This document shows positions 1-64,000 of a stretch of DNA of 64,000 nt, piece by piece (the stretch's first letter is position 1; the number at the start of each line of letters is the position of its first letter). The stretch lies in sequence record NC_054929.1. The stretch is one strand, 5' to 3'. Both the position numbers and the translations under genes were made by a program. Source of the stretch: Escherichia phage PE37. The notes below the pieces were generated by a model. It was not told where the DNA came from, did not search any database, and saw nothing but the letters and a program-made list of their open reading frames with translations.

Positions 1-26
1 ATACAGAAAACAACTTGGAGAATGAA

Positions 27-290
27 ATGGATAATTATGGTGAACTGTTCAACTTCTTTATGAAATGTGTTTCCGAAGATTTTGGTCGTACAGTGAATGA
101 TATTAAAGTTATCGGTCCTGACCATCCGATGTTTGAAACTTACGCAGTAATGGGTAATGAAGATGGTCAGTGGTATACTGTAAAGGTTGTGATTAACATG
201 TTCACAGCAGAAGGTTATGTTAAACTGTCTTCTAAAGTTTACCATGATAACGACGAAATCGCAGAAGAATATTTCAATAATATGAAATAA
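27..290 (+). CDS. hypothetical protein (e.8 position)
   Basis: ORF; ATG at 27 six nt after GGAG (track start 15 is a TTG inside the SD); preceded by conserved promoter-leader. Confidence 0.6.
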   Translation: MDNYGELFNFFMKCVSEDFGRTVNDIKVIGPDHPMFETYAVMGNEDGQWYTVKVVINMFTAEGYVKLSSKVYHDNDEIAEEYFNNMK

Positions 291-358
291 TTGTGTACAA
301 ACACCAAGGATGGTGTTATTATAGACTTATCAAAACAAATACAGAAACGGAGAAATAA

Positions 359-535
359 ATGACTACTTTAATTATTTGGTTTGACGAAAATGAAGAAACA
401 TATTGTGTGAACATTGGCGAAAGCCCAATGCCAGAATTTGAATCTTCAGATAAAAACTCGGTTATATCTTGGGCTGAAGGTTATAAAGCAGCAAAAGGCG
501 ATGTTGAAATAGTTTACAAACTATCCGGAGTATAA
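359..535 (+). CDS. small hypothetical protein (58 aa)
   Basis: ATG with GGAG upstream; fills gap between flanking genes; not in ORF track (<60 aa). Confidence 0.4.
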   Translation: MTTLIIWFDENEETYCVNIGESPMPEFESSDKNSVISWAEGYKAAKGDVEIVYKLSGV

Positions 536-578
536 TACTCTCATGGATTTTAAATCTTAATTAACCTAAGGAAATACT

Positions 579-1172
579 ATGAACACACTGAAGAAAATTG
601 TTGAGTTTATTCGCACTAAACTTGGTTCTGCTATGGCTAAAAATCTATCTGTTGAAGAGCAGTATACTGCCGCAGCAGCAAAATTGCTTGATAAAATTAA
701 AGATCTAAAAACTGCTTCTGTTAAATCTATTAATGAAGAAAAGCGTATTCGTGAACTTATTGTCGAAAAGAATAAGCAGGCCGAATCAAAAGAGCGTGAA
801 ATTCGCAAGCTCCTTTCGGAAGGTCAAGATGTAACAATGCATGCTAAACTTGGTTTACTATATCGTCGAACAGCTGAGCAGTTGACTACTAAAGCTGATG
901 GTTATGCTGAAATGCGAATTGAAATCGCCAAGAAAGTAGTTGAGTTAGATGATGCTCGCCAAGAACTTGCAGTTAAATTGGAATATATCCGTGAAACTCG
1001 TGCAGCGAATGCCCTTGGAATTAGTACTGCCGATGATGTAGTTGAAATTGCAGCGCTGACTAAGGTTGATATTGAAGATACTCTTGCTCGAGTTGAAACC
1101 TTTAACGGTAATATTTCTGGGGTTGAAACCACCTCTGCCGATGTTCAGGAATATATTAATTCTCTGAAATAA
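579..1172 (+). CDS. coiled-coil protein, PspA/IM30-like (e.6 position)
   Basis: ATG+SD; 197 aa helical, charge pattern resembling PspA/Vipp1 family. Confidence 0.6.
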
Positions 1173-1175
1173 TGA

Positions 1176-1199
1176 TAAGGGGCTTCGGCCCCTATTACT
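1176..1199 (+). terminator. UUCG-tetraloop hairpin (GGGGCTTCGGCCCC)
   Basis: perfect GC stem with UUCG loop; weak U tract. Confidence 0.5.
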
Positions 1200-1213
1200 T
1201 GGAGTAAGTAGGA

Positions 1214-1822
1214 ATGAAAATGCAAAGTGATTTCAATTCAATGTTTGAAGAGTTCCAAAGACAGGTTGATGTTCCAGACCAATTATTAAATGCTCTTAAA
1301 CGTATGGCAGAAGGACGTAATTATTATTGGGGTTCTTCATATGAAACTGTTGAAAGTCTTTCTGGAAGATTTTCTAGAGGTAAAAAGTCTTTAATACGTC
1401 CTGGAATACTTATTAACAGTATTGAATCAATTCATTTATTAACATGCGATTTTGACGTTGAATTTACTGATTTTGTTTCTCCTGAATGGACGGTCTGTTA
1501 TTTAAACGACGATTATGATTATCTTGGCGTTTATAGTTTAAGTGATGCATGGTTTAAACGTAATTTACAAAAGTCAAATTTATTCTATATTGATACTACT
1601 GTAAAATTTCAGGGCAAGAAATATTTCTTTACTCTTATAGTTGACTCTGAAACAAAATATGAAAATAAACGTATTCTTAGTAAAAAGAATATCTTAACTA
1701 CTGTCGATGATCTTTTTGATAAATTCGTAGAAAATCCCAATTTTGAAAGCGATTTATTATTAGAAAAATTTGTTAAGGAATGTAGAGAATATGTCAAAAC
1801 CATCACTATACCTTCCAAGTAA
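1214..1822 (+). CDS. hypothetical protein (e.5 position)
   Basis: ATG+SD GGAG; 202 aa. Confidence 0.65.
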   Translation: MKMQSDFNSMFEEFQRQVDVPDQLLNALKRMAEGRNYYWGSSYETVESLSGRFSRGKKSLIRPGILINSIESIHLLTCDFDVEFTDFVSPEWTVCYLNDDYDYLGVYSLSDAWFKRNLQKSNLFYIDTTVKFQGKKYFFTLIVDSETKYENKRILSKKNILTTVDDLFDKFVENPNFESDLLLEKFVKECREYVKTITIPSK

Positions 1823-2183
1823 ACCGTTGAAGTATGAATTAAAGCGTCAGATAATTTCTACTGATGTGTTAATAGGTCCTGTGGTAGCTGTATCATTTGT
1901 GATTCTGCTGATTGCTGGAATGGTTATAGACGTTATGACTGATATTGGATCTAATACAATATTTGCGTCAACGCTAATTCTTCCATTGGTAGTTCCGCTT
2001 TTATTAGTACCTATAAATTGGATAGGATATTGGTATCAAGGAAGACACTATCGTAAACGTGTACGTGATTGGAAAGCCCAGTGCAAAAAGATTAAAAAAG
2101 AACATCAGCTTAAACTTGCTGCGTATGAATTTGATGAAATTATGAAATTTGTTAAGGAATCACGATGCAAAAGCCAAAACTAA
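1791..2183 (+). CDS. membrane protein, e.x paralog family
   Basis: in-frame ATG at 1791; hydrophobic segments; C-terminal motif shared with neighbours. Confidence 0.55.
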   Translation: MSKPSLYLPSKPLKYELKRQIISTDVLIGPVVAVSFVILLIAGMVIDVMTDIGSNTIFASTLILPLVVPLLLVPINWIGYWYQGRHYRKRVRDWKAQCKKIKKEHQLKLAAYEFDEIMKFVKESRCKSQN

Positions 2184-2527
2184 ATAAAGCCAAATATTCG
2201 TTTCCAGAGGCACTATTAATTCTTGCCGTATCAGCATTTACAGCTCTTGCGGGTAGTCTTATTGGATTATTAATTGACTGTTTTATTTTAAACATCGACG
2301 GCACAGTAATTATAACAGAGGTTTGGAGTGAACTTCGTTATACTATAGCGATTTCATTATTTTCATTCTTTGGTACCATGTTATATTTTCATTATGATAA
2401 TTTTAAAATAAATTGGCAAAGAAAAAAAGATTACAAAATACAATTAAAAGAATATAATAGCTACATGTCTTATATTGAAAAAGAATCAATGGAAGAGTTT
2501 GTGAGTGATTGTAGGAAAATTAAATGA
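2165..2527 (+). CDS. membrane protein, e.x paralog family
   Basis: ATG; 2-3 TM segments; C-terminal ...DCRKIK. Confidence 0.6.
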   Translation: MQKPKLNKAKYSFPEALLILAVSAFTALAGSLIGLLIDCFILNIDGTVIITEVWSELRYTIAISLFSFFGTMLYFHYDNFKINWQRKKDYKIQLKEYNSYMSYIEKESMEEFVSDCRKIK

Positions 2528-3012
2528 TTTTAAAAACTCGCTGGTATGATTTAGATGACGGGGATGATGGCATTTCAGTTAATAGAGTTGACTGGAATGG
2601 CTGTTCCGAAGATATGAAAAATTTGCTGATTAGGGAGTTTAGAATGGGATATCAACCAGTTAAGCCATCTACTGCAACAGATGATAAATTCGTGTGTATT
2701 CATAATGGTCGCGCTAAATTAACGAACGCTGATTGGTTCACAGATAAAATTATGATTCTGTGGTATATTATTAGTCTTCCTGTGACATCATTCGTATTTT
2801 ACTTTTTTATAAAAAATCCAATGGACAGAATAGGAGATTGGATTCTTTTAACCATACTTGTTAATATTTTTACTGCAGCAATATTATCTGGGATATGGTA
2901 CACGTTCATTGAAATGCCATGGCGTTTACGCAGACAACAAAAGATTTTTGATGAAAAGAAATATACCCAAAATTTAAATAGCTTTATCACTGAATGCAGG
3001 AAATTAAAATGA
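2524..3012 (+). CDS. membrane protein, e.x paralog family (e.2 position)
   Basis: ATGA overlap with upstream gene; TM segments; C-terminal ...ECRKLK. Confidence 0.6.
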   Translation: MILKTRWYDLDDGDDGISVNRVDWNGCSEDMKNLLIREFRMGYQPVKPSTATDDKFVCIHNGRAKLTNADWFTDKIMILWYIISLPVTSFVFYFFIKNPMDRIGDWILLTILVNIFTAAILSGIWYTFIEMPWRLRRQQKIFDEKKYTQNLNSFITECRKLK

Positions 3013-3449
3013 AAACATTATCAGTTGGTATTATCTTTATGACAGAAGATAAAGATTTATTTATGGGTCGGGTTACTGGTTCTCGTAAGCCTGGAATGAT
3101 GGCACATCGCTGGGATATTCCAAAGGGCCGTGTAGAAAATTCTGATTTAAGCGCATTAGATGCAGCACGAAGAGAATGTTTAGAAGAGACTGGTTTTAGC
3201 AATTATAATCCAGACCTTCTAGAAGACCTAGGTGTATTTAAATATTCTAGTAATAAAGACTTACAGTTATTTTATTATACGATTCCAGTAGAGCATGAGA
3301 TGTTCAGAAATTGCCATTGCGAGTCTTATTTTGAAAATAAAGATGGTGTTATGATTCCAGAGATGGACGCTTTTGCTCTTATTCCTCATACTCAGTGGCA
3401 ATATGTGATGGGTCCTTCACTTTACCGAATAATGAACAACCTCTTTTAA
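3009..3449 (+). CDS. nudE: Nudix hydrolase NudE
   Basis: Nudix box G-x5-E-x7-REC-x-EETG; immediately upstream of e as in T4; start 3009 vs 2994 uncertain. Confidence 0.75.
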   Translation: MKTLSVGIIFMTEDKDLFMGRVTGSRKPGMMAHRWDIPKGRVENSDLSALDAARRECLEETGFSNYNPDLLEDLGVFKYSSNKDLQLFYYTIPVEHEMFRNCHCESYFENKDGVMIPEMDAFALIPHTQWQYVMGPSLYRIMNNLF

Positions 3450-4020
<571 letters not shown>

Positions 4021-4039
4021 AGTTACTTGGAGGGATAAA

Positions 4040-4456
4040 ATGACTCGTATTAATTTGACTTTAGTATCTGAACTTGCTGATCAACATTTAATCGCAGAAT
4101 ACCGTGAATTGCCACGTGTTTTTGGTATAGTTCGTAAACATGTGGCAAATGGTAAACGGGTTAAAGATTTTAAAATATCTTCCGAGTTTATTTTAGGTTC
4201 TGGTCATGTTACGTTCTTTTACGATAAGTTAGAATTTTTGCGAAAGCGTCAATCAGACATTATAACGGAATGCTTAAAACGCGGGTTTAGTATAAAAGAT
4301 ACTGAAGTTCCTGACATCGGCGATATTCCAGCAGAATGGAAAAATGATTATAATCCATGCAAATCAGCTATTAAATTGAGTCAACAACGACTCAATGAAA
4401 AAATTTTAATGAAGCCACACTGGTACAAGTATTACGGCAAAAATATTTACATTTAA
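4040..4456 (+). CDS. denV: endonuclease V, pyrimidine-dimer DNA glycosylase
   Basis: 138 aa, [17 protein letters not shown]..., matches T4 endo V. Confidence 0.95.
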
Positions 4457-4465
4457 AGGAAACAC

Positions 4466-4939
4466 ATGAAAACATATCAAGAATTTATTACTGAAGCAGC
4501 TATTAATTCTCAAATTATTGCTGAATCTTTTACTGATCTTTTGAAATTTAAAAAAGGTCAAAAAATCACTGCTGTATTGGATGATGGTACAGAAGTTGAG
4601 ATGGATGTACAGGGATATAATTATGCAGTAGATGGAAAACTGTATAATAAATCTCATGCTAAATTTGATTCATTTGACGACTTTGTTAATACAGTTGAAG
4701 ATGAAAAAACTCGTCGATCCATTGCAACTGGTGATGCTAAGGTTCTTATGGCACATGGTCATGAACGCATTCGCGCTAAACAGAATAAAATGGGCGAAGA
4801 TAATTTCGCATTAGTTGGTTATCAATCTGGTAAACAAACTTATGGTTATCAGCGTACTGCTACCATGTATAATAAAAATGGTAAAATTGCCTTTGTGAAT
4901 AGTAAGGGTTCTATTCAGTACGTTAAATCGTTCAAATAA
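4466..4939 (+). CDS. capsid internal protein (Ip family)
   Basis: N-terminal capsid-targeting sequence MKTYQEFITE with protease site after E; 157 aa, length differs from T4 ipII/ipIII. Confidence 0.75.
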   Translation: MKTYQEFITEAAINSQIIAESFTDLLKFKKGQKITAVLDDGTEVEMDVQGYNYAVDGKLYNKSHAKFDSFDDFVNTVEDEKTRRSIATGDAKVLMAHGHERIRAKQNKMGEDNFALVGYQSGKQTYGYQRTATMYNKNGKIAFVNSKGSIQYVKSFK

Positions 4940-5073
4940 TATGGGAACAGCCTGGACCTCATTTGAGGTATTCCCGCCAACCTGTAATAAGGTCGAGCCC
5001 AAGCGCGGTAATGGGTAAATACAGAAATGGACAATTCATGCGCCATGGAATGGCCCAAACTTAGAGAGAAGAA

Positions 5074-5613
5074 ATGAGAACATTTTTAACTGGTCCTTAT
5101 CTATCCCTGATGAATGCTTTTACACACCATTCTGATGCTAGAGTAGAAGAAATTTGTAAAAACGAATATATCCCGCCATTTGAAGACTTACTTAAGCAGT
5201 ATTGCACACTTCGTATAGATGGTGGACGTCAATCCGGTAAATCAACTGCTGTGACTAACTTTGCTGCTAATTGGCTGTATGATGGTGGAACAGTTATTGT
5301 TCTTTCTAATACTTCAGCTTACGCTAAAATTTCTGCAAATAACATTAAAAAAGAATTTTCTCGTTATTCTGGCGATGATATTCGATTCCGCTTATTTACC
5401 GATTCTGTCCGTAGTTTTATCGGTAATAAAGGAAGCAAGTTCAGAGGTTTATCGCTTTCACGAATTTTGTATATAATTGATGAGCCTGTTAAAGCTCCTG
5501 ATATGGATAAAATTTACGATATTCATATTGAAACTGTACATTACTGTTGCAATAGTAAATGCTGCATTGGTGGTATTACTCGTCCACAGTTTTTCATAAT
5601 CGGAATGCAATGA
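5074..5613 (+). CDS. small P-loop NTPase (vs.8 position)
   Basis: Walker A GGRQSGKST, Walker B ILYIIDEP. Confidence 0.6.
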   Translation: MRTFLTGPYLSLMNAFTHHSDARVEEICKNEYIPPFEDLLKQYCTLRIDGGRQSGKSTAVTNFAANWLYDGGTVIVLSNTSAYAKISANNIKKEFSRYSGDDIRFRLFTDSVRSFIGNKGSKFRGLSLSRILYIIDEPVKAPDMDKIYDIHIETVHYCCNSKCCIGGITRPQFFIIGMQ

Positions 5614-5939
5614 TGACAGACACACAGCTTTTCGAATATCTTTATTTTTCGCCAAAAACTATTAAAAATAAATTGGTGAATCATTTTGAAATTTTGGCAA
5701 ATAATAACGTCTTGAGCGAATTTTATCCTAAGCAATACAAATTACAAAAAGGCGTATTCAAAGGATGCAGAGTTTTGTGCACTGCTCCTAATGCAAGATT
5801 AATGAATAAAATTCCATATTTTACCATGGAATTTATTGATGGACCTTTTAAAGGACTAATCACCCAAAGTTTAATGGCATATGATTCTGAGCCATTTTTA
5901 ATTAAAGAACAGTCTTGGATAAATTTATTTTCTAATTGA
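5610..5939 (+). CDS. hypothetical protein
   Basis: ATGATGA overlap with upstream stop. Confidence 0.5.
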   Translation: MMTDTQLFEYLYFSPKTIKNKLVNHFEILANNNVLSEFYPKQYKLQKGVFKGCRVLCTAPNARLMNKIPYFTMEFIDGPFKGLITQSLMAYDSEPFLIKEQSWINLFSN

Positions 5940-5945
5940 GGTTAT

Positions 5946-6308
5946 ATGAAAGCATATCAAATTCTTGAAGGCACACATAAAGGTACTATTTATTTTGAAG
6001 ATGGTATTCAAGCACGAATTATTGTCTCCAAAACCTTTAAAGAGGACTCTTTTGTAGACCCAGAAATTTTCTACGGTTTGCATGCCCGTGAAATTGAAAT
6101 TGAACCACAGCCTACAGTTAAAATTGAAGGTGGTCAACACCTGAACGTTAACGTTCTGCGTCGTGAAACTCTGGAAGATGCAGTTAAGCATCCGGAAAAA
6201 TATCCGCAGCTGACCATCCGTGTATCCGGTTATGCAGTTCGCTTTAACTCTCTGACTCCGGAACAGCAGCGCGACGTTATCGCTCGTACCTTTACTGAGA
6301 GCTTGTAA
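5946..6308 (+). CDS. autonomous glycyl-radical cofactor (GrcA/YfiD-like)
   Basis: C-terminal [29 protein letters not shown] glycyl-radical motif; 3' half has E. coli-like codon usage. Confidence 0.85.
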
Positions 6309-6529
6309 TGGCAAAGATAATTATTGAAGGTTCTAAAGATGTGTTAAATGCTTTCGCCGAGTGGTTTAGTAATTCAGGCGAACAGCAATTTAATGAAGCG
6401 TGGACCATGGGTGATATTGATGGAATTTATCCTACGACAGAAATTTCTGTTCAAGGATATGGCATTCATGAACCTATTCGTTTAGTTGAATATGATTTAT
6501 GTACTGGTGAGGAAGTCAAATATGATTGA
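6308..6529 (+). CDS. hypothetical protein
   Basis: TAATG overlap; 73 aa. Confidence 0.55.
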   Translation: MAKIIIEGSKDVLNAFAEWFSNSGEQQFNEAWTMGDIDGIYPTTEISVQGYGIHEPIRLVEYDLCTGEEVKYD

Positions 6530-6788
6530 AGACATTAAGGGTTATAAGCCACATACTGAAGAGAAAATCGGTAAAGTGAATGCTATCAAAGATGCTGAAG
6601 TTCGTTTAGGACTTATCTTTGACGCTTTATATGATGAATTCTGGGAAGCACTAGATAATTGTGAAGACTGTGAATTCGCGAAGAATTATGCTGAAAGTCT
6701 CGATCAGTTAACTATTGCTAAAACGAAACTCAAAGAAGCCAGTATGTGGGCTTGTCGTGCTGTGTTCCAACCAGAGGAAAAATATTAA
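6522..6788 (+). CDS. hypothetical protein at vs.4 position (candidate Acb2-like cyclic-nucleotide sponge)
   Basis: in-frame ATG at 6522; assignment by synteny only. Confidence 0.5.
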
Positions 6789-7066
6789 TGGCTCAATTAA
6801 GCGCAGGGTTTGGTTATGAGTATTATACTGCCCCTCGTCGTGCATCTGTTGCTCCTAAGAAAATTCAAAGTCTTGATGACTTCCAAGAAGTAGTCCGTAA
6901 AGCTTTTCAGGACTATGCACGTTATCTTAAAGAAGATTCACAGGACTGTCTCGAAGAAGATGAAATTGCTTACTATACGCAGCGTCTTGAACAGCTCAAA
7001 AATCTACATGAGGTTCGTGCAGAAGTTTCAAAGTCTATGAATAAATTGATTAGATTTAAAGAATAA
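6788..7066 (+). CDS. hypothetical protein
   Basis: in-frame ATG at 6788 overlapping upstream stop. Confidence 0.5.
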
Positions 7067-7105
7067 CTGTTTACTTTTCCTCTTGACTGTGGTATAATTT
7101 TTCTA
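7060..7105 (+). promoter_or_regulatory. early promoter
   Basis: GTTTAC 7069-7074, 18 bp, TATAAT 7093-7098. Confidence 0.7.
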
Positions 7106-7125
7106 TCAGTTAAGAGGAGAATAAC

Positions 7126-7587
7126 ATGACTATCAATACAGAAGTTTTTATCCGTCGAAATAAGCTTCGTCGTCACTTTGAGTCGGAGTTTCGTCAAATT
7201 AACAATGAGATTCGTGAGGCATCAAAAGCAGCAGGGGTCTCATCGTTTCATCTAAAATATTCTCAGCATCTTCTTGATCGTGCAATTCAACGGGAGATTG
7301 ATGAGACATATGTTTTTGAATTATTCCACAAAATAAAAGACCATGTTTTAGAAGTTAATGAATTCCTGAGTATGCCTCCGCGTCCTGACATTGACGAGGA
7401 TTTTATTGATGGGGTTGAATATCGTCCTGGGCGTTTGGAAATTACAGATGGAAATCTTTGGCTTGGATTTACAGTTTGTAAGCCTAATGAGAAGTTCAAA
7501 AACCCGTCACTTCAATGCAGGATGGCAATTATCAACAGTCGTCGTTTACCAGGAAAGGCTTCTAAAGCAGTAATTAAAACTCAATGA
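7126..7587 (+). CDS. regB: endoribonuclease RegB
   Basis: 153 aa, MTINTEVFIRRNKLRRHFESEFRQ..., matches T4 RegB; SD GAGGAG. Confidence 0.9.
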   Translation: MTINTEVFIRRNKLRRHFESEFRQINNEIREASKAAGVSSFHLKYSQHLLDRAIQREIDETYVFELFHKIKDHVLEVNEFLSMPPRPDIDEDFIDGVEYRPGRLEITDGNLWLGFTVCKPNEKFKNPSLQCRMAIINSRRLPGKASKAVIKTQ

Positions 7588-7594
7588 GGTAAGC

Positions 7595-8140
7595 ATGAGA
7601 AAAGCACTACTCGCTGGTCTATTGGCCATTTCAATGATGGCACATAGCTCCGAGCATACTTTCAGTAATGTCCAACTCGATAACATGCGTTACGCGTATC
7701 AATTCGGGGAACAATTTTCTAAGGATGGAAAATATAAAACACACAAAAATATCCACAAGAGCGGATTAGGTCATATAATGGCTGCTATTTTATGGCAAGA
7801 AAGCTCTGGCGGAGTTAATTTAAAATCTAAACCAAAGCATCACGCCTACGGAATGTTCCAAAATTATTTGCCTACTATGCGAGCAAGAGTTAAGGAACTT
7901 GGTTATAATATGACCGATGCTGAAATAAAAAGAATGTTGAATAAACGGTCCAATTCAGCTTCCTGGGCGTACATTGAACTTTCTTATTGGTTAAATATAC
8001 ATAAGGGCGATATAAGAAAAGCAATATCCTCTTATAATTCGGGATGGAATGTTAAAGCAGGTTCTAAATATGCTTCTGAAGTCCTAGAAAAGGCTAATTA
8101 CCTTAAAAATAATAAACTTTTGGAAATAGTAAATGACTAA
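7595..8140 (+). CDS. secreted lytic transglycosylase-like protein (vs.1 position)
   Basis: signal peptide; SLT-like motifs (WQESSG, AYGMFQ). Confidence 0.65.
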   Translation: MRKALLAGLLAISMMAHSSEHTFSNVQLDNMRYAYQFGEQFSKDGKYKTHKNIHKSGLGHIMAAILWQESSGGVNLKSKPKHHAYGMFQNYLPTMRARVKELGYNMTDAEIKRMLNKRSNSASWAYIELSYWLNIHKGDIRKAISSYNSGWNVKAGSKYASEVLEKANYLKNNKLLEIVND

Positions 8141-8474
8141 AATTTTGGTTTTATGTATAGGATTAATTTCATTTTCTGCGTTAGCAAATACATCATATAC
8201 TGAAATTAGAGAGTATGTAAACCGTACTGCCGCGGATTATTGCGGGAAAAATAAAGCATGCCAAGCTGAATTTGCGCAGAAATTAATATATGCATATAAA
8301 GACGGAGAAAGAGATAAATCAAGCAGATACAAAAATGATACATTGTTAAAACGATATGCTAAAAAGTGGAATACCTTAGAATGTTCAGTTGCGGAGGAGA
8401 AAGATAAAGCCGCTTGTCATTCAATGGTTGACCGTTTAGTAGATTCTTATAATCGAGGATTGAGTACTAGATGA
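8133..8474 (+). CDS. vs: valyl-tRNA synthetase modifier-like protein
   Basis: 113 aa, position between regB/vs.1 and tk as in T4; signal-like N-terminus. Confidence 0.55.
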   Translation: MTKILVLCIGLISFSALANTSYTEIREYVNRTAADYCGKNKACQAEFAQKLIYAYKDGERDKSSRYKNDTLLKRYAKKWNTLECSVAEEKDKAACHSMVDRLVDSYNRGLSTR

Positions 8475-8950
8475 TTGTAAAATATATCAAGGGCGATATT
8501 GTCGCCCTATTTCTTCAAGGTAATATTATTGCGCACGGGTGCAATTGTTTTCATACTATGGGTTCAGGTGTAGCGGGTCAATTAGCAAGAGCCTATCCTA
8601 AAATTTTAGAAATAGATAAAACCACTACTGAGTACGGTTCTCGTGATAAATTAGGCGATATGTCTATTGTTTTTAAACATAATCCTACGGGATTTGGTAT
8701 ATGCTATAACCTGTATACGCAATACGAACCGGGTCCTAATCTTGATTATGGTGCTTTAGTAAACTGCATGATAGAATTAAATCTACAGGCAGAAACCCTT
8801 TTGTTTAAACCAGTAATTTACATTCCACGCATAGGTTGTGGTATTGCTGGCGGTGATTGGGATAAGGTTTCTAAATTAATCGACATGTTTACTCCTGATA
8901 TTGATTTAATAGTGGTGGATTATGAAAGTACATTACCCGCATCCGTTTGA
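8471..8950 (+). CDS. macro-domain protein (ADP-ribose binding/processing)
   Basis: GDIV...NIIAHGCNCFHTMGSGVAGQLA macro-domain signature. Confidence 0.6.
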   Translation: MIVKYIKGDIVALFLQGNIIAHGCNCFHTMGSGVAGQLARAYPKILEIDKTTTEYGSRDKLGDMSIVFKHNPTGFGICYNLYTQYEPGPNLDYGALVNCMIELNLQAETLLFKPVIYIPRIGCGIAGGDWDKVSKLIDMFTPDIDLIVVDYESTLPASV

Positions 8951-9134
8951 TCCTAAAAACAAAGTGGAAATTATTCGTCAATGGGAACGCATTTGCCGTA
9001 CTAAATGCCCAATTAATAGTCCACATGATGTAGATAAAGACTATATTGGAACATTCGTTGAATATACCTTTATTGATAGGAAAGGTCGTAAACAACATGT
9101 AGAAGAATATTGCTTAAAGGTTACATGGTTATGA
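8922..9134 (+). CDS. hypothetical protein
   Basis: ATG; 70 aa. Confidence 0.5.
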   Translation: MKVHYPHPFDPKNKVEIIRQWERICRTKCPINSPHDVDKDYIGTFVEYTFIDRKGRKQHVEEYCLKVTWL

Positions 9135-9337
9135 GCCAAACTAGTATTCTTAAAAATGCTCATTGTGAAAAGTGTGAATGGCCAGTTGTTTTTGCTTTAT
9201 GTAATGATGAAATGGCTTGTGATTTCGATTATTGGTGCTATTGTTCCAATAAAGGATGCATCAATCATAAAGGTGAAGGATTTTATTCAGGATTTTATCC
9301 TTATCCTGATTTCGTTAAAGAAGGTAAACCGAAATGA
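9131..9337 (+). CDS. Cys-rich small protein (probable zinc binding)
   Basis: ATGA overlap; CEKCEW...CDFDYWCYC...GC. Confidence 0.5.
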   Translation: MSQTSILKNAHCEKCEWPVVFALCNDEMACDFDYWCYCSNKGCINHKGEGFYSGFYPYPDFVKEGKPK

Positions 9338-9507
9338 ATAGTTTTGAGTTACAATATGAAGTGTTACGTGAGCTTGATAATTTAATTGAACTCGCTGCTA
9401 ATAAAGGTTTTGCCATTGGAATCGGTCAAAAAGATACTGACCATTTAACTACGGAAATATTTAAGCAAAAGCGAATTATTTTAAAACTCCTGGAAATTAA
9501 TATATGA
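9334..9507 (+). CDS. small hypothetical protein (57 aa)
   Basis: ATGA overlaps at both ends; not in ORF track. Confidence 0.45.
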   Translation: MNSFELQYEVLRELDNLIELAANKGFAIGIGQKDTDHLTTEIFKQKRIILKLLEINI

Positions 9508-9689
9508 GTCTGAGTAAAGAACAAAAAGATAAATTGTTTGAGCTTATCCATGAACTTCTAGATGAGCATGCAGAAGCAAACACCTTTTATGATGAATACG
9601 GCCCGCTATCTCCCGAACAACAAGAAGAATTTGCTGACCGGTTTGATAAGAAAGAAAACGAATTAATAGCTTATGTGAATACGCTTTAA
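9504..9689 (+). CDS. hypothetical acidic protein
   Basis: ATG; 61 aa. Confidence 0.5.
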   Translation: MSLSKEQKDKLFELIHELLDEHAEANTFYDEYGPLSPEQQEEFADRFDKKENELIAYVNTL

Positions 9690-9698
9690 GAAGGTGAT

Positions 9699-10280
9699 AT
9701 GGCGAGTTTAATTTTTACTTATGCAGCAATGAATGCTGGAAAATCTGCTTCTCTTTTGACTGCTGCACATAATTATAAAGAACGTGGAATGAGTGTATTA
9801 GTTCTTAAGCCTGCTATTGATACTCGCGATTCTGTCTGTGAAGTTGTTTCTCGCATTGGAATTAAACAGGAAGCGAATATTATTACAGATGATATGGATA
9901 TTTTCGAGTTCTATAAATGGGCTGAAGCACAAAAAGATATTCATTGTGTATTTGTAGATGAAGCTCAGTTTTTAAAAACTGAACAAGTGCATCAATTGAG
10001 CCGAATTGTTGATACATATAATGTTCCTGTTATGGCTTATGGATTAAGGACTGATTTCGCTGGAAAATTGTTTGAAGGTTCTAAAGAACTTTTAGCGATT
10101 GCAGATAAACTTATTGAACTAAAGGCAGTTTGTCATTGCGGCAAAAAAGCGATTATGACAGCTCGATTAATGGAAGATGGAACACCAGTTAAAGAAGGTA
10201 ATCAAATCTGTATTGGTGATGAAATTTATGTTTCTTTGTGCAGAAAACATTGGAATGAATTAACTAAAAAGCTCGGTTAG
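9699..10280 (+). CDS. tk: thymidine kinase
   Basis: 193 aa, MASLIFTYAAMNAGKSASLL..., P-loop plus C-terminal zinc ribbon; matches T4 Tk. Confidence 0.95.
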   Translation: MASLIFTYAAMNAGKSASLLTAAHNYKERGMSVLVLKPAIDTRDSVCEVVSRIGIKQEANIITDDMDIFEFYKWAEAQKDIHCVFVDEAQFLKTEQVHQLSRIVDTYNVPVMAYGLRTDFAGKLFEGSKELLAIADKLIELKAVCHCGKKAIMTARLMEDGTPVKEGNQICIGDEIYVSLCRKHWNELTKKLG

Positions 10281-10289
10281 TGCAAAAGT

Positions 10290-10297
10290 TATAAATA
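10290..10297 (+). promoter_or_regulatory. late promoter TATAAATA
   Basis: exact TATAAATA about 26 nt upstream of ATG 10323. Confidence 0.5.
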
Positions 10298-10322
10298 GGT
10301 TTATCTAACTAAAGGGGTATAT

Positions 10323-10535
10323 ATGCTACAATTAACTGAAAAGCAACTTCGCAATCTTACTGTTCTTCAATTAGATGAAATTCGTAGGGAAGTTGGAAAT
10401 ATCATTTCAGCTTTGCGTCGAGAAGTATCACTCAACCAATCTCCGGCAGACTATACTAGATTGCGAAATTTTGAAAAATACCTTGATAAAGTTAAGGCCG
10501 TGCATCGGCATAAAGTAAATACAGGACAAAAATGA
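10323..10535 (+). CDS. hypothetical protein
   Basis: ATG+SD GGGGTAT; 70 aa. Confidence 0.55.
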
Positions 10536-10547
10536 TAGGAGGCCTTT

Positions 10548-10841
10548 ATGGCCTTAAAAGCAACGGCACTATTTGCCATGCTAGGATTAGCGTTTGCTTT
10601 ATCTCCACCGATTGAAGCGAATGTCGATCCTCATTTTGATAAATTTATGGAATCTGGCATTAGACATGTTTATATGCTTTTTGAAAATAAAAGCGTAGAA
10701 TCATCTGAACAGTTCTATAGTTTTATGCGAACGACCTATAAAAATGACCCGTGCTCTTCCGATTTTGAATGTATAGAGCGAGGCGCGGAGATGGCACAAT
10801 CATACGCTAGAATTATGAACATTAAATTGGAGACTGAATGA
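10548..10841 (+). CDS. secreted hypothetical protein
   Basis: SD GGAGG; signal peptide. Confidence 0.6.
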   Translation: MALKATALFAMLGLAFALSPPIEANVDPHFDKFMESGIRHVYMLFENKSVESSEQFYSFMRTTYKNDPCSSDFECIERGAEMAQSYARIMNIKLETE

Positions 10842-11224
10842 AATTCAGCGACTTTTCACAAAGTGGAAAACCTTCAAAGGCAGATGAATACTTAGGTTTA
10901 TTAATGGCTGCACAAGCTTATTTTCATTCTGCACATTTTGAAACTAAAAGTTATGCTAGACACAAAGCATACGATTTTATTTTCTCCGAGTTGCCAGATT
11001 TGATTGATAAATTTGGTGAGCAATATTTGGGGTATTCTGGTAGAAAATACACACCTTCAATTCCAGATGCCAGTAAACTTCCTACCGACACAATTAAAAT
11101 GATTGATCGCATACTAGACCAATCTAACAGCATTTATAAAGAAATGCCTCCAGCCATCCAAAGCACGATAGATGATATTACTGGAATGTTTTACCAGAGT
11201 AAATATCTTCTTTCCCTCGAATAA
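10838..11224 (+). CDS. hypothetical protein
   Basis: ATGA overlap; 128 aa. Confidence 0.6.
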
Positions 11225-11228
11225 CATT

Positions 11229-11252
11229 AGTCTCCTTCGGGAGACTTTTTTC
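11229..11252 (+). terminator. rho-independent terminator (UUCG loop)
   Basis: AGTCTCCTTCGGGAGACT followed by TTTTTT. Confidence 0.8.
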
Positions 11253-11300
11253 ATTTTACCGGTTTACTTTCCATTTGAGCTGTGATACTATACAACTATC
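11252..11300 (+). promoter_or_regulatory. early promoter
   Basis: GTTTAC 11262-11267, 18 bp, TACTAT. Confidence 0.65.
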
Positions 11301-11319
11301 GGATAAAGAGGAGAACATC

Positions 11320-11508
11320 ATGAAAATTGAAGCACTTAATCAAGAAGGAAATATCTACGTCATTATTAATGGTGATTTTTTCGTCGACATGGATGAAGTT
11401 ACTAGTGAAGAACTTGTAGAACTTCTTAAGAAACGTTATAATATGTGTGATGAAGTTGCAACTCACATGGCGTGTGCAATATTCTCTCTTTCATATGTGG
11501 TGGAATAA
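11320..11508 (+). CDS. hypothetical protein
   Basis: ATG+SD GAGGAG. Confidence 0.55.
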
Positions 11509-11711
11509 TGATTAGTATTGAACAAGCAGATAAAATTAAGGAATTAGTGGCTTCAATTCGTAAAGCAGATGAAGAGCTGATTGACTTTGATTGGTATTCA
11601 TCGGGTATTTCTAATAAAGGCATTAAAGACTTTGAAACTAAAGTGGATAATGCTATAGAAGCGTTAGATATGTTTCTTGATGAAATTATCGATCATAATA
11701 CAAGAGTGTAA
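11508..11711 (+). CDS. hypothetical protein
   Basis: TAATG junction (GGTGGAATAATG). Confidence 0.5.
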   Translation: MISIEQADKIKELVASIRKADEELIDFDWYSSGISNKGIKDFETKVDNAIEALDMFLDEIIDHNTRV

Positions 11712-11713
11712 GT

Positions 11714-11908
11714 ATGCTAACACGCGAACAGTTTGAAAAAATCATTAAATTAGCACGTGATATTGAAATAGATTCATATCAATTAGCAGTTGAGCATTGT
11801 GAAGGATATTCATACGACGGTATAGAAGCAGCTAAAAAGGATTTGGATAAATCTAAAGCTAAGCTAGTTCAATATCTTGAAATGATTAGGTGGAATAATG
11901 AAAACTGA
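11714..11908 (+). CDS. hypothetical protein
   Basis: ATG; 64 aa. Confidence 0.5.
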   Translation: MLTREQFEKIIKLARDIEIDSYQLAVEHCEGYSYDGIEAAKKDLDKSKAKLVQYLEMIRWNNEN

Positions 11909-12071
11909 AAAGCAGATGTTTTTAATGAAACTAATTGAAGAATATGCTAATGCAGTTTCTGACTATGAATGTTCTTCTCGGGAAAGAGGTACAGCTTTCG
12001 CCAAAGAAGAAATGAAAATCATGGTTGATGCTCACACAAAGCTTCAGAATTTTATTGAAAACGTCATTTAA
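11898..12071 (+). CDS. small hypothetical protein (57 aa)
   Basis: same GGTGGAATAATG junction as 11508; not in ORF track. Confidence 0.4.
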   Translation: MKTEKQMFLMKLIEEYANAVSDYECSSRERGTAFAKEEMKIMVDAHTKLQNFIENVI

Positions 12072-12112
12072 TGGTTTACAAGTTGGCAAGGTTATGGTAT
12101 AGTAATCTTGTC
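12065..12112 (+). promoter_or_regulatory. early promoter
   Basis: GTTTAC 12074-12079, 18 bp, TATAGT. Confidence 0.65.
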
Positions 12113-12235
12113 AACTGCCAAGGAGAAGAGAATGAAAGTTTTGTTTGTTATATATGTGATGATTCAATATAATTACCCAATGTTTACTTATAATTTGGTG
12201 AATAACATTATTGATATTATTCAAAGGAGTATGTA

Positions 12236-12421
12236 ATGACAAGTGAGCAGGCTTTTAAATTAAGAGAATTAATTGAGACGTATAGTAGAGCTGTTCATAC
12301 ATCAACAATTATTGATGAATCAGCTTTCTCCGGACATGCTAACAAGATTAAATACAAAACTCTTATGGAAGAAGCTAAAGTAAATCTTGATTGTTATATT
12401 GAAACTTTAATTGGTAAATAA
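12236..12421 (+). CDS. hypothetical protein
   Basis: ATG+SD AGGAG. Confidence 0.55.
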   Translation: MTSEQAFKLRELIETYSRAVHTSTIIDESAFSGHANKIKYKTLMEEAKVNLDCYIETLIGK

Positions 12422-12422
12422 T

Positions 12423-12965
12423 ATGAAAGCTGTAATTGAAACAACTGATTTGTTCGGTAATCTAGTTATCGAAAAACGCGGTAATGTATATGTTCTGACG
12501 CAGGAAGACGATAGTATTATTATTCTTCCTATGGAACTGGCTGCGATTTTATCTTATGCTCCCTCAAGAGTTACCGGTGTAACTAATATTACAGACGACC
12601 TCCAAGTTCGTTTTTATCGTGGCCTTTACGGCGGTAATATTGAAACTGAATTTATGTGTCTTTCTATCAACAATTGGGCAACATTCGTTGCCAAGGTGAA
12701 AGAATTCTTGGAATCTGAAACAGTCGAAACACCCGAAAAGGCTAAACTTCAATGGGCTAAAGATCGCGGTGCTAGCATTATTAATCCAGTAGCTGCAAAT
12801 TATACTACGACTTTGGATGTCAAGACTTCTTATGAAGATGGCGATGTCGTACTTGTTCGCCAAATTGATGATTCTCGAGCACATATTGTCACATTTACCA
12901 AAGATGAAGCTATTGCACTAAAGACTTATCTTGATTCTGTCATTCCAACTATGATTTCAAAGTGA
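12423..12965 (+). CDS. hypothetical protein (paralog pair member 1)
   Basis: in-frame ATG at 12423; C-terminal EAIALKTYLDSVIPTM resembles next gene. Confidence 0.55.
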   Translation: MKAVIETTDLFGNLVIEKRGNVYVLTQEDDSIIILPMELAAILSYAPSRVTGVTNITDDLQVRFYRGLYGGNIETEFMCLSINNWATFVAKVKEFLESETVETPEKAKLQWAKDRGASIINPVAANYTTTLDVKTSYEDGDVVLVRQIDDSRAHIVTFTKDEAIALKTYLDSVIPTMISK

Positions 12966-12971
12966 GGAAAT

Positions 12972-13493
12972 ATGTTTATTTCAAGTGGAAGTGGTTTAAT
13001 TCGTGTTGAATTTAAAAATGACATCTTTCTTATTCAAGGAGATGATATTATTAAAATGAGTTATGACGAAATCAAGAAAATTTGTCATGCTCTTGAAAGT
13101 CATGGAAAAGTGAACGCTGTTATTGATATTGGCGATTTATGGGTGACACTTTATGAAGTATCCGAAGGATTTAACATTGAAGATGAAAATAACATTTTAG
13201 CTATTGATAAAAGAACTGATTTGTTTGATGTATTAAAAGTTTATGAACAGTCAAATGGCGGAAGAAAAGCTGTATTGATTTATCAAAAACCGCATTCATG
13301 TGGAACTGCTTCAATCATTTCAAATATTGAAGGCGAAGTTGATACTTATATGTGTGTTTTAAAAGCTGGTGGTGACCGTCATCCGGATTTTATTTCTATT
13401 CGTCAAAACAATGGAGAAATTTCATTGTCAAAATCAGAAGCTGAAGCTATGATTAAGTATTTAACAACCGTTACGCCTTCAATGAAAGGATAG
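12972..13493 (+). CDS. hypothetical protein (paralog pair member 2)
   Basis: SD GAGGAAA; C-terminal EAEAMIKYLTTVTPSM. Confidence 0.6.
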   Translation: MFISSGSGLIRVEFKNDIFLIQGDDIIKMSYDEIKKICHALESHGKVNAVIDIGDLWVTLYEVSEGFNIEDENNILAIDKRTDLFDVLKVYEQSNGGRKAVLIYQKPHSCGTASIISNIEGEVDTYMCVLKAGGDRHPDFISIRQNNGEISLSKSEAEAMIKYLTTVTPSMKG

Positions 13494-13495
13494 TT

Positions 13496-13957
13496 ATGAT
13501 TATTAATGAAAACTCTTGGCACTATAAATTATTCAAATTGTTTAACGATGAATGGCAACGACCTAAGACACTATGTGCATACTTTTGGTCTATTGTTATC
13601 CCTACATTTTTCGTTTCTTTTTTCGGATGCACTATACTCGCAGGTCTAACTATCATCTGTGCAGAAATCATACAGAAATGGCTTATTTTTGGTAGTTTAT
13701 GGACTCTTATTCCATCAGCATTTATACTTGCTATTTTGCTTGTTTTACTTATTATCGGTTCATTTGTTATTCCTGTACATTTGCATGAAAAATATAAAGA
13801 TTATAAATGGAAAAAGGATTATGCTTTACACGTAGAAAATATTGATAGAGCGTATAAAGGTTTACCTCCTATTCAACCCAAGAAATCTATTATCGTCGAA
13901 TTTTTAAAAGCGCGTAAAGCTAAAGTATGTCCTGTTATTGAATATAAGGCTGAATGA
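13496..13957 (+). CDS. membrane protein
   Basis: ATG; 3 predicted TM segments. Confidence 0.55.
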   Translation: MIINENSWHYKLFKLFNDEWQRPKTLCAYFWSIVIPTFFVSFFGCTILAGLTIICAEIIQKWLIFGSLWTLIPSAFILAILLVLLIIGSFVIPVHLHEKYKDYKWKKDYALHVENIDRAYKGLPPIQPKKSIIVEFLKARKAKVCPVIEYKAE

Positions 13958-14967
13958 TGAAAACAGTAATGAAAAGTTATTTTGGTAGTCATCTTTATGG
14001 AACTTCTACCCCAGAATCTGATGTAGATTTTAAAGAAATCTTTGTTCCTCCTGCTCGCGATATTCTTATTGGAAATGTCAAAGAGCATATGAGTAAAAAC
14101 ACTAACAACACATCATCTAAAAACACTAAAGATGATATTGACCATGAACTATACAGTCTTAAGTATTTCTTTAAATTAGCAGCAGATGGTGAAACTGTAG
14201 CGTTAGATATGCTTCACACTCCGCCTGAACTAGTGGTTAAATCTGATTTGCCTGATGTATGGAAGTTTATTCAAGACAATCGTTCTCGTTTTTATACGAC
14301 TAACATGAAATCCTACTTAGGATATGTTCGCAAGCAAGCTTCTAAATACGGTGTTAAGGGTTCTCGTTTGGCTGCATTACGTGATGTATTGAAAGTAGTT
14401 AATCAAATCCCCGATCAGTGGGTTGATTACCGAGAAGATGGAACACAAGGACAACGTCGCACTAAAGTTGAAGATATTAAGCATCGTCTTCCAGAAAACG
14501 AATTCTGTGAATGGGTGTTCCATAATCATGAGAAAACAGGTCCACAAACGTTCTACACTGTATTGGGTCGTAAATATCAGACAACGCTTTCTCTTATTGA
14601 GCTTAAGCAGTCTTTGAATAAACTTGATGCTGAATATGGTGAACGCGCTCGTAAGGCTGAAGCCAATGAAGGTATTGACTGGAAAGCTCTGAGCCATGCT
14701 TGTCGTGGTGGACTCCAACTATTGGAAATTTACAAAACTGGCGACTTAGTTTATCCACTCCAAGATGCTCCATTTATTCTCGACGTGAAGCTGGGTAAAC
14801 ATCCATTTAAAACTGTTCAAGAGTTTTTGGAAGATGTGGTCGATCAAGTAGAAGCAGCATCTACTGAAGCTTCTAAGAATGGTATGCCTAAAACAGTAGA
14901 TATGAGCTTTTGGAATAATTTCCTCGAACAGGTTTATCTTGAAAACCACCGAAGTTATTATAAATGA
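13954..14967 (+). CDS. nucleotidyltransferase-fold protein (Pol-beta-like NTase)
   Basis: GSHLYGTSTPESDVDF (GS...D-x-D) plus downstream acidic residue; 337 aa. Confidence 0.65.
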   Translation: MMKTVMKSYFGSHLYGTSTPESDVDFKEIFVPPARDILIGNVKEHMSKNTNNTSSKNTKDDIDHELYSLKYFFKLAADGETVALDMLHTPPELVVKSDLPDVWKFIQDNRSRFYTTNMKSYLGYVRKQASKYGVKGSRLAALRDVLKVVNQIPDQWVDYREDGTQGQRRTKVEDIKHRLPENEFCEWVFHNHEKTGPQTFYTVLGRKYQTTLSLIELKQSLNKLDAEYGERARKAEANEGIDWKALSHACRGGLQLLEIYKTGDLVYPLQDAPFILDVKLGKHPFKTVQEFLEDVVDQVEAASTEASKNGMPKTVDMSFWNNFLEQVYLENHRSYYK

Positions 14968-14969
14968 TA

Positions 14970-14995
14970 GGGAGCCTTCGGGCTCCCTTTTTATT
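14970..14995 (+). terminator. rho-independent terminator (UUCG loop)
   Basis: GGGAGCCTTCGGGCTCCC followed by TTTTTATTT. Confidence 0.85.
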
Positions 14996-14999
14996 TCAA

Positions 15000-15055
15000 A
15001 AATTTTTCACAAAGTTGTTTACAAGCATAAAGCTTTATGGTACTATACAACTATC
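15000..15055 (+). promoter_or_regulatory. early promoter
   Basis: GTTTAC 15017-15022, 18 bp, TACTAT 15041-15046. Confidence 0.7.
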
Positions 15056-15080
15056 AACTGATACGGATTTGGAGAATAAA

Positions 15081-16049
15081 ATGAAAACTGTAACTATCAA
15101 TAAGGGTATCTACTTCGGTAAAGAAATCTCTGGAACTTTTGAGCTCTTAGGCGAATGGTTCCCAGATAATGCTCCGGTAGATGCACAAGGAGATGGTAAA
15201 GTTTTTGTTGAAATTGACGGTAAGCGTCGCGGTGTTTGGGTTTACAAATCAGACATTTCATATGATGGTGTAAAAGTTGAAGAAGTTAAAGAATCGTATG
15301 AAGATATGAAAACCCGCATTAATAAAAGATTTAATGTTATGGGAATGATGACGAATGGTATTATTAATGGAAATATTCGTTCATTAATTATCTCTGGCGC
15401 AGCAGGTATTGGTAAAACGTATTCTTTAGATAAAGCTTTAAATAAAGCAAATGATATTGGATACATTGAATATAAAAGCATTAATGGTAAAATCTCTGGT
15501 ATTGGTCTTTATGAGCAGCTTTGGAATAATCGTGAAGAGAATTCTGTCCTTTTGATTGATGATGTGGATGTTTTCTCTGATATGGACATTCTTAATCTTC
15601 TGAAAGCTGCTCTGGACACTGGAGAGACCCGTAAAGTCTGCTGGAGCACCGCATCTTCTTACTTAGAAGAAAAAGGCATTGAGCGTGAGTTTGAATTTAA
15701 AGGAACGATTGTTTTTATCACAAACGTTGACATTGACCGCGAATTAGACCGTGGTACTAAACTTGCTCCACATTTACAAGCATTAGTGTCCCGCTCAGTT
15801 TATTTGGATTTGGGTGTTCACACTAATGAAGAAATTATGGTCAGGGTTGAAGATGTTATTCTTTCAACTGACATGATGCAAAAGCGCGGTCTTTCTGATG
15901 AAGAAACTTATAAAGCATTATCATGGATGAAAGTCAATGTTAATCGTTTACGCAATGTTTCACTGCGTACTGCTCTTTATCTTGCTGACTTTATTATGAC
16001 CGACAAAAACGGTTGGGAAGAAATTGCTACGGTTACTCTTCTGAAATAA
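15081..16049 (+). CDS. AAA+/P-loop ATPase
   Basis: Walker A GAAGIGKT, Walker B VLLIDDVD; start 15081 (track N-terminal extension runs through terminator and promoter). Confidence 0.7.
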   Translation: MKTVTINKGIYFGKEISGTFELLGEWFPDNAPVDAQGDGKVFVEIDGKRRGVWVYKSDISYDGVKVEEVKESYEDMKTRINKRFNVMGMMTNGIINGNIRSLIISGAAGIGKTYSLDKALNKANDIGYIEYKSINGKISGIGLYEQLWNNREENSVLLIDDVDVFSDMDILNLLKAALDTGETRKVCWSTASSYLEEKGIEREFEFKGTIVFITNVDIDRELDRGTKLAPHLQALVSRSVYLDLGVHTNEEIMVRVEDVILSTDMMQKRGLSDEETYKALSWMKVNVNRLRNVSLRTALYLADFIMTDKNGWEEIATVTLLK

Positions 16050-16151
16050 ATTCATAAGAGGACTTCTAAGACAAAAAGGCAGTTCAGAAATAGATTATAT
16101 GGACTGCCATCAAAAAGATGACTAGAATTAAACTGGTAAATGGAGGTAAAG

Positions 16152-16454
16152 ATGTTATACTCAAAAGCTCGTGAAATTTATGAAACTAAAATTAAAGACG
16201 CGGTTCATCAGTTCGCAACGACAATGCGTTGGACAAATGACTGGGAATACTCCAAGAATCATAAGAAGCCCTTGGTGACAAGAAAGGCTCATATGTTAGT
16301 GTTAATAGACCGTGAGCAGATTAAAGCCCGAGAAGCCCTCCAGAATCATAAAAAGGCTGCCTTTGAATGGTTTATGGATAACACTGCTCCTGAGACTAAG
16401 AAAGCAGTGAGCGCTTGGTTCAGTGGAAAAAATTGTGAAAGAAGTTTCTTTTAG
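16152..16454 (+). CDS. hypothetical protein
   Basis: ATG after GGAGG; 100 aa. Confidence 0.55.
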   Translation: MLYSKAREIYETKIKDAVHQFATTMRWTNDWEYSKNHKKPLVTRKAHMLVLIDREQIKAREALQNHKKAAFEWFMDNTAPETKKAVSAWFSGKNCERSFF

Positions 16455-16492
16455 TTGTTTACAAGACTGTTCCTCTGTGGTACTATACAACT
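16445..16492 (+). promoter_or_regulatory. early promoter
   Basis: GTTTAC 16456-16461, 18 bp, TACTAT. Confidence 0.7.
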
Positions 16493-16514
16493 ATCAACTA
16501 CGGAGGAACAGAAA

Positions 16515-17042
16515 ATGAACGCTAAAGATATTTTCAACTTGGTAAACTACAATGATGGTAAATTTAAATCTGAAGCACAAAGTAAGTTCTTTAATGACAT
16601 CTCAATCGGAGGTGAAATCACTGTTGATGGAGGACAAATTTACAAATCCCGTTGGAATTGGATCGTTATTATTGATGAGATTGGTATTGTAGAAATTTAC
16701 AAAAATACGAATAAAAATCGTACATTACACTGGTCTCGTGATACTAACGAACAGTACAAAAAGGATAAAGCATCTAAGTTATCTCGTGTAACTCAAGAAG
16801 ATATTGAGTTCATCAAGAAAGATATTTTGATGTATGATAACTTAATTGCTGAAGAGCAAGCTGTTATTGATAAATTTGATGAGATTAAAGCTTCTCATAA
16901 AATTCCTGATTTTATGAAAGAATCAGTAAATGAACGATACACTCTCATTTCAGAGCGTATTGAAACTTACAAAAAGCAAAGAGCTGAACGCCAGAATACT
17001 CTTCGGAAGTTTGAAGAACGGTTAAAGACGGTACTTGCATAA
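16515..17042 (+). CDS. hypothetical protein
   Basis: ATG+SD GGAGG; 175 aa. Confidence 0.6.
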   Translation: MNAKDIFNLVNYNDGKFKSEAQSKFFNDISIGGEITVDGGQIYKSRWNWIVIIDEIGIVEIYKNTNKNRTLHWSRDTNEQYKKDKASKLSRVTQEDIEFIKKDILMYDNLIAEEQAVIDKFDEIKASHKIPDFMKESVNERYTLISERIETYKKQRAERQNTLRKFEERLKTVLA

Positions 17043-17097
17043 CCGCTTTATACCAAGGATGGTATAATGGTTCTAAGCCCTTTTAATTGAGATTATT

Positions 17098-17505
17098 ATG
17101 AAACAGCTGATAATTAAAAGATTGAATTTATTGATATGTTGTTTATGTATAGTAATTGCATATGGTTATTACGCAATTAATGATTATATGCATTATAAAG
17201 ATTATGATGTTACTGTAGTTAATACCCTTACAGGAACTCAAGGAAAGGGGTCTAGTTTATCGTTTATTGCCGTATATGAACTCAAAGACGGTTATAGATT
17301 TAGCGAATATATTTCCCCAGAGATGTATTCATCAATAGAAAAAGGCGATAATATTACTGTAAGTTTACGTCCTTTCGACGTAAAACAGACATTGTTTGAT
17401 AATATTGTTTGGTTCTTTGGAATGGTATTAGTTCAATCTGTATGCGGTGCTTATATAGTCTTTTCCATCATATTCTGCGTATTTAGTAAAATTGAAATTG
17501 AGTGA
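17098..17505 (+). CDS. membrane protein
   Basis: ATG; N- and C-terminal TM segments. Confidence 0.55.
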   Translation: MKQLIIKRLNLLICCLCIVIAYGYYAINDYMHYKDYDVTVVNTLTGTQGKGSSLSFIAVYELKDGYRFSEYISPEMYSSIEKGDNITVSLRPFDVKQTLFDNIVWFFGMVLVQSVCGAYIVFSIIFCVFSKIEIE

Positions 17506-17512
17506 GGAAAAT

Positions 17513-18400
17513 ATGTCAGTAGTAATTAATAATGTCAATGCAGTAATTAAATCTTTAGTTAATAAAAAATTGAATGAATGGACTGTACTTCGTCGTGGAG
17601 AGCCAGATAAATTTTTTCATAGATTTAACCCAACTTTGGATTTGAATGTTATTGACAGAGATGTTCATGCAGAAATTTTAGATAAGTTTAAAGTTGATAT
17701 TGGATTTGGATTAGAAAAACATTTACAGCGAACAAACGGGTCTGGAATGGGTTTATCTAATCGCATCATGAAAGCCCTTAATAAAATTGGAGCATTGTCT
17801 CGTATTAACGCGAGTGAAATCCTTCGTAATTATAATAAAGGATATGACCTTTATGGCCGACTAATGCCGAAATTGTCATTCGATCAAATGATTGCGGATT
17901 TGTGGGAAAATCAACGACGATTATTAGCATTAGGCGCTAGATTAGCTAAAGGTCTAGATAAACAAATGATTTTTAAAACTAATAATACAGAAGACCTTAA
18001 ATGCTTTAAATTTAGTACTCGTGGAGATGACTATTACATCAGAGCTCACTCTACAGATTATGTCAATATGGGGCATCATCTCTGTTTAGCTTTTGAAGTT
18101 TTAAAAGAAGCCGGAACATTAGAATATTCATCTGGGGCAAAATGCCCGATTGGTTCAAATTGTATTTTAATTTATCGCCCGAATGAATCCAGTTCAACTA
18201 AATTGCCTACAAAACCTGTACCAGTTCGTAATAATGAAAAACATTCTGAGCAAATTGATTATTTTAATAAGCAAATTGAAGAGCTGAATATTTCTATTCA
18301 ACAATATGATGATGAAATTTTCAGACTATCTGGACTGAGTAGTAAAGCTAAATCTGAGCGTGAAAAGTTAATTAAAATTGTTGATTTACTTAAATCTTAA
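17513..18400 (+). CDS. hypothetical protein with C-terminal coiled coil (tandem set A)
   Basis: SD GAGGAAA; C-terminal heptad-rich helix. Confidence 0.6.
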   Translation: MSVVINNVNAVIKSLVNKKLNEWTVLRRGEPDKFFHRFNPTLDLNVIDRDVHAEILDKFKVDIGFGLEKHLQRTNGSGMGLSNRIMKALNKIGALSRINASEILRNYNKGYDLYGRLMPKLSFDQMIADLWENQRRLLALGARLAKGLDKQMIFKTNNTEDLKCFKFSTRGDDYYIRAHSTDYVNMGHHLCLAFEVLKEAGTLEYSSGAKCPIGSNCILIYRPNESSSTKLPTKPVPVRNNEKHSEQIDYFNKQIEELNISIQQYDDEIFRLSGLSSKAKSEREKLIKIVDLLKS

Positions 18401-18408
18401 GGAACACC

Positions 18409-19428
18409 ATGAAAACTCGTTCTCAAATTGAAGATATGGTTCGTAATGCCAGCTATACTCGTGATGTTATGACATTTTTGTGCCAAAATAATTTAGACCC
18501 TGATAAAGTTAATCGTGATATTCACTTTAAATATATGAATAGCAGTGAATGGTTACGTCATTTTAGTAAAGCGGGATATATTACACAAATGACTGCTCGT
18601 GAGCAGCTCACCGATTTCTGTAAAACTATTGATTATAAAAATCCTCTATTTGTTCAAGGCGTTGGTCAAAGTAAGGTCGATTTATCATCTGGATTTTTCA
18701 ATCCAAATCATTATCGTATTGAATGGAGATTTATTGCTCTGTTCCGTAGACAATTAAAGCAAATTTTGTCTACTGCTAGTCGATTAAAAGGCTCTGATAT
18801 TAACTTAAAGAATCTGAAATTTGATGGTTATACTCTTCAGATGGAAGTAAGACCGTTAAAAGAAAATAATAGAACTGCACGAATTAGCTTTAAACCTAAT
18901 ACAAAAAATTCTCTTTCAATTTGTGAATGCCTTAAATCACAGTTGACAGAAGCATTTAAGTATATGGATGTTGTTGCTGCTGTTCAATCTAAGATTTTAC
19001 CTCGTTTTGAACGATTTAAGTTAGATACAACATCATATGAACTTGATATGATCGTTTCATTTAAATACGATTTTTTGAGAAAGGACGAAGTCCCGCAAGA
19101 GAAAAAGCAAGAAGTGCAAGATAACTTAAATTTATCTAATTACTCATCAAACGATCCTAAATTTTGGATGTATAGTTCAGGCAATAAAGATGCATGGAAA
19201 TTCAATAAAGTGAATTTTCTTCCTATTGAAAATCCGAGTCTTAAACCTGTTGAAAAATGGCACGCGGATGCGATTGGGAAGTCTATCAAGGCAGTAGATG
19301 ATGAACTCGTTAAAGCAACTAATGAAGTGTTAGAAGCTGAAAAGATGCTAGAAAAAGCTCAAGAAAAAGTCAAAAATCTCACGAAGCAACGTTCTAAACT
19401 GAACAATGCACTAAATGCACTGAACTAG
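18409..19428 (+). CDS. hypothetical protein with C-terminal coiled coil (tandem set B)
   Basis: ATG+SD; C-terminal coiled coil. Confidence 0.65.
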   Translation: MKTRSQIEDMVRNASYTRDVMTFLCQNNLDPDKVNRDIHFKYMNSSEWLRHFSKAGYITQMTAREQLTDFCKTIDYKNPLFVQGVGQSKVDLSSGFFNPNHYRIEWRFIALFRRQLKQILSTASRLKGSDINLKNLKFDGYTLQMEVRPLKENNRTARISFKPNTKNSLSICECLKSQLTEAFKYMDVVAAVQSKILPRFERFKLDTTSYELDMIVSFKYDFLRKDEVPQEKKQEVQDNLNLSNYSSNDPKFWMYSSGNKDAWKFNKVNFLPIENPSLKPVEKWHADAIGKSIKAVDDELVKATNEVLEAEKMLEKAQEKVKNLTKQRSKLNNALNALN

Positions 19429-19462
19429 TTTACTTTGCCACAAGGATGTGGTATAATGTTCT
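19420..19462 (+). promoter_or_regulatory. early promoter
   Basis: GTTTAC 19428-19433, 18 bp, TATAAT 19452-19457. Confidence 0.65.
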
Positions 19463-19485
19463 TACTTTCTACTGAGGAGATTAAT

Positions 19486-20487
19486 ATGACTCGTAACGAA
19501 TATATCAAATCATTCAATAGCGTTATTGATGATAAAGCTATACCGATGTTTGGCCAAAATAGCGTTCTTTCTATTATCAATCAATGGCTCAATAGTGTTG
19601 ATGCAGGTATTGTTTCTTCTGCTAAATTTATTCATGAAATTCGTAAAATTTCTAGCCGTGTAGATAAAGATAATATCAAGAAAACCTTTAAAGAGTCTCG
19701 TCTTCTTTCATATTTGGTTAATCGGGATATTCTTGGTAATTTTGGGAAAGAAATTAAACGAACCAAAGATGTAGTAGGATATAATTGGTTCGGTGATGTT
19801 AATTCTTATCATCTTAATAATAAAGAAGACCCTGAGAATATTTTTACTCGTCGTTGGATTAGTAATTTCAGACTTTTTAAAGGACAAATTCTAAAATCAG
19901 CTTCTAAATTATGTTATGGCGATTATCGTCAAATTCATCCTTTGGCTTCTGATATGATTATCGTAAAAGAATATGAGCTTGATGAAAATAAAGTAGCTAT
20001 TTTTGTGAATTATGGATTTTTTACACCAAACGCTAATCAAAAGAATATTAATAAATTTTTCTCAATTGCTAGTGATATAACTCGACAATTAGAGACTGCA
20101 CTACTTTGTATGGAAACAGTAGAAAATATTCATACATATCCTTTTAAGAATATATGCGGATGGGAAGGATATAAAATTGTAATTAGTCTTCGTGAAGTGA
20201 AATGTGCTTATTCACCTACTGATAAAGAAATTTACCAACAAAAATGTGATGAAATTGTGAATACTCCTAAAGAAGAAACTACCCTTGAGGAACTAATGGA
20301 TAATCTTGATGATTCACCTGAACCGGTAGAAATTCGTCCAGAAGTTATTGCATTAGAAAAAGCTTATAAAGAAGTTCTAGAAATTTCTAATAAAGCGCAG
20401 AAAGAATATGAGCAGGCTAAAAAGATTTGGGAAGAATCCGTTAATCGTCTTGATCGTCTTGAACAAGCTTTAAAGTTAATTAAGTAA
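19486..20487 (+). CDS. hypothetical protein with C-terminal coiled coil (tandem set C)
   Basis: ATG+SD GAGGAG; C-terminal coiled coil. Confidence 0.65.
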   Translation: MTRNEYIKSFNSVIDDKAIPMFGQNSVLSIINQWLNSVDAGIVSSAKFIHEIRKISSRVDKDNIKKTFKESRLLSYLVNRDILGNFGKEIKRTKDVVGYNWFGDVNSYHLNNKEDPENIFTRRWISNFRLFKGQILKSASKLCYGDYRQIHPLASDMIIVKEYELDENKVAIFVNYGFFTPNANQKNINKFFSIASDITRQLETALLCMETVENIHTYPFKNICGWEGYKIVISLREVKCAYSPTDKEIYQQKCDEIVNTPKEETTLEELMDNLDDSPEPVEIRPEVIALEKAYKEVLEISNKAQKEYEQAKKIWEESVNRLDRLEQALKLIK

Positions 20488-20539
20488 TTTAAAGCCAAGG
20501 ATGGCTCGGAGTATAAATCATTAACCAAGTGAGAAGAAC

Positions 20540-21466
20540 ATGAAAACTCGTAAACATTATATTGATTATTTTGACAGTCTTATTACTAAACACCGTAATT
20601 ATCAAATCGGACACAGAGCAGTAATCAATAATATTCTTCGTGATTTTTTAGACTATATTGGTTGGGAAAACCATATTTGTAAAGATACACAAAATGCGTA
20701 TTCACATTCTCTTGGTTCTTTGCTCGAGTGGTTCAAGCGTTCCCGATTACTATCTTCTGTGATAGCTGTTAATAATGTTAAAAAATTTATGTATCCAATC
20801 TACATTAAGACTAATGTATCAAATGCTAGTGTTGTTACATTTAATATTATTAACGACGTGAAAAGAACTTATTTAGAAGAATGGTTTTCTAAAGATAGTA
20901 AAGAAAAATTTGCTAGTGAATTTTCACACGAATTCAATAATAACGTAAATATGCTTTTTAAGCATTCTCGTAGACTGTTTTGTCATGGTGATAACCGTAC
21001 TATTAATGTGAATGTAAAAGACTGGGTTACGGCTAAATTTATTCCATCGTCCCAGAATGGACAATTTGAATTGTCAATTATCGTTTGCGCTCCGCATGAG
21101 ATATATAAAAATCTTCCGTATATGAAACCACGCGAAGCTAATAAACACAATGAAACTATTAGTTCTTTGGCTTATAATTTGCGCGTGTTATTATCTGATA
21201 TGGATGTAGTCAAATCCTTTGATGATAATACGAATTATGGTCTTTCACTGTTTGAAACTAAATTTGTTATTAAATTAAAGGACCCTAGTGAATTTAAACC
21301 TATACCAAAATCCAATCATGGAAATGATACTATGAAAGAAGAACGTGAATATCTCAATGTCCGTTTGACTGAAGTTGAAAAACAAATTGAAGAGCATACT
21401 AAAGTTCTTAAGGCTTTAACCGCCAAAGCAAATGGTTTACGTAATGCTATTGAGGTATTGAAATGA
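20540..21466 (+). CDS. hypothetical protein with C-terminal coiled coil (tandem set D)
   Basis: ATG+SD; C-terminal coiled coil. Confidence 0.65.
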   Translation: MKTRKHYIDYFDSLITKHRNYQIGHRAVINNILRDFLDYIGWENHICKDTQNAYSHSLGSLLEWFKRSRLLSSVIAVNNVKKFMYPIYIKTNVSNASVVTFNIINDVKRTYLEEWFSKDSKEKFASEFSHEFNNNVNMLFKHSRRLFCHGDNRTINVNVKDWVTAKFIPSSQNGQFELSIIVCAPHEIYKNLPYMKPREANKHNETISSLAYNLRVLLSDMDVVKSFDDNTNYGLSLFETKFVIKLKDPSEFKPIPKSNHGNDTMKEEREYLNVRLTEVEKQIEEHTKVLKALTAKANGLRNAIEVLK

Positions 21467-21852
21467 AAAAGCGTTTATTAGAAGACATTGCAGCTTCAAG
21501 TAATTCCAGTTTAATTAAAATTATTATGGCTGGTGAGGAAGATGATATGGAAATGCGTGGAAAGATTCACGGCTGCGACGATTTAGATTTTAAACCTCCA
21601 GCATGGGATGCTATTATGGCTATGGTTGAACGACGTGAAAGAGCTTCTAAAAACGTTCCTAATTGCCCTGAATGCGATACTGAACAAGTTCAATTGATTA
21701 ACTGGCGTAAACCAGAGCTTGAATATAAATGCCGTCAATGTAAACATAAATTCAGTAAGCATGCTCCGGAAATGGTTAAATTGCCTGACTCTACTGAGTT
21801 CTTTAAAGAACTTGTGAGTGTTCAACCAATGCCTAATAATATTTTGGATTAA
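21463..21852 (+). CDS. zinc-ribbon protein
   Basis: ATGA overlap; CPECD...CRQC. Confidence 0.55.
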
Positions 21853-21854
21853 AA

Positions 21855-22097
21855 ATGACCAAGCGTAAAGAATATATGGAGGCTGCTGAAAAGGCAGTCC
21901 GTGAATTAGCAATAGCTTATTATAATGAACATGGTAAATTTCCTGATAGATACAGCGTGCTTAAATCTGCTTTAACTCGTTCATATAAAAATATGCTATC
22001 AGAAGTAAGTGATATTATATACAAACATAAAGAACAAACGGGCCAAAGTCTTGATTACGACGAGACTTTTAAACAAGTACTAGGAATTAAGGAATAA
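21855..22097 (+). CDS. hypothetical protein
   Basis: ATG; 80 aa. Confidence 0.55.
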
Positions 22098-22098
22098 T

Positions 22099-22362
22099 AT
22101 GTTTAAAGTATATGGTTATGATAGCAACATTCACAAATGTGTGTATTGCGATAATGCAAAACGTCTTTTGACCGTGAAGAAACAGCCGTTTGAATTTATC
22201 AACATTATGCCGGAAAAAGGTGTTTTTGATGATGAGAAAATCGCTGAGCTTCTGACTAAACTAGGTCGTGATACTCAAATCGGCTTGACAATGCCCCAGG
22301 TATTTGCTCCTGATGGAAGTCATATTGGTGGATTTGACCAACTGCGAGAATATTTTAAATGA
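22099..22362 (+). CDS. nrdC: thioredoxin/glutaredoxin NrdC
   Basis: 87 aa, MFKVYGYDSNIHKCVYCDNAKRL..., CVYC active site; matches T4 NrdC. Confidence 0.95.
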   Translation: MFKVYGYDSNIHKCVYCDNAKRLLTVKKQPFEFINIMPEKGVFDDEKIAELLTKLGRDTQIGLTMPQVFAPDGSHIGGFDQLREYFK

Positions 22363-22574
22363 TGCTCGAAGGAACTGACTATATTCACGATTACCGCGGA
22401 AGCGCGGTATATGTAGGTGATGAAGTTGCAGTTTATTATGGGTATGGAACTTTGATGACAGCAAAGGTTATTCAAATTAAAAATAATCGTGCTAAACTCG
22501 AAGTTTATTATTCTAATGATGAAAAGTCTATTTCTAAGTGGAAATACGGCGATTGTATGGTTAAATTGGGGTAA
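22359..22574 (+). CDS. hypothetical protein
   Basis: ATGA overlap; 71 aa. Confidence 0.5.
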   Translation: MMLEGTDYIHDYRGSAVYVGDEVAVYYGYGTLMTAKVIQIKNNRAKLEVYYSNDEKSISKWKYGDCMVKLG

Positions 22575-22576
22575 AT

Positions 22577-22747
22577 ATGATTTACGATATTAATGTATCA
22601 CGAGCTCCGTCAATGGTTACTATTCCAGCCGAAGAACTAGAACGTCTTCAGAAAATTGAAGAACTTCTTTGGGAAATTGAATGTGCCCTGCCATCAGGAC
22701 TAGAATCCTGGATTGATGATGAAGAACTTAATAAATTGCGAAATTAA
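22577..22747 (+). CDS. small hypothetical protein (56 aa)
   Basis: ATG after upstream stop; not in ORF track. Confidence 0.4.
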   Translation: MIYDINVSRAPSMVTIPAEELERLQKIEELLWEIECALPSGLESWIDDEELNKLRN

Positions 22748-22757
22748 TTGGTGAAAA

Positions 22758-23078
22758 ATGACTATTGAAAATAAATTAGATGTTGATGCAGTTCTGAGCG
22801 AAATCATTGAAGACCATGATGCATTTTCGGAAAACTATGATTTCGATTTTTCCGATTATCTTAAACCTGTCGAAATAGAAGACTGGGTGCAAGATGGTAA
22901 ATGTCAATATCGTCAGTGTGTTTACTTTAGTCCAAAACATAATGTACATGTGGCTGTAAATGAATCTCGGTTAGGTTCTTATCATTCTGACTGGTATTAT
23001 GCAGTTCCGACTGTTGAACTAGTCGAGCCCCATGAACGTGTAGTAACTCAGACAATACGAGAATGGATTACGCTATAA
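22758..23078 (+). CDS. hypothetical acidic protein
   Basis: ATG; 106 aa. Confidence 0.55.
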   Translation: MTIENKLDVDAVLSEIIEDHDAFSENYDFDFSDYLKPVEIEDWVQDGKCQYRQCVYFSPKHNVHVAVNESRLGSYHSDWYYAVPTVELVEPHERVVTQTIREWITL

Positions 23079-23201
23079 AACCTTGGTGGGCGGCTAGATG
23101 GGAAACTGTAGAGCCAGAGCCGGAAGAACCGGTTTACACTGATGAAGAAACAATATATAATGAACCAACGATAAATGACTTAATTGATATGGAGATGGGA
23201 C

Positions 23202-23687
23202 ATGATTACAGTAGATAAGTGGTTTAGAATTAATCGTGCTGATACAGGGCTGTGTAATTACTGGCCGGAACTTAGTGCAGGTACTGTCTTTAAAGTTCGT
23301 GAACTTGCAAAAGAATGTGAAGATGATATAGAGCCTGATACTGGAATTATTGAAATTGAACTTTCTGATGGAAAGATTATTAACATCTACGATAAGCCAA
23401 TTACGTATTGGTGCTTGTGGAATACTGAATCAGTAGAAAATGGCGAAATTGAAGAAGTTGTAGAGAGAACTAATCAAGTTGTTCAGAAGCCTAAAGCTGA
23501 TTTTCAAGGTGAACGTATTTCATACGCATTAGCTAAATTAGCTGCACAAGAAAATAACGATGGCTATGAAGGAAATTTGATGCAAGCTGCGGCAGAATAT
23601 ATTGAATGGCTTGAAACCCAAATTTCTTTTTCTGACCAAAAGATTCGGCAATATAAGCGATTGAATCAAATGTTTTACAATACTTGA
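23202..23687 (+). CDS. pin: probable protease inhibitor Pin
   Basis: position between nrdC and 49 as in T4; start 23202 vs 23184 uncertain. Confidence 0.5.
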   Translation: MITVDKWFRINRADTGLCNYWPELSAGTVFKVRELAKECEDDIEPDTGIIEIELSDGKIINIYDKPITYWCLWNTESVENGEIEEVVERTNQVVQKPKADFQGERISYALAKLAAQENNDGYEGNLMQAAAEYIEWLETQISFSDQKIRQYKRLNQMFYNT

Positions 23688-23728
23688 AAATAATAAATAC
23701 CCTTATCTATTTAAGGTAAGGGTTTATT

Positions 23729-24202
23729 ATGTTATTGACTGGCAAATTATATAAAGAAGAAAAACAGAAATTTTATGATGCACAAAATGGTAAATGTTTA
23801 ATTTGCCAACGAGAACTAAATCCTGACGTTCAAGCTAATCATCTTGATCATGACCATGAATTAAATGGACCAAAAGCAGGAAAAGTACGTGGATTGCTCT
23901 GTAATCTCTGCAATGCCGCGGAAGGTCAAATGAAGCATAAATTTAATCGTTCTGGCTTAAAGGGACAAGGCGTTGATTATCTTGAATGGTTAGAAAATTT
24001 ACTTACTTATTTAAAATCCGATTACACCCAAAATAATATTCATCCTAACTTTGTTGGAGATAAATCAAAGGAATTTTCTCGTTTAGGAAAAGAGGAAATG
24101 ATGGCTGAGATGCTTCAAAGAGGATTTGAATATAATGAATCTGACACTAAAACACAATTAATAGCTTCATTTAAGAAGCAGCTTAGAAAGAGTTTAAAAT
24201 GA
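23729..24202 (+). CDS. 49: endonuclease VII (Holliday junction resolvase)
   Basis: 157 aa, MLLTGKLYKEEKQKFYDAQNGKCLICQ..., matches T4 gp49. Confidence 0.95.
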   Translation: MLLTGKLYKEEKQKFYDAQNGKCLICQRELNPDVQANHLDHDHELNGPKAGKVRGLLCNLCNAAEGQMKHKFNRSGLKGQGVDYLEWLENLLTYLKSDYTQNNIHPNFVGDKSKEFSRLGKEEMMAEMLQRGFEYNESDTKTQLIASFKKQLRKSLK

Positions 24203-26016
24203 CAATTGAAAAAGAAATTGAAGGATTGATTCATAAAACTAATAAAGACCTTTTAAACGAGAATGCTAATAAAGATTCTCGTGTTTTTCCAACTCAACGG
24301 GACCTTATGGCTGGTATTGTGTCTAAACACATTGCCAAAAATATGGTCCCGTCTTTTATTATGAAAGCGCATGAAAGCGGAATTATTCATTTCCATGATA
24401 TTGATTATTCCCCTGCTCTTCCATTTACTAATTGCTGTTTAGTAGATTTAAAAGGAATGCTTGAGAACGGATTTAAGCTTGGTAATGCACAGATTGAAAC
24501 TCCTAAATCAATTGGTGTTGCTACTGCAATTATGGCACAAATTACTGCACAGGTTGCTTCCCATCAATACGGCGGAACGACTTTTGCTAATGTAGATAAA
24601 GTACTTTCTCCTTATGTTAAACGCACCTATGCAAAACATATTGAGGATGCAGAAAAATGGCAAATCGCTGATGCGTTGAATTATGCTCAATCTAAAACAG
24701 AAAAAGATGTATACGATGCATTCCAAGCTTATGAATATGAAGTAAATACTCTCTTTAGTTCAAACGGACAAACGCCTTTTGTAACAATTACATTTGGTAC
24801 GGGAACTGACTGGACTGAACGAATGATTCAGAAAGCAATTCTGAAAAATCGTATTAAAGGTCTCGGTCGTGATGGGATAACTCCTATTTTTCCTAAGCTT
24901 GTTATGTTCGTCGAAGAAGGCGTTAATCTTTACAAAGACGATCCGAATTACGACATTAAGCAACTTGCTCTAGAGTGCGCAAGCAAAAGGATGTATCCTG
25001 ATATTATTTCAGCTAAGAACAATAAAGCTATCACCGGCTCATCTATTCCTGTTTCTCCAATGGGTTGCCGCAGTTTCTTGAGTGTGTGGAAAGATTCAAC
25101 CGGTAATGAAATTCTTGATGGACGTAATAATCTCGGTGTTGTAACGCTGAATCTTCCTCGTATCGCATTAGATTCTTATATTGGAACACAGTTCAATGAA
25201 CAGAAATTTATCGAATTGTTCAATGAACGAATGGATTTATGTTTTGAAGCTTTGATGTGCAGAATTAGTTCCTTAAAAGGAGTTAAAGCGACTGTTGCTC
25301 CTATTCTTTACCAAGAAGGTGCATTCGGGGTTCGTCTTAAACCTGATGACGATATAATTGAGTTATTTAAAAACGGCAGAAGTTCAGTGTCTCTAGGATA
25401 CATTGGTATTCACGAATTGAATATTCTTGTCGGTCGTGATATTGGACGAGAAATTTTAACTAAAATGAATGCTCATCTTAAACAGTGGACTGAAAGAACC
25501 GGTTTTGCTTTTAGTTTGTATTCTACACCTGCTGAAAACCTGTGCTATCGCTTCTGTAAACTTGATACTGAAAAATATGGAAGTGTAAAGGATGTTACTG
25601 ATAAAGGCTGGTACACTAACAGTTTCCACGTTTCAGTAGAAGAAAATATCACTCCGTTTGAAAAGATTTCTCGCGAAGCACCATATCATTTCATTGCGAC
25701 AGGTGGCCACATTTCTTATGTTGAACTTCCTGATATGAAAAATAACTTAAAAGGTCTTGAGGCTGTATGGGATTATGCCGCACAACATTTAGATTATTTT
25801 GGTGTTAATATGCCGGTAGATAAATGTTTTACATGCGGAAGTACCCATGAAATGACTCCTACTGAAAACGGATTTGTTTGTTCTATTTGTGGAGAAACTG
25901 ATCCTAAAAAGATGAACACAATAAGAAGAACATGTGGTTATTTGGGAAATCCGAACGAACGCGGATTTAATCTCGGTAAAAATAAAGAAATCATGCATAG
26001 GGTTAAACACCAATGA
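24199..26016 (+). CDS. nrdD: anaerobic ribonucleoside-triphosphate reductase
   Basis: 605 aa uninterrupted ORF; C-terminal glycyl-radical and Cys motifs; matches T4 NrdD. Confidence 0.93.
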   Translation: MTIEKEIEGLIHKTNKDLLNENANKDSRVFPTQRDLMAGIVSKHIAKNMVPSFIMKAHESGIIHFHDIDYSPALPFTNCCLVDLKGMLENGFKLGNAQIETPKSIGVATAIMAQITAQVASHQYGGTTFANVDKVLSPYVKRTYAKHIEDAEKWQIADALNYAQSKTEKDVYDAFQAYEYEVNTLFSSNGQTPFVTITFGTGTDWTERMIQKAILKNRIKGLGRDGITPIFPKLVMFVEEGVNLYKDDPNYDIKQLALECASKRMYPDIISAKNNKAITGSSIPVSPMGCRSFLSVWKDSTGNEILDGRNNLGVVTLNLPRIALDSYIGTQFNEQKFIELFNERMDLCFEALMCRISSLKGVKATVAPILYQEGAFGVRLKPDDDIIELFKNGRSSVSLGYIGIHELNILVGRDIGREILTKMNAHLKQWTERTGFAFSLYSTPAENLCYRFCKLDTEKYGSVKDVTDKGWYTNSFHVSVEENITPFEKISREAPYHFIATGGHISYVELPDMKNNLKGLEAVWDYAAQHLDYFGVNMPVDKCFTCGSTHEMTPTENGFVCSICGETDPKKMNTIRRTCGYLGNPNERGFNLGKNKEIMHRVKHQ

Positions 26017-26483
26017 ATTATGATAGATTTTATCCTTGCGATTTTGTGAATGGTCCTGGATGCAGGACTGTTCTTTTCGTTACAGGTTGTTTGCATAAAT
26101 GTGAAGGGTGTTATAATAAATCAACATGGAATGCTAGAAATGGTATTCCATTCACTGGTGAAACACTAGAGCAATTAATTGAATGTTTGAATAATGATTA
26201 TATAGAAGGATTGACTATAACTGGAGGTGACCCTCTCTATCCTGATAATCGAGATGTTATTCATTGCATTGTTCAAACAGTAAAAAATCTTTATCCTAAT
26301 AAAAGCATTTGGTTGTGGACAGGATATAAGTTTGAAGATATTAAACAACTAGAAATGCTTAAATATGTTGATGTTATTATTGATGGGAAGTATGAGAAAA
26401 ATCTTCCGACCAAAAAGCTGTGGCGAGGTTCAGATAATCAGCGACTTTGGTCAAATACCGATGGGGTGTGGAAACATGATTAA
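26013..26483 (+). CDS. nrdG: anaerobic RNR activating enzyme (radical SAM)
   Basis: 156 aa; CxxxCxxC cluster GCLHKCEGC; ATGA overlap with nrdD. Confidence 0.9.
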   Translation: MNYDRFYPCDFVNGPGCRTVLFVTGCLHKCEGCYNKSTWNARNGIPFTGETLEQLIECLNNDYIEGLTITGGDPLYPDNRDVIHCIVQTVKNLYPNKSIWLWTGYKFEDIKQLEMLKYVDVIIDGKYEKNLPTKKLWRGSDNQRLWSNTDGVWKHD

Positions 26484-26597
26484 ATTGAATTACATTATGG
26501 ATACTATAAATGATATGATTTTTCATTTTGGTCCAGAATTTTATTCGCAATATAGTTTAGTGCTTATCAATGCTTGGTTAATCAATTAAGGGTAAAT

Positions 26598-26813
26598 ATG
26601 TATAAATTTCGTAAAGGTTTAGCTGATTTTCTTACAACTGTAACATTCTTTCTGTTTATGGCAGTTGGAGCTATTTTCCTTATTCCTTTTATTGCTATAT
26701 TTTTCGTGATTAGTTTGATTTCTCCAGAAAAAGGCTTATCTTCTAGTGAGTTCAATAAGCGTCTGGATAAAATTACTAACAAGCTGAATGCTGTTCTTGA
26801 TAAAAAGGCTTAA
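26598..26813 (+). CDS. small membrane protein
   Basis: ATG at 26598 after SD; single TM. Confidence 0.5.
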   Translation: MYKFRKGLADFLTTVTFFLFMAVGAIFLIPFIAIFFVISLISPEKGLSSSEFNKRLDKITNKLNAVLDKKA

Positions 26814-26815
26814 TT

Positions 26816-27127
26816 ATGATTAGTTTTGAGCGGTATGTAGTAGAGAGTTGGAATGGTTTTGATATGTTCGGTAATGACTATTATTTCTATGAATGTAGTC
26901 TGAACCCAAGCTTCTGGGCTGGACGTGAACAAGACCTCGAAGAAATCAACGCTCGTGCCGATTTGTTAGGTGAACTGCCTACTACTTATTTCACCTTTGA
27001 TGAATCCGGCTTCGTTATCCAGGTTTATTTTCCTGAAGAAAACTCTGGTGAGGATTCTGTTAATCCTCCTTATTGGGCTTATCAAGGAATTATTTCTCGT
27101 GGAACAAAACTCGAACTTAAAGAATAA
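26816..27127 (+). CDS. hypothetical acidic protein
   Basis: ATG; 103 aa. Confidence 0.6.
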   Translation: MISFERYVVESWNGFDMFGNDYYFYECSLNPSFWAGREQDLEEINARADLLGELPTTYFTFDESGFVIQVYFPEENSGEDSVNPPYWAYQGIISRGTKLELKE

Positions 27128-27128
27128 G

Positions 27129-27422
27129 ATTGAAGTCTATGGAATTCCAGATGAAGTAGGTCGTTGTCCTGGATGTCAATCAGTTACAAAACTTCTAAAG
27201 GAGCTCAATGCTCCTTTTACTTTCTATAAAGTTCTTACAAATAACGGTAAGATTGAGTATGATCGTCCGCTGATTGTATCTCTTGCTAAACGCGCTGGAT
27301 TCACATCTCTTAACATTCGTTATCCGGTCATTTTCATTAATGATTCTAGACAAAAGAACATTAAACACTTCAAAGAAACTCTCATTTCACTTGGATATGA
27401 TAGAGATATCATAGAAGATTAA
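27129..27422 (+). CDS. NrdH-like glutaredoxin
   Basis: CPGC redox motif near N-terminus; no in-frame ATG/GTG/TTG, so start (ATT 27129?) is uncertain. Confidence 0.5.
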   Translation: MEVYGIPDEVGRCPGCQSVTKLLKELNAPFTFYKVLTNNGKIEYDRPLIVSLAKRAGFTSLNIRYPVIFINDSRQKNIKHFKETLISLGYDRDIIED

Positions 27423-27423
27423 G

Positions 27424-27447
27424 ACGGGCCCTCTGGGCCTTTCTTTC
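27424..27447 (+). terminator. rho-independent terminator
   Basis: GGCCC-tct-GGGCC hairpin followed by T-rich tract. Confidence 0.6.
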
Positions 27448-27504
27448 TCGCATTCTGTATATTACCATTCTAAGCTATCGTTCCTTTCTTATCATTCCCT
27501 AAAA

Positions 27505-27556
27505 TATTTTTCACAAAGTTGTTTACAACGAGCTCAAACTGTGGTATTATTAACAC
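27505..27556 (+). promoter_or_regulatory. early promoter
   Basis: GTTTAC 27521-27526, 18 bp, TATTAT. Confidence 0.65.
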
Positions 27557-27580
27557 ATGAATTGCCTTTGAGGAATTGAT

Positions 27581-27763
27581 ATGGTTATGATTGATAAAGA
27601 AATTAAAAAGGGACAGTATTATCTCATTAATGGTAATGCTGTTCGTGTTACTCATGTAAATAGTTTTGAAGTTTGCTATATTATACTCAAGTTACATAAA
27701 CGCATGATTTGTGATCGTGCTGCATTTAGTTCAGTTGCTAAGGAAATTAAACTCCATGGGTAA
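27581..27763 (+). CDS. hypothetical protein
   Basis: ATG+SD GAGGAA. Confidence 0.5.
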   Translation: MVMIDKEIKKGQYYLINGNAVRVTHVNSFEVCYIILKLHKRMICDRAAFSSVAKEIKLHG

Positions 27764-28049
27764 AACGTATCGTCGTAAAGACTTGAAAGTTCGTGATTAT
27801 GACTATTTCGGAAAGCGTAAAGCTCCTGATGGGGTAAGTCATAAAGATATGGTTGAAAACATTTTTCGCTCAGATAAATGGCGTAGAATGAAAGGCATTG
27901 ATTCAGAAGTTAAAGATGAGCTAAATCGCCAATTACGTGGTGAAGTAAGAAAGTTGAAAAAATCAGTTTACATTGACGATGATTTTGATTATAATACTTC
28001 TCAACGAGTTGCTAAGCGCAAATCAAACGAGTGTTATCGTTACAGCTGA
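27756..28049 (+). CDS. basic hypothetical protein
   Basis: in-frame ATG at 27756; Arg/Lys-rich. Confidence 0.5.
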   Translation: MGKTYRRKDLKVRDYDYFGKRKAPDGVSHKDMVENIFRSDKWRRMKGIDSEVKDELNRQLRGEVRKLKKSVYIDDDFDYNTSQRVAKRKSNECYRYS

Positions 28050-28056
28050 GGAAAAT

Positions 28057-28188
28057 ATGAATATTAAACGAATGCTTTTTAAGCAAGGGCTATATACTTT
28101 AAATGTTACTCCAAAAGGCGATACAACTAAGTGGTCAGTAAATGACTGGATTAAATTTATTGATGAAAACGGTAACTGGAAAATTTAA
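28057..28188 (+). CDS. small hypothetical protein (43 aa)
   Basis: ATG+SD GAGGAAA. Confidence 0.4.
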   Translation: MNIKRMLFKQGLYTLNVTPKGDTTKWSVNDWIKFIDENGNWKI

Positions 28189-28389
28189 ATGAATCCTGAA
28201 TCTAAATTATCGCAACGAATTGCCGAAGCTCGTCGTCAGTTCTTTGAAAATATGATAGCCCAAGGTATTGATGACGAAGTTTTTCTGAACTGGTTTTGGA
28301 ATCACAAATACTCAAAATGCGCAGGAGCAATATTAATATCAGCTGCAATGATGTACGAAGGCTGGAAGGGTGCCAAACAGTTTAGCTAA
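28189..28389 (+). CDS. hypothetical protein
   Basis: ATG; 66 aa. Confidence 0.5.
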   Translation: MNPESKLSQRIAEARRQFFENMIAQGIDDEVFLNWFWNHKYSKCAGAILISAAMMYEGWKGAKQFS

Positions 28390-28407
28390 GGGCTTCGGCC
28401 CTTTTTG
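28389..28407 (+). terminator. rho-independent terminator (UUCG loop)
   Basis: GGGCTTCGGCCC followed by TTTTT. Confidence 0.85.
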
Positions 28408-28441
28408 GATAATAAAATTTTAATGTAATTGAGGATAATGT

Positions 28442-28768
28442 ATGACTATTCAAATTAAAAACGCCATCAATTCTTACGCATATGATAAAGTAGTTTCTTT
28501 GCTAGAAAAAGGCGATATTGTAACTCCTCAAATTTTGGATAAATGGGAAAAAGAGCTTCATCAGACGATGAAACAGAATGATCAGAAAATTGGACGCAAT
28601 ACTGTCCGTGAATTGTTGGTTCAATATATCTTGTCAGAATTTGATGTTAAAGCTTTTGGTGTAGAATCTAAAGCTTATCAGAAGCATGAAATTTCTGATA
28701 AAACTATTCGTCGTATGAAAAATCAACGCAAGAAAAAATTTGCTGACCTGAAAATTACTAAGGCATAA
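28442..28768 (+). CDS. hypothetical protein
   Basis: ATG+SD GAGGA. Confidence 0.6.
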   Translation: MTIQIKNAINSYAYDKVVSLLEKGDIVTPQILDKWEKELHQTMKQNDQKIGRNTVRELLVQYILSEFDVKAFGVESKAYQKHEISDKTIRRMKNQRKKKFADLKITKA

Positions 28769-28770
28769 TT

Positions 28771-28986
28771 ATGAATGAAGCTCTTATTAACGATTTGCGT
28801 CTTGCCGGATATGAAGTAAATACAAACGGCATTGGTTTAACTCAAATTGAAGGAAATGGATTCATCCTTGAGTATGAATTTAGCCAATGGTGGTTATACG
28901 CTAATTACGGCGAATTGATTGAATATGTTGACCAATTTGATTCACTAGATGCAGCTCTTGAAGCGGCTAAGTTGATGAATGTATGA
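28771..28986 (+). CDS. hypothetical protein
   Basis: ATG; 71 aa. Confidence 0.55.
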   Translation: MNEALINDLRLAGYEVNTNGIGLTQIEGNGFILEYEFSQWWLYANYGELIEYVDQFDSLDAALEAAKLMNV

Positions 28987-29252
28987 AATTTATTAATATT
29001 TCTATTACTATTGAAAATTATGGCATTTTCTATGTTGACCAATACATGAAAATTTCATTTTTCCCAAATAAGACTGGTGTTGGATATTGGGAAAGTCATG
29101 TTTCTGAATTAAATGAAAGTGAATATGTTAGCACACATGAAAAGTTTTTAGACTTTTTATATCATGCTGATTTAACTAGTCATTACATAGATATTCATGA
29201 ATTTAAAAAGATGATGGAGAAAGTGTTCCAAGCATACTGCTTACTTAGATAA
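28983..29252 (+). CDS. hypothetical protein
   Basis: ATGA overlap; 89 aa. Confidence 0.55.
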   Translation: MKFINISITIENYGIFYVDQYMKISFFPNKTGVGYWESHVSELNESEYVSTHEKFLDFLYHADLTSHYIDIHEFKKMMEKVFQAYCLLR

Positions 29253-29330
29253 CTGATATCCTCTATGCTTTAAGATAGATCTTCAAATATTATGATATAA
29301 TAGATCTATGAATTGAGCTAAGAGGTGAAA

Positions 29331-29888
29331 ATGTCAGAAACTAAGCCTAAATATAATTACGTAAACAATAAAGAGCTTTTACAAGCTATTATTGATTGGA
29401 AAACAGAATTAGCAAATAATAAAGACCCAAATAAAGTAGTTCGTCAGAATGATACTATCGGATTAGCCATTATGCTTATTGCAGAAGGCTTATCTAAACG
29501 TTTCAACTTTTCAGGATACACCCAGTCTTGGAAACAAGAAATGATTGCAGATGGTATAGAAGCTTCTATTAAGGGGCTTCATAATTTTGATGAAACGAAA
29601 TATAAAAACCCACATGCATATATAACTCAAGCTTGTTTTAATGCATTCGTCCAACGTATTAAAAAAGAACGTAAGGAAGTTGCAAAGAAATATAGTTACT
29701 TCGTTCACAATGTCTATGACAGCCGTGACGACGATATGGTTGCGTTAGTAGATGAAACTTTTATTCAAGACATCTATGATAAAATGACGCATTACGAAGA
29801 ATCAACCTATAGAACACCGGGGGCTGAAAAGAAAAGTGTTGTAGACGATTCTCCTAGTTTGGATTTTTTATATGAGGCTAACGATTAA
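29331..29888 (+). CDS. 55: late-transcription sigma factor gp55
   Basis: 185 aa, [23 protein letters not shown]..., matches T4 gp55. Confidence 0.93.
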
Positions 29889-30090
29889 CCTCTCCGGATT
29901 CTTGGAAGAAATACCTGAAGTTGAAGCTATTCCCTATTTACTTAAAATGTATCTCAGGGAAGTTTTAGCTCTTGACATTGATATTGATCCAGAAAATCCG
30001 TATGATACCGCTTTTAAATCTAATGGTGTAGAATTAAACTATCGGTATCATTTAACAGATGATGATTTTTATTTTATATTAGAGAAATAA
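29872..30090 (+). CDS. hypothetical protein
   Basis: ATG overlapping 55 stop. Confidence 0.5.
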
Positions 30091-30091
30091 T

Positions 30092-30409
30092 ATGACTGAT
30101 AAACCCGAAATTAATGATGAAGTGGAAAAGCTTATTTCTTCTATTGAAGAAAAGAACCGTCTTGAAGCAGAAAGAAAAGCAAATAAGTTATTGTCTAAAA
30201 ACAAACGCGAACTGAATCGTCTTTATAAGCACGCTCAGATTGCAGCTGAAAATAATAATTTTGCTCAATACGAATATGCTATCAAGAAAAGTCGGGATAT
30301 TCTAAAACAGCCATATAACGATGAACTCATCAGTATTCTTTGGAAGACTACTAGATCGCAGATTGAGGATATGATTGATGCTTACACACGTAAAATTCAA
30401 GCGTCTTAA
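30092..30409 (+). CDS. hypothetical protein
   Basis: ATG; 105 aa. Confidence 0.55.
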   Translation: MTDKPEINDEVEKLISSIEEKNRLEAERKANKLLSKNKRELNRLYKHAQIAAENNNFAQYEYAIKKSRDILKQPYNDELISILWKTTRSQIEDMIDAYTRKIQAS

Positions 30410-30581
30410 AATTAATGCAGGATTTACTGAATCTTTGAATGGTCATCTTTGTGTGAAAATTTCTGAAAAAGAATACCATGATAGTTCAATTAAAGAAGTT
30501 AATCCTCCTATTGTAAGAGCAGACCCTAATATGAAAGTGTGGGTTGATTCTTATCAAGTCAAAAAATGGTGGCAGTTATGA
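30375..30581 (+). CDS. hypothetical protein
   Basis: ATG; 68 aa; overlaps upstream gene. Confidence 0.45.
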   Translation: MMLTHVKFKRLKINAGFTESLNGHLCVKISEKEYHDSSIKEVNPPIVRADPNMKVWVDSYQVKKWWQL

Positions 30582-30642
30582 AAGATGAACACCCAGACTT
30601 CTGAAATAGATTATAATAAAGTTCGTTCCTTTAAAGAGGAAA

Positions 30643-30759
30643 TGATGAGACTCTTTAAAGAGTCTCATGATAAAGCTAAAGCAGAAGGAACTATAACATA
30701 TAAGCGCATAAAATTTAAAAGTTCTAACGAGCCTCTGTATGGCGTATTATGTGGATAGG
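30643..30759 (+). CDS. small hypothetical ORF (38 aa)
   Basis: ATG+SD GAGGAAA; contains 20-bp palindrome; weak. Confidence 0.3.
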
Positions 30760-30778
30760 AGCTTCGGCTCCTATATTG
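30756..30778 (+). terminator. terminator-like UUCG hairpin
   Basis: AGGAGCTTCGGCTCCT; short U tract. Confidence 0.55.
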
Positions 30779-30805
30779 CTTTATAAATTTTTGGTAAAAT
30801 AAACC
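30770..30805 (+). promoter_or_regulatory. candidate MotA-dependent middle promoter
   Basis: MotA-box-like TTGCTTTA 30776-30783, about 11 bp, TAAAAT. Confidence 0.4.
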
Positions 30806-30824
30806 AAAACAAAGAGGATATTAA

Positions 30825-32027
30825 ATGAAAGTATGTATTTTTATGGCTCGAGGTCTTGAAGGTTGTGGTGTAACAAAATTCTCACTCGAGCAACGTGATT
30901 GGTTTATTAAAAATGGTCATGAAGTGACTTTGGTTTATGCTAAAGATAAATCATTTACTCGTAACTGTGCACATGATTATAAATCATTTTCAATTCCGGT
31001 TTTATTGGCAAAAGAATACGATAAAACACTTAAGCTGGTAAATGATTGTGATATTCTAATTATCAATTCAGTTCCTGCTACTTCAGTTGAAGAAGACACT
31101 ATTAATAACTATAAAAAAATTATTGATAACATTAAACCTTCTGTTCGTGTTGTAGTTTATCAACATGACCATTCTTCTCTTTCTTTGCGCCGAAATTTGG
31201 GATTAGAAGAAACTATTCGTCGAGCTGATGTTATTTTTAGCCATTCTGATAATGGTGATTTTAATAAAGTTCTGATGAAAGAGTGGTATCCAGAAACTGT
31301 TTCTCTGTTTGATGATATTGAAGAAGCACCGACCGTATATAACTTTCAGCCTCCTATGGATATTGCGAAGGTTCGGTCAACTTACTGGAAAGATGTTTCT
31401 GAAATTAACATGAATATCAACCGTTGGATTGGTCGTACGACTACATGGAAAGGTTTTTATCAGATGTTTGATTTTCATGAAAAACATCTTAAACCTGCAG
31501 GACTAAGTACTGTTATGGAAGGTCTGGAACGTTCTCCAGCGTTCATTCCTATTAAAGAAAAAGGAATTCCATACGAGTATTATCGTCTTCATCAAGTAGA
31601 CCAAATTAAAATTGCTCCTAATTTGCCAACGCAAATTCTTGACCGTTATGTAAATAGCGAAATGCTTGAACGCATGAGTAAATCCGGATTTGGTTATCAA
31701 TTGAGTAAGTTGGATAAAAAATATCTACAACGTTCTTTAGAATATACTCATCTCGAGCTTGGTGCATGTGGAACAATTCCGGTATTTTGGAAATCTACTG
31801 GCGAAAATTTAAAATTCCGTGTTGATAATACTCCTTTGACCTCGCATGATAGCGGTATCATTTGGTTTGATGAAAATGACATGGAATCAACATTTGAACG
31901 TATTAAAGAACTGTCATCTGACCGAGCTCTTTATGACCGTGAGCGAGAAAAAGCATATGAATTTTTGTATCAGCATCAAGATTCAAGCTTCTGCTTTAAA
32001 GAACAGTTTGACATTATTACAAAATAA
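30825..32027 (+). CDS. agt: DNA alpha-glucosyltransferase
   Basis: 400 aa, ...CIFMARGLEGCGVTKFSLEQRDWFIKNGHEV..., matches T4 alpha-gt. Confidence 0.93.
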   Translation: MKVCIFMARGLEGCGVTKFSLEQRDWFIKNGHEVTLVYAKDKSFTRNCAHDYKSFSIPVLLAKEYDKTLKLVNDCDILIINSVPATSVEEDTINNYKKIIDNIKPSVRVVVYQHDHSSLSLRRNLGLEETIRRADVIFSHSDNGDFNKVLMKEWYPETVSLFDDIEEAPTVYNFQPPMDIAKVRSTYWKDVSEINMNINRWIGRTTTWKGFYQMFDFHEKHLKPAGLSTVMEGLERSPAFIPIKEKGIPYEYYRLHQVDQIKIAPNLPTQILDRYVNSEMLERMSKSGFGYQLSKLDKKYLQRSLEYTHLELGACGTIPVFWKSTGENLKFRVDNTPLTSHDSGIIWFDENDMESTFERIKELSSDRALYDREREKAYEFLYQHQDSSFCFKEQFDIITK

Positions 32028-32045
32028 AGGGCTTCGGCCCTTTAG
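32027..32045 (+). terminator. rho-independent terminator (UUCG loop)
   Basis: GGGCTTCGGCCC followed by TTT. Confidence 0.75.
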
Positions 32046-32066
32046 CTTTATACGGAGTTTGATATA

Positions 32067-32207
32067 ATGATATTTCTTGGATATGTGATACTTTTTCTTG
32101 CATTTTATCTATTCACTAGAGCATGTTGGATTGGGTTCTTTAGCACTCCAGATGGATTTATTTCAATAATTTTATTTTGCATTTCAATGACGGTTCTTGA
32201 TATATGA
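32067..32207 (+). CDS. small membrane peptide (47.1 position)
   Basis: ATG 7 nt after TATAAT-like; 46 aa hydrophobic; ATGA overlap with 47. Confidence 0.4.
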   Translation: MIFLGYVILFLAFYLFTRACWIGFFSTPDGFISIILFCISMTVLDI

Positions 32208-33223
32208 AAATTTTAAATTTAGGTGATTGGCATTTAGGCGTTAAAGCTGATGATGAGTGGGTTCAATCCATTCAGTTGGATGGAATTAAACAAGCAATAG
32301 AATATTCTAAGAAAAATGGAATTACTACATGGATTCAATATGGTGATATTTTTGATGTGCGAAAAGCAATCACGCATAAAACTATGGAGTTCGCTCGTGA
32401 AATAGTTCAAATGCTTGATGATGCTGGTATTACCCTACATACTGTTGTAGGAAACCATGATATGCACTTTAAAAATACTTTAACTCCAAATGCCTCTACT
32501 GAGCTTTTGGCTAAATATCCTAATGTTAAAGTATATGATAAGCCTACTACAGTAGATTTTGACGGATGTTTAATTGATTTAATTCCTTGGATGTGTGAAG
32601 AAAATACTGGTGAAATTCTTGAACACATCAAAACTTCATCTGCTTCTTTTTGCGTTGGTCACTGGGAACTGAACGGATTTTATTTTTATAAAGGAATGAA
32701 ATCTCATGGTCTTGAACCTGATTTCCTTAAGACTTATAAAGAAGTGTGGTCTGGTCACTTCCATACTATCTCTGAGGCTGCTAACGTCAGATATATTGGG
32801 ACACCATGGACACTAACTGCAGGTGACGAGAATGACCCTCGTGGGTTCTGGATGTTTGATACAGAAACAGAACGAATGGAATTTATTCCAAACAACACTA
32901 CCTGGCATCGTAGAATTCATTATCCATTTAAAGGAAAAATTGATTATAAAGATTTTACAAATCTATCAGTACGTGTTATAGTAACTGAGGTAGACAAAAA
33001 TCTGACGAAGTTCGAATCTGAACTAGAAAAAGTTGTGCATTCATTACGAGTTGTGTCAAAGATTGATAACTCTGTCGAGTCAGATGACAGTGAAGAAGTT
33101 GAAGTTCAATCGCTTCAGACATTAATGGAAGAGTATATTAATGCAATTCCAGACATCACTGATTCTGACCGTGAAGCACTTATTCAATATGCAAATCAGC
33201 TATATGTAGAGGCAACACAATGA
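32204..33223 (+). CDS. 47: recombination endonuclease subunit gp47 (Mre11/SbcD-like)
   Basis: 339 aa, MKILNLGDWHLG..., phosphoesterase motifs; matches T4 gp47. Confidence 0.92.
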   Translation: MKILNLGDWHLGVKADDEWVQSIQLDGIKQAIEYSKKNGITTWIQYGDIFDVRKAITHKTMEFAREIVQMLDDAGITLHTVVGNHDMHFKNTLTPNASTELLAKYPNVKVYDKPTTVDFDGCLIDLIPWMCEENTGEILEHIKTSSASFCVGHWELNGFYFYKGMKSHGLEPDFLKTYKEVWSGHFHTISEAANVRYIGTPWTLTAGDENDPRGFWMFDTETERMEFIPNNTTWHRRIHYPFKGKIDYKDFTNLSVRVIVTEVDKNLTKFESELEKVVHSLRVVSKIDNSVESDDSEEVEVQSLQTLMEEYINAIPDITDSDREALIQYANQLYVEATQ

Positions 33224-33483
33224 CTTTTGATGAATTTAAAAATGTTATGATGAGTCAGCATTTTGAATGCGAAGTAAAAGATGATATTGGGCATAAAGAA
33301 ATTATTGAATATTGGTTTGAACCGTTAGAGGTTGAAGATAATTGTATTAAAAAGGTTACGGTCTGCACTGATTGGGCTGTATCCTTTAACTTCAACATTT
33401 TAGATAATGACACACCTAAATCATTACGAGATATGGCTGTATCTTGTATTAAGGATGCATACTGTGAAGTTTTCGACATTTGA
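33220..33483 (+). CDS. hypothetical protein (46.2 position)
   Basis: ATGA overlap. Confidence 0.55.
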   Translation: MTFDEFKNVMMSQHFECEVKDDIGHKEIIEYWFEPLEVEDNCIKKVTVCTDWAVSFNFNILDNDTPKSLRDMAVSCIKDAYCEVFDI

Positions 33484-33670
33484 CATTAATGATGAATTCA
33501 TAGCAAACATTGATTATACCGAAGAAGATTCTAGATATGTTGGAATAATTTATATTACATCAAAAACAGCACAAGGTGTTGTTTGCATGGCTGAATTTGA
33601 TGAATACTTTTTAGATTATGATGATATGATAGAATGGTCTAAAAGATACATTAAAAGGAATCTTTTGTGA
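33455..33670 (+). CDS. hypothetical protein (46.1 position)
   Basis: in-frame ATG at 33455. Confidence 0.45.
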   Translation: MHTVKFSTFDINDEFIANIDYTEEDSRYVGIIYITSKTAQGVVCMAEFDEYFLDYDDMIEWSKRYIKRNLL

Positions 33671-35349
33671 AGAATTTTAAACTTAATAGAGTAAAATATA
33701 AAAATATAATGTCAGTTGGTCAAAATGGGATTGACATTCAATTAGATAAGGTTCAAAAAACTCTTATTACTGGACGAAATGGCGGTGGTAAGTCTACTAT
33801 GCTAGAAGCCATCACATTTGGGCTTTTTGGCAAGCCATTTCGTGATGTAAAGAAAGGTCAATTAATAAACAGCACAAATAAGAAAGAACTTTTAGTTGAA
33901 CTGTGGATGGAATATGATGAGAAAAAGTACTATATCAAAAGAGGACAAAAACCGAACGTTTTCGAAATCACCGTTAACGGTACACGTCTTAATGAATCTG
34001 CCAGCAGTAAAGATTTCCAAGCAGAATTTGAACAGCTTATCGGAATGTCATATGCCAGTTTCAAGCAGATTGTTGTCCTTGGTACAGCAGGGTATACCCC
34101 TTTCATGGGTTTGTCGACCCCTGCGCGAAGAAAGCTTGTGGAAGACCTGCTCGAGGTAGGAACATTAGCTGAAATGGATAAGCTTAATAAAGCACTAATA
34201 CGTGAATTAAATTCACAAAACCAAGTGCTTGATGTTAAAAAAGATAGTATTATCCAACAAATTAAAATATATAATGATAACGTTGAACGCCAGAAAAAAT
34301 TAACGGGTGACAACCTTACTCGTCTTCAAAATATGTATGATGATTTGGCAAAAGAAGCTAGAACGCTAAAATCGGAAATAGAAGAAGCTAATGAAAGATT
34401 AGTTAATATTGTTTTAGATGAAGACCCTACTGATGCATTTAATAAAATCGGTCAAGAAGCAGTTTTAATTAAATCAAAAATTGACTCGTATAATAAAGTC
34501 ATTAATATGTATCACGAAGGTGGATTATGTCCAACCTGTTTGTCACAATTAAGTTCCGGTGATAAAGTTGTTTCTAAAATTAAAGATAAAGTTTCTGAAT
34601 GCACGCATTCGTTTGAACAGCTTTCAACACATCGTGATAATTTAAAAGTTCTTGTTGATGAATACCGAGATAATATTAAAACCCAGCAGTCGCTGGCAAA
34701 TGATATTCGCAATAAAAAGCAATCTCTAATCACGACGGTAGATAAAGCTAAAAAGGTTAAAGCGGCTATAGAAAAAGCATCTTCTGAGTTTATTGACCAT
34801 GCTGATGAAATAGCATTGCTTCAAGAAGAACTTGATAAAATTGTTAAGACAAAAACTAATTTAGTAATGGAAAAATACCACCGAGGAATTTTGACTGATA
34901 TGCTCAAAGATTCTGGTATTAAAGGTGCTATTATTAAAAAGTACATTCCATTATTTAATAAGCAGATTAACCATTATCTTAAAATAATGGAAGCGGATTA
35001 TGTGTTTACATTAGATGAAGAATTTAATGAGACAATTAAATCCCGTGGTCGTGAAGATTTTAGTTATGCTTCATTTAGTGAAGGTGAAAAAGCAAGAATT
35101 GATATTGCTCTTTTATTTACTTGGCGTGATATTGCTTCTATTGTATCTGGTGTTAGTATTAGTACATTAATACTCGATGAAGTGTTTGATGGGTCATTTG
35201 ATGCCGAAGGTATTAAAGGTGTAGCTAATATTATAAATTCAATGAAAAACACTAATGTTTTTATAATTTCGCATAAAGACCATGACCCGCAAGAATACGG
35301 TCAGCATCTTCAAATGAAGAAAGTTGGTCGATTTACTGTAATGGTTTAA
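33667..35349 (+). CDS. 46: recombination endonuclease subunit gp46 (Rad50/SbcC-like)
   Basis: 560 aa from GTG start; Walker A GRNGGGKST; coiled coil with CPTC zinc hook; Walker B/D-loop. Confidence 0.9.
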   Translation: MKNFKLNRVKYKNIMSVGQNGIDIQLDKVQKTLITGRNGGGKSTMLEAITFGLFGKPFRDVKKGQLINSTNKKELLVELWMEYDEKKYYIKRGQKPNVFEITVNGTRLNESASSKDFQAEFEQLIGMSYASFKQIVVLGTAGYTPFMGLSTPARRKLVEDLLEVGTLAEMDKLNKALIRELNSQNQVLDVKKDSIIQQIKIYNDNVERQKKLTGDNLTRLQNMYDDLAKEARTLKSEIEEANERLVNIVLDEDPTDAFNKIGQEAVLIKSKIDSYNKVINMYHEGGLCPTCLSQLSSGDKVVSKIKDKVSECTHSFEQLSTHRDNLKVLVDEYRDNIKTQQSLANDIRNKKQSLITTVDKAKKVKAAIEKASSEFIDHADEIALLQEELDKIVKTKTNLVMEKYHRGILTDMLKDSGIKGAIIKKYIPLFNKQINHYLKIMEADYVFTLDEEFNETIKSRGREDFSYASFSEGEKARIDIALLFTWRDIASIVSGVSISTLILDEVFDGSFDAEGIKGVANIINSMKNTNVFIISHKDHDPQEYGQHLQMKKVGRFTVMV

Positions 35350-35404
35350 TTTATAAGAGATTATGCTTTAATTTATTAGAGTATAATCTCTATGGAGGAA
35401 AAAC

Positions 35405-35593
35405 ATGGAATATTCAACTGGACAGCATCTATTAACTTTTCCTGAAATAAAACGATATATTCTGAGAAATAATTTTTCTAATGAAGAGCATATAGTTACT
35501 GAATCTATGCTTAGGAATGCATTTAAAGCAGAATATACAAAAATAATGTCCAATAGAAATGAAGCTTGGACTGTTACTGATTATTATGACTAA
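35405..35593 (+). CDS. hypothetical protein (45.2 position)
   Basis: ATG+SD GGAGG. Confidence 0.55.
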   Translation: MEYSTGQHLLTFPEIKRYILRNNFSNEEHIVTESMLRNAFKAEYTKIMSNRNEAWTVTDYYD

Positions 35594-35602
35594 AGGTGTA
35601 TT

Positions 35603-35992
35603 ATGACTAAAATTACTGTGAATTATAACGTTGATGTAAAAGATATTCAGCCAAAACACGTGCGTTCTGAATCAAATCCACAAAACCAAAATAAAATTCG
35701 TCGAGCATGGGTTTTGTCTCTTTCTGATAACGCAATGGAAGTTATTCAAAACAAAATTAAATCTGCACCTGCTCGTCATGCGTATTATGAAGCTATCGAT
35801 CGTGAAGTAAGTAATAAATGGATTGAACTAATGCGCAAACATACTACAGAATCCCTAAACGCCGGTGCTAAATTTATTATGACTTCATGTGGTGAACGCC
35901 TTGAAGATGATTATTGCGGTAATGCAGATGAACGTCTAATTGTTGCTGCTCAAATTGTTGCGGAAACAATTGCGGCTGATTTTAATCGTTAA
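35603..35992 (+). CDS. rpbA: RNA polymerase-binding protein RpbA
   Basis: 129 aa directly upstream of gene 45 as in T4. Confidence 0.7.
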
Positions 35993-36025
35993 TTGCTTTA
36001 TTAAATTAGTTATAAAATTAAATCT
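35990..36025 (+). promoter_or_regulatory. candidate MotA-dependent middle promoter for gene 45
   Basis: MotA-box TTGCTTTA 35993-36000, about 10 bp, TATAAA. Confidence 0.45.
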
Positions 36026-36047
36026 CATTTGAATTGAAGGAAATTAC

Positions 36048-36734
36048 ATGAAACTGTCTAAAGATACTACTGCTCTGCTTAAAAATTTCGCTACTATTAA
36101 CTCCGGTATTATGCTTAAATCCGGTCAATTTATTATGACTCGCGCAGTTAATGGTACAACTTACGCAGAAGCAAATATTTCTGACACTATTGATTTTGAT
36201 GTAGCAATTTACGATTTGAACGGTTTTCTCGGTATTCTGTCCCTAGTTAATGACGATGCAGAAATTTCCCAGTCAGAAGATGGAAATATTAAAATTGCTG
36301 ATGCCCGTTCAACAATTTTTTGGCCAGCAGCCGATCCGAGTACAGTAGTTGCTCCTAATAAACCAATTCCATTCCCGGTAGCATCTGTTGTTACTGAAAT
36401 TAAAGCTGAAGACCTTCAACAACTGTTGCGTGTATCTCGTGGTCTGCAGATTGATACAATTGCTATCACGGTAAAAGAAGGTAAAATCGTAATTAACGGT
36501 TTTAATAAAGTGGAAGATTCTGCTTTGACCCGTGTTAAATATTCTTTGACTCTTGGTGATTATGATGGTGAAAATACATTTAATTTCATTATCAATATGG
36601 CAAATATGAAAATGCAACCAGGAAATTATAAACTTCTGCTCTGGGCAAAAGGTAAACAAGGTGCTGCTAAATTTGAAGGTGAACATGCGAATTATGTAGT
36701 AGCTCTTGAAGCTGATTCTACCCACGATTTTTAA
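36048..36734 (+). CDS. 45: sliding clamp gp45
   Basis: 228 aa, MKLSKDTTALLKNFATINSGIML..., matches T4 gp45. Confidence 0.95.
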   Translation: MKLSKDTTALLKNFATINSGIMLKSGQFIMTRAVNGTTYAEANISDTIDFDVAIYDLNGFLGILSLVNDDAEISQSEDGNIKIADARSTIFWPAADPSTVVAPNKPIPFPVASVVTEIKAEDLQQLLRVSRGLQIDTIAITVKEGKIVINGFNKVEDSALTRVKYSLTLGDYDGENTFNFIINMANMKMQPGNYKLLLWAKGKQGAAKFEGEHANYVVALEADSTHDF

Positions 36735-36736
36735 TA

Positions 36737-36756
36737 GAGGGCTTCGGCCCTTTATA
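36737..36756 (+). terminator. rho-independent terminator (UUCG loop)
   Basis: GGGCTTCGGCCC followed by TTT. Confidence 0.7.
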
Positions 36757-36785
36757 ATTTACACTAAAACTTGAATGAGGAAATT

Positions 36786-37745
36786 ATGATTACCGTAAAT
36801 GAAAAAGAACACATTCTTGAACAGAAATATCGTCCATCTACTATCGATGAATGTATTCTTCCCGCCTTTGATAAAGAAACCTTTAAATCTATTACAAGTA
36901 AAGGTAAGATTCCACATATTATTCTTCATTCTCCTTCTCCAGGAACAGGTAAAACAACTGTAGCGAAAGCATTGTGTCATGATGTAAATGCTGATATGAT
37001 GTTTGTAAATGGATCAGACTGTAAAATTGATTTCGTTCGTGGTCCTTTGACTAATTTTGCTAGTGCAGCTTCATTTGATGGTCGTCAAAAGGTAATTGTT
37101 ATTGATGAATTTGACCGCTCAGGTTTAGCAGAGTCTCAGCGACATCTTCGTTCCTTTATGGAAGCTTATAGTTCAAACTGTAGTATTATTATTACTGCTA
37201 ACAATATTGATGGTATTATTAAACCTCTCCAGTCACGCTGCCGAGTTATTACATTCGGTCAACCGACCGATGAAGATAAAATTGAAATGATGAAGCAGAT
37301 GATTCGTCGATTGACTGAAATCTGCAAGCATGAAGGAATTGCTATAGCTGATATGAAAGTTGTAGCAGCTTTGGTTAAAAAGAATTTTCCTGATTTTCGT
37401 AAAACTATTGGCGAGCTCGATAGTTATTCATCTAAAGGTATTTTGGATGCTGGTATTTTATCACTGGTTACTAACGATCGTGGTGCTATTGATGATGTTC
37501 TTGAGTCTCTCAAAAATAAAGATGTTAAACAACTCAGAGCTTTAGCACCAAAATATGCAGCCGATTATTCGTGGTTCGTGGGTAAACTTGCCGAAGAAAT
37601 CTATTCACGTGTAACTCCACAGAGTATTATTCGTATGTACGAAATTGTCGGCGAAAATAATCAGTATCATGGTATTGCAGCTAATACTGAATTGCATTTA
37701 GCTTATCTTTTCATTCAGTTAGCATGTGAAATGCAATGGAAGTGA
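36786..37745 (+). CDS. 44: clamp loader large subunit gp44
   Basis: 319 aa from [17 protein letters not shown]; Walker A GTGKTT; matches T4 gp44. Confidence 0.93.
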
Positions 37746-37746
37746 T

Positions 37747-38310
37747 ATGAGCTTATTTGAAGATGATATTCAATTAAACGAGCATCAAGTTGCTTGGTAT
37801 TCAAAAGATTGGACAGCTGTCCAATCCGCTGCTGATTCTTTTAAAGAAAAAGCTGAAAATGAGTTTTTTGAAATAATTGGAGCTATTAATAATAAAACTA
37901 AATGTTCTATTGCTCAAAAAGATTATTCAAAATTCATGGTTGAAAATGCATTATCACAATTTCCAGAGTGCATGCCAGCTGTATATGCTATGAATTTAAT
38001 TGGATCAGGTTTAAGTGATGAAGCTCATTTTAATTATCTAATGGCTGCAGTTCCTCGTGGTAAAAGATATGGTAAATGGGCAAAACTGGTTGAAGATTCC
38101 ACCGAAGTATTGATTATTAAGTTACTTGCTAAGCGGTATCAAGTTAATACAAATGATGCAATTAACTATAAATCAATTCTTACTAAAAATGGAAAACTTC
38201 CTTTAGTATTAAAAGAACTAAAAGGTTTAGTCACGGATGATTTCTTGAAAGAAGTGACTAAGAACGTAAAAGAACAGAAACAACTCAAAAAACTAGCATT
38301 GGAATGGTAA
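37747..38310 (+). CDS. 62: clamp loader small subunit gp62
   Basis: 187 aa from [14 protein letters not shown]; directly follows 44. Confidence 0.9.
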
Positions 38311-38311
38311 A

Positions 38312-38680
38312 ATGATTGAAATTACTCTTAAAAAACCTGAAGATTTTCTGAAAGTAAAAGAAACTTTGACTCGTATGGGAATTGCTAATAATAAAGATAA
38401 AGTTCTGTATCAGTCCTGCCACATTCTTCAGAAAAAAGGACTATACTATATCGTTCATTTTAAAGAAATGCTTCGTATGGATGGTCGCCAGGTTGAAATG
38501 ACAGAAGAAGATGAAGTTCGTCGTGATTCGATTGCATGGCTGTTAGAAGATTGGGGACTGATTGAAATCGTTCCTGGACAAAGAACTTTTATGAAAGATT
38601 TAACTAATAACTTCCGAGTTATTTCTTTTAAACAGAAACATGAATGGAAACTCGTTCCTAAATATACGATTGGTAATTAA
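38312..38680 (+). CDS. regA: translational repressor RegA
   Basis: 122 aa, MIEITLKKPEDFLKVKETLTRMG..., matches T4 RegA. Confidence 0.93.
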   Translation: MIEITLKKPEDFLKVKETLTRMGIANNKDKVLYQSCHILQKKGLYYIVHFKEMLRMDGRQVEMTEEDEVRRDSIAWLLEDWGLIEIVPGQRTFMKDLTNNFRVISFKQKHEWKLVPKYTIGN

Positions 38681-38681
38681 T

Positions 38682-38903
38682 ATGACTGCTATAACTCCAC
38701 AAGAATACATGGCGTCTCTTAAAGAAAAATATAATCTTTCTGCAACAGAAACACTTTTTGATTTACCAGAAAACCTCCAACTAAAATTTCAGGTAGAATT
38801 TCAAAAATTAATTCATCCAGAACAAAAACACTTTACCGCAGTCGTTAAGTCAATTAATGCAGATGGAATGACAATTTTTCACCGACAAATAGTACTAATT
38901 TAA
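38682..38903 (+). CDS. hypothetical protein
   Basis: in-frame ATG at 38682 after regA stop. Confidence 0.45.
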   Translation: MTAITPQEYMASLKEKYNLSATETLFDLPENLQLKFQVEFQKLIHPEQKHFTAVVKSINADGMTIFHRQIVLI

Positions 38904-38905
38904 GC

Positions 38906-38928
38906 AAGGGGCTTCGGCCCCTTATTTG
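38906..38928 (+). terminator. rho-independent terminator (UUCG loop)
   Basis: GGGGCTTCGGCCCC followed by TTATTT. Confidence 0.75.
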
Positions 38929-38981
38929 GAGTATAATATATCAAGAGCCTAATAACTCGGGCTATAAACTAAGGAATATCT

Positions 38982-41678
38982 ATGAAAGAATTTTATATCT
39001 CTATTGAAACAGTCGGAAATAACATTGTTGAACGTTATATTGATGAAAACGGAAAGGAACGTACTCGTGAAGTAGAATATCTTCCAACTATGTTTAGGCA
39101 TTGTAAGGAAGAGTCAAAATACAAAGACATCTATGGTAAAAATTGTGCTCCTCAAAAATTTCCATCAATGAAAGATGCTCGAGATTGGATGAAACGAATG
39201 GAAGACATCGGTCTCGAAGCTCTCGGTATGAACGATTTTAAACTCGCTTATATCAGTGATACATATGGTTCAGAAATTGTTTATGACCGAAAATTTGTTC
39301 GTGTAGCTAACTGTGACATTGAGGTTACTGGTGATAAATTTCCTGACCCAATGAAAGCTGAATATGAAATTGATGCTATCACTCATTACGATTCAATTGA
39401 CGATCGTTTTTATGTTTTCGACCTTTTGAATTCAATGTATGGTTCAGTATCAAAATGGGATGCAAAGTTAGCTGCTAAGCTTGACTGTGAAGGTGGTGAT
39501 GAAGTTCCTCAAGAAATTCTTGACCGAGTAATTTATATGCCATTCGATAATGAGCGTGATATGCTCATGGAATATATTAATCTTTGGGAACAGAAACGAC
39601 CTGCTATTTTTACCGGTTGGAATATTGAGGGATTTGACGTTCCGTATATCATGAATCGCGTTAAAATGGTTCTCGGTGAACGTAGTATGAAACGCTTCTC
39701 TCCAATCGGTCGAGTAAAATCTAAATTAATTCAAAATATGTACGGTAGCAAAGAAATTTATTCTATTGATGGCGTATCTATTCTTGATTATTTAGATTTG
39801 TACAAGAAATTCGCTTTTACTAATTTGCCGTCATTCTCTTTGGAATCAGTTGCTCAACATGAAACCAAAAAAGGTAAATTACCATACGACGGTCCTATTA
39901 ATAAACTTCGTGAGACTAATCATCAACGATACATTAGTTATAACATCATTGACGTAGAATCAGTTCAAGCAATTGATAAAATTCGCGGGTTTATCGATCT
40001 AGTTTTAAGTATGTCTTATTACGCTAAAATGCCTTTTTCCGGTGTAATGAGTCCTATTAAAACTTGGGATGCTATTATTTTTAACTCATTGAAAGGTGAA
40101 CATAAGGTTATTCCTCAACAAGGTTCGCACGTTAAACAGAGTTTTCCGGGTGCATTTGTATTTGAACCTAAACCAATTGCTCGTCGATATATTATGAGTT
40201 TTGACTTGACGTCTCTGTATCCGAGCATTATTCGTCAGGTTAACATTAGTCCTGAAACTATTCGTGGTCAGTTTAAAGTTCATCCAATTCATGAATATAT
40301 CGCAGGAACAGCTCCTAAACCGAGTGATGAATATTCTTGTTCTCCGAATGGATGGATGTATGATAAGCATCAAGAAGGTATCATTCCAAAGGAAATCGCT
40401 AAAGTATTTTTCCAGCGTAAAGACTGGAAAAAGAAAATGTTCGCTGAAGAAATGAATGCCGAAGCTATTAAAAAGATTATTATGAAAGGCGCAGGGTCTT
40501 GTTCAACTAAACCTGAAGTTGAACGATATGTTAAGTTCAGTGATGATTTCTTAAATGAACTATCGAATTATACTGAATCTGTTCTCAATAGTTTGATTGA
40601 AGAATGTGAAAAAGCAGCTACACTTGCTAATACAAATCAGCTGAACCGTAAAATTCTTATTAACAGTCTTTATGGTGCTCTTGGTAATATTCATTTCCGT
40701 TACTATGATTTGCGAAATGCTACTGCTATCACAATTTTCGGCCAAGTTGGTATTCAGTGGATTGCTCGTAAAATTAATGAATACCTGAATAAGGTGTGTG
40801 GAACTAATGGCGAAGATTTCATCGCAGCAGGTGATACTGATTCGGTATATGTTTGTGTAGATAAAGTTATTGAAAAAGTAGGTCTTGACCGCTTTAAAGA
40901 ACAAAATGATTTAGTTGAATTCATGAATCAGTTCGGTAAGAAAAAGATGGAACCTATGATTGATGTTGCATATCGTGAGTTATGTGATTATATGAATAAC
41001 CGCGAGCATCTGATGCATATGGACCGTGAAGCTATTTCTTGTCCTCCGCTCGGTTCAAAGGGTGTTGGTGGATTTTGGAAAGCGAAAAAACGTTATGCTC
41101 TGAACGTTTATGATATGGAAGATAAGCGATTTGCTGAACCGCATCTAAAAATCATGGGTATGGAAACTCAGCAAAGTTCAACACCAAAAGCAGTACAAGA
41201 AGCTCTTGAAGAAAGTATTCGTCGTATTCTTCAGGAAGGTGAAGAGTCTGTCCAAGAATATTACAAGAACTTCGAGAAAGAATATCGTCAACTTGACTAT
41301 AAAGTTATTGCTGAAGTAAAAACTGCGAACGATATAGCGAAATATGATGATAAAGGTTGGCCAGGGTTTAAATGCCCGTTCCATATTCGCGGTGTGCTAA
41401 CTTATCGTCGAGCTGTTAGCGGTCTGGGTGTAGCTCCAATTTTGGATGGAAATAAAGTAATGGTTCTTCCATTACGTGAAGGAAATCCATTTGGCGACAA
41501 GTGCATTGCTTGGCCGTCGGGTACGGAACTTCCAAAAGAAATTCGTTCTGATGTACTGTCTTGGATTGACTACTCAACTTTGTTCCAAAAATCGTTTGTT
41601 AAACCGCTTGCGGGCATGTGTGAATCGGCTGGTATGGACTATGAAGAAAAAGCTTCGTTAGACTTCCTGTTTGGCTGA
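38982..41678 (+). CDS. 43: DNA polymerase gp43 (family B, with 3'-5' exonuclease)
   Basis: 898 aa uninterrupted; exonuclease and polymerase motifs (DTDS, YGDTDS-type); matches T4 gp43. Confidence 0.95.
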   Translation: MKEFYISIETVGNNIVERYIDENGKERTREVEYLPTMFRHCKEESKYKDIYGKNCAPQKFPSMKDARDWMKRMEDIGLEALGMNDFKLAYISDTYGSEIVYDRKFVRVANCDIEVTGDKFPDPMKAEYEIDAITHYDSIDDRFYVFDLLNSMYGSVSKWDAKLAAKLDCEGGDEVPQEILDRVIYMPFDNERDMLMEYINLWEQKRPAIFTGWNIEGFDVPYIMNRVKMVLGERSMKRFSPIGRVKSKLIQNMYGSKEIYSIDGVSILDYLDLYKKFAFTNLPSFSLESVAQHETKKGKLPYDGPINKLRETNHQRYISYNIIDVESVQAIDKIRGFIDLVLSMSYYAKMPFSGVMSPIKTWDAIIFNSLKGEHKVIPQQGSHVKQSFPGAFVFEPKPIARRYIMSFDLTSLYPSIIRQVNISPETIRGQFKVHPIHEYIAGTAPKPSDEYSCSPNGWMYDKHQEGIIPKEIAKVFFQRKDWKKKMFAEEMNAEAIKKIIMKGAGSCSTKPEVERYVKFSDDFLNELSNYTESVLNSLIEECEKAATLANTNQLNRKILINSLYGALGNIHFRYYDLRNATAITIFGQVGIQWIARKINEYLNKVCGTNGEDFIAAGDTDSVYVCVDKVIEKVGLDRFKEQNDLVEFMNQFGKKKMEPMIDVAYRELCDYMNNREHLMHMDREAISCPPLGSKGVGGFWKAKKRYALNVYDMEDKRFAEPHLKIMGMETQQSSTPKAVQEALEESIRRILQEGEESVQEYYKNFEKEYRQLDYKVIAEVKTANDIAKYDDKGWPGFKCPFHIRGVLTYRRAVSGLGVAPILDGNKVMVLPLREGNPFGDKCIAWPSGTELPKEIRSDVLSWIDYSTLFQKSFVKPLAGMCESAGMDYEEKASLDFLFG

Positions 41679-41689
41679 TAGAATAAATC

Positions 41690-41713
41690 TAGGGACCTCC
41701 AGGTCCCTTTTTC
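41690..41713 (+). terminator. rho-independent terminator
   Basis: AGGGACCTCCAGGTCCCT followed by TTTTT. Confidence 0.85.
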
Positions 41714-41779
41714 ATACAAGTAATATAAATCTATACTTATGAAAAACAGATGATTCTGGACATTTAGAATTCCCTAAAA

Positions 41780-41830
41780 AATTTTCACAAAACTGTTTAC
41801 AAGAATGTTCTTCCATGGTACTATACAACT
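41780..41830 (+). promoter_or_regulatory. early promoter
   Basis: GTTTAC 41795-41800, 18 bp, TACTAT; conserved leader follows. Confidence 0.7.
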
Positions 41831-41861
41831 ATCAACTACTGATACGGATTTGGATAATAAA

Positions 41862-42098
41862 ATGAAAATTGTTATGGGTTGCTTAGCAGTTTGTTTAGTT
41901 GCATTAGCAGCAGTTCCATTTGTTAGTGTTGAAAATGATACTCAACCTGTGATTGAATCTAGCACTGTTATTCACACTAATGGTAAAATATCAGTTAAAA
42001 TTGATGATAATCTTCATGTGAATACAAATGGATCTTTAGGTGTGCAAATGGGTAATACCTGCATAAGCACTACTGGAGTAATTACTACTTGCATTTGA
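41862..42098 (+). CDS. secreted small protein
   Basis: ATG after leader SD; signal peptide. Confidence 0.55.
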   Translation: MKIVMGCLAVCLVALAAVPFVSVENDTQPVIESSTVIHTNGKISVKIDDNLHVNTNGSLGVQMGNTCISTTGVITTCI

Positions 42099-42108
42099 GG
42101 AAATTATT

Positions 42109-42489
42109 ATGAAAATCGCTATTTTGGTTATTGCATTAGGTCTTACTGGTTGTGTGGCTCAAGGACCGGTAGTAAATCAGTCTGATGCAGGAAAAATTGT
42201 AAACTGTTCAAGCAAGTTTTATAATCCTAATGTCAAGTGTTATAAAGAAGCTCCAAAGCAAACAGTCGAACAAATGCAGGCGAATTTTGACGAAGCTATT
42301 CGTCCAGATGAATCTGCTCAAGCATATCGTAATTCGGATGTAATTACACGCGAAGAAAAAATTGAAAACTACTGCGCCGAGCTTTGGGCAAATTGGGCTA
42401 ATAATTACCAATGGCGTACCGGTAAAAATGCTCCGATGGAGTATGTAGTGAATTCTTATAATTCATGCGTAAAAAATTTGACTAAGTGA
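42109..42489 (+). CDS. lipoprotein
   Basis: SD GAGGAAA; lipobox LTGC. Confidence 0.6.
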   Translation: MKIAILVIALGLTGCVAQGPVVNQSDAGKIVNCSSKFYNPNVKCYKEAPKQTVEQMQANFDEAIRPDESAQAYRNSDVITREEKIENYCAELWANWANNYQWRTGKNAPMEYVVNSYNSCVKNLTK

Positions 42490-42496
42490 GGAAAAC

Positions 42497-42748
42497 ATGG
42501 AAACTTTAGTAGCAGGTTCAATTTTTATGGTTTTAGTTTCAGGTGTGTTGGCTATTATTATATACATGCTTCCATGGTTTATCGCCTTGATGCGTGGGTC
42601 AAAATCGACAGTAGGAATCTTTTTCACATCTTTACTGTTTAACTGGTCAATTATTGGTTGGTTTATTACATTTATTTGGTCAATTGCGGGTGAAACTAAA
42701 AAGTCTGCACAACCAAATCAGGTAATTATCATCAGAGAGAAGGAATGA
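42497..42748 (+). CDS. imm: superinfection immunity protein Imm
   Basis: 83-aa two-TM membrane protein immediately upstream of gene 42 as in T4. Confidence 0.75.
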   Translation: METLVAGSIFMVLVSGVLAIIIYMLPWFIALMRGSKSTVGIFFTSLLFNWSIIGWFITFIWSIAGETKKSAQPNQVIIIREKE

Positions 42749-42894
42749 AAAGCAAAATTATAGCAGTGTTGCTTTTAATCTTGATGATTATAATAAGTAT
42801 ATACTATAGTGTAACGGTTCCTCTTATGATTCCAACTATTATTTTAGGTTGGGGTTTATTACTGTTACAAGTTAAATATGAATGTATCAATTGA
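42745..42894 (+). CDS. small membrane peptide (49 aa)
   Basis: ATGA overlap with imm; hydrophobic; not in ORF track. Confidence 0.4.
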   Translation: MKSKIIAVLLLILMIIISIYYSVTVPLMIPTIILGWGLLLLQVKYECIN

Positions 42895-42901
42895 GGTTTA
42901 A

Positions 42902-43642
42902 ATGATTAGTGACTCTATGACAGTTGAAGAAATCCGTCTTCATTTGGGGCTTGCATTAAAAGAAAAAGATTTCGTAGTTGATAAAACCGGTGTTAAAACT
43001 ATTGAAATTATTGGCGCATCATTTGTAGCAGATGAACCGTTTATTTTTGGCGCTCTTAATGATGAATACATTCAGCGTGAACTTGAATGGTATAAATCTA
43101 AGAGCTTGTTTGTTAAAGATATTCCAGGTGAAACACCAAAGATTTGGCAGCAGGTAGCATCTTCTAAAGGCGAAATTAACTCGAATTATGGTTGGGCTAT
43201 TTGGTCAGAAGATAACTATGCCCAGTATGATATGTGTTTAGCTGAACTTGGTCAAAATCCTGATTCTCGACGTGGTATCATGATTTATACTCGTCCATCC
43301 ATGCAATTTGACTACAATAAAGATGGTATGTCAGATTTCATGTGTACGAATACCGTACAATACTTGATTCGTGACAAGAAAATCAATGCGGTTGTTAACA
43401 TGAGAAGCAATGATTGCTGGGCAGGCTATCGTAATGATTATGCATGGCAAAAATACGTATTAGATAAATTAGTATCTGATTTGAATGCAGGCGACCCATC
43501 GCGGCAATATAAAGCAGGTTCTATTATATGGAACGTTGGAAGTCTTCATGTGTACGAAAATCAGTTTTATTTAGTTGACCATTGGTGGAACACTGGTGAA
43601 ACTCATATTGCTAAAAAGGATTATACTGGAAAATGGAAGTAA
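42902..43642 (+). CDS. 42: dCMP hydroxymethylase gp42
   Basis: 246 aa; thymidylate-synthase-like fold; size and position match T4 gp42. Confidence 0.88.
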   Translation: MISDSMTVEEIRLHLGLALKEKDFVVDKTGVKTIEIIGASFVADEPFIFGALNDEYIQRELEWYKSKSLFVKDIPGETPKIWQQVASSKGEINSNYGWAIWSEDNYAQYDMCLAELGQNPDSRRGIMIYTRPSMQFDYNKDGMSDFMCTNTVQYLIRDKKINAVVNMRSNDCWAGYRNDYAWQKYVLDKLVSDLNAGDPSRQYKAGSIIWNVGSLHVYENQFYLVDHWWNTGETHIAKKDYTGKWK

Positions 43643-44274
43643 ATGCGCCACATGTTTATAAGTATAAACATCCTAAAACTAAAAAGTGGTATATAGGAAG
43701 TCATGATGGTCACAACCCGAATTATGATGGTTCGGGTGTAGTTTGGCAACATGCTAAAAAGAAATATGGAATAAAATCCTTTAATAAAGAAATATTATAT
43801 GAAGGACCAATGTTTAGACAGGTTGAAGAAATTATTTTAACTTGTTTAGATGCTGCTAATTGTCCGGATTCATATAATTTAAAGAATGAAGCATGGGGAG
43901 GAAGTTTTCCAGGCAAATTAAATGGAATGTACGGTAAAAAACTATCTCCAGAAGAAAGATATAAGTGCGGAAATGCCTTTCGTGGAATCAAGCGTCCTGA
44001 TCATTCTAAAAGAATGAAAGGCGAAGGTAATCCAATGTATGGTAAAAATGAGCAAGCATATGGAATTATAAATCGAGCAAAGGAAAATTCTGGTAAAACT
44101 TATGAAGAAATTTTTGGCGCAGAAAAAGCTAAAATAATTAAAGAAACGATGTCTAAAAATCGTAAAGGAAAACCTCATAATTTGATAGAAAAAATATGTC
44201 CGTATTGCGGACTAAAAGGACGTGGGCCAAATATGACAAGATACCATTTTGACAAATGTAAGGCACTTAAATGA
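43633..44274 (+). CDS. GIY-YIG homing endonuclease, Seg-like (free-standing)
   Basis: N-terminal YKYKHPKTKKWYIGS (GIY-YIG variant), NUMOD3-like repeats, C-terminal CPYC zinc finger. Confidence 0.7.
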   Translation: MEVNAPHVYKYKHPKTKKWYIGSHDGHNPNYDGSGVVWQHAKKKYGIKSFNKEILYEGPMFRQVEEIILTCLDAANCPDSYNLKNEAWGGSFPGKLNGMYGKKLSPEERYKCGNAFRGIKRPDHSKRMKGEGNPMYGKNEQAYGIINRAKENSGKTYEEIFGAEKAKIIKETMSKNRKGKPHNLIEKICPYCGLKGRGPNMTRYHFDKCKALK

Positions 44275-45113
44275 TTCAATTCGTAATTCCAAGCTATCAA
44301 CGCGTAGGGGCAGTTTCTGCCCTTGATATGTTTCCGACTGATTATGAACCTCATATTGTAGTACGTGAACATGAAGAAAAAGCTTATTATGACGCTTACG
44401 GGTCTAGGGCTAAAATTATAACTATTCCTGATGATGTTAATGGAATTGCTGGTACTCGTAAAGCAATTACTGATATGTATGCAGGTCAACGAATCTGGAT
44501 GATTGATGATGATACTACTATTCGTATGAGTTCAATGCGAAAAAGAGATGATCGTCGTTGTGTGGATAAAGTCAATCAATTGACTCGTGAACAGTTCTAT
44601 GAATTGATTCAATATGTTGAGGATGCCATGGATTGTGGGTATTATCATGGCCATGCTCGTCTACCTATTTTTAAAATTACTTCATCTTGGGGTAATTATC
44701 GTGAAAATTCATATGGATTCACGAATACATGGTATGACCTCGGAAAACTTACGACAGAACAAATTGGGTATGGAAAAATTGATTTGTGCGAAGATATGTA
44801 TGCATTTCTCAATTTAATTAATCAAGGTTATCCGCATTTGGCCTTGTTCAAATATCTGGTTGTATCTGGAAAAGCACAAGCTCCTGGCGGGTGCAGTTCA
44901 ATTCGTAGTAATTCTAAACATAATAGAGCGCTTGAACAAATCAATAGAGAATTTCCAGAGCAAGCTCGTTGGAAAACTTCTAATATTGAAAAACGAAAAT
45001 CGTTGGGTGAAGAAGATGAGCCATTAAAGGTTCTTCGTATGTGTGTTTCGCGCAAAGAAAAATCAGAAGCATTTCATAAGTTTAATGCTATTCATCCGAT
45101 AGCAGTTGATTAA
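44271..45113 (+). CDS. GT-A-like glycosyltransferase at the beta-gt locus
   Basis: DxD-type motif WMIDDDTT; 280 aa; not similar to T4 beta-gt as recalled. Confidence 0.5.
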   Translation: MIQFVIPSYQRVGAVSALDMFPTDYEPHIVVREHEEKAYYDAYGSRAKIITIPDDVNGIAGTRKAITDMYAGQRIWMIDDDTTIRMSSMRKRDDRRCVDKVNQLTREQFYELIQYVEDAMDCGYYHGHARLPIFKITSSWGNYRENSYGFTNTWYDLGKLTTEQIGYGKIDLCEDMYAFLNLINQGYPHLALFKYLVVSGKAQAPGGCSSIRSNSKHNRALEQINREFPEQARWKTSNIEKRKSLGEEDEPLKVLRMCVSRKEKSEAFHKFNAIHPIAVD

Positions 45114-45190
45114 TGCCTAAATTTATTGTGTTATAATTACTCTATCTTTAACCAGTGAGGAAAATATAATGATGCCTATGGAAAAAATGA

Positions 45191-46372
45191 ATGTCTATTG
45201 CAGATTTAAAATCCCGTTTGATTAAAGCTTCCACTTCTAAAATGACTGCTGAACTGACTACATCTAAATTCTTTAATGAAAAGGATGTAATCCGTACAAA
45301 AATTCCAATGCTGAATATTGCTATTTCTGGTGCGATTGATGGCGGTATGCAGTCTGGTTTAACTATTTTCGCAGGGCCTTCTAAACACTTTAAATCAAAT
45401 ATGTCTTTGACTATGGTTGCGGCATATTTGAACAAATATCCTGACGCGGTTTGTCTATTCTATGATAGCGAATTTGGTATTACTCCAGCTTATTTGCGAT
45501 CCATGGGAGTTGACCCGGAACGAGTAATTCATACGCCAATCCAGTCAGTTGAACAGCTGAAAATTGATATGGTGAATCAGCTTGAAGCTATTGAGCGTGG
45601 TGAAAAGGTTATTGTATTCATCGACTCAATCGGTAATATGGCTTCTAAGAAAGAAACGGAAGATGCTTTGAATGAAAAATCTGTGGCAGATATGACTCGT
45701 GCTAAATCACTGAAGTCATTATTCCGTATTGTTACTCCTTATTTTAGCATTAAAAATATTCCATGTGTTGCGGTTAACCATACAATTGAAACAATTGAAA
45801 TGTTTAGTAAAACCGTGATGACAGGTGGTACAGGCGTAATGTATTCGGCTGATACTGTATTCATTATCGGTAAACGTCAGATTAAAGATGGTTCTGATCT
45901 TCAAGGGTATCAATTTGTTCTAAATGTAGAAAAATCTCGTACCGTTAAAGAAAAAAGTAAATTCTTTATTGATGTTAAATTTGACGGTGGTATCGATCCT
46001 TATTCTGGATTGTTAGATATGGCTCTAGAATTAGGATTCGTAGTAAAACCTAAGAATGGTTGGTATGCTCGTGAATTTCTTGACGAAGAAACCGGCGAGA
46101 TGATTCGCGAAGAAAAATCTTGGCGTGCAAAAGATACTAACTGCACTACATTCTGGGGTCCTTTATTTAAGCATCAACCATTCCGAGATGCTATTAAACG
46201 TGCTTATCAGTTAGGTGCTATTGATAGTAATGAAATTGTTGAAGCTGAAGTTGACGAATTGATTAACTCAAAGGTTGAAAAATTTAAATCTCCAGAAAGT
46301 AAAAGTAAATCAGCAGCTGATTTAGAAACTGACCTAGAACAGTTAAGTGATATGGAAGAATTTAATGAATAA
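45191..46372 (+). CDS. uvsX: recombinase UvsX (RecA-like)
   Basis: 393 aa, MSIADLKSRLIKASTSK..., Walker A GPSKHFKS; matches T4 UvsX. Confidence 0.95.
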   Translation: MSIADLKSRLIKASTSKMTAELTTSKFFNEKDVIRTKIPMLNIAISGAIDGGMQSGLTIFAGPSKHFKSNMSLTMVAAYLNKYPDAVCLFYDSEFGITPAYLRSMGVDPERVIHTPIQSVEQLKIDMVNQLEAIERGEKVIVFIDSIGNMASKKETEDALNEKSVADMTRAKSLKSLFRIVTPYFSIKNIPCVAVNHTIETIEMFSKTVMTGGTGVMYSADTVFIIGKRQIKDGSDLQGYQFVLNVEKSRTVKEKSKFFIDVKFDGGIDPYSGLLDMALELGFVVKPKNGWYAREFLDEETGEMIREEKSWRAKDTNCTTFWGPLFKHQPFRDAIKRAYQLGAIDSNEIVEAEVDELINSKVEKFKSPESKSKSAADLETDLEQLSDMEEFNE

Positions 46373-46709
46373 AGATGATTTAGATTTAGATCTAGAAATT
46401 ATCGATGAATCCCCCTCTTCGGAGGGGGAAGAAGAAAGAAAAGAACGTCTTTTTAATGAGTCTCTTAAGATAATTAAATCCGCTATGGAAAATGTTATCC
46501 AGGAGATTGTCATTAAACTAGAAGATGGTTCTACACATATAGTGTATGTAACTAAACTGGATTGGGTTGATGGAAAGGTTGTAATGGACTTTGCTGTTCT
46601 TGACCAAGAAAGAAAAGCTGAGTTAGCTCCTCATGTAGAAAAATGTATTACAATGCAACTGCAAGATGCATTTAATAAAAGGTCAAAGAAAAAATTTAAA
46701 TTCTTTTAA
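46365..46709 (+). CDS. 40: gp40-like protein
   Basis: between uvsX and 41 as in T4; start 46365 vs 46347 uncertain. Confidence 0.6.
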   Translation: MNKDDLDLDLEIIDESPSSEGEEERKERLFNESLKIIKSAMENVIQEIVIKLEDGSTHIVYVTKLDWVDGKVVMDFAVLDQERKAELAPHVEKCITMQLQDAFNKRSKKKFKFF

Positions 46710-46718
46710 GGAGTAAGT

Positions 46719-48146
46719 GTGGTAGAAATTATTCTTTCTCATCTCATATTTGATCAAGCTTATTTTTCAAAAGTTTGGCCATATATGGATTCAGAATATT
46801 TTGAAAGTGGTCCAGCTAAAAATACATTCAAATTAATTAAATCTCATGTTAATGAGTACCATAGCGTTCCATCTATTAATGCGTTAAATGTTGCATTAGA
46901 AAATAGTTCATTTACTGAAACAGAATATTCTGGTGTAAAAACACTTATTTCAAAACTGGCTGATTCTCCAGAAGACCACAGTTGGTTAGTAAAAGAAACA
47001 GAAAAATATGTTCAGCAAAGGGCGATGTTTAATGCTACGTCTAAAATAATCGAAATTCAAACTAATGCTGAACTTCCTCCGGAAAAACGAAATAAGAAAA
47101 TGCCGGATGTTGGTGCTATTCCTGACATCATGCGCCAGGCATTATCAATTTCATTTGATAGTTACGTTGGTCATGACTGGATGGATGACTACGAAGCACG
47201 TTGGCTATCTTATATGAATAAAGCTCGTAAGGTTCCATTTAAACTCAAAATTCTAAATAAAATTACTAAAGGCGGAGCTGAGACTGGAACACTGAACGTT
47301 TTAATGGCTGGTGTTAACGTTGGTAAGTCATTAGGTCTGTGTTCATTGGCAGCAGATTATTTACAGCTCGGTCATAATGTTCTTTACATTTCAATGGAAA
47401 TGGCAGAAGAAGTCTGTGCTAAACGTATTGACGCTAACATGCTTGATGTTTCTCTTGATGACATTGATGATGGGCATATTTCTTACGCTGAATATAAAGG
47501 AAAAATGGAAAAATGGCGTGAGAAATCTACTCTCGGTCGTTTAATCGTTAAACAGTATCCTACTGGTGGAGCAGACGCTAATACATTTCGATCACTTTTA
47601 AACGAATTGAAGCTCAAAAAGAATTTTGTTCCAACAATCATTATCGTCGACTATTTAGGTATTTGTAAATCTTGCCGCATTAGAGTTTATTCAGAAAATA
47701 GTTACACAACTGTTAAAGCTATCGCAGAGGAATTGCGTGCTCTGGCTGTTGAAACCGAAACTGTTCTTTGGACCGCAGCACAAGTTGGTAAGCAAGCTTG
47801 GGATTCTTCTGATGTTAACATGAGCGATATTGCAGAATCTGCTGGTCTTCCAGCAACAGCTGATTTTATGCTTGCGGTCATTGAAACCGAGGAGCTAGCA
47901 GCTGCTGAACAACAACTCATTAAGCAAATCAAATCACGATATGGCGATAAGAATAAGTGGAATAAGTTTTTAATGGGTGTTCAAAAGGGAAATCAGAAAT
48001 GGGTAGAAATTGAACAAGATTCTACTCCAACTGAAGTGAACGAAGTAGCAGGTTCACAGCAGATTCAGGCTGAACAGAATCGCTATCAAAGAAATGAATC
48101 CACTCGAGCTCAGTTAGATGCTTTGGCGAATGAATTAAAATTTTAG
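46719..48146 (+). CDS. 41: replicative helicase gp41 (DnaB-like)
   Basis: 475 aa from GTG; Walker A GVNVGKS; matches T4 gp41. Confidence 0.93.
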   Translation: MVEIILSHLIFDQAYFSKVWPYMDSEYFESGPAKNTFKLIKSHVNEYHSVPSINALNVALENSSFTETEYSGVKTLISKLADSPEDHSWLVKETEKYVQQRAMFNATSKIIEIQTNAELPPEKRNKKMPDVGAIPDIMRQALSISFDSYVGHDWMDDYEARWLSYMNKARKVPFKLKILNKITKGGAETGTLNVLMAGVNVGKSLGLCSLAADYLQLGHNVLYISMEMAEEVCAKRIDANMLDVSLDDIDDGHISYAEYKGKMEKWREKSTLGRLIVKQYPTGGADANTFRSLLNELKLKKNFVPTIIIVDYLGICKSCRIRVYSENSYTTVKAIAEELRALAVETETVLWTAAQVGKQAWDSSDVNMSDIAESAGLPATADFMLAVIETEELAAAEQQLIKQIKSRYGDKNKWNKFLMGVQKGNQKWVEIEQDSTPTEVNEVAGSQQIQAEQNRYQRNESTRAQLDALANELKF

Positions 48147-48182
48147 TTTACAAACTGACAAGACTATGGTATAGTAGTCCTG
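48135..48182 (+). promoter_or_regulatory. early promoter
   Basis: GTTTAC 48146-48151, 18 bp, TATAGT. Confidence 0.65.
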
Positions 48183-48204
48183 TTGGTTAAATGAGGAGAT
48201 TGTT

Positions 48205-48387
48205 ATGGAATTGGTAAAGGTAGTTTTTATGGGGTGGTTTAAGAATGAAAGCATGTTTACTAAAGAAACCACAATGATGAAAGATGACGTTCAATGGGCT
48301 ACTACTCAGTATGCTGAAGTTAATAAAGCATTAGTTAAAGCTTTCATTGATGACAAGAAAGTATGTGAAGTAGATTGCCGAGGATAA
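48205..48387 (+). CDS. dmd: antitoxin Dmd
   Basis: 60 aa, MELVKVVFMGWFKNESMFTKE..., matches T4 Dmd (61.5). Confidence 0.85.
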   Translation: MELVKVVFMGWFKNESMFTKETTMMKDDVQWATTQYAEVNKALVKAFIDDKKVCEVDCRG

Positions 48388-48388
48388 T

Positions 48389-48646
48389 ATGCATATTGTT
48401 TTATTTAAACCTACTCCGTATAACGTCAGGAAAAATACTCAATTCAAAGCACTTATTGCGGATACGTGGGAATTGGTGTTAGATATTCCAGCAGAAGAAA
48501 GTCCTCCATTTGGTCGAGTGGAATTTATTAAGTTTGCTGTACGTCCTACGAAGCGACAGATTCGTCAGTGTAAAAGGTATTTTCGTAAGATCGTTAAGCT
48601 AGAGAAACAGTTTGTAACATGTGATTACGCAGAAATTTTAAAATAA
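48389..48646 (+). CDS. hypothetical protein (61.4 position)
   Basis: ATG; 85 aa. Confidence 0.55.
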   Translation: MHIVLFKPTPYNVRKNTQFKALIADTWELVLDIPAEESPPFGRVEFIKFAVRPTKRQIRQCKRYFRKIVKLEKQFVTCDYAEILK

Positions 48647-48685
48647 CTGTTTACTTTTGTTGGAAATTGAGATACTATATAAACA
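48640..48685 (+). promoter_or_regulatory. early promoter
   Basis: GTTTAC 48649-48654, 18 bp, TACTAT. Confidence 0.65.
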
Positions 48686-48706
48686 TAAACTACTGAGGAG
48701 ATTATC

Positions 48707-49000
48707 ATGAAAAAATTTATTTTTGCTACAATTTTTACTTTGGCTTCTTGTGCTGCTCAGCCTGCTATGGCAGGATATGATAAAGACTTGTGCGAATGGT
48801 CTATGACTGCAGATCAGACTGAAGTTGAAACTCAAATTGAAGCGGATATTATGAATATTGTTGAGCGCGATCGTCCTGAAATGAAAGCTGAAGTGCAAAA
48901 ACAACTTAAGTCTGGTGGTGTAATGCAGTATAATTATGTTCTGTATTGCGATAAAAACTTTAATAACAAAAATATCGTAACCGAAATCACAGGCGAATAA
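48707..49000 (+). CDS. sp: periplasmic Spackle-like protein
   Basis: 97 aa with signal peptide; SD GAGGAG; 61.3 position. Confidence 0.75.
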   Translation: MKKFIFATIFTLASCAAQPAMAGYDKDLCEWSMTADQTEVETQIEADIMNIVERDRPEMKAEVQKQLKSGGVMQYNYVLYCDKNFNNKNIVTEITGE

Positions 49001-49001
49001 T

Positions 49002-49637
49002 ATGATTTATTATATGCACAAAAATCCACCGTTTAAATACGGTAAATTTCCTGATGCACAATGTTATAATATAACACCTGATGAAAATAACCGTGGATAT
49101 CTTATTGGCACAATTTTTGTAATTGTTAAAGATAACGAAATCGTTGCCTGGGCAGATTTTAAAGGTACAACATATGATGTTAATCCGGTGCCTTTCACAT
49201 ATTACAATATAATGGATTTGGCGTACGATTATAATTGGTTTAATCATGACACGTTGGCTCCTCATATTGAAGGTGTAGGATTTGACATCTCTTATTCTAG
49301 TTACTCGTTGTGTCCTATGAGCCGAGCTCATAGAGAGCCTGAATATTTTTCATTTCGTCGGCGTGTAGACTTTAAACGCAGCACAGAGTATGTCGGTGGA
49401 ATATTTGTTAAAGATAATCGAATTACTCGCATTATTTATCCTTTGGGCGGTGGTCAAAAAGATATTGATGTTGATTTAGACTTTACTGAAAACATCATTA
49501 ATCATATTGCTTCTGTGTATTTTGATATTGATCACAAAATTGTAATATGTGGATATGAATTACCATCAGAAAAACAGTCTAAAGTAAATGTTTCTATTGA
49601 TGACCAAATTTTTAATGCTTTTATGAATAGAGGTTAA
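49002..49637 (+). CDS. hypothetical protein (61.2 position)
   Basis: ATG; 211 aa. Confidence 0.6.
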   Translation: MIYYMHKNPPFKYGKFPDAQCYNITPDENNRGYLIGTIFVIVKDNEIVAWADFKGTTYDVNPVPFTYYNIMDLAYDYNWFNHDTLAPHIEGVGFDISYSSYSLCPMSRAHREPEYFSFRRRVDFKRSTEYVGGIFVKDNRITRIIYPLGGGQKDIDVDLDFTENIINHIASVYFDIDHKIVICGYELPSEKQSKVNVSIDDQIFNAFMNRG

Positions 49638-49638
49638 T

Positions 49639-49803
49639 ATGAAAACATATAAAGAATTTATCAAAGAAGATATGGTCGCTGGAGATTCAGGTGGTAATCC
49701 TGAAAATATCTCTACTGGAACAACGTCAGGCGCTGTAGTAAATAAAGGTCCTGAACAGATTCCTAAAAAGAAGAAAGAGGAATCTAAAGAAAAAGAAGAG
49801 TAA
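49639..49803 (+). CDS. small protein with capsid-targeting-like leader MKTYKEFIKE
   Basis: ATG 1 nt after upstream stop; N-terminus resembles Ip capsid-targeting sequence; not in ORF track. Confidence 0.45.
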   Translation: MKTYKEFIKEDMVAGDSGGNPENISTGTTSGAVVNKGPEQIPKKKKEESKEKEE

Positions 49804-49805
49804 AA

Positions 49806-50834
49806 ATGTCATCAATACCTTGGATTGATAATGAGTTTGCGTATCGTGCATTAGCTCATTTACCTAAATTCACACAAGTAAATAACAGTTCAACTTTTAA
49901 ATTGCGGTTTAGATGTCCTGTTTGTGGAGATTCAAAAACCGACCAAAATAAAGCCCGTGGATGGTATTATGGTGATAATAATGAAGGAAATATTCATTGT
50001 TATAACTGTAACTATCATGCACCAATCGGAATATATTTAAAGGAGTTTGAACCCGATTTATATCGTGAGTATATCCTTGAAATAAGAAAAGAAAAAGGTA
50101 AAAGTCGTCCAGTAGAAAAACCTAAAGAACTTCCTAAGCGACCTGAGAAGAAAATAATTAAATCTCTTCCGTCATGTGTTAGATTAGATAAACTGGCGGA
50201 AGACCATCCAATTATAAAATATGTAAAAGCTCGTTGTATTCCAAAGGATAAATGGAAATATCTTTGGTTTACAACCGAATGGCCTAAATTAGTTAATAGC
50301 ATAGCACCGGGAACATACAAAAAGGAAATTTCTGAGCCTCGTCTTGTTATTCCAATTTATAATGCTAATGGAAAAGCTGAGTCTTTTCAAGGACGTGCAT
50401 TAAAGAAAGATGCTCCTCAAAAATATATCACCATTAAAGCTTATCCTGAGGCAACAAAAATATATGGAGTCGAACGAGTTAAAGATGGTGATGTATATGT
50501 TCTAGAAGGACCTATAGATTCACTTTTTATTGAAAATGGTATAGCTATTACGGGTGGTCAATTAGACCTAGAAGTTGTTCCATTTAAAGATAGACGTGTG
50601 TGGGTCTTAGATAATGAACCTCGTCACCCTGACACTATCAAACGAATGACTAAATTAGTTGATGCAGGAGAAAGGGTTATGTTTTGGGATAAATCTCCCT
50701 GGAAATCAAAAGATGTCAATGATATGATTAGAAAGGAAGGTGCAACCCCTGAACAAATTATGGAATATATGAAAAATAATATTGCACAGGGGTTGATGGC
50801 TAAAATGCGGCTATCTAAATATGCCAAGATTTAA
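49806..50834 (+). CDS. 61: DNA primase gp61
   Basis: 342 aa; zinc ribbon CPVCGDSKTD...CYNC; TOPRIM-like region. Confidence 0.9.
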   Translation: MSSIPWIDNEFAYRALAHLPKFTQVNNSSTFKLRFRCPVCGDSKTDQNKARGWYYGDNNEGNIHCYNCNYHAPIGIYLKEFEPDLYREYILEIRKEKGKSRPVEKPKELPKRPEKKIIKSLPSCVRLDKLAEDHPIIKYVKARCIPKDKWKYLWFTTEWPKLVNSIAPGTYKKEISEPRLVIPIYNANGKAESFQGRALKKDAPQKYITIKAYPEATKIYGVERVKDGDVYVLEGPIDSLFIENGIAITGGQLDLEVVPFKDRRVWVLDNEPRHPDTIKRMTKLVDAGERVMFWDKSPWKSKDVNDMIRKEGATPEQIMEYMKNNIAQGLMAKMRLSKYAKI

Positions 50835-51031
50835 ATTAACCCAACTAAAGCAAATGCTAAATCTACGAATGTATCAAGAGTAACTACTGGAATATTAATA
50901 CCATGTGCAATTGCAACAGGTGATAGAATAAAGTTCCAGAGTAAAATTCCTACCATAGCAGAAATAGTAAAAGCTATACGTTTCTTATTACCTTTTATGG
51001 CATTAACAAGTGCCATTAATTTTTGTACCAT
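50831..51031 (-). CDS. small membrane protein (66 aa), opposite strand
   Basis: minus-strand ORF in an intergenic gap with strong SD (AAGGAGG, 10 nt, ATG); two hydrophobic segments. Confidence 0.5.
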   Translation of the reverse strand: MVQKLMALVNAIKGNKKRIAFTISAMVGILLWNFILSPVAIAHGINIPVVTLDTFVDLAFALVGLI

Positions 51032-51059
51032 ATATATATATCCTCCTTTAAATTAATAT

Positions 51060-51110
51060 TTATCATAAATTTGTTTACTTTCTCAGCTTGTTATGGTATT
51101 ATAAAATAAA
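51060..51110 (+). promoter_or_regulatory. early promoter
   Basis: GTTTAC 51073-51078, 18 bp, TATTAT. Confidence 0.65.
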
Positions 51111-51127
51111 TTGCTGAGGATGATATA

Positions 51128-52467
<1,340 letters not shown>

Positions 52468-52527
52468 TTGCTTACATACTCAAATGATATAATTATTTAA
52501 CTTATTAATGAATTGAAAGGAAAAATA

Positions 52528-53046
52528 ATGTCTCACTTTAATGAATGCGCTCATTTGATCGAAGGTGTTGATAAAGCAACTCGTGCATATGCTGAGAATA
52601 TTATGCGCAATATTGACCCATTGCAGGTTATGCTTGATATGCAGCGGTCTTTACAGATTCGTTTGGCTAATGATAAACCAGAAACAAATCGTCATCCTGA
52701 TTCACTTGAAACAGCAGGAGAAGTTCTTGCTTGGTTGCGAAACCAAGACGATTATATCGCAGATGAAACTCGCGAACTATATACTTCTCTTGGTGGTATG
52801 AGTAATGGTGAAAAAGAAGCTTCTGCTGTATGGAAACCTTGGAAGAAACGTTATTCTGAAATGCAATCCAAGAAAATTCAAGATTTATCTCCCGAAGATC
52901 AGCTTGAAATTAAATTTGAACTGATTGACCAATTTCACTTTTTCATGAATAAATTTATTGCTCTTGGAATGTCAGCTGAAGAAATATTTAAACTTTATTA
53001 TCTGAAAAATGCTGAAAATTTCGCTCGTCAAGACCGAGGTTATTGA
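52528..53046 (+). CDS. 56: dCTPase/dUTPase gp56
   Basis: 172 aa from MSHFNECAHL; position after dam. Confidence 0.8.
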   Translation: MSHFNECAHLIEGVDKATRAYAENIMRNIDPLQVMLDMQRSLQIRLANDKPETNRHPDSLETAGEVLAWLRNQDDYIADETRELYTSLGGMSNGEKEASAVWKPWKKRYSEMQSKKIQDLSPEDQLEIKFELIDQFHFFMNKFIALGMSAEEIFKLYYLKNAENFARQDRGY

Positions 53047-53049
53047 TGA

Positions 53050-53057
53050 TATAAATA
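53050..53057 (+). promoter_or_regulatory. late promoter TATAAATA for soc
   Basis: exact TATAAATA about 30 nt upstream of soc ATG. Confidence 0.6.
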
Positions 53058-53088
53058 TACCTGTAATTAAACAATAAAGGAGTTTATT

Positions 53089-53325
53089 ATGGGTGGTTTC
53101 GTTAACATCAAGACCTTTACTCATCCAGCGGGTGAAGGCAAAGAAGTTAAAGGTATGGAAGTTTCTGTTCCGTTTGAAATCTATTCTAACGAGCATCGTA
53201 TTGCAGATTCTCATTATCAAATCTTTCCGTCAGAAAAAGCAGCTTATTCTGATGTAGTTTCCGATGCAGCAACTTGGAAAACTAAGAATGCTGCAATGTT
53301 TACGCCTACAGAAATAGGTGGTTAA
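53089..53325 (+). CDS. soc: small outer capsid protein Soc
   Basis: 78 aa; ...VNIKTF...HYQIFPSEKAAYS... resembles T4 Soc; late promoter upstream. Confidence 0.8.
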   Translation: MGGFVNIKTFTHPAGEGKEVKGMEVSVPFEIYSNEHRIADSHYQIFPSEKAAYSDVVSDAATWKTKNAAMFTPTEIGG

Positions 53326-53332
53326 TAATTCA

Positions 53333-53361
53333 AGGACTCCCGAAGGAGTCCTTTTTTTCAT
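53333..53361 (+). terminator. rho-independent terminator
   Basis: AGGACTCCCGAAGGAGTCCT followed by TTTTTTT. Confidence 0.85.
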
Positions 53362-53405
53362 TTAAATGGTTTACTTTCCAAAATGAGTATGGTATAATAA
53401 AATTA
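53360..53405 (+). promoter_or_regulatory. early promoter
   Basis: GTTTAC 53370-53375, 18 bp, TATAAT 53394-53399. Confidence 0.7.
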
Positions 53406-53424
53406 TCTTATAGAGGAGAGCACT

Positions 53425-53631
53425 ATGTTAAATCGTTGGATTAAACCAAATGAAGATTTAGATATTATCATTTCACGACATGTAATGAAGAAATATGAAC
53501 TGCAGCCATGGTCTACAGAAGTTGTTGTGCATTCATTTATGATGTACGCAGATGGTTCTGTCGAATTTAATGCAGAGATTCGATATGATTATGGTGAAAA
53601 GCAAGTCGAATTCAAGAGAGGCTTTTTGTAA
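53425..53631 (+). CDS. hypothetical protein
   Basis: ATG+SD GAGGAG. Confidence 0.55.
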   Translation: MLNRWIKPNEDLDIIISRHVMKKYELQPWSTEVVVHSFMMYADGSVEFNAEIRYDYGEKQVEFKRGFL

Positions 53632-53972
53632 TGTTTATCTTTAATTGGTTTAAAAATTTCTTTACAGATTTTTTCTCTACGACTCCTGGGGAAGGTGTAG
53701 TTCCTATTTCAAATGACTATCTTCCTTTAACTGTAGTTGAGTATGTTTATATGGGAGATGGAACAGTAGAAGCAGTTACTATGACTTATGAAGAAGCCCA
53801 AGAATATTATAAAAATCCTTGGCGCTGGTCAGTACCTACTACATCATCTAACACACAGAATACACAGTCTAGTTCTGATTCATATGATACGAATGTTCCT
53901 GTTCATGTGTGGACGGGCGATTCATGTGGAAGTTCTTGTGATTCTAGTTGTTCATCTACATCTTGCGATTGA
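53631..53972 (+). CDS. hypothetical protein with Ser/Cys-rich C-terminal tail
   Basis: TAATG junction; C-terminus [15 protein letters not shown]. Confidence 0.5.
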
Positions 53973-53980
53973 GGAAAATT

Positions 53981-54466
53981 ATGGAAGCGATTTTGTTTGA
54001 AATGTATATTAGCAGTAATAGTATGTCGTTTGCTAAAGACGTTCCAATTACCGTAGCAGTAATGATTGATAAGGGTTATTGCGACCCAATGTATCTCGTA
54101 GAAAATTTCGTTTCAATGCCAATTCCAGAAGATGCTGAAATAAAACTTAAAAAGATTGGTATTATTGAAACTGTGCCAAATATTCCATTTAGAGCAATTG
54201 AAGCATTTACTAAATCAGAATACATTAATGTTAACACAGAAAAATATAATGATGAACCTTTATCTTTTTATTCGTACGATTCAGTATATAGTTGGAAAAT
54301 AGATAAAGGAAATAAATTTATAATTGTGGACGAAGATGCTTTATCATACTTTATTTCTTCTGTATGGAATAGTTTACATCCAAATTTGCTAAAAATTCAT
54401 GAATTTGATGATGCTCCTACTGTTGTTTTAGGTAAAACAGATGAAAGTTCTGAAGAAAATGCTTGA
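53981..54466 (+). CDS. hypothetical protein
   Basis: ATG+SD GAGGAAA; 161 aa. Confidence 0.6.
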
Positions 54467-54644
54467 ATGGTTCAGTAGACCAAACTCAATGTATATTGAC
54501 GATGGTTGGGTTGAACAAGCAAATAAAGAAATGCAGAACGAGTCAGAAGAATGGATGAAATCAATGATTAGTGCTGAGAAAGAAAAGAAATTAGAACGCT
54601 CAGCGCTTAAATTGATGAGAGACATCTATGGGGATAAATCATGA
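54441..54644 (+). CDS. hypothetical protein
   Basis: ORF overlapping upstream gene; alternative start 54459. Confidence 0.45.
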
Positions 54645-54805
54645 ACAAGAATATGGCGTTAGAAGAGGCTAAAGCTAAAGCAAATGAAGCAATGGATTTG
54701 CTTCTTAAAATTGGCAGTAAAATGATGGAAGAAAATGAGAAATACATTCAGGAAAACAAAATTCCTGACGGTCCATTAGTAGGCAAAAGGAAATCACATG
54801 ATTGA
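54641..54805 (+). CDS. small hypothetical protein (54 aa)
   Basis: ATGA overlap; not in ORF track. Confidence 0.4.
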
Positions 54806-55268
54806 AGTAGCAAAACATTATTCAATAGAATTTATGTCTAAAGAAGGTAAATCAGTAAATACACTTGATAAAAATTGCTCATTAATTATTCCTTTAGCAG
54901 AAAATCCGGATATTTTAATTAAAGATATAAAAGAAAGAAAATATCCAGAAAATGTTATTCTAATTATAAAGCATACTGAAGATATTTTGCAGAATACTGA
55001 TTCACCATTTTCTTCTTCTGAAGCTTTAACTATTAAAGGCTATAAAAGAGCTCATGAATATAGTCTTTTTGACCTGTTTGAAGATGATAAAGTTAAATTA
55101 GCTAGTCAACCTTCTAAAAGTAAAACATTCATTATTGAAGATATTAAAGATATAAATGCATTTGTTAAGATGGTCTGGGCTCATTTTGATGTTGGACTAC
55201 GCTGGAGAATGTCCGAAGAAGAAAGAAAGATTATTGAAGCTAATCGTCAATTTGGTTTTTATCGCTAA
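54798..55268 (+). CDS. hypothetical protein (mrh region)
   Basis: ATG; 156 aa. Confidence 0.55.
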
Positions 55269-55276
55269 GAATTAGT

Positions 55277-55459
55277 ATGGATTTATTTGAGATGTTAGAA
55301 GATAATCATTCTACGAATATCCAGAATGATTCTAGTGATTATAAGAAAGAGTACCGTATAGTATTACAGAATTATGGAATTGAAGCCCCAGATGCTCTTC
55401 TAGAAGAACTAGCTTCATACCATCTTGACCCTCCGCCTTGGGCTCCCTGGGCAAAATAA
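55277..55459 (+). CDS. hypothetical acidic protein
   Basis: ATG; 60 aa. Confidence 0.5.
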   Translation: MDLFEMLEDNHSTNIQNDSSDYKKEYRIVLQNYGIEAPDALLEELASYHLDPPPWAPWAK

Positions 55460-55507
55460 TTCAAAAAGTTGTTTACTTTCCTTTCTAACGATGATATGAT
55501 AGCTTCT
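55455..55507 (+). promoter_or_regulatory. early promoter
   Basis: GTTTAC 55471-55476, 18 bp, TATGAT. Confidence 0.6.
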
Positions 55508-55526
55508 GAAGTATACGGAGGCTATC

Positions 55527-56150
55527 ATGATTATTAATCCTGCAGATGTTGAACAGTTATCTATAAAAGCTGAAAGCGTTGATTTTCAATATGATATGTA
55601 TAAAAAGGTCTGTGAAAAATTTACTGACTTTGAACAGTCAGTTCTTTGGCAGTGTATGGAAGCCAAAAAGAATGAAGCTCTTCATCGGCAGTTGAATAAA
55701 ATCATTAAAAAGCATTTAACTAAATCGCCTTATCAATTATATCGTGGTATATCAAAATCGACAAAAGAACTTATTAAAGATTTACAAGTTGGAGAAGTGT
55801 TTTCAACGAACAGGGTAGATTCATTTACTACTAGTTTGCATACAGCGTGTTCTTTTTCTTATGCTGAATATTTCACTGAAACAATACTTCGTTTAAAAAC
55901 TGATAAAGCTTTTAATTACTCTGACCATATCAGCGATATTATACTTTCTTCTCCTAATACTGAGTTTAAGTACACGTATGAAGACACTGATGGATTAGAT
56001 TCAGAGCGTACTGATAACTTAATGATGATTGTACATGAACAAGAATGGATGATTCCAATTGGAAAGTATAGAATAACTTCTATTTCAAAAGAAAAATTAC
56101 ATGATTCATTTGGAACATTTAAAGTTTATGATATTGAGGTAGTTGAATGA
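55527..56150 (+). CDS. modB: ADP-ribosyltransferase ModB
   Basis: 207 aa; ART motifs R (LYRG), STS-like, E-x-E (EQEWMIP); tandem with modA. Confidence 0.8.
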   Translation: MIINPADVEQLSIKAESVDFQYDMYKKVCEKFTDFEQSVLWQCMEAKKNEALHRQLNKIIKKHLTKSPYQLYRGISKSTKELIKDLQVGEVFSTNRVDSFTTSLHTACSFSYAEYFTETILRLKTDKAFNYSDHISDIILSSPNTEFKYTYEDTDGLDSERTDNLMMIVHEQEWMIPIGKYRITSISKEKLHDSFGTFKVYDIEVVE

Positions 56151-56749
56151 AATACTCAGTAATGCAACTAAAAGATTTTAAAATAAAATCAATGGATGCA
56201 TCGGTGCGTGCTTCTATTCGTGAAGAATTACTTTCTGAAGGGTTTAATTTATCTGAAATTGAACTTTTAATTCATTGTATTACTAATAAGCCAGATGACC
56301 ATACTTGGTTAAATGAAATAATCAAATCTCGTTTGGTTCCAAACGATAAACCTCTTTGGAGAGGTGTTCCAGTCGAGACTAAGCAGGTGTTAAATCAAGG
56401 AATTGATATTATTACATTTGATAAAGTCGTATCAGCTTCATATGATAAAAATATAGCTCTACATTTTGCTTCCGGTTTAGAGTATAACACGCAAGTTATT
56501 TTTGAATTCAAAGCTCCTATGGTATTCAATTTTCAGGAGTATGCTATAAAAGCTCTACGCTGTAAAGAATACAATCCAAACTTTAAGTTTCCGGATAGCC
56601 ATCGTTATCGTAATATGGAATTAGTTTCAGATGAACAAGAAGTAATGATACCAGCTGGAAGTGTATTTAGAATTGCAGATAGATATGAGTACAAAAAGTA
56701 TTCAACATACACTATCTATACTCTTGATTTTGAAGGATTTAATCTATAA
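56147..56749 (+). CDS. modA: ADP-ribosyltransferase ModA
   Basis: 200 aa; motifs LWRG, SAS, EQEVMIP; ATGA overlap. Confidence 0.8.
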   Translation: MKYSVMQLKDFKIKSMDASVRASIREELLSEGFNLSEIELLIHCITNKPDDHTWLNEIIKSRLVPNDKPLWRGVPVETKQVLNQGIDIITFDKVVSASYDKNIALHFASGLEYNTQVIFEFKAPMVFNFQEYAIKALRCKEYNPNFKFPDSHRYRNMELVSDEQEVMIPAGSVFRIADRYEYKKYSTYTIYTLDFEGFNL

Positions 56750-56794
56750 TGGAAGGACTTAGATTCATTATACCATGAAATTTTTGAAGCATTT

Positions 56795-56845
56795 TTCATA
56801 AAATTGTTTACAAGCCAAGGTAAAAATGTTATAGTATAGTAGTCA
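56795..56845 (+). promoter_or_regulatory. early promoter
   Basis: GTTTAC 56806-56811, 18 bp, TATAGT. Confidence 0.65.
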
Positions 56846-56870
56846 ATCGTCCGTAAGATGTGAGAAAAAT

Positions 56871-57626
56871 ATGAAACTGCATAATATGTCTAATAATCAA
56901 ATTCGTAAAATTAAACGTCGTTTAGAGCACACTCAGGCATCTGCAAAAAGGCGTTCTAAAGATTTTAACTTAGACTTCAATTACATTAAGAATATTTTAG
57001 ATCAAAAAGTTTGTGCTTACTCGGGAGAACCTTTTGATAATCGTATTGAAGGAGAGAAATTATCATTAGAACGTTTTGATAATAACGTTGGATACATTAA
57101 AGGGAATGTTATTGCAGTAAAGAAAAAGTATAATACATTTCGTTCTGATTATACTTTAGAAGAGTTGATTGAAAAACGGGATTTATTTGCTTTGCGAATT
57201 GGTCGTTCATCTGCGAAAAAAGTTCATAAACTAAATTTAGATGAAAAGAAATGGGCTAAAATCAAAAAGACTTATAATCAAATTAAAGCTATACAGAAAA
57301 AGCGTGAAAATCGAATTGAACACATTTCTCAGCTTTCTAAATCAAAACAGACCTCTGACATTAAGCTAAGGATTATAGCACTTAAAGCTCGTATTGATGG
57401 TTCTCGCATAGCAGAAGGCGCTGAAGTTGTTAAACTGAACGTTCTTCTTAAAGGCTCGGATTGGAAAACTGTGAAAAAGTTGTCAGAAGCAGAAATGCAA
57501 TATGATATGTGTGATAAAATTATTCAAGGTGTAGAGCGGTATCAAAACTTGTCTTTTATTGATAAACTTAAACTGAAAAGAGGATACCCGCTAAATTGTT
57601 CAATTTTTAAACTTATCCGAGGATAA
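56871..57626 (+). CDS. srd: Srd-like basic protein
   Basis: 251 aa, Lys/Arg-rich; position between modA and dda as in T4. Confidence 0.55.
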   Translation: MKLHNMSNNQIRKIKRRLEHTQASAKRRSKDFNLDFNYIKNILDQKVCAYSGEPFDNRIEGEKLSLERFDNNVGYIKGNVIAVKKKYNTFRSDYTLEELIEKRDLFALRIGRSSAKKVHKLNLDEKKWAKIKKTYNQIKAIQKKRENRIEHISQLSKSKQTSDIKLRIIALKARIDGSRIAEGAEVVKLNVLLKGSDWKTVKKLSEAEMQYDMCDKIIQGVERYQNLSFIDKLKLKRGYPLNCSIFKLIRG

Positions 57627-57627
57627 T

Positions 57628-57939
57628 ATGTTTTATGTATATGCGATAGTGTATAGAGATAAAGATGGATTTGCGGTGCCTGTTCCTCTTGATGAACATC
57701 GTCCTGCTGTGTTTTTTGAAAGAGAGATTGCTGATAGAGTTTTTACTACTCTCAAAGACCAATATAAACTAGCTTTAGGTATGGGAATTCCAAGACTAGT
57801 TGAGACTCCACGCAAGTTTTGGTTTAATAAAATAGAAGTTAAACATGTTAAGCCTGATGTAGATACACAAAGATTATATCAACGAATTTTAGATACTGGG
57901 CGTATTGTTAGTATACCAATTGCAGGGAATTTACGATGA
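57628..57939 (+). CDS. hypothetical protein (dda.1 position)
   Basis: ATG; 103 aa. Confidence 0.6.
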   Translation: MFYVYAIVYRDKDGFAVPVPLDEHRPAVFFEREIADRVFTTLKDQYKLALGMGIPRLVETPRKFWFNKIEVKHVKPDVDTQRLYQRILDTGRIVSIPIAGNLR

Positions 57940-59255
57940 CATTTGATGATTTGACCGAAGGCCAGAAAAATGCCTTTAACATCGTTATGAGGGCTATTAA
58001 AGAAAAGAAACATCATGTAACTATTAATGGACCTGCTGGTACTGGTAAGACTACTCTTACTAAGTTCATCATTGAAGCCTTAATATCTACGGGCGAAACT
58101 GGTATCATTTTAGCAGCTCCTACTCATGCAGCTAAAAAGATTCTTTCAAAACTGTCAGGGAAAGAAGCGAGTACTATTCACAGTATTCTTAAAATTAACC
58201 CAGTAACATATGAAGAAAACGTTCTTTTTGAACAAAAAGAAGTACCGGATTTAGCTAAATGCAGGGTATTAATCTGCGATGAAGTATCAATGTATGATAG
58301 AAAGCTATTTAAAATTCTGCTTTCAACTATCCCGCCGTGGTGTACTATAATTGGAATAGGCGATAATAAGCAAATTAGACCTGTTGACCCAGGAGAAAAC
58401 ACTGCTTATATCAGTCCATTCTTTACACATAAAGATTTTTATCAGTGTGAACTCACTGAAGTTAAACGCAGTAATGCTCCTATTATTGATGTAGCTACTG
58501 ACGTTCGTAACGGTAAGTGGATTTATGATAAAGTTGTTGACGGGCATGGAGTACGTGGATTTACTGGTGATACCGCTTTACGCGATTTTATGGTAAATTA
58601 TTTTTCAATCGTCAAATCTTTAGATGATTTGTTTGAAAATCGCGTAATGGCATTTACGAATAAATCTGTTGACAAGTTAAATAGCATTATTCGTAAAAAG
58701 ATTTTTGAAACTGATAAAGATTTTATTGTCGGTGAAATTATTGTAATGCAGGAACCATTAATTAAAACATATAAAATTGATGGAAAGCCTGTGTCAGAAA
58801 TTATTTTTAATAATGGACAATTAGTTCGTATTATAGAAGCAGAGTATACATCGACGTTTGTTAAAGCTCGTGGTGTTCCTGGAGAATATCTAATTCGTCA
58901 TTGGGATTTAACAGTAGAAACTTACGGCGATGATGAATATTATCGTGAAAAGATTAAAATAATTTCATCTGATGAAGAGCTATATAAGTTTAACCTGTTT
59001 TTAGGTAAAACGGCAGAAACTTATAAAAATTGGAATAAAGGCGGAAAAGCTCCATGGAGTGATTTTTGGGATGCTAAATCACAGTTTAGTAAAGTGAAAG
59101 CACTTCCTGCATCAACATTCCATAAAGCTCAGGGTATGTCTGTAGACCGTGCTTTCATTTATACGCCTTGTATTCATTATGCAGATGCTGAACTAGCTCA
59201 GCAGCTTCTTTATGTTGGTGTAACACGTGGTCGTTATGATGTGTTTTACGTATGA
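57936..59255 (+). CDS. dda: DNA helicase Dda (SF1B)
   Basis: 439 aa, MTFDDLTEGQKNAFNIVMRAIKEKKHHVTINGPAGTGKTT...; matches T4 Dda. Confidence 0.95.
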   Translation: MTFDDLTEGQKNAFNIVMRAIKEKKHHVTINGPAGTGKTTLTKFIIEALISTGETGIILAAPTHAAKKILSKLSGKEASTIHSILKINPVTYEENVLFEQKEVPDLAKCRVLICDEVSMYDRKLFKILLSTIPPWCTIIGIGDNKQIRPVDPGENTAYISPFFTHKDFYQCELTEVKRSNAPIIDVATDVRNGKWIYDKVVDGHGVRGFTGDTALRDFMVNYFSIVKSLDDLFENRVMAFTNKSVDKLNSIIRKKIFETDKDFIVGEIIVMQEPLIKTYKIDGKPVSEIIFNNGQLVRIIEAEYTSTFVKARGVPGEYLIRHWDLTVETYGDDEYYREKIKIISSDEELYKFNLFLGKTAETYKNWNKGGKAPWSDFWDAKSQFSKVKALPASTFHKAQGMSVDRAFIYTPCIHYADAELAQQLLYVGVTRGRYDVFYV

Positions 59256-59276
59256 TTAAATTCGAGGAAGCTATTC

Positions 59277-59522
59277 GTGGAAATAACTAAAGACCAGTTT
59301 TATCTGCTTCAAGATAAAGTGAGCGAAATTTATGAAATAGCTTATAGTAAAAATCGCAAAAACGTGAAAATTGAATCGGGAAAGTTAATGCTTCAATTGG
59401 AAGAAATTGAACGAGATTTAATTGCGTTAGAATTCTTTTGTGGTGAAGTGAAAACTGTTACAATCAGTGATTATGTTTTAGGTGAAATTAGCCATCTTTA
59501 TAAGGCGGTTATTAATGATTGA
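59277..59522 (+). CDS. hypothetical protein
   Basis: ORF with GTG start after SD-like GAGGAAG. Confidence 0.45.
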   Translation: MEITKDQFYLLQDKVSEIYEIAYSKNRKNVKIESGKLMLQLEEIERDLIALEFFCGEVKTVTISDYVLGEISHLYKAVIND

Positions 59523-59724
59523 ATTAAGTTTGCATCAGTTTAAATCTCTTGTGGCAAATGTTAAAGCTGTCATTCAAGAAAATTCAGGACCTGATAATGT
59601 TACTATTCGCGAAAAAGCTTTAAAGATAGTATACAGTCTTGAAGAGATACAAAAAGATATTGAATCTATGGCAAAATTTATTGATGAGCCCATTAATAAA
59701 GTTATATCCAAGATTATACTGTAG
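59515..59724 (+). CDS. hypothetical protein
   Basis: in-frame ATG at 59515 overlapping upstream stop. Confidence 0.45.
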   Translation: MIELSLHQFKSLVANVKAVIQENSGPDNVTIREKALKIVYSLEEIQKDIESMAKFIDEPINKVISKIIL

Positions 59725-59755
59725 GTCAAATTCGCGATTTAGCGAGGAAAATTTA

Positions 59756-60439
59756 ATGTTTGATTTTATTATAGATTTTGAAACAATGGGAAGCGGTGAA
59801 AAGGCAGCTGTTATTGATTTGGCTGTAATTGCTTTTGACCCTAATCCGGAAGTTGTTGAAACATTCGATGAACTAGTTTCACGTGGCATTAAAATTAAAT
59901 TTGACTTAAAAAGTCAAAAAGGACACCGTCTTTTTACTAAAAGCACTATTGAATGGTGGAAAAATCAATCGCCTGAAGCTAGAAAAAATATTGCACCATC
60001 AGATGAAGATGTAAGCACCATTGATGGTATTGCAAAATTCAATGATTACATCAATGCACATAATATCGATCCTTGGAAATCTCAAGGCTGGTGCCGTGGA
60101 ATGTCGTTTGATTTTCCAATTTTAGTCGATCTCATTCGCGATATTCAACGTCTTAACGGCGTTTCCGAGAATGAGCTTGACACATTTAAGTTAGAACCAT
60201 GTAAATTCTGGAATCAGCGTGATATTCGTACCAGAATTGAAGCACTTCTACTTGTTCGTGATATGACCACATGTCCTCTTCCAAAGGGAACTTTAGATGG
60301 ATTCGTTGCGCATGATTCTATTCATGACTGTGCGAAAGACATCCTGATGATGAAGTATGCTTTGCGCTATGCTATGGGTCTTGAAGATGCTCCGTCAGAG
60401 GAAGAGTGCGATCCTCTGTCTCTTCCAACAAAACGATAA
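59756..60439 (+). CDS. dexA: exonuclease A (DEDD-type 3'-5')
   Basis: 227 aa from MFDFIIDFETMGSG; SD GAGGAAA; matches T4 DexA. Confidence 0.9.
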   Translation: MFDFIIDFETMGSGEKAAVIDLAVIAFDPNPEVVETFDELVSRGIKIKFDLKSQKGHRLFTKSTIEWWKNQSPEARKNIAPSDEDVSTIDGIAKFNDYINAHNIDPWKSQGWCRGMSFDFPILVDLIRDIQRLNGVSENELDTFKLEPCKFWNQRDIRTRIEALLLVRDMTTCPLPKGTLDGFVAHDSIHDCAKDILMMKYALRYAMGLEDAPSEEECDPLSLPTKR

Positions 60440-60485
60440 AAAGTTGTTTACTTCCTCGGTTAGTTGTGGTATTATAACAGCATAG
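60435..60485 (+). promoter_or_regulatory. early promoter
   Basis: GTTTAC 60446-60451, 18 bp, TATTAT. Confidence 0.65.
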
Positions 60486-60502
60486 CTACTGAGGATAATA
60501 AA

Positions 60503-61015
60503 ATGAAAATTTATCGTGTTGAATCATCGTTTAGCGCATTAAATGATGATAGTGGTATAATGAAAATTAGGCAAGAGTTATGTGTTCAATCAACTCCTTA
60601 TCGTGGATTTGATTCTATGAAAACTCGAACTTGGCTAAAATTTTGCGGTATTAATTCATCGTCATTTCATCATCATAGCGATAATTATGAAAGTCATGAA
60701 AGTATTCCTATTCCACACGATGATAAGTTATTAGTTGAAAATGCTAATGATGCTATTAAAACTAAATGGAATAAAGATTATTCACGAATTGAAAATTATA
60801 TTCCATTATGGTTTATTGCATTATATCATTTTGCTTTCGCTAGTGAATATGATATAATGAGATGGTTTACTCGAGAAGAGCGTGAAGACTTAAAAGATCG
60901 TGGAATGTACATTGCGATTTATGAAGTGCCAGATGATCAAGTTATCATTGGTGGGCATCAAGTAATGTTTCGCAAATCGCATGCCGAATTAAAAGGCTTT
61001 ATTACCTTAGATTAA
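60503..61015 (+). CDS. hypothetical protein (motB.2 position)
   Basis: ATG+SD GAGGA. Confidence 0.6.
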   Translation: MKIYRVESSFSALNDDSGIMKIRQELCVQSTPYRGFDSMKTRTWLKFCGINSSSFHHHSDNYESHESIPIPHDDKLLVENANDAIKTKWNKDYSRIENYIPLWFIALYHFAFASEYDIMRWFTREEREDLKDRGMYIAIYEVPDDQVIIGGHQVMFRKSHAELKGFITLD

Positions 61016-61024
61016 AGGAAAATT

Positions 61025-61525
61025 ATGATTAAAATTAATACTACGTATCAAATGAAAAAACCATCTGAAATTGATTTCCAGACAATGTCGAATACGACTG
61101 ATAGCAAGTTTTGGGAACTTCTTGGTACAACTGGCGGATATCCTTTTACTGTTATTAGTGTTAATAGCGGAATTCTCATTGGTACAGTGTACATGGAAAT
61201 TAGAAACTATTATGGAAGGGTATCATCATTCATCATCTATGAAGAAGATTTCAATTTATTGACAGAAATTGAAAAAGAAGAACAAGAAAAATCCCATATT
61301 GATATGGATTTAGTTTCTATGTATGTAACACCAGTTGAAAAAATTGAAGACCCGACTGATTTGTTGTGTAAGGCAGTTTATATTCGTCGTCCATTCGCGA
61401 ATCCGATTGGCGGTTGGGTAACTGATCAGTGGATTGAAGATGGTGTTGAACTTCTGAACGTAGTTCATGCTGGAGAGTACTCTGTAGTTCCTCGCAGCGC
61501 AGTGATTAATGTTCGTGTAAGCTAG
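61025..61525 (+). CDS. hypothetical protein, C-terminal domain paralogous to MotB (motB.1 position)
   Basis: ATG; C-terminus GGWVTDQWIEDGVELLNVVHAGEYSVVP resembles next gene. Confidence 0.6.
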   Translation: MIKINTTYQMKKPSEIDFQTMSNTTDSKFWELLGTTGGYPFTVISVNSGILIGTVYMEIRNYYGRVSSFIIYEEDFNLLTEIEKEEQEKSHIDMDLVSMYVTPVEKIEDPTDLLCKAVYIRRPFANPIGGWVTDQWIEDGVELLNVVHAGEYSVVPRSAVINVRVS

Positions 61526-61562
61526 TTTACAAACTCTTGGGATCAGAGTATAATGATCCCGT
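61515..61562 (+). promoter_or_regulatory. early promoter with GATC-containing inverted repeat around -10
   Basis: GTTTAC 61525-61530, 18 bp, TATAAT 61549-61554; GGGATCA/TGATCCC arms. Confidence 0.65.
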
Positions 61563-61598
61563 GGAGTATAAAATCTTTTTAACAAGTGAGAGATAACT

Positions 61599-62087
61599 AT
61601 GATTATTAATATTGGTGAAATTGCTCGTGTATCTGATAAATCCCGTTCTAAAGCAGCAGGAAAATTGGTTGAAATTGTAAGCATTCAGCTTAAACACGGT
61701 GTTAAAGATGAAGATTCTGAAGTAAAAGTGCGTATCATTCCTAAAGATGGAAAGTCTAAACCTCAGTTTGGCTATGTTCGTGCGAAATTTCTTGAGTCTG
61801 CGTTTTTGAAAGCTGTTCCTGCTAAAGGAATTGAAACGATTGATACTTCGCATGTAGGCGTAGACTTTAAGTGGAAACTCGGTCAGGCTATTAAGTTCAT
61901 TGCTCCTTGCGAATTTAAATTTATCAAAGATGATGGAAAGGCTGCTTATACTCGCGCTATGTGTGGATACATTACCGATCAATGGGTAGAAGATGGCGTT
62001 AAGTTGTACAACGTGGTATTTTTAGGAACATACAAAGTCATTCCTGAAAGTTGGATTAAACACTATAGCAATGCTCTCTATGCATAA
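61599..62087 (+). CDS. motB: MotB-like DNA-binding protein
   Basis: 162 aa; position between dexA cluster and goF/cef as in T4. Confidence 0.65.
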   Translation: MIINIGEIARVSDKSRSKAAGKLVEIVSIQLKHGVKDEDSEVKVRIIPKDGKSKPQFGYVRAKFLESAFLKAVPAKGIETIDTSHVGVDFKWKLGQAIKFIAPCEFKFIKDDGKAAYTRAMCGYITDQWVEDGVKLYNVVFLGTYKVIPESWIKHYSNALYA

Positions 62088-62099
62088 AGTTTAAAATTT

Positions 62100-62140
62100 T
62101 TTCATAAAACTATATACATCAGTAGTTGATTATGGTACTA
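62100..62140 (+). promoter_or_regulatory. early promoter (variant -35) with conserved leader
   Basis: -10 TACTAT 62126-62131; leader shared with 15041, 41819 and window start. Confidence 0.5.
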
Positions 62141-62184
62141 TATCAATATCAACTACTGATACAGAAAACAACTTGGAGAATAAA

Positions 62185-62454
62185 ATGGAAAACTTAATTA
62201 TCATCGAGCAATCTTTCAACGATTATGGTATGGCTTACGGTTATCGTGCGATAATGGAAGATTCTCGTGGATGTGTTATCGATATTGCTGAATGTAAAGA
62301 TTTACTACAGCTTTTGAAGATTGTTCGTAAAAATTGGGATTGTGAAAATATTAAAGTTCGAGTTGTTACAGAAGAAGAAACTGTTTTTCATGATGTAAAA
62401 TTCGCTAAAGGTGCTGCTACTCTTCTGAAACGTATCGCTCCAATGTTTAATTAA
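62185..62454 (+). CDS. hypothetical protein
   Basis: ATG six nt after GGAG (track start 62173 is TTG). Confidence 0.55.
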   Translation: MENLIIIEQSFNDYGMAYGYRAIMEDSRGCVIDIAECKDLLQLLKIVRKNWDCENIKVRVVTEEETVFHDVKFAKGAATLLKRIAPMFN

Positions 62455-62467
62455 TGAGGAAATTGTA

Positions 62468-62683
62468 ATGAAACGTAAAATTGTTCAGAATTGCACTAAT
62501 GACGAATTTGAAGATGTATTATTTGATCCAAATCTTGTAGTAGTTCAAAAGGAACATACTAATAAGTTTACTCACTTGACTTCGGTTTATGTGTACGAAA
62601 AAGTTGGTGATAAACAACCAATTTATGGTGTGTTTCGCGAAATTACTGAAGATGGTACAACTTATTGGAAGGAAACTTATTAA
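62468..62683 (+). CDS. hypothetical protein
   Basis: ATG+SD GAGGAAA; 71 aa. Confidence 0.55.
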
Positions 62684-63108
62684 TGGCTATTAAATTTGAA
62701 GTTAATAAATGGTATCAATTTAAAAATAAACAAGCTCAAGAAGATTTTATCAAGGACCATACTGAAAACGGAATTTATGCACGACGTCTTGGTATGGAAC
62801 CTTTTAGAGTTACAGATATTGACTATCTTGGTCGTCCTACTAAACTTGTGACATCTAGTGGAAAATTGGGGTTATCTTCTGGTAAAGATATTTTGGATGA
62901 AGATTTTATCTGGCTTTCAACGAGTGAAGCTGTGTTCTTTGATGAAGTGGAAAATCCATACCAGGCAGCTGAAGAGCAAGAGCAGGAAGAGAAAGAGCAA
63001 GAACAAATAGAAGATTTCACAGAATTCCCGGTCATGAAAGTTACTATTGAAAATAATGAACAGGCATGGTCTTTGTATCAGATGTTGAAAGCACACTTTA
63101 AGGAATAA
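62683..63108 (+). CDS. hypothetical acidic protein (goF position)
   Basis: TAATG junction; 141 aa. Confidence 0.55.
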
Positions 63109-63110
63109 TT

Positions 63111-63287
63111 ATGCCAATGTATGATTATAAATGCCAATCCGAAGATTGCGGGCATGAATATGAAAAAATTAAAAAGATTTCTGAACGAGAAAATGATGTT
63201 TGCCCTAAATGTCATCGTTTGTCTACTCGTCGGCCTTCTGCTCCTAAGCATGTGAATGGCGGTTTTTACGATTTACTTAAAGGGTGA
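63111..63287 (+). CDS. zinc-ribbon mini-protein (FmdB-like CxxC...CxxC)
   Basis: ATG+SD AAGGAA; CQSEDC...CPKC; not in ORF track. Confidence 0.45.
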   Translation: MPMYDYKCQSEDCGHEYEKIKKISERENDVCPKCHRLSTRRPSAPKHVNGGFYDLLKG

Positions 63288-63289
63288 TT

Positions 63290-63664
63290 ATGTTTAAAAT
63301 CGGTAAGAAATATCGTGTTCGCGAAGGTGAAGAAAAGAAATATCTACTTTCTGCTAGTAATAGGAATGGTTCTATTAATGCCGTAATATCTACAAGCGAA
63401 TTTATCGTTGAAGATATGAAAGGTCATAATGTTACAATGATTAGTACAGCAACTAGCAGAAATGCTGGAAAAATTCTTCACAGTCTGCGGAGTGAAGTTC
63501 TAATTTATGATGAAGAATTTGACTTCTTCGAAGAAGTCACTGAAGATTTTGATTTTGAATGCACTATCACTATGAAATCTGGCGACCCTCTTTCTTTTAC
63601 AGTTAAAGATGAAAGAAGCCGTTTGAGAATTATTAGTCTCCTTCAAGCCATTAAATTTAAGTGA
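63290..63664 (+). CDS. hypothetical protein
   Basis: ATG overlapping upstream stop; 124 aa. Confidence 0.55.
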   Translation: MFKIGKKYRVREGEEKKYLLSASNRNGSINAVISTSEFIVEDMKGHNVTMISTATSRNAGKILHSLRSEVLIYDEEFDFFEEVTEDFDFECTITMKSGDPLSFTVKDERSRLRIISLLQAIKFK

Positions 63665-63669
63665 AAACT

Positions 63670-63930
63670 ATGAAATATATTAATCGTTCTATTGCAGCAT
63701 TAGTATTAGCAGTATCTTTAGTAGGATGTACTGATGCTGATAATGCAACTAAAATTTTATCATCAAGTGGTTTTACGAATATTGAAATCACTGGATATAA
63801 CTGGTTCGGTTGCTCTGAAAATGATTTCCAACATACTGGATTTCGTGCTATTGGACCTACTGGGCAGAAAGTAGAAGGAACAGTATGTTCTGGGTTGTTC
63901 TTTAAGGATTCAACTATTCGTTTTAAATAA
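63670..63930 (+). CDS. lipoprotein
   Basis: signal peptide with lipobox LVGC. Confidence 0.55.
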   Translation: MKYINRSIAALVLAVSLVGCTDADNATKILSSSGFTNIEITGYNWFGCSENDFQHTGFRAIGPTGQKVEGTVCSGLFFKDSTIRFK

Positions 63931-63950
63931 AAGGCCTTCGGGCCTTTAGC
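63930..63950 (+). terminator. rho-independent terminator (UUCG loop)
   Basis: AAGGCCTTCGGGCCTT followed by T-rich tract. Confidence 0.75.
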
Positions 63951-64000
63951 TTTATGATTGCCGGAGTATAATATTCCCGAAACCAAACGAGGATAAGTAA

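What the first reader, a model, noticed from the sequence alone, without database searches (positions are those of the whole stretch)
579..1172. PspA/IM30-like coiled-coil protein encoded in the e.x cluster
This 197-aa all-helical protein has the alternating basic/acidic heptad pattern typical of PspA/Vipp1/ESCRT-III-like membrane-remodelling proteins. It could stabilise the inner membrane during infection or modulate the host phage-shock response before lysis. The call is from pattern recognition only.
Basis: inference. Interest (0 to 1): 0.4.

Follow-up and report, generated by a model that had tools for sequence, protein, structure and literature searches.

The report
Phage T4 e.6: PspA-like protein
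The ORF is phage T4 gene e.6, an expressed early protein that is a distant relative of the bacterial membrane-repair protein PspA/Vipp1, so the phage probably carries its own "phage shock protein"; this link was already suggested in print for the same protein family, and its function is untested.

Summary
The ORF at 579..1172 (+) is real. Its 197-aa product is 100% identical to phage T4 e.6, which has early RNA and is detected by mass spectrometry in published data.

- T4 e.6 alone has no Pfam hit.
- Divergent members of its small family (45 clusters among 1.84 billion proteins) pass Pfam's curated cut-off for PspA_IM30.
- The family profile finds Vipp1/PspA chains in the PDB at E = 8e-5.
- hhalign against PspA/Vipp1 gives 90.6% probability over 168 collinear columns. 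The score is 45, against at most 22 in 120 shuffles.
- The AlphaFold model has helices at 2-22, 25-80 and 86-145, matching the published α0 (aa 1-22) and hairpin (aa 24-142).

A 2022 paper already proposed PspA homology for this family (phrog_1203) from a Kuttervirus member. This is therefore a new member of a known kind.

Most likely role (inferred): a membrane-binding, polymer-forming protector of the inner membrane and proton-motive force, supplied by the phage because T4 silences host stress responses. Knock-down causes no fitness defect in the laboratory. No partner gene is conserved.

The parts
579..1172 (+). e.6 coding sequence (197 aa plus stop), a divergent PspA/IM30/Vipp1-family protein
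   Evidence: ORF; 100% identical to T4 e.6/msp3; phrog_1203; PspA link
582..644 (+). aa 2-22: N-terminal amphipathic, basic helix, the α0 equivalent and putative membrane-binding element
   Evidence: Helix 2-22 in both AF2 models. Hydrophobic moment 0.45, against 0.42 for E. coli PspA and 0.57 for Vipp1; net charge +4. Aligns residue for residue with PspA/Vipp1 α0. Published Vipp1 α0 is aa 1-22 (PMC8281802).
651..818 (+). aa 25-80: helix α1, first arm of the hairpin
   Evidence: AF2 helix 25-80, pLDDT about 80-98. Ungapped alignment to PspA 25-80. Equivalents of R44 and E53 are conserved.
819..833 (+). aa 81-85: hairpin turn (SEGQD), length-variable across the family
   Evidence: Non-helical in both models. 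Indel position in alignments A1 and A2.
834..1013 (+). aa 86-145: helix α2/α3, second arm of the hairpin. It starts with the conserved [11 protein letters not shown] motif (compare PspA/Vipp1 LAR(A/E)AL) and ends at the nearly invariant G147 (putative elbow).
   Evidence: AF2 helix 86-145, pLDDT 87-95. Conservation. L91, L123 and D124 align with PspA L91, L125 and E126.
1032..1100 (+). aa 152-174: two short helices, the α4-equivalent region, with the conserved (A/M)R(V/I)ETF motif aligned to PspA ARFESF
   Evidence: AF2 helices 152-160 and 166-174 with lower confidence (pLDDT 51-61). hhalign extends to e.6 176 / PspA 172.
1134..1166 (+). aa 186-196: short, conserved C-terminal helix ([10 protein letters not shown]; Y192, S195, L196 and K197 nearly invariant among close relatives). 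It may be a shortened α5 or a partner-binding motif.
   Evidence: AF2 helix 186-196, pLDDT 80-88. Conservation. It lies outside the hhalign match to PspA.
568..572 (+). Shine-Dalgarno AAGGA, 6 nt upstream of the ATG
   Evidence: Read directly from the sequence. Identical in T4.
512..536 (+). Promoter-like region: GTTTACA (512-518), conserved with the -35 annotated upstream of T4 msp3, plus TATAAT (531-536) only 12 nt downstream. The geometry differs from T4, so function is uncertain.
   Evidence: L13089.1 annotates -35 and -10 signals upstream of msp3. Alignment A4. The sigma-70 scan did not call it.
1178..1193 (+). GC-rich UUCG-loop hairpin (AGGGGC-UUCG-GCCCCU) 6 nt after the stop codon. It has no U-tract on this strand, so it is more likely an RNA-stability or processing element, or a weak terminator.
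   Evidence: Annotated as 'stem_loop, putative' in T4 record L13089.1.

Best explanation
The ORF is T4-type gene e.6. It encodes a highly diverged, shortened member of the PspA/IM30/Vipp1 family, the bacterial branch of the ESCRT-III superfamily.

Shown here:
- It is a real, expressed, early gene.
- It has family-level sequence homology to PspA/Vipp1 from residue 1 to about 176.
- Its predicted architecture matches the family: a basic amphipathic α0 (2-22), an α1/α2-3 hairpin (25-80 and 86-145), an elbow near the nearly invariant G147, then short C-terminal helices.

Inferred from what PspA/Vipp1 do:
- The protein binds the cytoplasmic face of the inner membrane through α0.
- It self-assembles through side-by-side hairpin packing into carpets, rings or rods that seal leaky membrane and preserve the proton-motive force.

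Why a phage would carry it (inference). T4 shuts off host transcription, so the PspF-dependent host psp operon can barely respond. Yet T4 needs an energised, intact membrane until the programmed holin trigger. A phage-made effector from early in infection would buffer membrane damage from genome injection, superinfection, accumulation of phage membrane proteins, or host defences that kill by depolarising the membrane. That would prevent premature lysis or abortive infection. The gene is accessory: dispensable in laboratory hosts, and stand-alone with no conserved partner.
For: Identity and expression:
- 100% identical to T4 e.6.
- RNA in the early class and protein in the middle class, detected by mass spectrometry (PMC9697503 supplements).

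Homology:
- 5 of 42 family members hit PF04012. P0068 scores 39.0 bits (E = 8.9e-10) and P0066 scores 35.1 bits, both above the 33.9-bit cut-off, aligned 6-146 to profile 2-143.
- These members were recruited by a profile of T4-close sequences at E about 1e-20 over the full length.
- T4 e.6 aligns pairwise to an 85%-identical relative of P0068 (encoded on L006) at E = 8e-14.
- Profile A2 against PDB sequences: Synechocystis and Nostoc Vipp1/PspA at E = 8.2e-5 to 1.6e-3, aligned 1-146 to 1-147.
- hhalign A2 against PspA/Vipp1: 90.6% probability, E = 1.3e-6, 168 columns.
- Controls: real score 44.9; reversed about 18; 120 shuffles at most 22.
- At 48 positions identical in PspA and Vipp1, the in-register same-class fraction is 0.38, against 0.16-0.27 for shifted registers. 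Equivalents of F4, V11, K21, L40, R44, E53, L91, L125, E126 and E131 are retained.

Structure:
- AF2 pLDDT 82 and pTM 0.67, with helices 2-22, 25-80 and 86-145. Published values are α0 aa 1-22 and hairpin aa 24-142 (PMC8281802).
- Foldseek PDB top 8 hits are all Vipp1, followed by archaeal CdvB2.
- BFVD returns an annotated phage 'PspA/IM30 family protein' and a giant-virus Snf7 just after the family's own members.
- α0 is amphipathic and carries net charge +4.

Rationale and independent support:
- T4 induces host psp only weakly (PMC12795941).
- HHpred-based PspA assignment of phrog_1203 (PMC9409062).
Against: - T4 e.6 alone has no Pfam, NCBIfam or PDB-sequence hit.
- The close-relatives profile A1 gives only 7.9% hhalign probability, so the link depends on divergent intermediates.
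- The PspA/Vipp1 profile used (A3) is shallow: ten enterobacterial PspA sequences plus one Vipp1 fragment.
- E. coli PspA itself is a poor match (4whe, E = 2.5).
- The C-terminal third is shorter than in PspA, modelled with low confidence, and only partly alignable. The α5-hairpin contact that defines polymerisation is therefore unverified.
- No membrane binding, polymerisation or PMF data exist.
- CRISPRi-ART knock-down of e.6 gave no fitness defect (PMC11879866 supplement).
- The HIDEN-SEQ main text never mentions e.6. It names only rIIA/rIIB as RexAB hits and acb1 as the CBASS hit.
Confidence: 0.6

Rival explanations
1. Host-Psp mimic or antagonist. e.6 does not repair membranes. Instead it copies the PspA surface to interfere with the host system, for example by binding PspF or PspBC, or by co-polymerising with and poisoning host PspA, and so manipulates the envelope-stress response.
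For: It shares family and layout with PspA. It is expressed early. T4 infection shows only weak psp induction.
Against: Among those tested, E. coli PspA is the weakest family match (E = 2.5, against 8e-5 for cyanobacterial Vipp1), which argues against recent capture or mimicry of the host protein. The family also occurs in phages of Aeromonas, Klebsiella, Erwinia and other hosts. From general knowledge, T4 shuts down host transcription anyway, so repressing psp would add little.
Confidence: 0.1
2. Dedicated counter-defence decoy. e.6 acts as a PspA-like acceptor or sink for type II CBASS Cap2-mediated cyclase conjugation, or another PspA-linked immune step, and so delays immune signalling.
For: Host PspA is the conjugation partner of a Bacillus CBASS cyclase and slows its activation (PMC11153139). 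e.6 is lysine-rich, with 21 K. It is an accessory gene that sits in different genomic positions in different phages.
Against: That paper did not observe PspA conjugation in E. coli systems. T4 already has Acb1, and the HIDEN-SEQ CBASS challenge names only acb1 in its main text. Nothing in the sequence points specifically to Cap2 recognition.
Confidence: 0.04
3. Generic coiled-coil protein with no evolutionary or functional relation to PspA, such as a scaffold or adaptor. On this view the matches reflect helical-hairpin geometry and charged, heptad-like composition.
Against: Composition- and periodicity-preserving shuffles and reversals score at most 22, against 44.9 for the real alignment. The match is collinear from residue 1, with helix boundaries coinciding. 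Two members pass Pfam's curated cut-off. PF04012 is the only family reaching E < 1e-5 in the per-family summary and the ten members tabulated. Register-shift controls support the alignment.
Confidence: 0.1
4. 'Host specificity protein', meaning a virion or tail component, as some GenBank and UniRef records label it.
For: That label appears on several records. One BFVD relative is labelled 'tail completion protein'.
Against: No tail or host-range domain is found in Pfam or PHROGs. The RNA is early and the gene sits among prereplicative genes, unlike late virion genes. The labels look like propagated automatic annotation.
Confidence: 0.02

Closest known systems
Vipp1/IM30 of cyanobacteria (Synechocystis sll0617, Nostoc Vipp1; PDB 7o3w, 6zvr, 8qfv)
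   Same: These are the best sequence-profile and Foldseek matches. α0 plus the hairpin align collinearly over about 146 residues. α0 is basic and amphipathic. Equivalents of R44, E53, L91, L125 and E126 are conserved.
   Different: e.6 has 197 aa against about 260-270. It has no α6 extension. Its α4/α5 region is much shorter and only partly alignable. It is phage-encoded and expressed early in a lytic cycle. Identity is only about 14-18%.
E. coli PspA (Pfam PF04012; PDB 4whe)
   Same: Same family by hhalign (e.6 1-176 to PspA 1-172), including the N-terminal helix register and the C-terminal ARFESF / ARVETF motif.
   Different: The direct match is weak (E = 2.5). No pspF, pspB or pspC-like partners lie nearby. 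e.6 is 25 residues shorter at the C-terminus. It is expressed from the phage's prereplicative (early) programme, not from a sigma-54/PspF promoter.
phrog_1203 member Gp_125 of Salmonella phage SeF3a (Kuttervirus), proposed 'phage-encoded PspA' and anti-Abi factor (PMC9409062)
   Same: Same PHROG family as T4 e.6. The PspA homology claim and the membrane/PMF-protection rationale are the same.
   Different: That paper does not name T4 e.6. It concerns an Ackermannviridae phage in which the gene is sporadic (4 of 15 genomes). Its evidence is a single HHpred comparison, with no controls, no structural analysis and no expression data.
Other annotated viral PspA/ESCRT-III-like proteins (Acinetobacter phage ME3 'PspA/IM30 family protein'; 'pspA-like' gene of Jug jumbo phages; giant-virus Snf7)
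   Same: These are virus-encoded members of the same superfamily. They are the next-best viral fold matches after the e.6 family (PMC12880540).
   Different: They are recognisable by standard annotation, whereas e.6 is not. They belong to different sequence families and, in Jug phages, sit in a different context (next to terD).

Membership tests
PspA/IM30/Vipp1 (Pfam PF04012) | The protein itself matches the PF04012 profile significantly | tested here: not met
   T4-type e.6 has no PF04012 hit even at E <= 1. It has no NCBIfam PspA hit and no PDB-sequence hit by phmmer.
PspA/IM30/Vipp1 (Pfam PF04012) | Family-level (transitive or profile-profile) homology to PF04012 and to solved PspA/Vipp1 | tested here: met
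   P0068 scores 39.0 bits and P0066 scores 35.1 bits, above the 33.9-bit cut-off. Both belong to the e.6 family at E about 1e-20. Profile against PDB Vipp1: E = 8.2e-5. hhalign: 90.6% probability, E = 1.3e-6. Shuffle and reversal controls score at most 22, against 44.9.
PspA/IM30/Vipp1 (Pfam PF04012) | N-terminal amphipathic membrane-binding helix α0 (aa about 1-22) | tested here: met
   AF2 helix 2-22. Hydrophobic moment 0.45 (5% of shuffles reach it), against 0.42 for PspA and 0.57 for Vipp1; net charge +4. Alignment to α0 is ungapped. Actual membrane binding was not tested.
PspA/IM30/Vipp1 (Pfam PF04012) | Long α1/α2-3 helical hairpin (aa about 24-142) | tested here: met
   AF2 helices 25-80 and 86-145, with pLDDT mostly above 90. 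Published hairpin is aa 24-142 (PMC8281802).
PspA/IM30/Vipp1 (Pfam PF04012) | Elbow followed by α4 and α5, with α5 packing on a neighbour's hairpin (polymer interface) | tested here: inconclusive
   Short helices at 152-160, 166-174 and 186-196, with pLDDT 51-88. The alignment to PspA ends at e.6 176. The C-terminal helix is conserved but its equivalence to α5 is unproven.
PspA/IM30/Vipp1 (Pfam PF04012) | Structure search retrieves family members specifically | tested here: inconclusive
PspA/IM30/Vipp1 (Pfam PF04012) | Homo-oligomerisation into rings, rods or carpets, and maintenance of membrane integrity and PMF | not testable with these tools
   Needs biochemistry, EM and physiology. No published data were found for e.6.
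Enterobacterial Psp system (PspF-PspA-PspBC) | Genomic or functional association with PspF, PspB or PspC-type partners | tested here: not met
   Neighbours are e.8, e.7, e.5, e.4, e.3, e.2 and nudE. No homologous neighbour is conserved across T4, RB43, Aeromonas phage 65, Klebsiella phage pzk-kv8 and metagenomic loci. e.5 is limited to Tequatrovirus.
Eukaryotic/archaeal ESCRT-III (Snf7, Pfam PF03357) | Match to the Snf7 profile; Vps4-binding MIM | tested here: not met
'Host specificity protein' / tail component (database label) | Tail or host-range domain; late expression | tested here: not met
   No such Pfam or PHROG domain. The RNA class is early.

The most novel reading that the evidence does not exclude
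e.6 is a viral ESCRT-III-type polymer that replaces the silenced host phage-shock response. It would act as a broad counter-defence by resealing or stabilising the inner membrane against abortive-infection effectors that kill by depolarisation (Rex-like channels, transmembrane effectors of CBASS, retron or Thoeris-type systems). It could also set the robustness of T4 lysis timing and lysis inhibition. A more exotic variant has it acting as a decoy acceptor for Cap2-conjugated CBASS cyclases.
Probability: 0.25. Interest if true: 0.7.

Novelty: new member of a known kind. Interest (0 to 1): 0.45.

Why it matters
PspA is named after the stress that phages impose on bacteria. Finding a PspA-type protein encoded by the best-studied lytic phage, made early in infection, suggests that phages actively manage host membrane integrity rather than only destroying it at lysis. 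It gives a testable function to one of T4's many "hypothetical" early genes. It links phage biology to the ESCRT-III membrane-remodelling superfamily. It also offers a compact 197-aa, genetically tractable family member, with knock-outs, omics data and defence-system panels already available for T4. If it counters membrane-depolarising abortive-infection systems, it would represent a generic anti-defence strategy that repairs the damage rather than inhibiting the sensor. The homology itself is not new (PMC9409062), so the value lies in placing T4 e.6 in the family with controls and in making the experiments obvious.

Tried and rejected
- Direct searches with T4 e.6 alone (Pfam, NCBIfam, PADLOC, PDB sequences) found nothing significant.
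- hhalign against a single E. coli PspA sequence, or using only T4-close relatives, gave no support (probability 0.6% and 7.9%).
- The exhaustive profile search of 1.84 billion representatives reached only the e.6 family itself (45 clusters) and no bacterial PspA.
- The word-indexed search with E. coli PspA returned only relatives of at least 86% identity, too narrow for a good PspA profile. I supplemented it with a Vipp1 fragment read.
- The AFDB50 fold library was unavailable.
- The search for related loci with alignment A2 failed because it had no conserved stretch.
- Conserved-partner hypothesis: e.5 is not co-distributed. No neighbour is homologous across divergent phages. Small transmembrane proteins are often nearby (e.4, e.3, e.2; L006 d185 and d60), but they are unrelated to each other and common in these regions, so I rejected a PspBC-like partnership.
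- Literature: no paper on e.6 function was found. The Miller 2003 T4 genome review is not held. The main texts of the HIDEN-SEQ and CRISPRi-ART papers do not mention e.6.
- The sigma-70 scan did not call a promoter upstream of e.6 in this window. The T4-annotated -35 is conserved, but the -10 region has diverged.

Full report
**What is there.**
- The window is a Tequatrovirus (T4-like) genome. Its first 3.5 kb are 95-97.5% identical to many T4-like coliphages.
- Gene order matches RB3/T4: e.8, e.7, e.6, e.5, e.4, e.3, e.2, nudE, e.
- The flagged ORF (579..1172, + strand, 197 aa) has an AAGGA ribosome-binding site 6 nt upstream. Its product is 100% identical to T4 'msp3' = e.6.
- It matches PHROG 1203, 'unknown function', at E = 8e-88.
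- tblastn finds it in 1,098 of 50,697 phage records, almost always full length, from 100% down to about 32% identity. Hosts include Escherichia, Klebsiella, Aeromonas, Enterobacter, Yersinia and Cronobacter.
- The identical T4 protein (P39224) is classed as early RNA and middle protein in time-resolved omics data, so it is transcribed and detected by mass spectrometry (PMC9697503 supplements).
This is a real, expressed, conserved, all-helical protein: 166 of 197 residues are helical in the better AF2 model, and 34% of residues are charged.

**Direct tests of the PspA idea fail for the single sequence.**
- e.6 alone gives no Pfam hit at E <= 1, only noise-level coiled-coil matches.
- It gives nothing in NCBIfam or PADLOC and nothing against PDB sequences.
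- A profile of 31 close relatives (A1) put three Vipp1 chains among six sub-threshold PDB hits (E = 1-2.4), aligned collinearly from residue 4 to 142. That was a hint only.
- An exhaustive HMM search of 1.84 billion cluster representatives found only 45 clusters, full-length members about 195-209 aa plus shorter fragments. The family is small and did not reach bacterial PspA directly.

**The link appears once divergent family members are included.**
- I built a 42-sequence alignment (A2) with members down to 18% identity.
- Scanning each member against Pfam made PF04012 (PspA_IM30) the most frequently hit family. In the per-family summary and among the ten members tabulated, no other family reached E < 1e-5.
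- P0068 (39.0 bits, E = 8.9e-10) and P0066 (35.1 bits) exceed Pfam's curated 33.9-bit cut-off. P0069 scores E = 1e-4. All align from about residue 6 to 146 against profile positions 2-143.
- These are bona fide e.6 relatives. The T4-close profile recruited them at E about 1e-20 over their full length.
- T4 e.6 aligns pairwise to an 85%-identical relative of P0068 (encoded on L006) at E = 8e-14. P0068 is encoded on T4-like contigs next to uvsX and a gp41-type helicase.
- The A2 profile hits Synechocystis and Nostoc Vipp1/PspA PDB chains at E = 8.2e-5 to 1.6e-3, aligned 1-146 to 1-147.
- hhalign of A2 against a PspA/Vipp1 alignment (A3) gives 90.6% probability, E = 1.3e-6 and 168 columns, covering e.6 1-176 and PspA 1-172.

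**Controls for coiled-coil artefacts.**
- The real hhalign score is 44.9. Reversed alignments score about 18. Sixty column shuffles give 12.6 ± 2.1 (max 18). Sixty heptad-block shuffles give 14.6 ± 2.1 (max 22).
- At the 48 positions where E. coli PspA and Vipp1 are identical, the e.6 family keeps the same residue class 38% of the time in register. Shifted registers give 16-27%.
- Retained positions include F4, V11, K21, L40, R44 (as R/K), E53, L91, L125 and E126 (as L123 and D124), and E131.
- N-termini of divergent members (MGILSRIKEFL, MSIFQRLKSIF, MSLKSLIKRIFRIAEANVN) visibly resemble PspA (MGIFSRFADIVNANIN) and Vipp1 (MGLFDRLGRVVRANLN).

**Structure.**
- Two AF2 models agree (pLDDT 74.7 with A1, and pLDDT 82.0 with pTM 0.67 using A2). 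The helices are 2-22, 25-80 and 86-145, then short helices at about 152-160, 166-174 and 186-196.
- Published boundaries for the family are α0 = aa 1-22 and hairpin = aa 24-142 (PMC8281802).
- The N-terminal helix is amphipathic (moment 0.45, against 0.42 for PspA and 0.57 for Vipp1) and basic (net +4).
- Foldseek against the PDB puts Vipp1 in all top 8 places (E = 2e-3 to 1.6e-2, probability 1.0), with archaeal ESCRT-III CdvB2 soon after.
- In BFVD the family's own members come first, including Ackermannviridae phages phiEa2809 and UPM 2146. They are followed by a protein annotated 'PspA/IM30 family protein' from Acinetobacter phage ME3 and a giant-virus Snf7.
- The C-terminal third is shorter than in PspA, less confident and only partly alignable. 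The α5-hairpin contact that defines polymerisation in this superfamily therefore remains unverified.

**Context and function.**
- No partner is conserved. e.5 is confined to Tequatrovirus.
- The gene sits in different places in different phages: the tRNA-e region (T4), nrdD-nrdG (RB43), next to gene 31 (Aeromonas phage 65) and upstream of DNA ligase (L006). No neighbours are homologous between them.
- Small membrane proteins are often nearby, but they are unrelated to one another, so I do not read them as PspBC analogues.
- CRISPRi-ART knock-down of T4 e.6 shows no fitness defect (PMC11879866 supplement). This fits a conditional, accessory role.
- T4 induces host psp only weakly, unlike PhiX174 (PMC12795941).
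- My best explanation is that e.6 is a phage-supplied PspA-type effector. It would bind the inner membrane through α0 and polymerise through the hairpin to preserve membrane integrity and PMF while the host cannot respond. That would protect against premature holin triggering or membrane-depolarising abortive infection. Only the homology, architecture and expression are shown. The mechanism is inferred from what is known of the family.

**Rivals.**
- A host-Psp mimic or antagonist is possible but disfavoured, because E. coli PspA is the weakest match and the family has a broad host range.
- A CBASS-cyclase decoy is inspired by PMC11153139. There is no specific support, and the HIDEN-SEQ CBASS challenge names only acb1 in its main text.
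- An unrelated coiled coil is contradicted by the controls.
- The database label 'host specificity protein' has no domain support and conflicts with the early RNA class.

**Novelty.**
- The homology is not new at family level. PMC9409062 (2022) reported from an HHpred/pdb70 comparison that phrog_1203 (Gp_125 of Kuttervirus SeF3a) is homologous to PspA. It proposed re-annotating the PHROG as 'phage_shock_protein_A' and suggested an anti-Abi role.
- That paper does not name T4 e.6. Current records and functional-genomics tables still list e.6 as unknown.
- Other viral pspA-like genes are also annotated.
- I therefore class this as a new member of a known kind. The interest is moderate and comes mainly from T4's tractability.

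Noticed in passing
window 1766-1781 and 2145-2160; also about 2495-2530 and 2975-3012: An exact 16-nt repeat, AAATTTGTTAAGGAAT, sits at the e.5/e.4 and e.4/e.3 gene junctions. A related sequence (TTTGTGAGTGATTGTAGGAAAATTAAATGA and TTTATCACTGAATGCAGGAAATTAAAATGA) sits at the e.3/e.2 and e.2/nudE junctions. As a result e.5, e.4, e.3 and e.2 all end with a similar peptide (KFVKECRE, KFVKESRC, EFVSDCRK, SFITECRK), and each repeat carries the ribosome-binding site and start of the next, overlapping gene. This could be a translational-coupling cassette or a trace of tandem duplication or recombination.
   Followed up: partly
window 1770-3012 (e.4, e.3, e.2): Three consecutive small predicted membrane proteins, each with 1-2 hydrophobic segments, lie just downstream of e.6/e.5. 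They show no detectable pairwise BLAST similarity apart from the shared C-terminal motif.
   Followed up: partly
window 359-535, compared with T4 L13089.1 584-919 (L005): The e.7 slot holds a different gene from T4. The window has a 58-aa ORF (phrog_5461), whereas T4 e.7 is 111 aa (phrog_7266 in the CRISPRi-ART table). The region upstream of e.6 has diverged, with indels, up to about 20 nt before the start codon, while the e.6 protein is 100% identical. This suggests a recombination boundary or cassette swap.
   Followed up: partly
window 1178-1193: A perfect GC-rich UUCG-tetraloop hairpin lies directly after the e.6 stop codon, with no U-tract on the coding strand. T4 annotates it as a putative stem-loop. 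The wider 61-nt fold is not exceptional (z = -1.4).
   Followed up: partly
window 3486-4456: The lysozyme gene e (3486-3980) is followed directly by an ORF (4040-4456) that I recognise from memory as denV (endonuclease V). In T4 the ipIII and ipII genes lie between them, and in RB3 an Ip4 gene follows e. This internal-protein region is therefore rearranged relative to both. I did not verify it with tools.
   Followed up: no
L007 (RB43, NC_007023.1) 3501-3947: The annotated RB43 'e.6' CDS is only 97 aa, but the tblastn match covers residues 52-197 of e.6. The RB43 gene is either N-terminally truncated or frameshifted, or its start is mis-annotated.
   Followed up: no
database labels for e.6 homologues: Several GenBank and UniRef entries call this protein 'host specificity protein', and one calls it 'tail completion protein'. 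No domain evidence supports these labels and they conflict with early expression. They are probably propagated mis-annotation.
   Followed up: partly

Follow-up and report, generated by a model that had tools for sequence, protein, structure and literature searches.

The capsid targeting sequence of the T4 internal proteins, reportedly described by Mullaney and Black in 1996, is an N-terminal peptide of the form MKTYQEFI[AT]E. RegA operators such as those of rIIB (AAAAUUAUGUAC), gene 44 (AAAUUAUGAUU) and dexA (AAAAUUUAAUGUUU) are unstructured, A+U-rich RNA sites that include the AUG (PMC3014915). PeSLs are repeats at the gene borders of a hyperplastic region, where they serve as recombination sites for the clean gain or loss of whole genes (PMC2839356, 2010).

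Comparison of these systems with a block of Escherichia phage PE37 (NC_054929.1) shows partial likeness to each. Positions 1214-3012 of the window, meaning the whole 64-kb stretch of DNA analyzed, hold the early genes e.5, e.4, e.3 and e.2, which lie in tight overlaps between the hairpin that follows e.6 and the Nudix hydrolase gene nudE, and whose products carry a related peptide at or near the C-terminus. Like the capsid targeting sequence, this tail is a short constant peptide on polymorphic, fast-evolving proteins whose genes share a genome region, and both contain hydrophobic-x-x-F-I-x-E-small: the window gene at 4466-4939 starts MKTYQEFITEA, and e.2 ends LNSFITEC. In contrast, the targeting sequence is N-terminal, cleaved by the prohead protease and found on soluble proteins, whereas most carriers of the C-terminal tail are membrane proteins. 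The match spans 4-5 residues and the window proteome contains 9 instances of Phi..F[IV].E, so the resemblance may be coincidence. As with PeSLs, the repeats at the gene junctions also hold deletion end points (a 30-nt patch for e.2, a 21-nt overlap for an e.4-like gene). PeSLs, however, are intergenic and carry a promoter and a terminator, whereas the window repeats are coding (tail plus the next Shine-Dalgarno [SD] site and start), 17-30 nt long and imperfect, at junctions with no spacer, no stem-loop and no promoter signal above chance. The likeness to RegA operators is confined to the starts of e.2 and nudE, which are A+U-rich and unstructured, have a 5' A-run and include the AUG.

Identity and architecture of the e.5-e.2 block

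By DNA identity, profile matches and gene order, we assign the block as e.5-e.4-e.3-e.2 of a T4-type (Tequatrovirus) phage (Table 1). Its DNA is 92-97% identical to that of T4-type phages, and positions 1172-3486 are 92% identical to T4, in which the region is annotated as e.2-e.8 or msp1-8. The orthologue test gave PHROG matches with E values of 1e-58 to 1e-108, a fitting synteny from e.6 to nudE and proteins 83-97% identical. The T4 orthologues (UniProt P39223, P39222, P32274 and P32273; Pfam Phage_T4_Y06P, Y06O and Y06M) are labeled as conserved hypothetical or predicted membrane proteins and nothing more. T4's own e.2 has a 1-nt frameshift that leaves a product of 102 aa without the second membrane segment and the tail; the gene is intact here at 162 aa.

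Table 1. Genes, tail motifs and junction features of the e.5-nudE region (window positions)
Feature	Position	Strand	Details
UUCG hairpin, GC-rich, e.6/e.5 gap	1176..1195	+	AAGGGGCTTCGGCCCCT; terminator scan
e.5 (msp4)	1214..1822	+	202 aa, soluble; PHROG 2607, E 1e-108; Pfam Phage_T4_Y06P on orthologue
e.5 tail motif	1760..1786	+	L-E-K-F-V-K-E-C-R; FVKECREY, F codon at 1769
e.5/e.4 junction	SD 1775-1780, ATG 1791	+	AAGGAA, in K-E codons of e.5 motif
e.4 (msp5)	1791..2183	+	130 aa, membrane, ATG at 1791; PHROG 2604
e.4 tail motif	2139..2165	+	I-M-K-F-V-K-E-S-R; FVKESRCK, F codon at 2148
e.4/e.3 junction	SD 2154-2159, ATG 2165	+	AAGGAA; ATG overlaps e.4 motif Arg codon
Exact 16-mer (family D7)	1766-1781 and 2145-2160	+	AAATTTGTTAAGGAAT; e.5/e.4 and e.4/e.3 junctions
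e.3 (msp6)	2165..2527	+	120 aa, membrane, probable paralogue of e.4; PHROG 2330
e.3 tail motif	2489..2515	+	M-E-E-F-V-S-D-C-R; FVSDCRKIK, F codon at 2498
e.3/e.2 junction	SD 2513-2518, ATGA overlap 2524	+	AGGAAA, in R-K codons of e.3
e.2 (msp7)	2524..3012	+	162 aa, membrane; PHROG 2203; Pfam Phage_T4_Y06M
e.2 tail motif	2974..3000	+	L-N-S-F-I-T-E-C-R; FITECRKLK, F codon at 2983
e.2/nudE junction	SD 2998-3003, ATGA overlap 3009	+	AGGAAA
nudE (e.1), Nudix hydrolase	3009..3449	+	Pfam NUDIX, E 3e-14; overlapping run ends here

The hairpin marks the upstream edge of a promoter-less block running from e.5 to nudE; the T4 record GenBank L13089 has a stem_loop annotated at the matching position, and a second, identical copy lies at 38906 in the window. 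A scan found 21 promoter-like matches against 21.4 expected, and scan counts for internal terminators and promoters were no higher than in shuffled sequence. The T4 orthologues are expressed early and are dispensable in the laboratory: T4-infected cells synthesize the e.5-e.2 proteins (PMC9697503 supplements), and knock-down of T4 e.2-e.6 left laboratory fitness unchanged (PMC11879866 supplement 15). We found no functional study of e.2-e.6 or msp4-6 in the literature, and the annotations and literature searched on these genes make no mention of a shared tail.

A reading made from the sequence alone had described the block as an array of membrane-protein genes. This holds for e.4, e.3 and e.2, each of which encodes a small protein with two hydrophobic segments, and fails for e.5, in which no hydrophobic segment was found. 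These three membrane proteins lie in the inner membrane with cytoplasmic N- and C-termini, as the basic flanks of their segments place both ends, and hence the tail, in the cytoplasm. The e.4 protein is N-in/C-in with two helices, including a long basic C-terminal one; a low-confidence AlphaFold model (pLDDT 63), used for helix extent only, places the helices at residues 24-49 and 55-129, with the second reaching the C-terminus. In e.2, a soluble N-terminal domain of ~75 residues precedes hydrophobic segments at ~76-96 and 106-129 and then the tail. An AlphaFold model of e.5 built from a single sequence was unusable (pLDDT 41).

Searches of a local copy of Pfam, NCBIfam, PADLOC and the PDB with the four proteins and an e.5 family alignment, covering known families as well as defence and anti-defence catalogues, returned nothing above threshold. 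An exhaustive HMMER search of 1.84 billion representatives with an e.4+e.3 profile retrieved 9 clusters, all of them T4-like, indicating that the e.4/e.3 family has no distant relatives. The "sulfurtransferase" label given to e.3 and e.4 in some records is unsupported by profile searches. The coiled-coil look of e.6 raised the possibility of a PspA/ESCRT-III-like protein, which found no backing from Pfam or PDB profile searches.

The shared tail and the relatedness of its carriers

The related end peptides reported for four consecutive genes are all present in the sequence, as F-[VI]-x-[ED]-[CS]-R located 3-11 residues before the stop in 4/4 genes. That the genes "end with" the peptide is accurate as to its place near the C-terminus and too strict for e.5 and e.4, in which 11 and 5 more residues, respectively, follow the motif. 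Six-frame translation of the window yielded 5 matches to F[VI].[ED][CS]R, and four of the five are the ends of e.5-e.2. Among the 63 tight junctions of the window (gap <=5 nt), these four have the motif and the other 59 do not. When the pattern was relaxed to [FW][IV]..[CVIMS][RK] within the last 24 residues, the same four genes were recovered out of 126, at an expectation of ~0.01 per tail. With the exact 16-mer shared by two of the junctions, these counts place the pattern above chance level.

Compositional convergence, in which AT-rich codons and an SD site within the coding sequence would yield similar peptides by chance, has one point in its favor: the unrelated small gene at 9125-9337 ends DFVKEGKPK with an SD in its K-E codons, showing that SD-bearing K-E pairs can arise independently. 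Both the counts above and the recurrence of the motif in independent genera, again in the e.6-nudE interval, refute this explanation, and we give it almost no credence. The motif-like C-termini of the genes at 9125-9337, 48205-48387 (Dmd) and 59515-59724 were set aside as partial matches in unrelated families.

The four genes had also been proposed to be tandem duplicates. This is probably correct for e.4 and e.3, which hhalign aligns end to end over 111 columns (probability 89.7%, E 1.9e-6) and, with the tail removed, over 95 columns (E 7.6e-4). Both start with M-x-K-P-x-L and have two hydrophobic segments, the second followed by I-N-W. For e.2 and e.5, alignment to e.4/e.3 was limited to the last 16-25 columns, and without the tail the hhalign probability fell below 1% and BLASTP found no match. 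As e.5 and e.2 are unrelated to the pair beyond the last ~20 residues, a four-fold duplication is not supported, and only the tail is shared. The genes e.4, e.3 and e.2 are adjacent, on the same strand and of similar size and architecture, e.5 differing in its lack of a membrane segment; in PHROGs the four window genes fall into four separate families.

Peptide versus RNA at the gene junctions

From e.5/e.4 to e.2/nudE, the genes overlap by 32, 19, 4 and 4 nt, and at all four junctions the SD is embedded in the coding sequence of the preceding gene, 5-10 nt ahead of the ATG. The earlier statement that the motif DNA supplies the ribosome-binding site and start of the next gene is correct for the window, where the SDs lie in or right after the motif in 4/4 cases. 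RNA structure was not found at the four junctions (z-scores of +2.0, -0.4, -0.9 and +1.4). The SDs are thus not masked, making independent initiation as possible as coupling. Because the tail lies at the 3' end and the next SD and start overlap it there, the gene boundaries carry patches of imperfect homology of 17-30 nt. A further direct repeat, D11 (2085-2099/2424-2438), has low-complexity copies that are out of frame and was taken as chance.

These SD positions, the exact 16-mer at two junctions, the e.4/e.3 paralogy and the presence of deletion end points at junctions would all fit four copies of one ancestral gene in which the conserved element is the DNA or RNA of the coupling junction (SD plus start), with the peptides as a mere read-out. 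The absence of similarity between e.5 or e.2 and e.4/e.3 once the tail is removed speaks against common ancestry, as do the 59 other tight window junctions, which have SDs in coding sequence without this peptide, against the junction RNA.

A survey of 30 tails from 8 loci bears on the same question. The tails have F in 28 and W in 2, I in 23 and V in 7, C in 23, and R in 27 and K in 3; position -3 is hydrophobic in 27/30, an acidic residue stands mid-motif in 18/30, and the motif is C-terminal in 30/30. In the e.4 lineage, S, V, I or M stands in place of Cys, and Klebsiella, Serratia and Enterobacter phages vary at the acidic position, which reduces the strict core to a hydrophobic stripe and F-[IV]-x-x-x-[RK]. 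The codons beneath these residues are not fixed: Cys is encoded by TGT (11) or TGC (12), and Arg alternates between AGR and CGN codons (AGA 9, AGG 4, CGA 3, CGT 7, CGC 4). The SD likewise moves among loci, falling on K-E codons, on R-K codons or outside the motif altogether (the e.5-like genes of L009-L013), and the L021 gene at 9287-9595 has the motif without an overlapping next gene, the next start being 29 nt off with its own SD. The codon data largely refute the junction-RNA explanation, which together with single ancestry we regard as distinctly unlikely. The conserved translational-coupling junction of the earlier reading is better seen as a by-product of a selected peptide.

The persistence of the tail points the same way. 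Overall identity among orthologues is 19-51%, with 3-8 of 9 tail positions kept, so that no other part is as well conserved as the tail; for comparison, the neighbors e.6 and nudE are 75-88% and 60% identical. With the tail removed, the carriers form 13 BLAST-unlinked groups. The motif is present in at least seven phage genera, and within e.6..nudE of other genera it is found in 5/7, 4/7, 4/12, 4/13 and 3/12 genes, versus 0/32, 0/16, 0/13, 0/30 and 1/17 genes outside that interval. Taken together, these comparisons indicate that selection on the peptide maintains the motif in otherwise unrelated or fast-diverging proteins.

Part of the junction could also be a candidate RegA operator, which would account for R-K-[IL]-K-stop at the ends of e.3 and e.2. 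The starts of e.2 (AAAAUUAAAUG) and nudE (AAAUUAAAAUG) resemble operators, no more than 7 of the window's gene starts fit the pattern A3-5 UU [AU]0-4 AUG, and the window junctions are unstructured. Such an operator, however, would cover only the last 4 codons of 2/4 genes and not the F-[IV]-x-E-C-R core, and in other genera the ends are ...ECRK-stop or ...ECKS-stop with differing RNA (UGCCGUAAAUGA, UGUAAAUCAUGA). We therefore consider this explanation quite improbable.

Gene loss and a proposed role for the tail

Crossing-over at the junctions had been suggested as a means of changing copy number. Comparison among relatives bears this out for loss, with end points in the patches, and no gain was seen. 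In Tequatrovirus records, nudE is present in 505 and e.2 in 446, leaving ~59/505 (about 12%) without e.2; among the 60 best matches, 42 have a contiguous e.3->nudE junction. The gene is precisely absent from RB32, RB33, PP01, PST, ZN18 and others, with the crossover falling within a 30-nt patch common to the e.3/e.2 and e.2/nudE junctions. Since e.2 is also frameshifted in T4, at least one tail carrier is dispensable. Some Dhakavirus/Gaprivervirus-type contigs lack an e.4-like gene, the junction showing a 21-nt overlap. In P0142 and P0193 the breaks lie inside e.4 rather than at a junction; in P0142 the first membrane segment is interrupted. Phage OP555981.1 carries an e.4::e.2 chimera. Two e.3 matches were seen in a single record, BYEP02, which contains 77-bp tandem repeats at two places and was rejected as an assembly artefact. 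The aligned end points indicate that recombination in the junction patches has removed whole genes cleanly in nature; clean border deletions could also reflect selection for viable products and not the homology itself.

By prediction, the tail motif closes a helix that is hydrophobic on one face. Our best guess is that the tail serves for docking in the cytoplasm: its helix would bring varied proteins to a single shared partner on the cytoplasmic side of the membrane, and the overlapping starts would give coupled, co-ordinated synthesis of the carriers. The tightly conserved neighbor e.6 is a candidate partner, on the basis of its co-occurrence with the tail; against this, Pseudotevenvirus possesses e.6 and has no tail carriers. 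Overall, we think it probable that e.5-e.2 carry a docking tail selected as peptide, with homology at the junctions behind the loss of genes.

A generic amphipathic C-terminal helix, as in MinD and FtsA, could instead bind the inner leaflet with no protein partner. The hydrophobic residues at -3, 0, +1 and +4 followed by basic residues, the location at or near the C-terminus, and the soluble carriers e.5, L021 9287-9595 and L028 8848-9147 are all consistent with such a helix. Lipid-binding helices typically conserve character and not sequence, whereas the F, Cys and Arg of the tail are nearly invariant and an acidic residue interrupts the motif in the majority of surveyed tails; in addition, e.5-type tails run 9-15 polar residues past the motif. 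This makes binding to lipid alone an unlikely explanation.

Docking to a common partner may have a wider form, which we put forward tentatively and hold to be doubtful. The tail could be a portable address tag that delivers polymorphic early proteins, both soluble and membrane, to one shared inner-membrane site or partner, possibly by a mechanism related to that of the capsid targeting sequence. If so, the e.6-to-nudE interval would be a cassette rack in which effector bodies would be exchanged next to a constant tag and constant boundary homology.

For annotation, e.5-e.2 can be treated as a motif-linked set even though family catalogues split them, and the "sulfurtransferase" label is unfounded. 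The e.2-e.8 region belongs to the unexplained "hyperplastic" blocks of T4, which no other phage rivals in depth of study. With a length of six to nine residues, the tail has been kept in at least seven genera and in up to 13 carrier groups unlinked by sequence while the rest of the protein changed, and it may serve as bait for its partner and hence lead to the function of the block. Short coding homologies at overlapping gene borders also point to a second way in which T4-type genomes can lose genes module by module, distinct from intergenic promoter/terminator cassettes.

The shared tail of the e.5-e.2 array

The array of four consecutive genes with a shared C-terminal tail is a real feature of the PE37 genome: the observation made in a sequence-only reading is confirmed, and its interpretation is partly supported. 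The window represents a Tequatrovirus (T4-type) genome, and its first 4.5 kb matches 702 phage records, with identity reaching 97% in the closest of them and 92-93% in T4. The genes run on the + strand, the direction of early transcription in the window, and are already known T4 open reading frames, named within the series msp1-msp8 in an old GenBank entry, whose only annotated promoters precede e.8, e.7, and e.6 and which marks a stem-loop following e.6. Recent versions of Pfam assign them to distinct families (Phage_T4_Y06P, Y06O, and Y06M), and PHROGs likewise places e.5, e.4, e.3, and e.2 in four different families. In T4 infection, all of these genes are transcribed early and their products are detected as proteins (PMC9697503 supplements), and laboratory knock-down of T4 e.2-e.6 caused no fitness defect (PMC11879866 supplement 15).

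Features of the e.6-nudE interval (window positions)
Feature	Position	Strand	Remarks
e.6	579-1172	+	left neighbor of the e.5-e.2 block
GC-rich UUCG hairpin	1176-1195	+	between e.6 and e.5
e.5	1214-1822	+	202 aa
e.4	1791-2183	+	130 aa
e.3	2165-2527	+	120 aa
e.2	2524-3012	+	162 aa
nudE	3009-3449	+	right neighbor of e.2; lysozyme gene e and denV lie beyond

The four peptides (FVKECREY, FVKESRCK, FVSDCRKIK, and FITECRKLK) were found where the earlier reading placed them, and, as it stated, the Shine-Dalgarno (SD) site and ATG of the next gene lie inside or just 3' of the motif codons. The peptide is not strictly terminal throughout, being followed by 11 more residues in e.5 and five in e.4, and the description of the array as membrane-protein genes does not hold for e.5, which is soluble and has no hydrophobic segment. 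Six-frame translation of the 64 kb window contains five matches to F[VI].[ED][CS]R, of which four lie at these gene ends. Of 63 window junctions at which the genes are no more than 5 nt apart, only the four in question carry the motif, so an SD site within coding sequence does not by itself yield the peptide. An exact 16-mer is common to the e.5/e.4 and e.4/e.3 junctions.

The proposal of tandem duplication stands for e.4 and e.3 and fails for the other two. BLASTP aligned e.4 and e.3 end to end (21% identity, E 0.034) and e.3 and e.2 over the last 14 residues only, and gave no alignment of e.5 to the other three. Comparison by hhalign of family profiles that covered several genera matched e.4 to e.3 at 89.7% probability (E 1.9e-6, 111 columns), and still did so with the tail removed (E 7.6e-4, 95 columns). 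Every pair involving e.2 or e.5 aligned over the last 16-25 columns only, and did not align once the tail was removed. Both e.4 and e.3 also carry an N-terminal M-x-K-P-x-L and an I-N-W after the second hydrophobic segment. Judged from these alignments and residues, e.4 and e.3 are tandem paralogs, whereas e.2, in which a soluble N-terminal domain is followed by two membrane segments and then the tail, and e.5 share the tail module alone with the others. Many NCBI records label e.3 and e.4 (1791-2527) "sulfurtransferase"; the label has no support from Pfam or NCBIfam models and looks like a propagated mis-annotation.

Peptide versus RNA constraint at the junctions

Loci of other genera were retrieved via the conserved neighbors e.6 and nudE. 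Motif-ended genes again occupy this interval in Mosigvirus, in Dhakavirus/Gaprivervirus-type contigs, and in Klebsiella, Serratia (Winklervirus), Enterobacter, and Aeromonas (Biquartavirus) phages; Pseudotevenvirus genomes (RB43, KPN-11i) possess e.6 and lack tail carriers. Among 30 tails, counting from the motif F as position 0, position -3 is hydrophobic in 27, position 0 is F in 28 and W in two, +1 is I in 23 and V in seven, +2 is K in 19, +3 is E in 18, +4 is C in 23, and +5 is R in 27 and K in three. The cysteine is encoded by TGT in 11 tails and TGC in 12, and the arginine by five codons drawn from both codon families, a mixture that indicates selection on the peptide. The SD site of the next gene varies in position, falling in the K-E codons, in the R-K codons, or several codons 3' of the motif, and no RNA structure was found at the junctions. 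One soluble protein, encoded downstream of nudE in a Klebsiella phage, ends in LFIAKCRAK, and the start of the next gene, which has an SD site of its own, is 29 nt away.

The tail also outlasts the bodies of its carriers: orthologs are 19-51% identical overall (compared with 75-88% for e.6 and 60% for nudE), while three to eight of nine tail positions are kept, and 31 carriers stripped of the tail fall into 13 clusters unlinked by BLAST. A relaxed motif finds three to five genes per locus within the interval and one of 108 in the flanks. Taken together, the codon use, shifting SD site, unstructured RNA, and persistence of the tail show that the constraint acts on the protein, with the SD fitted opportunistically into whichever codons permit it. 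The earlier identification of the conserved element as a translational-coupling junction is contradicted by the codon switching, the variable SD site, and the occurrence of the motif without an overlapping next gene. The initiation regions of e.2 and nudE (AAAAUUAAAUG and AAAUUAAAAUG; 2513-2527 and 2998-3012), which consist of the final codons of e.3 and e.2 plus the next AUG, resemble RegA operators (PMC3014915). Only seven gene starts in the window fit this pattern, and such putative sites could place a further constraint, at the RNA level, on these codons.

Gene loss at the junctions

In the phage collection, 505 Tequatrovirus records contain nudE (identity ≥90%), 501 contain e.5, 498 full-length e.4, 497 e.3, and 446 e.2. 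In RB33 and Yersinia phage ZN18, nudE directly follows e.3, and the 30 nt at the join can be aligned to both the e.3/e.2 and e.2/nudE junctions; of the 60 records that best match the RB33 join, 42 contain it as one contiguous stretch. This represents loss of e.2, since e.2-like genes adjoin nudE in other genera. The crossover point differs between the two phages, lying 3' of TGTAGGAAA in RB33 and 5' of TGCAGG in ZN18, which suggests either two separate events or a single one accompanied by a point change. Within the Dhakavirus/Gaprivervirus group, an e.4-like gene is present in contigs L008, L014, and L016 and missing from L009-L013 and L015, where a 21-nt stretch at the loss site aligns to both flanking junctions.

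Other changes fall elsewhere. The protein variant P0142 (phage OP555981.1) is an in-frame e.4::e.2 chimera from which e.3 was removed via TCCTGTG microhomology, the break lying where the first membrane segment begins and not at a junction, and variant P0193 has a deletion internal to e.4. In T4 records (L020 3080-3320; L001), e.2 is 102 aa, with a run of five A versus six here (2806-2812); beyond this 1-nt frameshift the remainder of the gene still reads intact in the +2 frame, and the laboratory T4 e.2 is therefore a pseudogene.

The natural junction losses show that the recombination mechanism put forward in the sequence-only reading operates, as microhomology-level deletion, on homology that exists because of the peptide tail. 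The suggested copy-number change was borne out for loss (e.2 and the e.4-like gene); no gain was found among relatives' records, the sole candidate being an assembly artefact. Such loss is alike in mechanism to PeSL-mediated modular shuffling (PMC2839356), but the defining promoter and stem-loop in the spacer are absent at the e.5-e.2 junctions. Elsewhere in the window, identical GC-rich hairpins with UUCG loops (AAGGGGCTTCGGCCCCT, AAGGGCTTCGGCCCTT) follow several genes (1177-1193, 38906-38922; 28388, 32027, 36738). The 23-nt leader before e.8 (ATACAGAAAACAACTTGGAGAAT; 1-23) recurs exactly at 62159-62181, before another gene at ~62182, and upstream strings such as TGGTACTATACAACTATCAACTAC occur three to four times each, with further leader or upstream repeats at 15037-15060, 16478-16500, 41815-41845, and 62147. 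These repeats are probably PeSL-type early-promoter/leader cassettes. At the e.7 position, between e.8 and e.6 (359-535), the gene differs among close relatives, its product having 58 aa in PE37, 111 aa in T4, and 172 aa in RB33; this position is a replacement hot spot adjoining the array.

Proposed role of the tail

Searches of profile, structure, and defense catalogues with the four proteins returned no match, and a search of 1.84 billion representatives yielded just nine clusters of the e.4/e.3 family. In the annotations and literature searched on e.2-e.6 and the msp genes, the shared tail is not described. The capsid-targeting sequence of internal proteins is likewise a constant short tag on polymorphic proteins with a similar local pattern, but it is N-terminal, the tail is C-terminal, and the match is short. 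This sequence begins two window genes, 4466-4939 (MKTYQEFITE(A)) and 49639-49803 (MKTYKEFIKE), the latter encoding an acidic, lysine-rich product of only 54 aa.

Another C-terminal motif family appears, from its sequences, in a second tandem set of two to five small soluble proteins (70-105 aa) encoded between the e.3-like and e.2-like genes of Mosigvirus, Dhakavirus/Gaprivervirus, Serratia, and Enterobacter phages (contigs L006-L016, L023, L026, and L028; e.g., L008 7862-9112 and L023 4830-5417). These end in W-[VIF]-x-S-S-x-x-C-stop (GAWVSSSEMC, GGWVSSSAEC, GFWFNSSMSC, KIWYPSSC), a tail not present in the window.

Hydrophobic positions -3, 0, +1, and +4 (often +7) of the e.5-e.2 tail form one helix face, flanked by the acidic residue and the Arg. 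In the model that AlphaFold gave for e.4, a single helix extends from the second membrane segment as far as residue 129, and confidence is highest (77-78) over residues 90-120. By the positive-inside rule and inspection of the sequences, the basic residues on either side place both termini of the hairpins in the cytoplasm. The tail might be a generic lipid-binding helix, but this fits less well with specific F, C, and R residues strongly conserved on diverse, fast-evolving carriers and with confinement to one genome interval; for these reasons we favor a docking helix for one common partner. The neighboring e.6, found in 1105 phage records in all, is much better conserved than its neighbors across genera (~50% identity in Aeromonas phages) and is predicted to be largely coiled coil. 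Its PspA-like character is one of appearance, with no profile or PDB match in support. The tail may thus dock its varied carriers onto a single protein, for which e.6 is a candidate by co-occurrence only.

Follow-up and report, generated by a model that had tools for sequence, protein, structure and literature searches.

A putative three-way-junction RNA upstream of vs.8 in T4-like phages and in the tRNA regions of other phages

Described phage RNAs and the spacer upstream of vs.8

The T4 stable RNAs known as species 1 and 2 (rnaC and rnaD) are phage-encoded, structured small RNAs that are co-oriented and co-transcribed with the phage tRNAs, and in these respects they resemble the element described here. 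They lie within the tRNA cluster, however, whereas the element of T4-like phages is found ~6 kb downstream between ORFs; the two have no relation in sequence or structure, and our model of the element (R1) finds nothing in the rnaC/rnaD region. GOLLD and ROOL, which are several hundred nucleotides long, are likewise structured RNAs that are frequently encoded in phages or prophages and in many cases located beside tRNA genes. Their co-transcription with tRNAs has been suggested (PMC5737381). Both are Rfam families and neither gives a match here; the phage core, in contrast, comprises ~45 nt and occurs in enterobacterial and uncultivated phages. Lambda boxB/nut and HK022 put are small cis-acting phage RNA structures, and the boxB sequence (CCU-GAAAA-AGG) looks similar to helix P3 of the element (CCU-G(N)AAAA-AGG), but the P3 loop has six nucleotides instead of five and P3 is embedded in a three-way junction. 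The GTPase-associated center of 23S rRNA (H42-H44) is also a three-helix junction, and its GUAAUA loop (1093-1098) is identical to the P3 hexaloop in the DNA analyzed here; the order of the helices differs, however, R1 has no match in the Escherichia coli rrnB operon, and the phage loop varies among relatives. Finally, the promoter/stem-loop (PeSL) cassettes of T4-type phages are short conserved non-coding units at a hyperplastic locus. The core is similar in being duplicated around an internal-protein (ip) gene and swapped for a promoter cassette in one lineage; it differs in having no promoter, in its covariation-supported RNA structure, and in occurring outside the T4 superfamily.

The DNA that we analyzed (the window) is a 64,000-nucleotide segment of a Tequatrovirus (T4-like) genome, and its region 4300-5700 matches 687 phage records at 80-99% identity. 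The spacer of interest (4940-5073, 134 nt) runs from the stop codon of an ipIV-like ORF (TAA 4937-4939) to the ATG of the next ORF (Table 1). Gene order in the window is e-denV-ipIV-[element]-vs.8, compared with e-ipIII-ipII-denV-[element]-vs.8 in T4. The T4 denV/vs.8 junction is ~95% identical to the spacer. The T4 counterpart starts immediately behind the denV stop codon and continues into vs.8; its portion equivalent to window 4940-5020 is at about 64,900-65,000 on the minus strand of the T4 genome. An earlier, sequence-only reading had singled out this spacer as GC-rich and without a promoter, a terminator, or a convincing ORF, and both statements held. The G+C content is 47.8% in the spacer and 56% in the core versus a mean of 34.2% for the window, with only 0.28% of all 134-nt segments of the 64 kb being equally GC-rich. 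The ORFs within the spacer span just 25-47 aa, none exceeding 47 aa; no sigma-70-like promoter (-35/-10 hexamers at a spacing of 16-18 nt) is present in 4940-5073, and no intrinsic terminator was detected on the + strand of 3900-5700. The sequence just after P1 and after the GCC/GGC hairpin is rich in G/C or in A and has no U tract. The promoter-like sequence GTTTAC-N17-AATTAT occurs in JS10-type copies and is not conserved elsewhere. ARAGORN called 0 tRNA or tmRNA genes across the whole window and never called the motif in other loci. The 19-mer CCTGTAATAAGGTCGAGCC occurs once in the window versus 0 occurrences expected.

Table 1. Coordinates of the element, its parts, and the neighboring genes in the window.
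Feature	Position	Strand	Remarks
nudE	2994-3449	+	gene-order list
e (lysozyme)	3486-3980	+	gene-order list
denV	4040-4456	+	gene-order list
ipIV-type internal virion protein gene	4466..4939	+	157 aa; DUF7412 (PF24183, E 6e-96); N-terminal targeting leader MKTYQEFI; context, outside the RNA element
P1, 5' hairpin abutting the junction	4943..4975	+	outer stem GGGAA/UUCCC (GGGAA 4943-4947, TTCCC 4971-4975); inner stem ACCUCA-UU-UGAGGU (ACCTCA 4956-4961, tt, TGAGGT 4964-4969)
Three-way-junction (3WJ) core, ~41 nt	4976..5016	+	model R1, covariation counts
P2, closing helix	4976-4979 with 5012 and 5014-5016	+	G5013 bulged
P3, ACCU-GUAAUA-AGGU	4980-4983/4990-4993	+	hexaloop GUAAUA 4984-4989
P4, CGAGC-CCAAGC-GCGG	4994-5008	+	loop 4999-5004; C4994-G5008, G4997-C5006, C4998-G5005; A4996 opposite G5007; G4995 bulged
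Junction strand UAA	5009-5011	+	
3' domain, probably the vs.8 5' leader	5017..5056	+	variable hairpin region with conserved AUGGAC 5027-5032
3' domain hairpin	GCC (5042-5044)-AUGGAAU-GGC (5052-5054)CC	+	second conserved GGA motif
vs.8 translation initiation region	5057..5076	+	purine-rich AGAGAGAAGAA and ATG at 5074
vs.8, P-loop protein gene (phrog_1488)	5074..5613	+	179 aa; weak match to the terminase-large-subunit ATPase profile; context, outside the RNA element

Structure and covariation of the three-way junction

The core is a three-way junction in which P2 encloses P3, P4, and the UAA strand. P2 of the window contains just three Watson-Crick pairs (A4979-U5012, C4978-G5014, and C4977-G5015) and one G-U pair (G4976-U5016). 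We define the family by a covarying P2 with an invariant bulged G after the first 3' nucleotide, a P3 of ACCU/AGGU with an RYRRNA hexaloop, a P4 of the form C(N)AGY-loop-RCGG, and the UAA junction; the P2 of the window has these features and positions 4980-5011 fit at every nucleotide. The bulged G was found in all 59 complete copies among 60 distinct sequences, and the P3 hexaloop reads GUAAAA, GUGAAA, GUAGCA, AUAAUA, or GCAAAA in relatives. Model R1 matched positions 4972-5020 with a score of 68.6 bits (E ~1e-22), and this was its sole match in the 64 kb.

Pairing was conserved beyond the level of shuffled alignments. For 41 distinct cores, 88.6% of the cells pair versus 79.9% in shuffles, and for 60 distinct model-aligned cores the values are 89.9% versus 77.5%, with a covariation score of 0.331 compared to 0.098 that was reached by 0 of 500 shuffles; these shuffle statistics overstate independence because shared ancestry and horizontal transfer link the sequences. 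Slid controls of the 60 cores gave 27-46% pairing. Among these same cores, the P2 pair of columns 8-41 was AU in 32, UA in 13, UG in 9, and CG in 5, with none unpaired; the pair 7-43 was CG in 43, UA in 6, GC in 5, AU in 4, and GU in 1, again with none unpaired; and the pair 6-44 was CG in 43, GC in 10, and AU in 5, with a single unpaired sequence. The three column pairs of highest mutual information in the alignment are exactly these P2 pairs. The counts were CG50/UA7/GC1 for the P4 pair 27-34 and AU58/GC2 for the P3 pair 9-22, and compensatory variants in P3 and P4 were present in loci L126, L035b, L107, L165, and L185. P2 includes 9 + 13 G-U/U-G pairs, and since such pairs form on one strand only, the structure was placed on the + strand, which is also that of the flanking genes. 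About 24 nucleotides of the ~45-nt junction are invariant and are concentrated in loops and junctions; homologs beyond the BLAST matches were retrieved with patterns that fixed parts of P3, P4, and GGUAA, so that the near-invariance of these segments is overstated. A third search pattern left P4 free, and P4 was still recovered as conserved, with compensatory changes.

The folding energy of the single sequence was no better than that of shuffles on either strand (z = +0.30 on the + strand), and the minimum-energy fold of the spacer forms neither P2 nor P4. Because folding energy alone is unremarkable, the case for an RNA element rests on the comparison of sequences. RNAalifold applied to MAFFT alignments of all T4-like copies, or of the type-B copies, returned poor or wrong consensus folds; given an invariant core between heterogeneous flanks, the helices were defined by hand and tested by pair counts.

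The inverted repeats that form P1, with GGGAA/TTCCC enclosing ACCTCA-tt-TGAGGT, had been reported by the sequence-only reading and were located where it had placed them. The hairpin is kept by compensatory changes in close relatives, as in GGGAG/CUCCC (L019) and CCUUAU/AUAAGG (L060), and other T4-like genera have a longer, type-B P1 in which pairing reaches 94.9%, including pairs with the counts GC12/CG5/AU1 and CG11/AU9. A hairpin also abuts P2 in the non-T4 phages and is unrelated in sequence. P1 is an accessory 5' part, and the strongly conserved unit is the three-way junction immediately downstream. The comparison of covariation across relatives that had been proposed with the earlier reading revealed compensatory changes in P1, P2, P3, and P4. 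Its suggestion of a small RNA or a processing site points the right way, in that the spacer has the characteristics of a conserved structured RNA with covariation support on the transcribed strand. Its other suggestion, that the spacer is the remnant of a second internal-protein gene, was refuted: tblastn and blastn comparisons with T4 ipII and ipIII gave noise (best E 0.14-0.7), with no similarity to these genes at the protein or the DNA level, and the homologous T4 sequence follows denV rather than an ip gene, a gene order other than the one assumed. Taken as a whole, the comparative evidence indicates that the spacer is very probably a conserved structured RNA, as opposed to coding sequence or an ip remnant.

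Distribution of the core and the start of vs.8

A sensitive BLAST search with the spacer matched 1006 phage records. Matches among T4-like genera extended down to Klebsiella Jiaodavirus, at ~75%, and in JS10, KpV477, and isim the match falls in unannotated intergenic DNA. A segment of 43-45 nt (window 4973-5017) matched rV5-like Vequintavirus genomes at 93-95%. Scanning IMG/VR and metagenomes with sequence patterns, and then applying a covariance model, yielded many further copies. These place the core in Pylasvirus (N4-like), Phapecoctavirus (phi92-like), a 360-kb jumbo-phage contig, lineages for which no cultured relative exists, and a group of ~46-kb viral contigs similar to Klebsiella phages such as KP591P1. 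KP591P1 itself does not have the motif, no isolate relatives were found for the L165 type, and for L107 just the ~40-nt core matches isolates, namely T4-like phages. Most T4-like phages, including T4, carry the core upstream of vs.8. Elsewhere the downstream gene varies, being an ip gene in L015, L123, L134, and L201, phrog_3330 in the rV5-like phages, and tRNAs in others. A second copy, in tandem or otherwise duplicated, is present in L035/L038/L070, in L176, and in L201, T4-like contigs among them; in Klebsiella phage K65PH164, two copies flank an ip gene and the second is degenerate.

No match to Rfam 15 overlapped 4940-5073 (cmscan of window 4400-5600, E up to 10), and none fell on the motif in 10 other motif-bearing loci (E up to 1); the families covered include riboswitches, the hammerhead, twister, pistol, and hatchet ribozymes, phi29 pRNA, tmRNA, and Y RNA-like RNAs. 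Among 185,579 species-representative bacterial and archaeal genomes, a strict pattern had 0 matches, and the 23 matches of a loose 18-nt pattern in bacterial genomes were at chance level (≤20.7 bits). Neither BLAST against 5,426 E. coli genomes nor R1 with filters off against the rrnB operon, the ssrA region, and the T4 tRNA/rnaC/rnaD region returned a match. A copy of a host RNA (mimicry) was considered and is not detectable by these E. coli, rrnB, and ssrA searches. Text searches of the literature for the sequence, vs.8, T4 small RNAs, and RNAs of phage tRNA clusters found no description of the element. Judged by comparison of its copies, the core is a phage-specific family of predicted structured RNA outside Rfam.

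The relation of the core to tRNA genes is close in most phages other than the T4-like group. All tRNA genes in the fetched motif-bearing loci are on the motif strand and none is on the opposite strand, with the nearest one 44-600 nt from the core in most non-T4 phages. The core lies inside or beside tRNA arrays in Vequintavirus, Phapecoctavirus, Pylasvirus, the ~46-kb contigs, and uncultivated (including jumbo) phages. In phage Pylas and the ~46-kb contigs, the motif is found in stretches of tRNAs and tRNA-like elements with no annotated coding gene. In the fetched T4-like loci, the tRNA cluster is on the same strand 5.8-7.9 kb upstream of the element, a distance that would place it before position 1 of the window.

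The 3' domain is specific to the T4-like phages, in which its second hairpin has the form GCC-A(N)GGAA(Y)-GGC. This domain is conserved in the 46 distinct T4-like copies that were extracted, for which the second GGA hairpin was itself the selection criterion. Because registers differ between subgroups, no stable P5 helix is claimed for the 3' domain of the T4 type. The CCATGG palindrome that the earlier reading had noticed is present at 5043-5048 as the loop of the small GCC/GGC hairpin; the palindrome as such is incidental, since relatives read CCACGG or CCAAGG. In Mosigvirus AlbertHofmann, an early-promoter cassette, the same as that at window 4000-4040 upstream of denV, replaces P1 and the junction and is joined exactly at GG|GTAAATACAG. 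The 3' domain is thus a separable module, because AlbertHofmann retains it where P1 and the junction have been lost. There it stands directly behind the promoter as the vs.8 5' UTR, and from such comparisons the 3' domain probably behaves as a 5' leader of vs.8.

The GenBank entry for T4 Vs.8 (NP_049732) has 219 aa and starts at an ATG inside the equivalent of the first hairpin loop of the window. The frame annotated in T4 as an N-terminal extension of vs.8 is closed in the window by an in-frame TAG (5062-5064). Among 43 distinct T4-like copies with a scorable ORF, the vs.8 start M(R/K)(T)FLT is conserved, whereas 19 of them have the upstream frame closed within 0-4 codons; the spacing between the element and the vs.8 ATG ranges over 14-26 nt, with indels that are not multiples of three. 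Because the frame is closed by stop codons and the spacing varies off-frame, we conclude that the element is non-coding and that the T4 vs.8 annotation is over-extended.

Candidate roles of the element

Conservation of the core regardless of the downstream gene, its presence in non-coding tRNA regions, its occasional duplication, and its dispensability in one T4-like lineage argue against a gene-specific riboswitch and for an autonomous RNA module. Near-identity across unrelated phage families, coupled with the free covariation of P2, suggests selection for recognition by a common partner. The junction would be transcribed as part of the denV-ip-vs.8 message and would fold on its own, so that its invariant loop, bulge, and junction nucleotides could present a recognition surface for a conserved macromolecule. 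The partner would most likely be an enterobacterial host factor connected with tRNA or translation, RNA processing, or RNA polymerase. Where the core lies in a tRNA array, it would probably be cut out along with the tRNAs as a small stable RNA; in the T4-like phages, its action may take place inside the mRNA or follow excision. We regard this explanation, with structure and mechanism considered together, as reasonably likely. Its mechanistic part, that the core is a protein-binding, processed, or trans-acting module, is a tentative proposal based on the conservation pattern.

The alternative that fares best is a cis-acting leader of vs.8, riboswitch-like or controlled by a protein, in which the whole spacer sets the translation or stability of the vs.8-vs.7... 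message. The short distance of 14-26 nt between the end of the element and the vs.8 start in most of the distinct T4-like copies examined is consistent with this role, as is the retention of the 3' domain behind the promoter in the lineage that has lost the junction. The two conserved GGA motifs, which occupy apical or loop positions, may also resemble CsrA sites; the CsrA consensus calls for at least two A(N)GGA motifs that lie in hairpin loops close to the ribosome-binding site. In T4-like phages the element stands between ORFs, directly ahead of a single gene and ~6 kb away from the tRNA cluster, an arrangement that is also compatible with a cis role. The core is not tied to vs.8, however: it precedes ip, phrog_3330, or tRNAs elsewhere, and in phage Pylas it is located within a ~1 kb untranslated stretch that also holds a tRNA-like domain. 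Moreover, no terminator and no conserved pairing that would sequester the ribosome-binding site were found, and Mosigvirus expresses vs.8 without the junction. We therefore consider a leader function of the entire spacer unlikely; the 3' domain on its own may nevertheless serve as a leader, and it is for this domain only that the role is most plausible.

Slightly less probable still is a transcription-control RNA for processive antitermination, of the HK022 put or lambda nut/boxB type, in which the nascent junction would bind RNA polymerase or Nus factors and allow read-through of untranslated tRNA arrays into downstream late, lysis, and terminase genes. The core is always co-oriented with tRNA arrays and is often upstream of them; lysis and/or terminase genes are on the same strand 2.4-2.5 kb downstream in rV5-like and phi92-like phages, and terS/terL are within 0.3-0.8 kb downstream in L150 and L033. 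A near-identical core across unrelated enterobacterial phages would fit a host target such as RNA polymerase, and P3 (CCU-GUAAAA-AGG) resembles boxB, the hairpin that in lambda nut is combined with a boxA element and an N-type protein. Against these points, the core comes after the visible tRNAs in L073, L107, L148, L150, and L032, it is located mid-operon between translated genes in the T4-like phages, the P3 loop has six nucleotides in place of the GNRA-like five, and no downstream terminators were identified. A packaging RNA resembling pRNA, an idea that arose from the weak vs.8 match to the TerL ATPase and from the terminase genes downstream in some phages, was rejected as unsupported: Rfam gives no pRNA match, the loops show no complementarity, and in vitro T4 packages its DNA with no RNA present.

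A new small self-cleaving ribozyme, or a dedicated RNase-processing signal that would segment polycistronic and tRNA-array transcripts, is improbable. A compact ~45-nt junction with so many invariant nucleotides has the size and conservation typical of small ribozymes, and the element abuts tRNA 3' ends (the unit begins a few nucleotides past a tRNA 3' end in L107, and a tRNA ends 46 nt upstream of the core in L073) while being placed exactly between ORFs in the T4-like phages. It matches no Rfam ribozyme family, however, no candidate cleavage site can be named, and the conservation is in part a matter of ascertainment.

More improbable again is a DNA-level element with no RNA function, whether a homology patch or cassette boundary for ip recombination (PeSL-like) or a DNA site for packaging or protein binding. 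The locus is a hotspot of shuffling, the upstream neighbor being denV in T4 and an ip gene in the window; copies flank the ip gene in L201, the core is replaced in Mosigvirus by the cassette found upstream of denV in the window, and terminase genes are nearby in some phages. A recombination patch would predict neither compensatory changes nor one-strand G-U/U-G pairs in P2, and unrelated phages lacking ip genes conserve the element in their tRNA arrays. Last, a coding nature of the spacer is hardly credible, whether it is read as the first 40 residues of the Vs.8 annotated in T4, where 54 codons ahead of the conserved start are free of stops, or as a decayed second internal-protein gene, T4 having two ip genes in tandem. 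The stop codons and off-frame indels given above, the lack of similarity to ipII or ipIII, and the occurrence of the core outside ORFs in other phages all speak against it.

Returning to the autonomous RNA module, we put forward as a more speculative possibility, also drawn from the comparison of phages, that the junction may be the signature domain of an unrecognized class of phage ncRNA that has spread horizontally among unrelated virulent enterobacterial phages, including T4, and that would bind one conserved host machine. Candidate targets would be RNA polymerase, the ribosome or a translation factor, a tRNA-processing or -modifying enzyme, or a tRNA-targeting defense nuclease; the last is suggested by the P3 loop, which reads UGUA/UGUG like the anticodon loops of GUN type. 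The question of the partner is directly testable by standard T4 genetics and RNA pull-downs. On the practical side, the start of T4-type vs.8 should be corrected to the 179-aa form and the motif should be added to catalogs of RNA families. T4 is the best-studied virulent phage, and the element is present in T4, T2, and ~1000 sequenced relatives; in T4 it is hidden under the over-extended vs.8 annotation. If the proposal is true, the junction would serve as a decoy or as a recruiter, or would even represent a new small ribozyme, and it would be the first functional structured regulatory RNA of T4.

Start, product and leader of vs.8

In the T4 reference, vs.8 (NP_049732, 219 aa) has its annotated start within the loop of the P1 hairpin, and its frame crosses the RNA element. 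The frame of this N-terminal extension is closed in relatives, and from the conserved start, which corresponds to window position 5074, the product is 179 aa long. The protein encoded in the window is a small P-loop protein of phrog_1488, a family annotated without function; its match to the ATPase profile of the terminase large subunit (phrog_2) was weak, at E 8e-7, its AAA_14 match was sub-threshold, and some GenBank records label it "terminase" or "DNA packaging protein". Two conserved GGA motifs occupy apical or loop positions in the vs.8 leader, and the JS10 form, AUACAUGGAUGA, is similar to the CsrA SELEX consensus. The leader is possibly CsrA-controlled.

Coordinates of features at the compared loci
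Feature	Locus	Coordinates	Strand	Remark
vs.8 stretch reading through RNA element	T4, L001 (NC_000866)	3292-3413	minus	window 4963-5073
vs.8	window	5074-5613	plus	
Leader GGA motifs	window	5027-5032; 5042-5054		
Tandem second junction copies, divergent	L035	5092-5251		
	L038	9020-9180		
	L070			
	L176	829-962		
Bracketing repeats	L002	~2410-2445		rV5-like
	L031/L058			rV5-like; flanking the unit on either side
Group I intron	L032	12784-13079		
Early-promoter/RBS cassette, GAATTGTGATAGTATATTCA...TTGGAGG	window	4000-4040		5' of denV
	L200	1465-1502		
tmRNA-like regions, non-coding	Pylas, L029	~10647-10722; 11040-11082		adjoining tRNAs
	KP591P1, L197	~3043-3075; 3163-3268		adjoining tRNAs

tmRNA-like sequences and the early-promoter cassette

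Non-coding DNA adjoining the tRNAs of Klebsiella phage Pylas and of KP591P1, which lacks the motif, contains tmRNA-like tag reading frames (ANDDVVLMAA* and ANEEMYLAVA*) together with a tRNA-like domain whose T-arm carries GGTTCGA and whose acceptor-like stem is AAGAGCATT/AGTGCTCTT. No tmRNA was called in these regions by ARAGORN, and Rfam gave weak tmRNA_permuted matches only. The tag frames and tRNA-like sequences may represent an unusual phage tmRNA.

In Mosigvirus AlbertHofmann, P1 and the junction are replaced by the same early-promoter/RBS cassette as that upstream of denV, and in Klebsiella phage K65PH164 this cassette is also located after the ip gene. The cassette looks like a mobile shuffling cassette of the PeSL type.

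Further copies and surroundings of the RNA element

In the divergent second junctions found in tandem at four motif-bearing loci, P3 reads GCCU/AGGC and P4 is shortened to CAGY...RCGG; the two junctions of L176 are separated by 37 nt. In rV5-like phages, the repeat CCCYUAGAGGG(C/A)UUGAWAGUGC, composed of a hairpin and a TTGAYA-like box, lies on both sides of the RNA unit; these repeats might act as promoters of the phage or mark sites of processing. Besides the motif, the 96-kb viral contig L032 carries an intron that Rfam assigns to group I (RF00028, 54 bits). L027, L037, L041, and L050 comprise ~46-kb viral contigs that resemble Klebsiella phages, as well as related contigs from metagenomes. 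Their motif unit has its own closing stem, GUUGUGAC/GUCACAAC, and is enclosed by acceptor-like arms that are repeated, AGUGCUCUU ... AAGAGCAUU. The 5' hairpin loop AAGCGGA can base-pair with a conserved downstream UUCCGAGG, and their pairing could form a pseudoknot. The copies in these four contigs look like an RNA of ~130-165 nt.

Follow-up and report, generated by a model that had tools for sequence, protein, structure and literature searches.

A tract identical to Escherichia coli grcA in the GrcA-like gene vs.6 of a T4-type phage

The DNA analysed here, referred to as the window, is a 64,000-nt stretch of Escherichia phage PE37 (sequence record NC_054929.1). Its genome type is that of a T4-type phage of the genus Tequatrovirus, and the 75 ORFs of at least 100 codons that passed a non-overlap filter are all encoded on the + strand. 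The gene under study, vs.6 (Table 1), is identical to its T4 counterpart at 356 of 363 nucleotides (98.1%) and 119 of 120 amino acids, and is 98-99% identical in DNA to the vs.6 genes of several hundred T4-like phages. The gene order vs.8, vs.7, vs.6, vs.5, vs.4, vs.3, regB is shared with both T4 and Shigella phage vB_SsoM_113, and a match to phrog_1209 over residues 1-120 (E 1.2e-62) places the product in the orthologous group of T4-type vs.6 proteins. The vs.7 gene ends 6 nt before the vs.6 ATG, and vs.5 overlaps the vs.6 stop by 1 nt. Since no sigma-70-like promoter was found immediately 5' of vs.6, the gene appears to be read within the + strand run vs.8-vs.7-vs.6-vs.5. A dedicated promoter or terminator was also considered for vs.6, and was rejected because consensus scans of the flanking DNA did not return more sites than scans of shuffled sequence.

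Two of the upstream genes gave matches of their own. The product of vs.8 showed weak matches to Pfam AAA_14 (P-loop/AAA; E 0.0025, below the cut-off) and to the terminase large-subunit PHROG (7.7e-7) around a GGRQSGKST motif, and judging from these similarities it may be an uncharacterised NTPase. The ORF located two genes upstream of vs.6 matched PHROG 3155 (6e-102), which is described as 'internal virion protein'. The corresponding slot carries a denV annotation in Shigella phage vB_SsoM_113, and it appears to be variable among close relatives.

Table 1. Positions of vs.6, its parts and other ORFs mentioned in the text, in window coordinates.
Feature	Position	Strand	Description
ORF two genes upstream of vs.6	4466..4939	+	157 aa
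vs.8	5074..5613	+	
vs.7 stop codon	5937-5939		overlapped by the GAGG of vs.6
Shine-Dalgarno-like GAGG	5938..5941	+	4 nt 5' of the vs.6 ATG; read from the sequence
vs.6 (Y06I) CDS	5946..6308	+	120 aa; phage autonomous glycyl radical cofactor, GrcA/YfiD homolog
Codons 1-60 of vs.6	5946..6125	+	old, AT-rich, diverged phage version of the GrcA N-terminal half
Host-identical tract	6124..6298	+	175 nt, 100% identity to E. coli grcA; GrcA residues 68-124
Gly95 codon GGT	6228..6230	+	in RVSGYAV; equivalent of GrcA G102 and PFL G734
Phage-specific 3' end	6299..6310	+	last three sense codons synonymously different from E. coli, then stop
TAATG	6306-6310	+	vs.6 stop TAA overlapping the vs.5 ATG; vs.5 starts at 6308
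ORF taken to be nrdD	24199..26016	+	605 aa

The vs.6 product was compared with the protein families that share its C-terminal domain. Pfam PF01228 (Gly_radical) matched residues 61-101 (66.8 bits, cut-off 22.2, E 2.8e-18), and the best matches among solved structures were GrcA (6OWR, 8.6e-42) and the C-terminus of pyruvate formate-lyase (PFL, 5e-26). Residues 58-120 align to residues 697-759 of PFL (1H16), including the RVSGYAV loop, and Gly95 within this loop falls on the radical-bearing glycine of GrcA and PFL, as is required of a member of the family. Moreover, vs.6 is a small stand-alone protein without an enzyme barrel, as expected of GrcA/YfiD (approximately 14 kDa; TIGR04365, IPR011140), and its N-terminal half is likewise homologous to that of the family. 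The NCBIfam GrcA equivalog model TIGR04365 gave 153.3 bits and thus fell short of the 170 bits set as its cut-off, because the N-terminal half of vs.6 has diverged. This threshold is operational rather than biochemical. On the PFL model TIGR01255, vs.6 covers the last approximately 65 of 744 positions (680-744) and scores 88.9 bits against a cut-off of 994, and the ten-stranded barrel, the active-site cysteines and the length (approximately 750 aa or more) of a full-length glycyl radical enzyme are all absent. As the C-terminus is the only part of PFL that is matched, the 'pyruvate formate-lyase' labels given to vs.6 in GenBank are misnomers.

Knowledge of the gene and of its biochemical activity dates back to 2001. 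According to the account given in PMC8683613 of the work by Wagner et al. 2001 (BBRC 285:456), T4 Y06I, like YfiD, restores oxygen-cleaved PFL in vitro after installation of a radical by the PFL activase, and the same source describes E. coli YfiD and T4 Y06I as the only two validated spare-part proteins. The repair of PFL that had been proposed from the sequence of the window is thus supported but not new, having been reported for T4 Y06I, as that source relates. With all but one of 120 residues in common, the vs.6 protein of the window would be expected to restore oxygen-cleaved PFL as reported for its T4 counterpart. For an in vivo role during infection, no phenotype was found in the searchable literature.

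The annotation of the gene does not reflect this knowledge consistently. The T4 RefSeq entry (NP_049730) is already annotated as 'autonomous glycyl radical cofactor GrcA', whereas PHROGs lists phrog_1209 as 'unknown function' despite the protein being biochemically characterised, and the names found in GenBank include hypothetical protein, pyruvate formate-lyase, 2-ketobutyrate formate-lyase, acetyltransferase-related and ribonucleotide reductase subunit. In this respect, vs.6 exposes an annotation gap in both resources. Separately, a set of viral-labelled IMG/VR contigs with a GC content of approximately 0.5 (L162, L164, L165, L168-L170 and L172) carries ORFs of 260-284 aa, in which the last 60 residues closely resemble the PFL C-terminus. 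Instead of spare parts of phages, these ORFs may be pieces of pflB on contigs that derive from hosts or prophages.

The C-terminal half of vs.6 proved to be of host type at both the protein and the DNA level. Residues E61-L120, the last 60 of the protein, match residues 68-127 of E. coli GrcA at 60 of 60 positions, as a sequence-only reading of the window had anticipated when it described the C-terminal 60 residues of ORF 5946..6308 as essentially those of GrcA/YfiD. Nor was the nucleotide identity to host grcA low, which would have spoken against that reading: 175 of 175 nt (6124..6298) are base-for-base those of the SK1144/IAI1-type grcA allele, and two synonymous mismatches to it follow at 6299 and 6303. 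A blastn search against 5,426 complete E. coli genomes matched grcA in every genome at 98.9%, spanning query bases 179-363. The similarity to grcA ends right after the stop codon, with none beyond 6308. The last three sense codons are also variable among Tequatrovirus genomes with an otherwise E. coli-like tract, and the phage-specific 3' end likely represents the 3' limit of the host tract. The 5' half of vs.6, by comparison, is only approximately 56% identical to E. coli grcA in nucleotides. The boundary of the tract coincides with the protein architecture, as the identical stretch corresponds to the structured glycyl-radical domain of GrcA (residues 68-124).

The tract also stands out in composition. 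Its GC content is 0.497, compared to 0.344 for the 5' half of vs.6 and a mean of 0.347 for the coding sequence of the window, and it exceeds that of all 1,240 in-frame 171-nt stretches taken from the other ORFs of the window (maximum 0.474). Similarly, GC3 reaches 0.42, which falls within the top 0.8% of these control stretches, while the 5' half of vs.6 is at 0.217. Leucine is encoded by CTG in five of five tract codons (8% in the window overall), proline by CCG in three of three (16% in the window) and arginine by CGT or CGC in six of six. The GC and codon profiles therefore agree with the earlier description of a GC-rich segment with CTG, CGT and CCG codons, unlike the AT-rich phage background. 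A structured RNA or tRNA as the cause of the GC rise was rejected, as a search with Rfam at gathering thresholds gave no match in window positions 1..12000.

The sequence-only reading further held that the host-like domain was fused to a phage-specific N-terminal half, and this part of it had to be abandoned. Residues 1-60 of vs.6, when searched alone, align to GrcA residues 28-67 with 35% identity over 40 residues (BLASTP E 5e-6). When a profile of ten phage N-terminal halves was compared by hhalign with a profile of nine bacterial ones, the two proved homologous end to end (97.6% probability, E 4.5e-12, 60 columns), and the idea of a novel N-terminal domain was rejected on the basis of this comparison. 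In YfiD, residues 1-60 are disordered but help in binding to cleaved PFL and in radical installation, while residues 61-127 make up a structured domain duplicating PFL residues 693-759 (PMC8683613).

Homologs of vs.6 were found in 1,587 phage records, comprising T4-like genera, T5-like Demerecviridae, Aeromonas phages, and jumbo phages of Yersinia and Erwinia. In most of these homologs the 3' half is of near-phage composition and 65-85% identical to any sampled bacterial allele. According to PMC1524935, vs.6 is one of a small number of ORFs that are conserved throughout the early T4-like genomes. Taken together with the homology of the N-terminal halves, this long-standing conservation indicates that the 3' half of an existing phage homolog was overwritten by a host allele. 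Hence vs.6 is a mosaic in which a young tract from the host sits within an old grcA homolog of the phage, and no new fusion was created. In T5-like phage HildyBeyeler (L011 801-1169) and Aeromonas phage Riv-10 (L010 792-1160), the GrcA homolog lies inside or adjoining a phage tRNA cluster.

The donor of the tract was assessed by comparing the 3' 183 nt of vs.6 with grcA of 80 GTDB species representatives, five Klebsiella loci and one E. coli chromosome. Identity was highest for E. coli (98.9%), followed by another Escherichia species (97.8%) and Citrobacter amalonaticus (91.8%), while the Klebsiella loci (L174-L178) reached 86-87% and the range for Salmonella and Klebsiella together was 84-88%. 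E. coli was thereby the best match to the tract among 85 bacterial alleles. The Escherichia, Citrobacter and Klebsiella alleles encode the same or nearly the same 60 residues, and bacterial alleles that encode the same 60 residues nevertheless differ at 7-16% of the bases in this half of the gene. Between E. coli and Salmonella, the identity of grcA is approximately 84% for the 3' half and 85% for the 5' half, so the gene is not unusually conserved at the nucleotide level, which points to E. coli, or something indistinguishable from E. coli, as the donor. The transfer proceeded from host to phage and was recent relative to the divergence of the enteric genera. The capture from the host was proposed to be recent at the outset, and this is supported by the 175 nt being 100% identical to E. 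coli grcA in a region where E. coli and Salmonella share approximately 84%. Transfer in the opposite direction was rejected on two grounds: E. coli grcA diverges from the alleles of the closer enteric genera to a similar extent in both halves (84% and 85% identity to Salmonella), and its composition is host-like in E. coli, whereas that of the tract departs from the rest of the phage.

The distribution of the tract among phages was sharply bimodal, with 641 records at 95% identity or more to the window, 3 at 90-95% and 862 below 90%. E. coli phages outside Tequatrovirus (RB49, kaaroe and T5) show a tract identity of approximately 75%, and the E. coli-type tract is therefore a trait of Tequatrovirus rather than an automatic result of infecting E. 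coli. Comparison of the window with IMG/VR locus L099 gave 11 synonymous differences in the 5' half (38 sites) and none in the tract (43 sites; Fisher p = 1e-4). Moreover, the IMG/VR loci L099, L098 and L013 have nearly the same 5' half, yet their tracts carry 0, 2 and 6 changes from E. coli, respectively. By these counts, the remainder of vs.6 looks older than the tract within Tequatrovirus. Two of the phage variants in the tract correspond to polymorphisms within Escherichia, namely a K-12-type T-to-C change in L094 and, in L013, the T of Escherichia sp. L014. Such variants at host-polymorphic sites support exchange, though in a suggestive manner only, as the sites are fourfold degenerate and the changes could be recurrent mutations. 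A single amino-acid change was seen within the host-type tract, namely His73 of T4. The T4 reference gene (L216 3058-3420) has CAT at this codon, as opposed to an Arg codon (CGT) in the window, in E. coli and in the other Tequatrovirus genomes that were examined.

A parallel was found in Klebsiella phages of the sister genus Jiaodavirus. Here, the vs.6 homolog has a GC content of 0.54-0.56 in the 3' half, compared to 0.34-0.36 in the 5' half, and the similarity to the host gene starts at the same codon as in vs.6 of the window. The tract of Klebsiella phage Shinkou (L003 801-1163) is 97.0% identical to the Klebsiella allele L175 and 86.9% to E. coli, and the corresponding values for Klebsiella phage PKO111 (L004 801-1163) are 91.1% to a Klebsiella allele and 82.1% to E. 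coli. The exact donor of the Jiaodavirus tract was not found in a metagenome scan, which returned mostly Klebsiella-type alleles. The best metagenome allele was 93.4% identical over 183 nt and 96.4% over the 168-nt tract, and L175, at 97.0%, remained the best match overall. A 150-aa GrcA-like ORF with a 3' half 91.3% identical to Yersinia grcA was also observed on a viral-labelled 19-kb contig (L122, IMGVR_UViG_2706794630_000006), and this ORF may be a further host-matched case or just a piece of host DNA.

Viewed together, the sequence comparisons in the two genera favour at least two independent host-type replacements, with some later refreshing. Phage-to-phage recombination within a genus could account for part of the exchange pattern, and the pattern in Tequatrovirus could even stem from one event followed by such recombination, instead of repeated host-to-phage transfer. 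A bolder proposal is that the radical domain of vs.6 evolves in concert with grcA of the host genus by recurrent short-patch homologous recombination, codons 61-117 having been overwritten with the E. coli type in Tequatrovirus and with the Klebsiella type in Jiaodavirus. We put this forward as a tentative possibility, with the balance tipped slightly against it. Should it be true, the spare part would be kept exactly matched to the local PFL and PflA, and gene conversion from host to phage would be taking place in nature in a phage that is strictly lytic and degrades the DNA of its host. The early degradation of host DNA by T4 should make recombination with that DNA rare. Neither host-tracking gene conversion nor a nucleotide-level mosaic of vs.6 was found in the searchable literature.

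Another way to arrive at a host-like 3' half would be a single ancient capture of the whole gene, in which the N-terminal half then diverged fast because it is disordered, whereas selection held the 3' half fixed and the host contributed no further sequence. In favour of this scenario, the C-terminal domain is very strongly constrained at the protein level in all phages, but selection on the protein does not freeze synonymous sites. The phage tract shows 0 differences in 175 nt where bacterial alleles coding for the same residues differ by 7-16%, the 5' halves of Tequatrovirus sublineages are separated by 11 synonymous differences, and in other phage genera a nearly identical protein is encoded by 3' halves adapted to a high AT content. 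A frozen ancient copy is thus considered very unlikely.

A different function for the protein was also weighed, namely that it is a spare part or helper for the phage anaerobic ribonucleotide reductase, NrdD, rather than for host PFL. The 605-aa ORF further downstream in the window, ending in ...TIRRTCGYLGNPNERGF..., is presumably nrdD, the phage glycyl-radical anaerobic ribonucleotide reductase, and if so, the window contains two glycyl-radical proteins, 18 kb apart. Elsewhere the association is closer. The homolog in Aeromonas phage PX29 (L012 801-1178) sits directly between nrdG and nrdC in an anaerobic reductase cluster with the order nrdD, nrdG, vs.6, nrdC, nrdH, and that of the Yersinia jumbo phage fHe-Yen9-04 (L008 795-1157) is located one gene after nrdD. 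A role in nucleotide metabolism was suggested in an early comparative paper (PMC1524935), and spare parts for other glycyl radical enzymes have been speculated upon (PMC8683613). In vs.6 of the window, however, the C-terminal domain is that of GrcA and PFL-like (RVSGYAVRF..., 5e-26), whereas NrdD ends in ...RRTCGYLG..., the gene lies at the above-mentioned distance from nrdD, and T4 Y06I is reported to restore PFL, in the account given in PMC8683613. Service to NrdD is therefore held to be a shade less probable for vs.6 than the frozen copy, whereas by analogy with their gene neighbourhoods it is a possibility that some distant phage homologs (PX29, fHe-Yen9-04) do serve NrdD.

Phages often encode mimics of host proteins, and vs.6, which carries an exact copy of the PflA recognition loop, could in principle be a decoy that soaks up PflA or occupies PFL and thereby redirects host metabolism. 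Published work as described in PMC8683613 reports restoration of PFL activity and not inhibition, and radical installation on YfiD requires a complex with cleaved PFL, which argues against titration of free PflA (PMC8683613). A decoy function is accordingly regarded as the least probable of the biological alternatives, with hardly any weight attached to it. Lastly, an assembly or contamination artefact, with host reads joined to phage reads, has nothing more than the sharp change in composition to its credit and was discarded outright, given that the reading frame is continuous and that the same structure, with the same junctions, recurs across hundreds of phages, the T4 reference included (tract identity of 95% or higher in 641 phage records that were sequenced independently).

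It is thus highly probable that the locus encodes the T4-type vs.6/Y06I protein, a GrcA-like spare part for PFL, in the form of an old phage homolog in which codons 61-117 have been overwritten by E. coli sequence. Following the published work on YfiD and T4 Y06I, oxygen would cleave host PFL at the radical glycine G734, and the C-terminal domain of vs.6 would dock into the damaged enzyme to replace the lost piece. The host activase PflA would then put a new radical on Gly95 of vs.6, rendering PFL active again. A phage-encoded copy would presumably keep PFL-dependent fermentation going during infection at low oxygen, and such a copy may be useful because T4 shuts off host gene expression.

As for the origin of the tract, codons 61-117 would have been overwritten by an E. 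coli chromosomal allele in the Tequatrovirus lineage, probably through homologous recombination within the conserved domain. The 5' limit of the tract may simply mark where the similarity between phage and host runs out, such that recombination can start only in the conserved domain. The 3' limit may be explained by the TAATG overlap with vs.5, which has to be preserved: recombination would have to end before the stop codon, since the host sequence at this place (TAAGG) would abolish the start of vs.5. Refreshing of the tract seems to have occurred on more than one occasion. In evolutionary terms, the value of vs.6 lies in an unusually clear case of a fresh piece of host chromosome (175 of 175 bases) inside an old gene of a virulent phage, and together with the Klebsiella-type parallel in the sister genus, the tract could be used to gauge how frequently lytic phages recombine with host DNA in nature.

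Among known systems, the closest is T4 vs.6/Y06I (NP_049730), which is the same gene with the same neighbours, and which differs by seven bases and by the His at residue 73, where both this phage and E. coli have Arg. E. coli GrcA (YfiD, 6OWR) is of the same size class and similarly combines a variable N-terminal half with a structured glycyl-radical domain. It differs in that the N-terminal half of vs.6 has diverged and vs.6 is 7 residues shorter, and in the genomic setting, vs.6 being part of a phage early-gene cluster while grcA lies between ung and eamB. The C-terminal domain of PflB (1H16, 2PFL) shares the RVSGYAV radical loop with vs.6, but vs.6 has no catalytic barrel, active-site cysteines or substrate site, and can therefore act only as a replacement part. 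A looser analogy is offered by cyanophage psbA, a host-derived metabolic gene that exchanges segments with host copies. Like psbA, vs.6 would be a phage copy of a host metabolic gene that sustains host energy metabolism and is mosaic with the host gene. In contrast to psbA, the exchanged part in vs.6 is a 175-nt domain inside a 363-nt gene, and its product repairs the host enzyme rather than replacing it.
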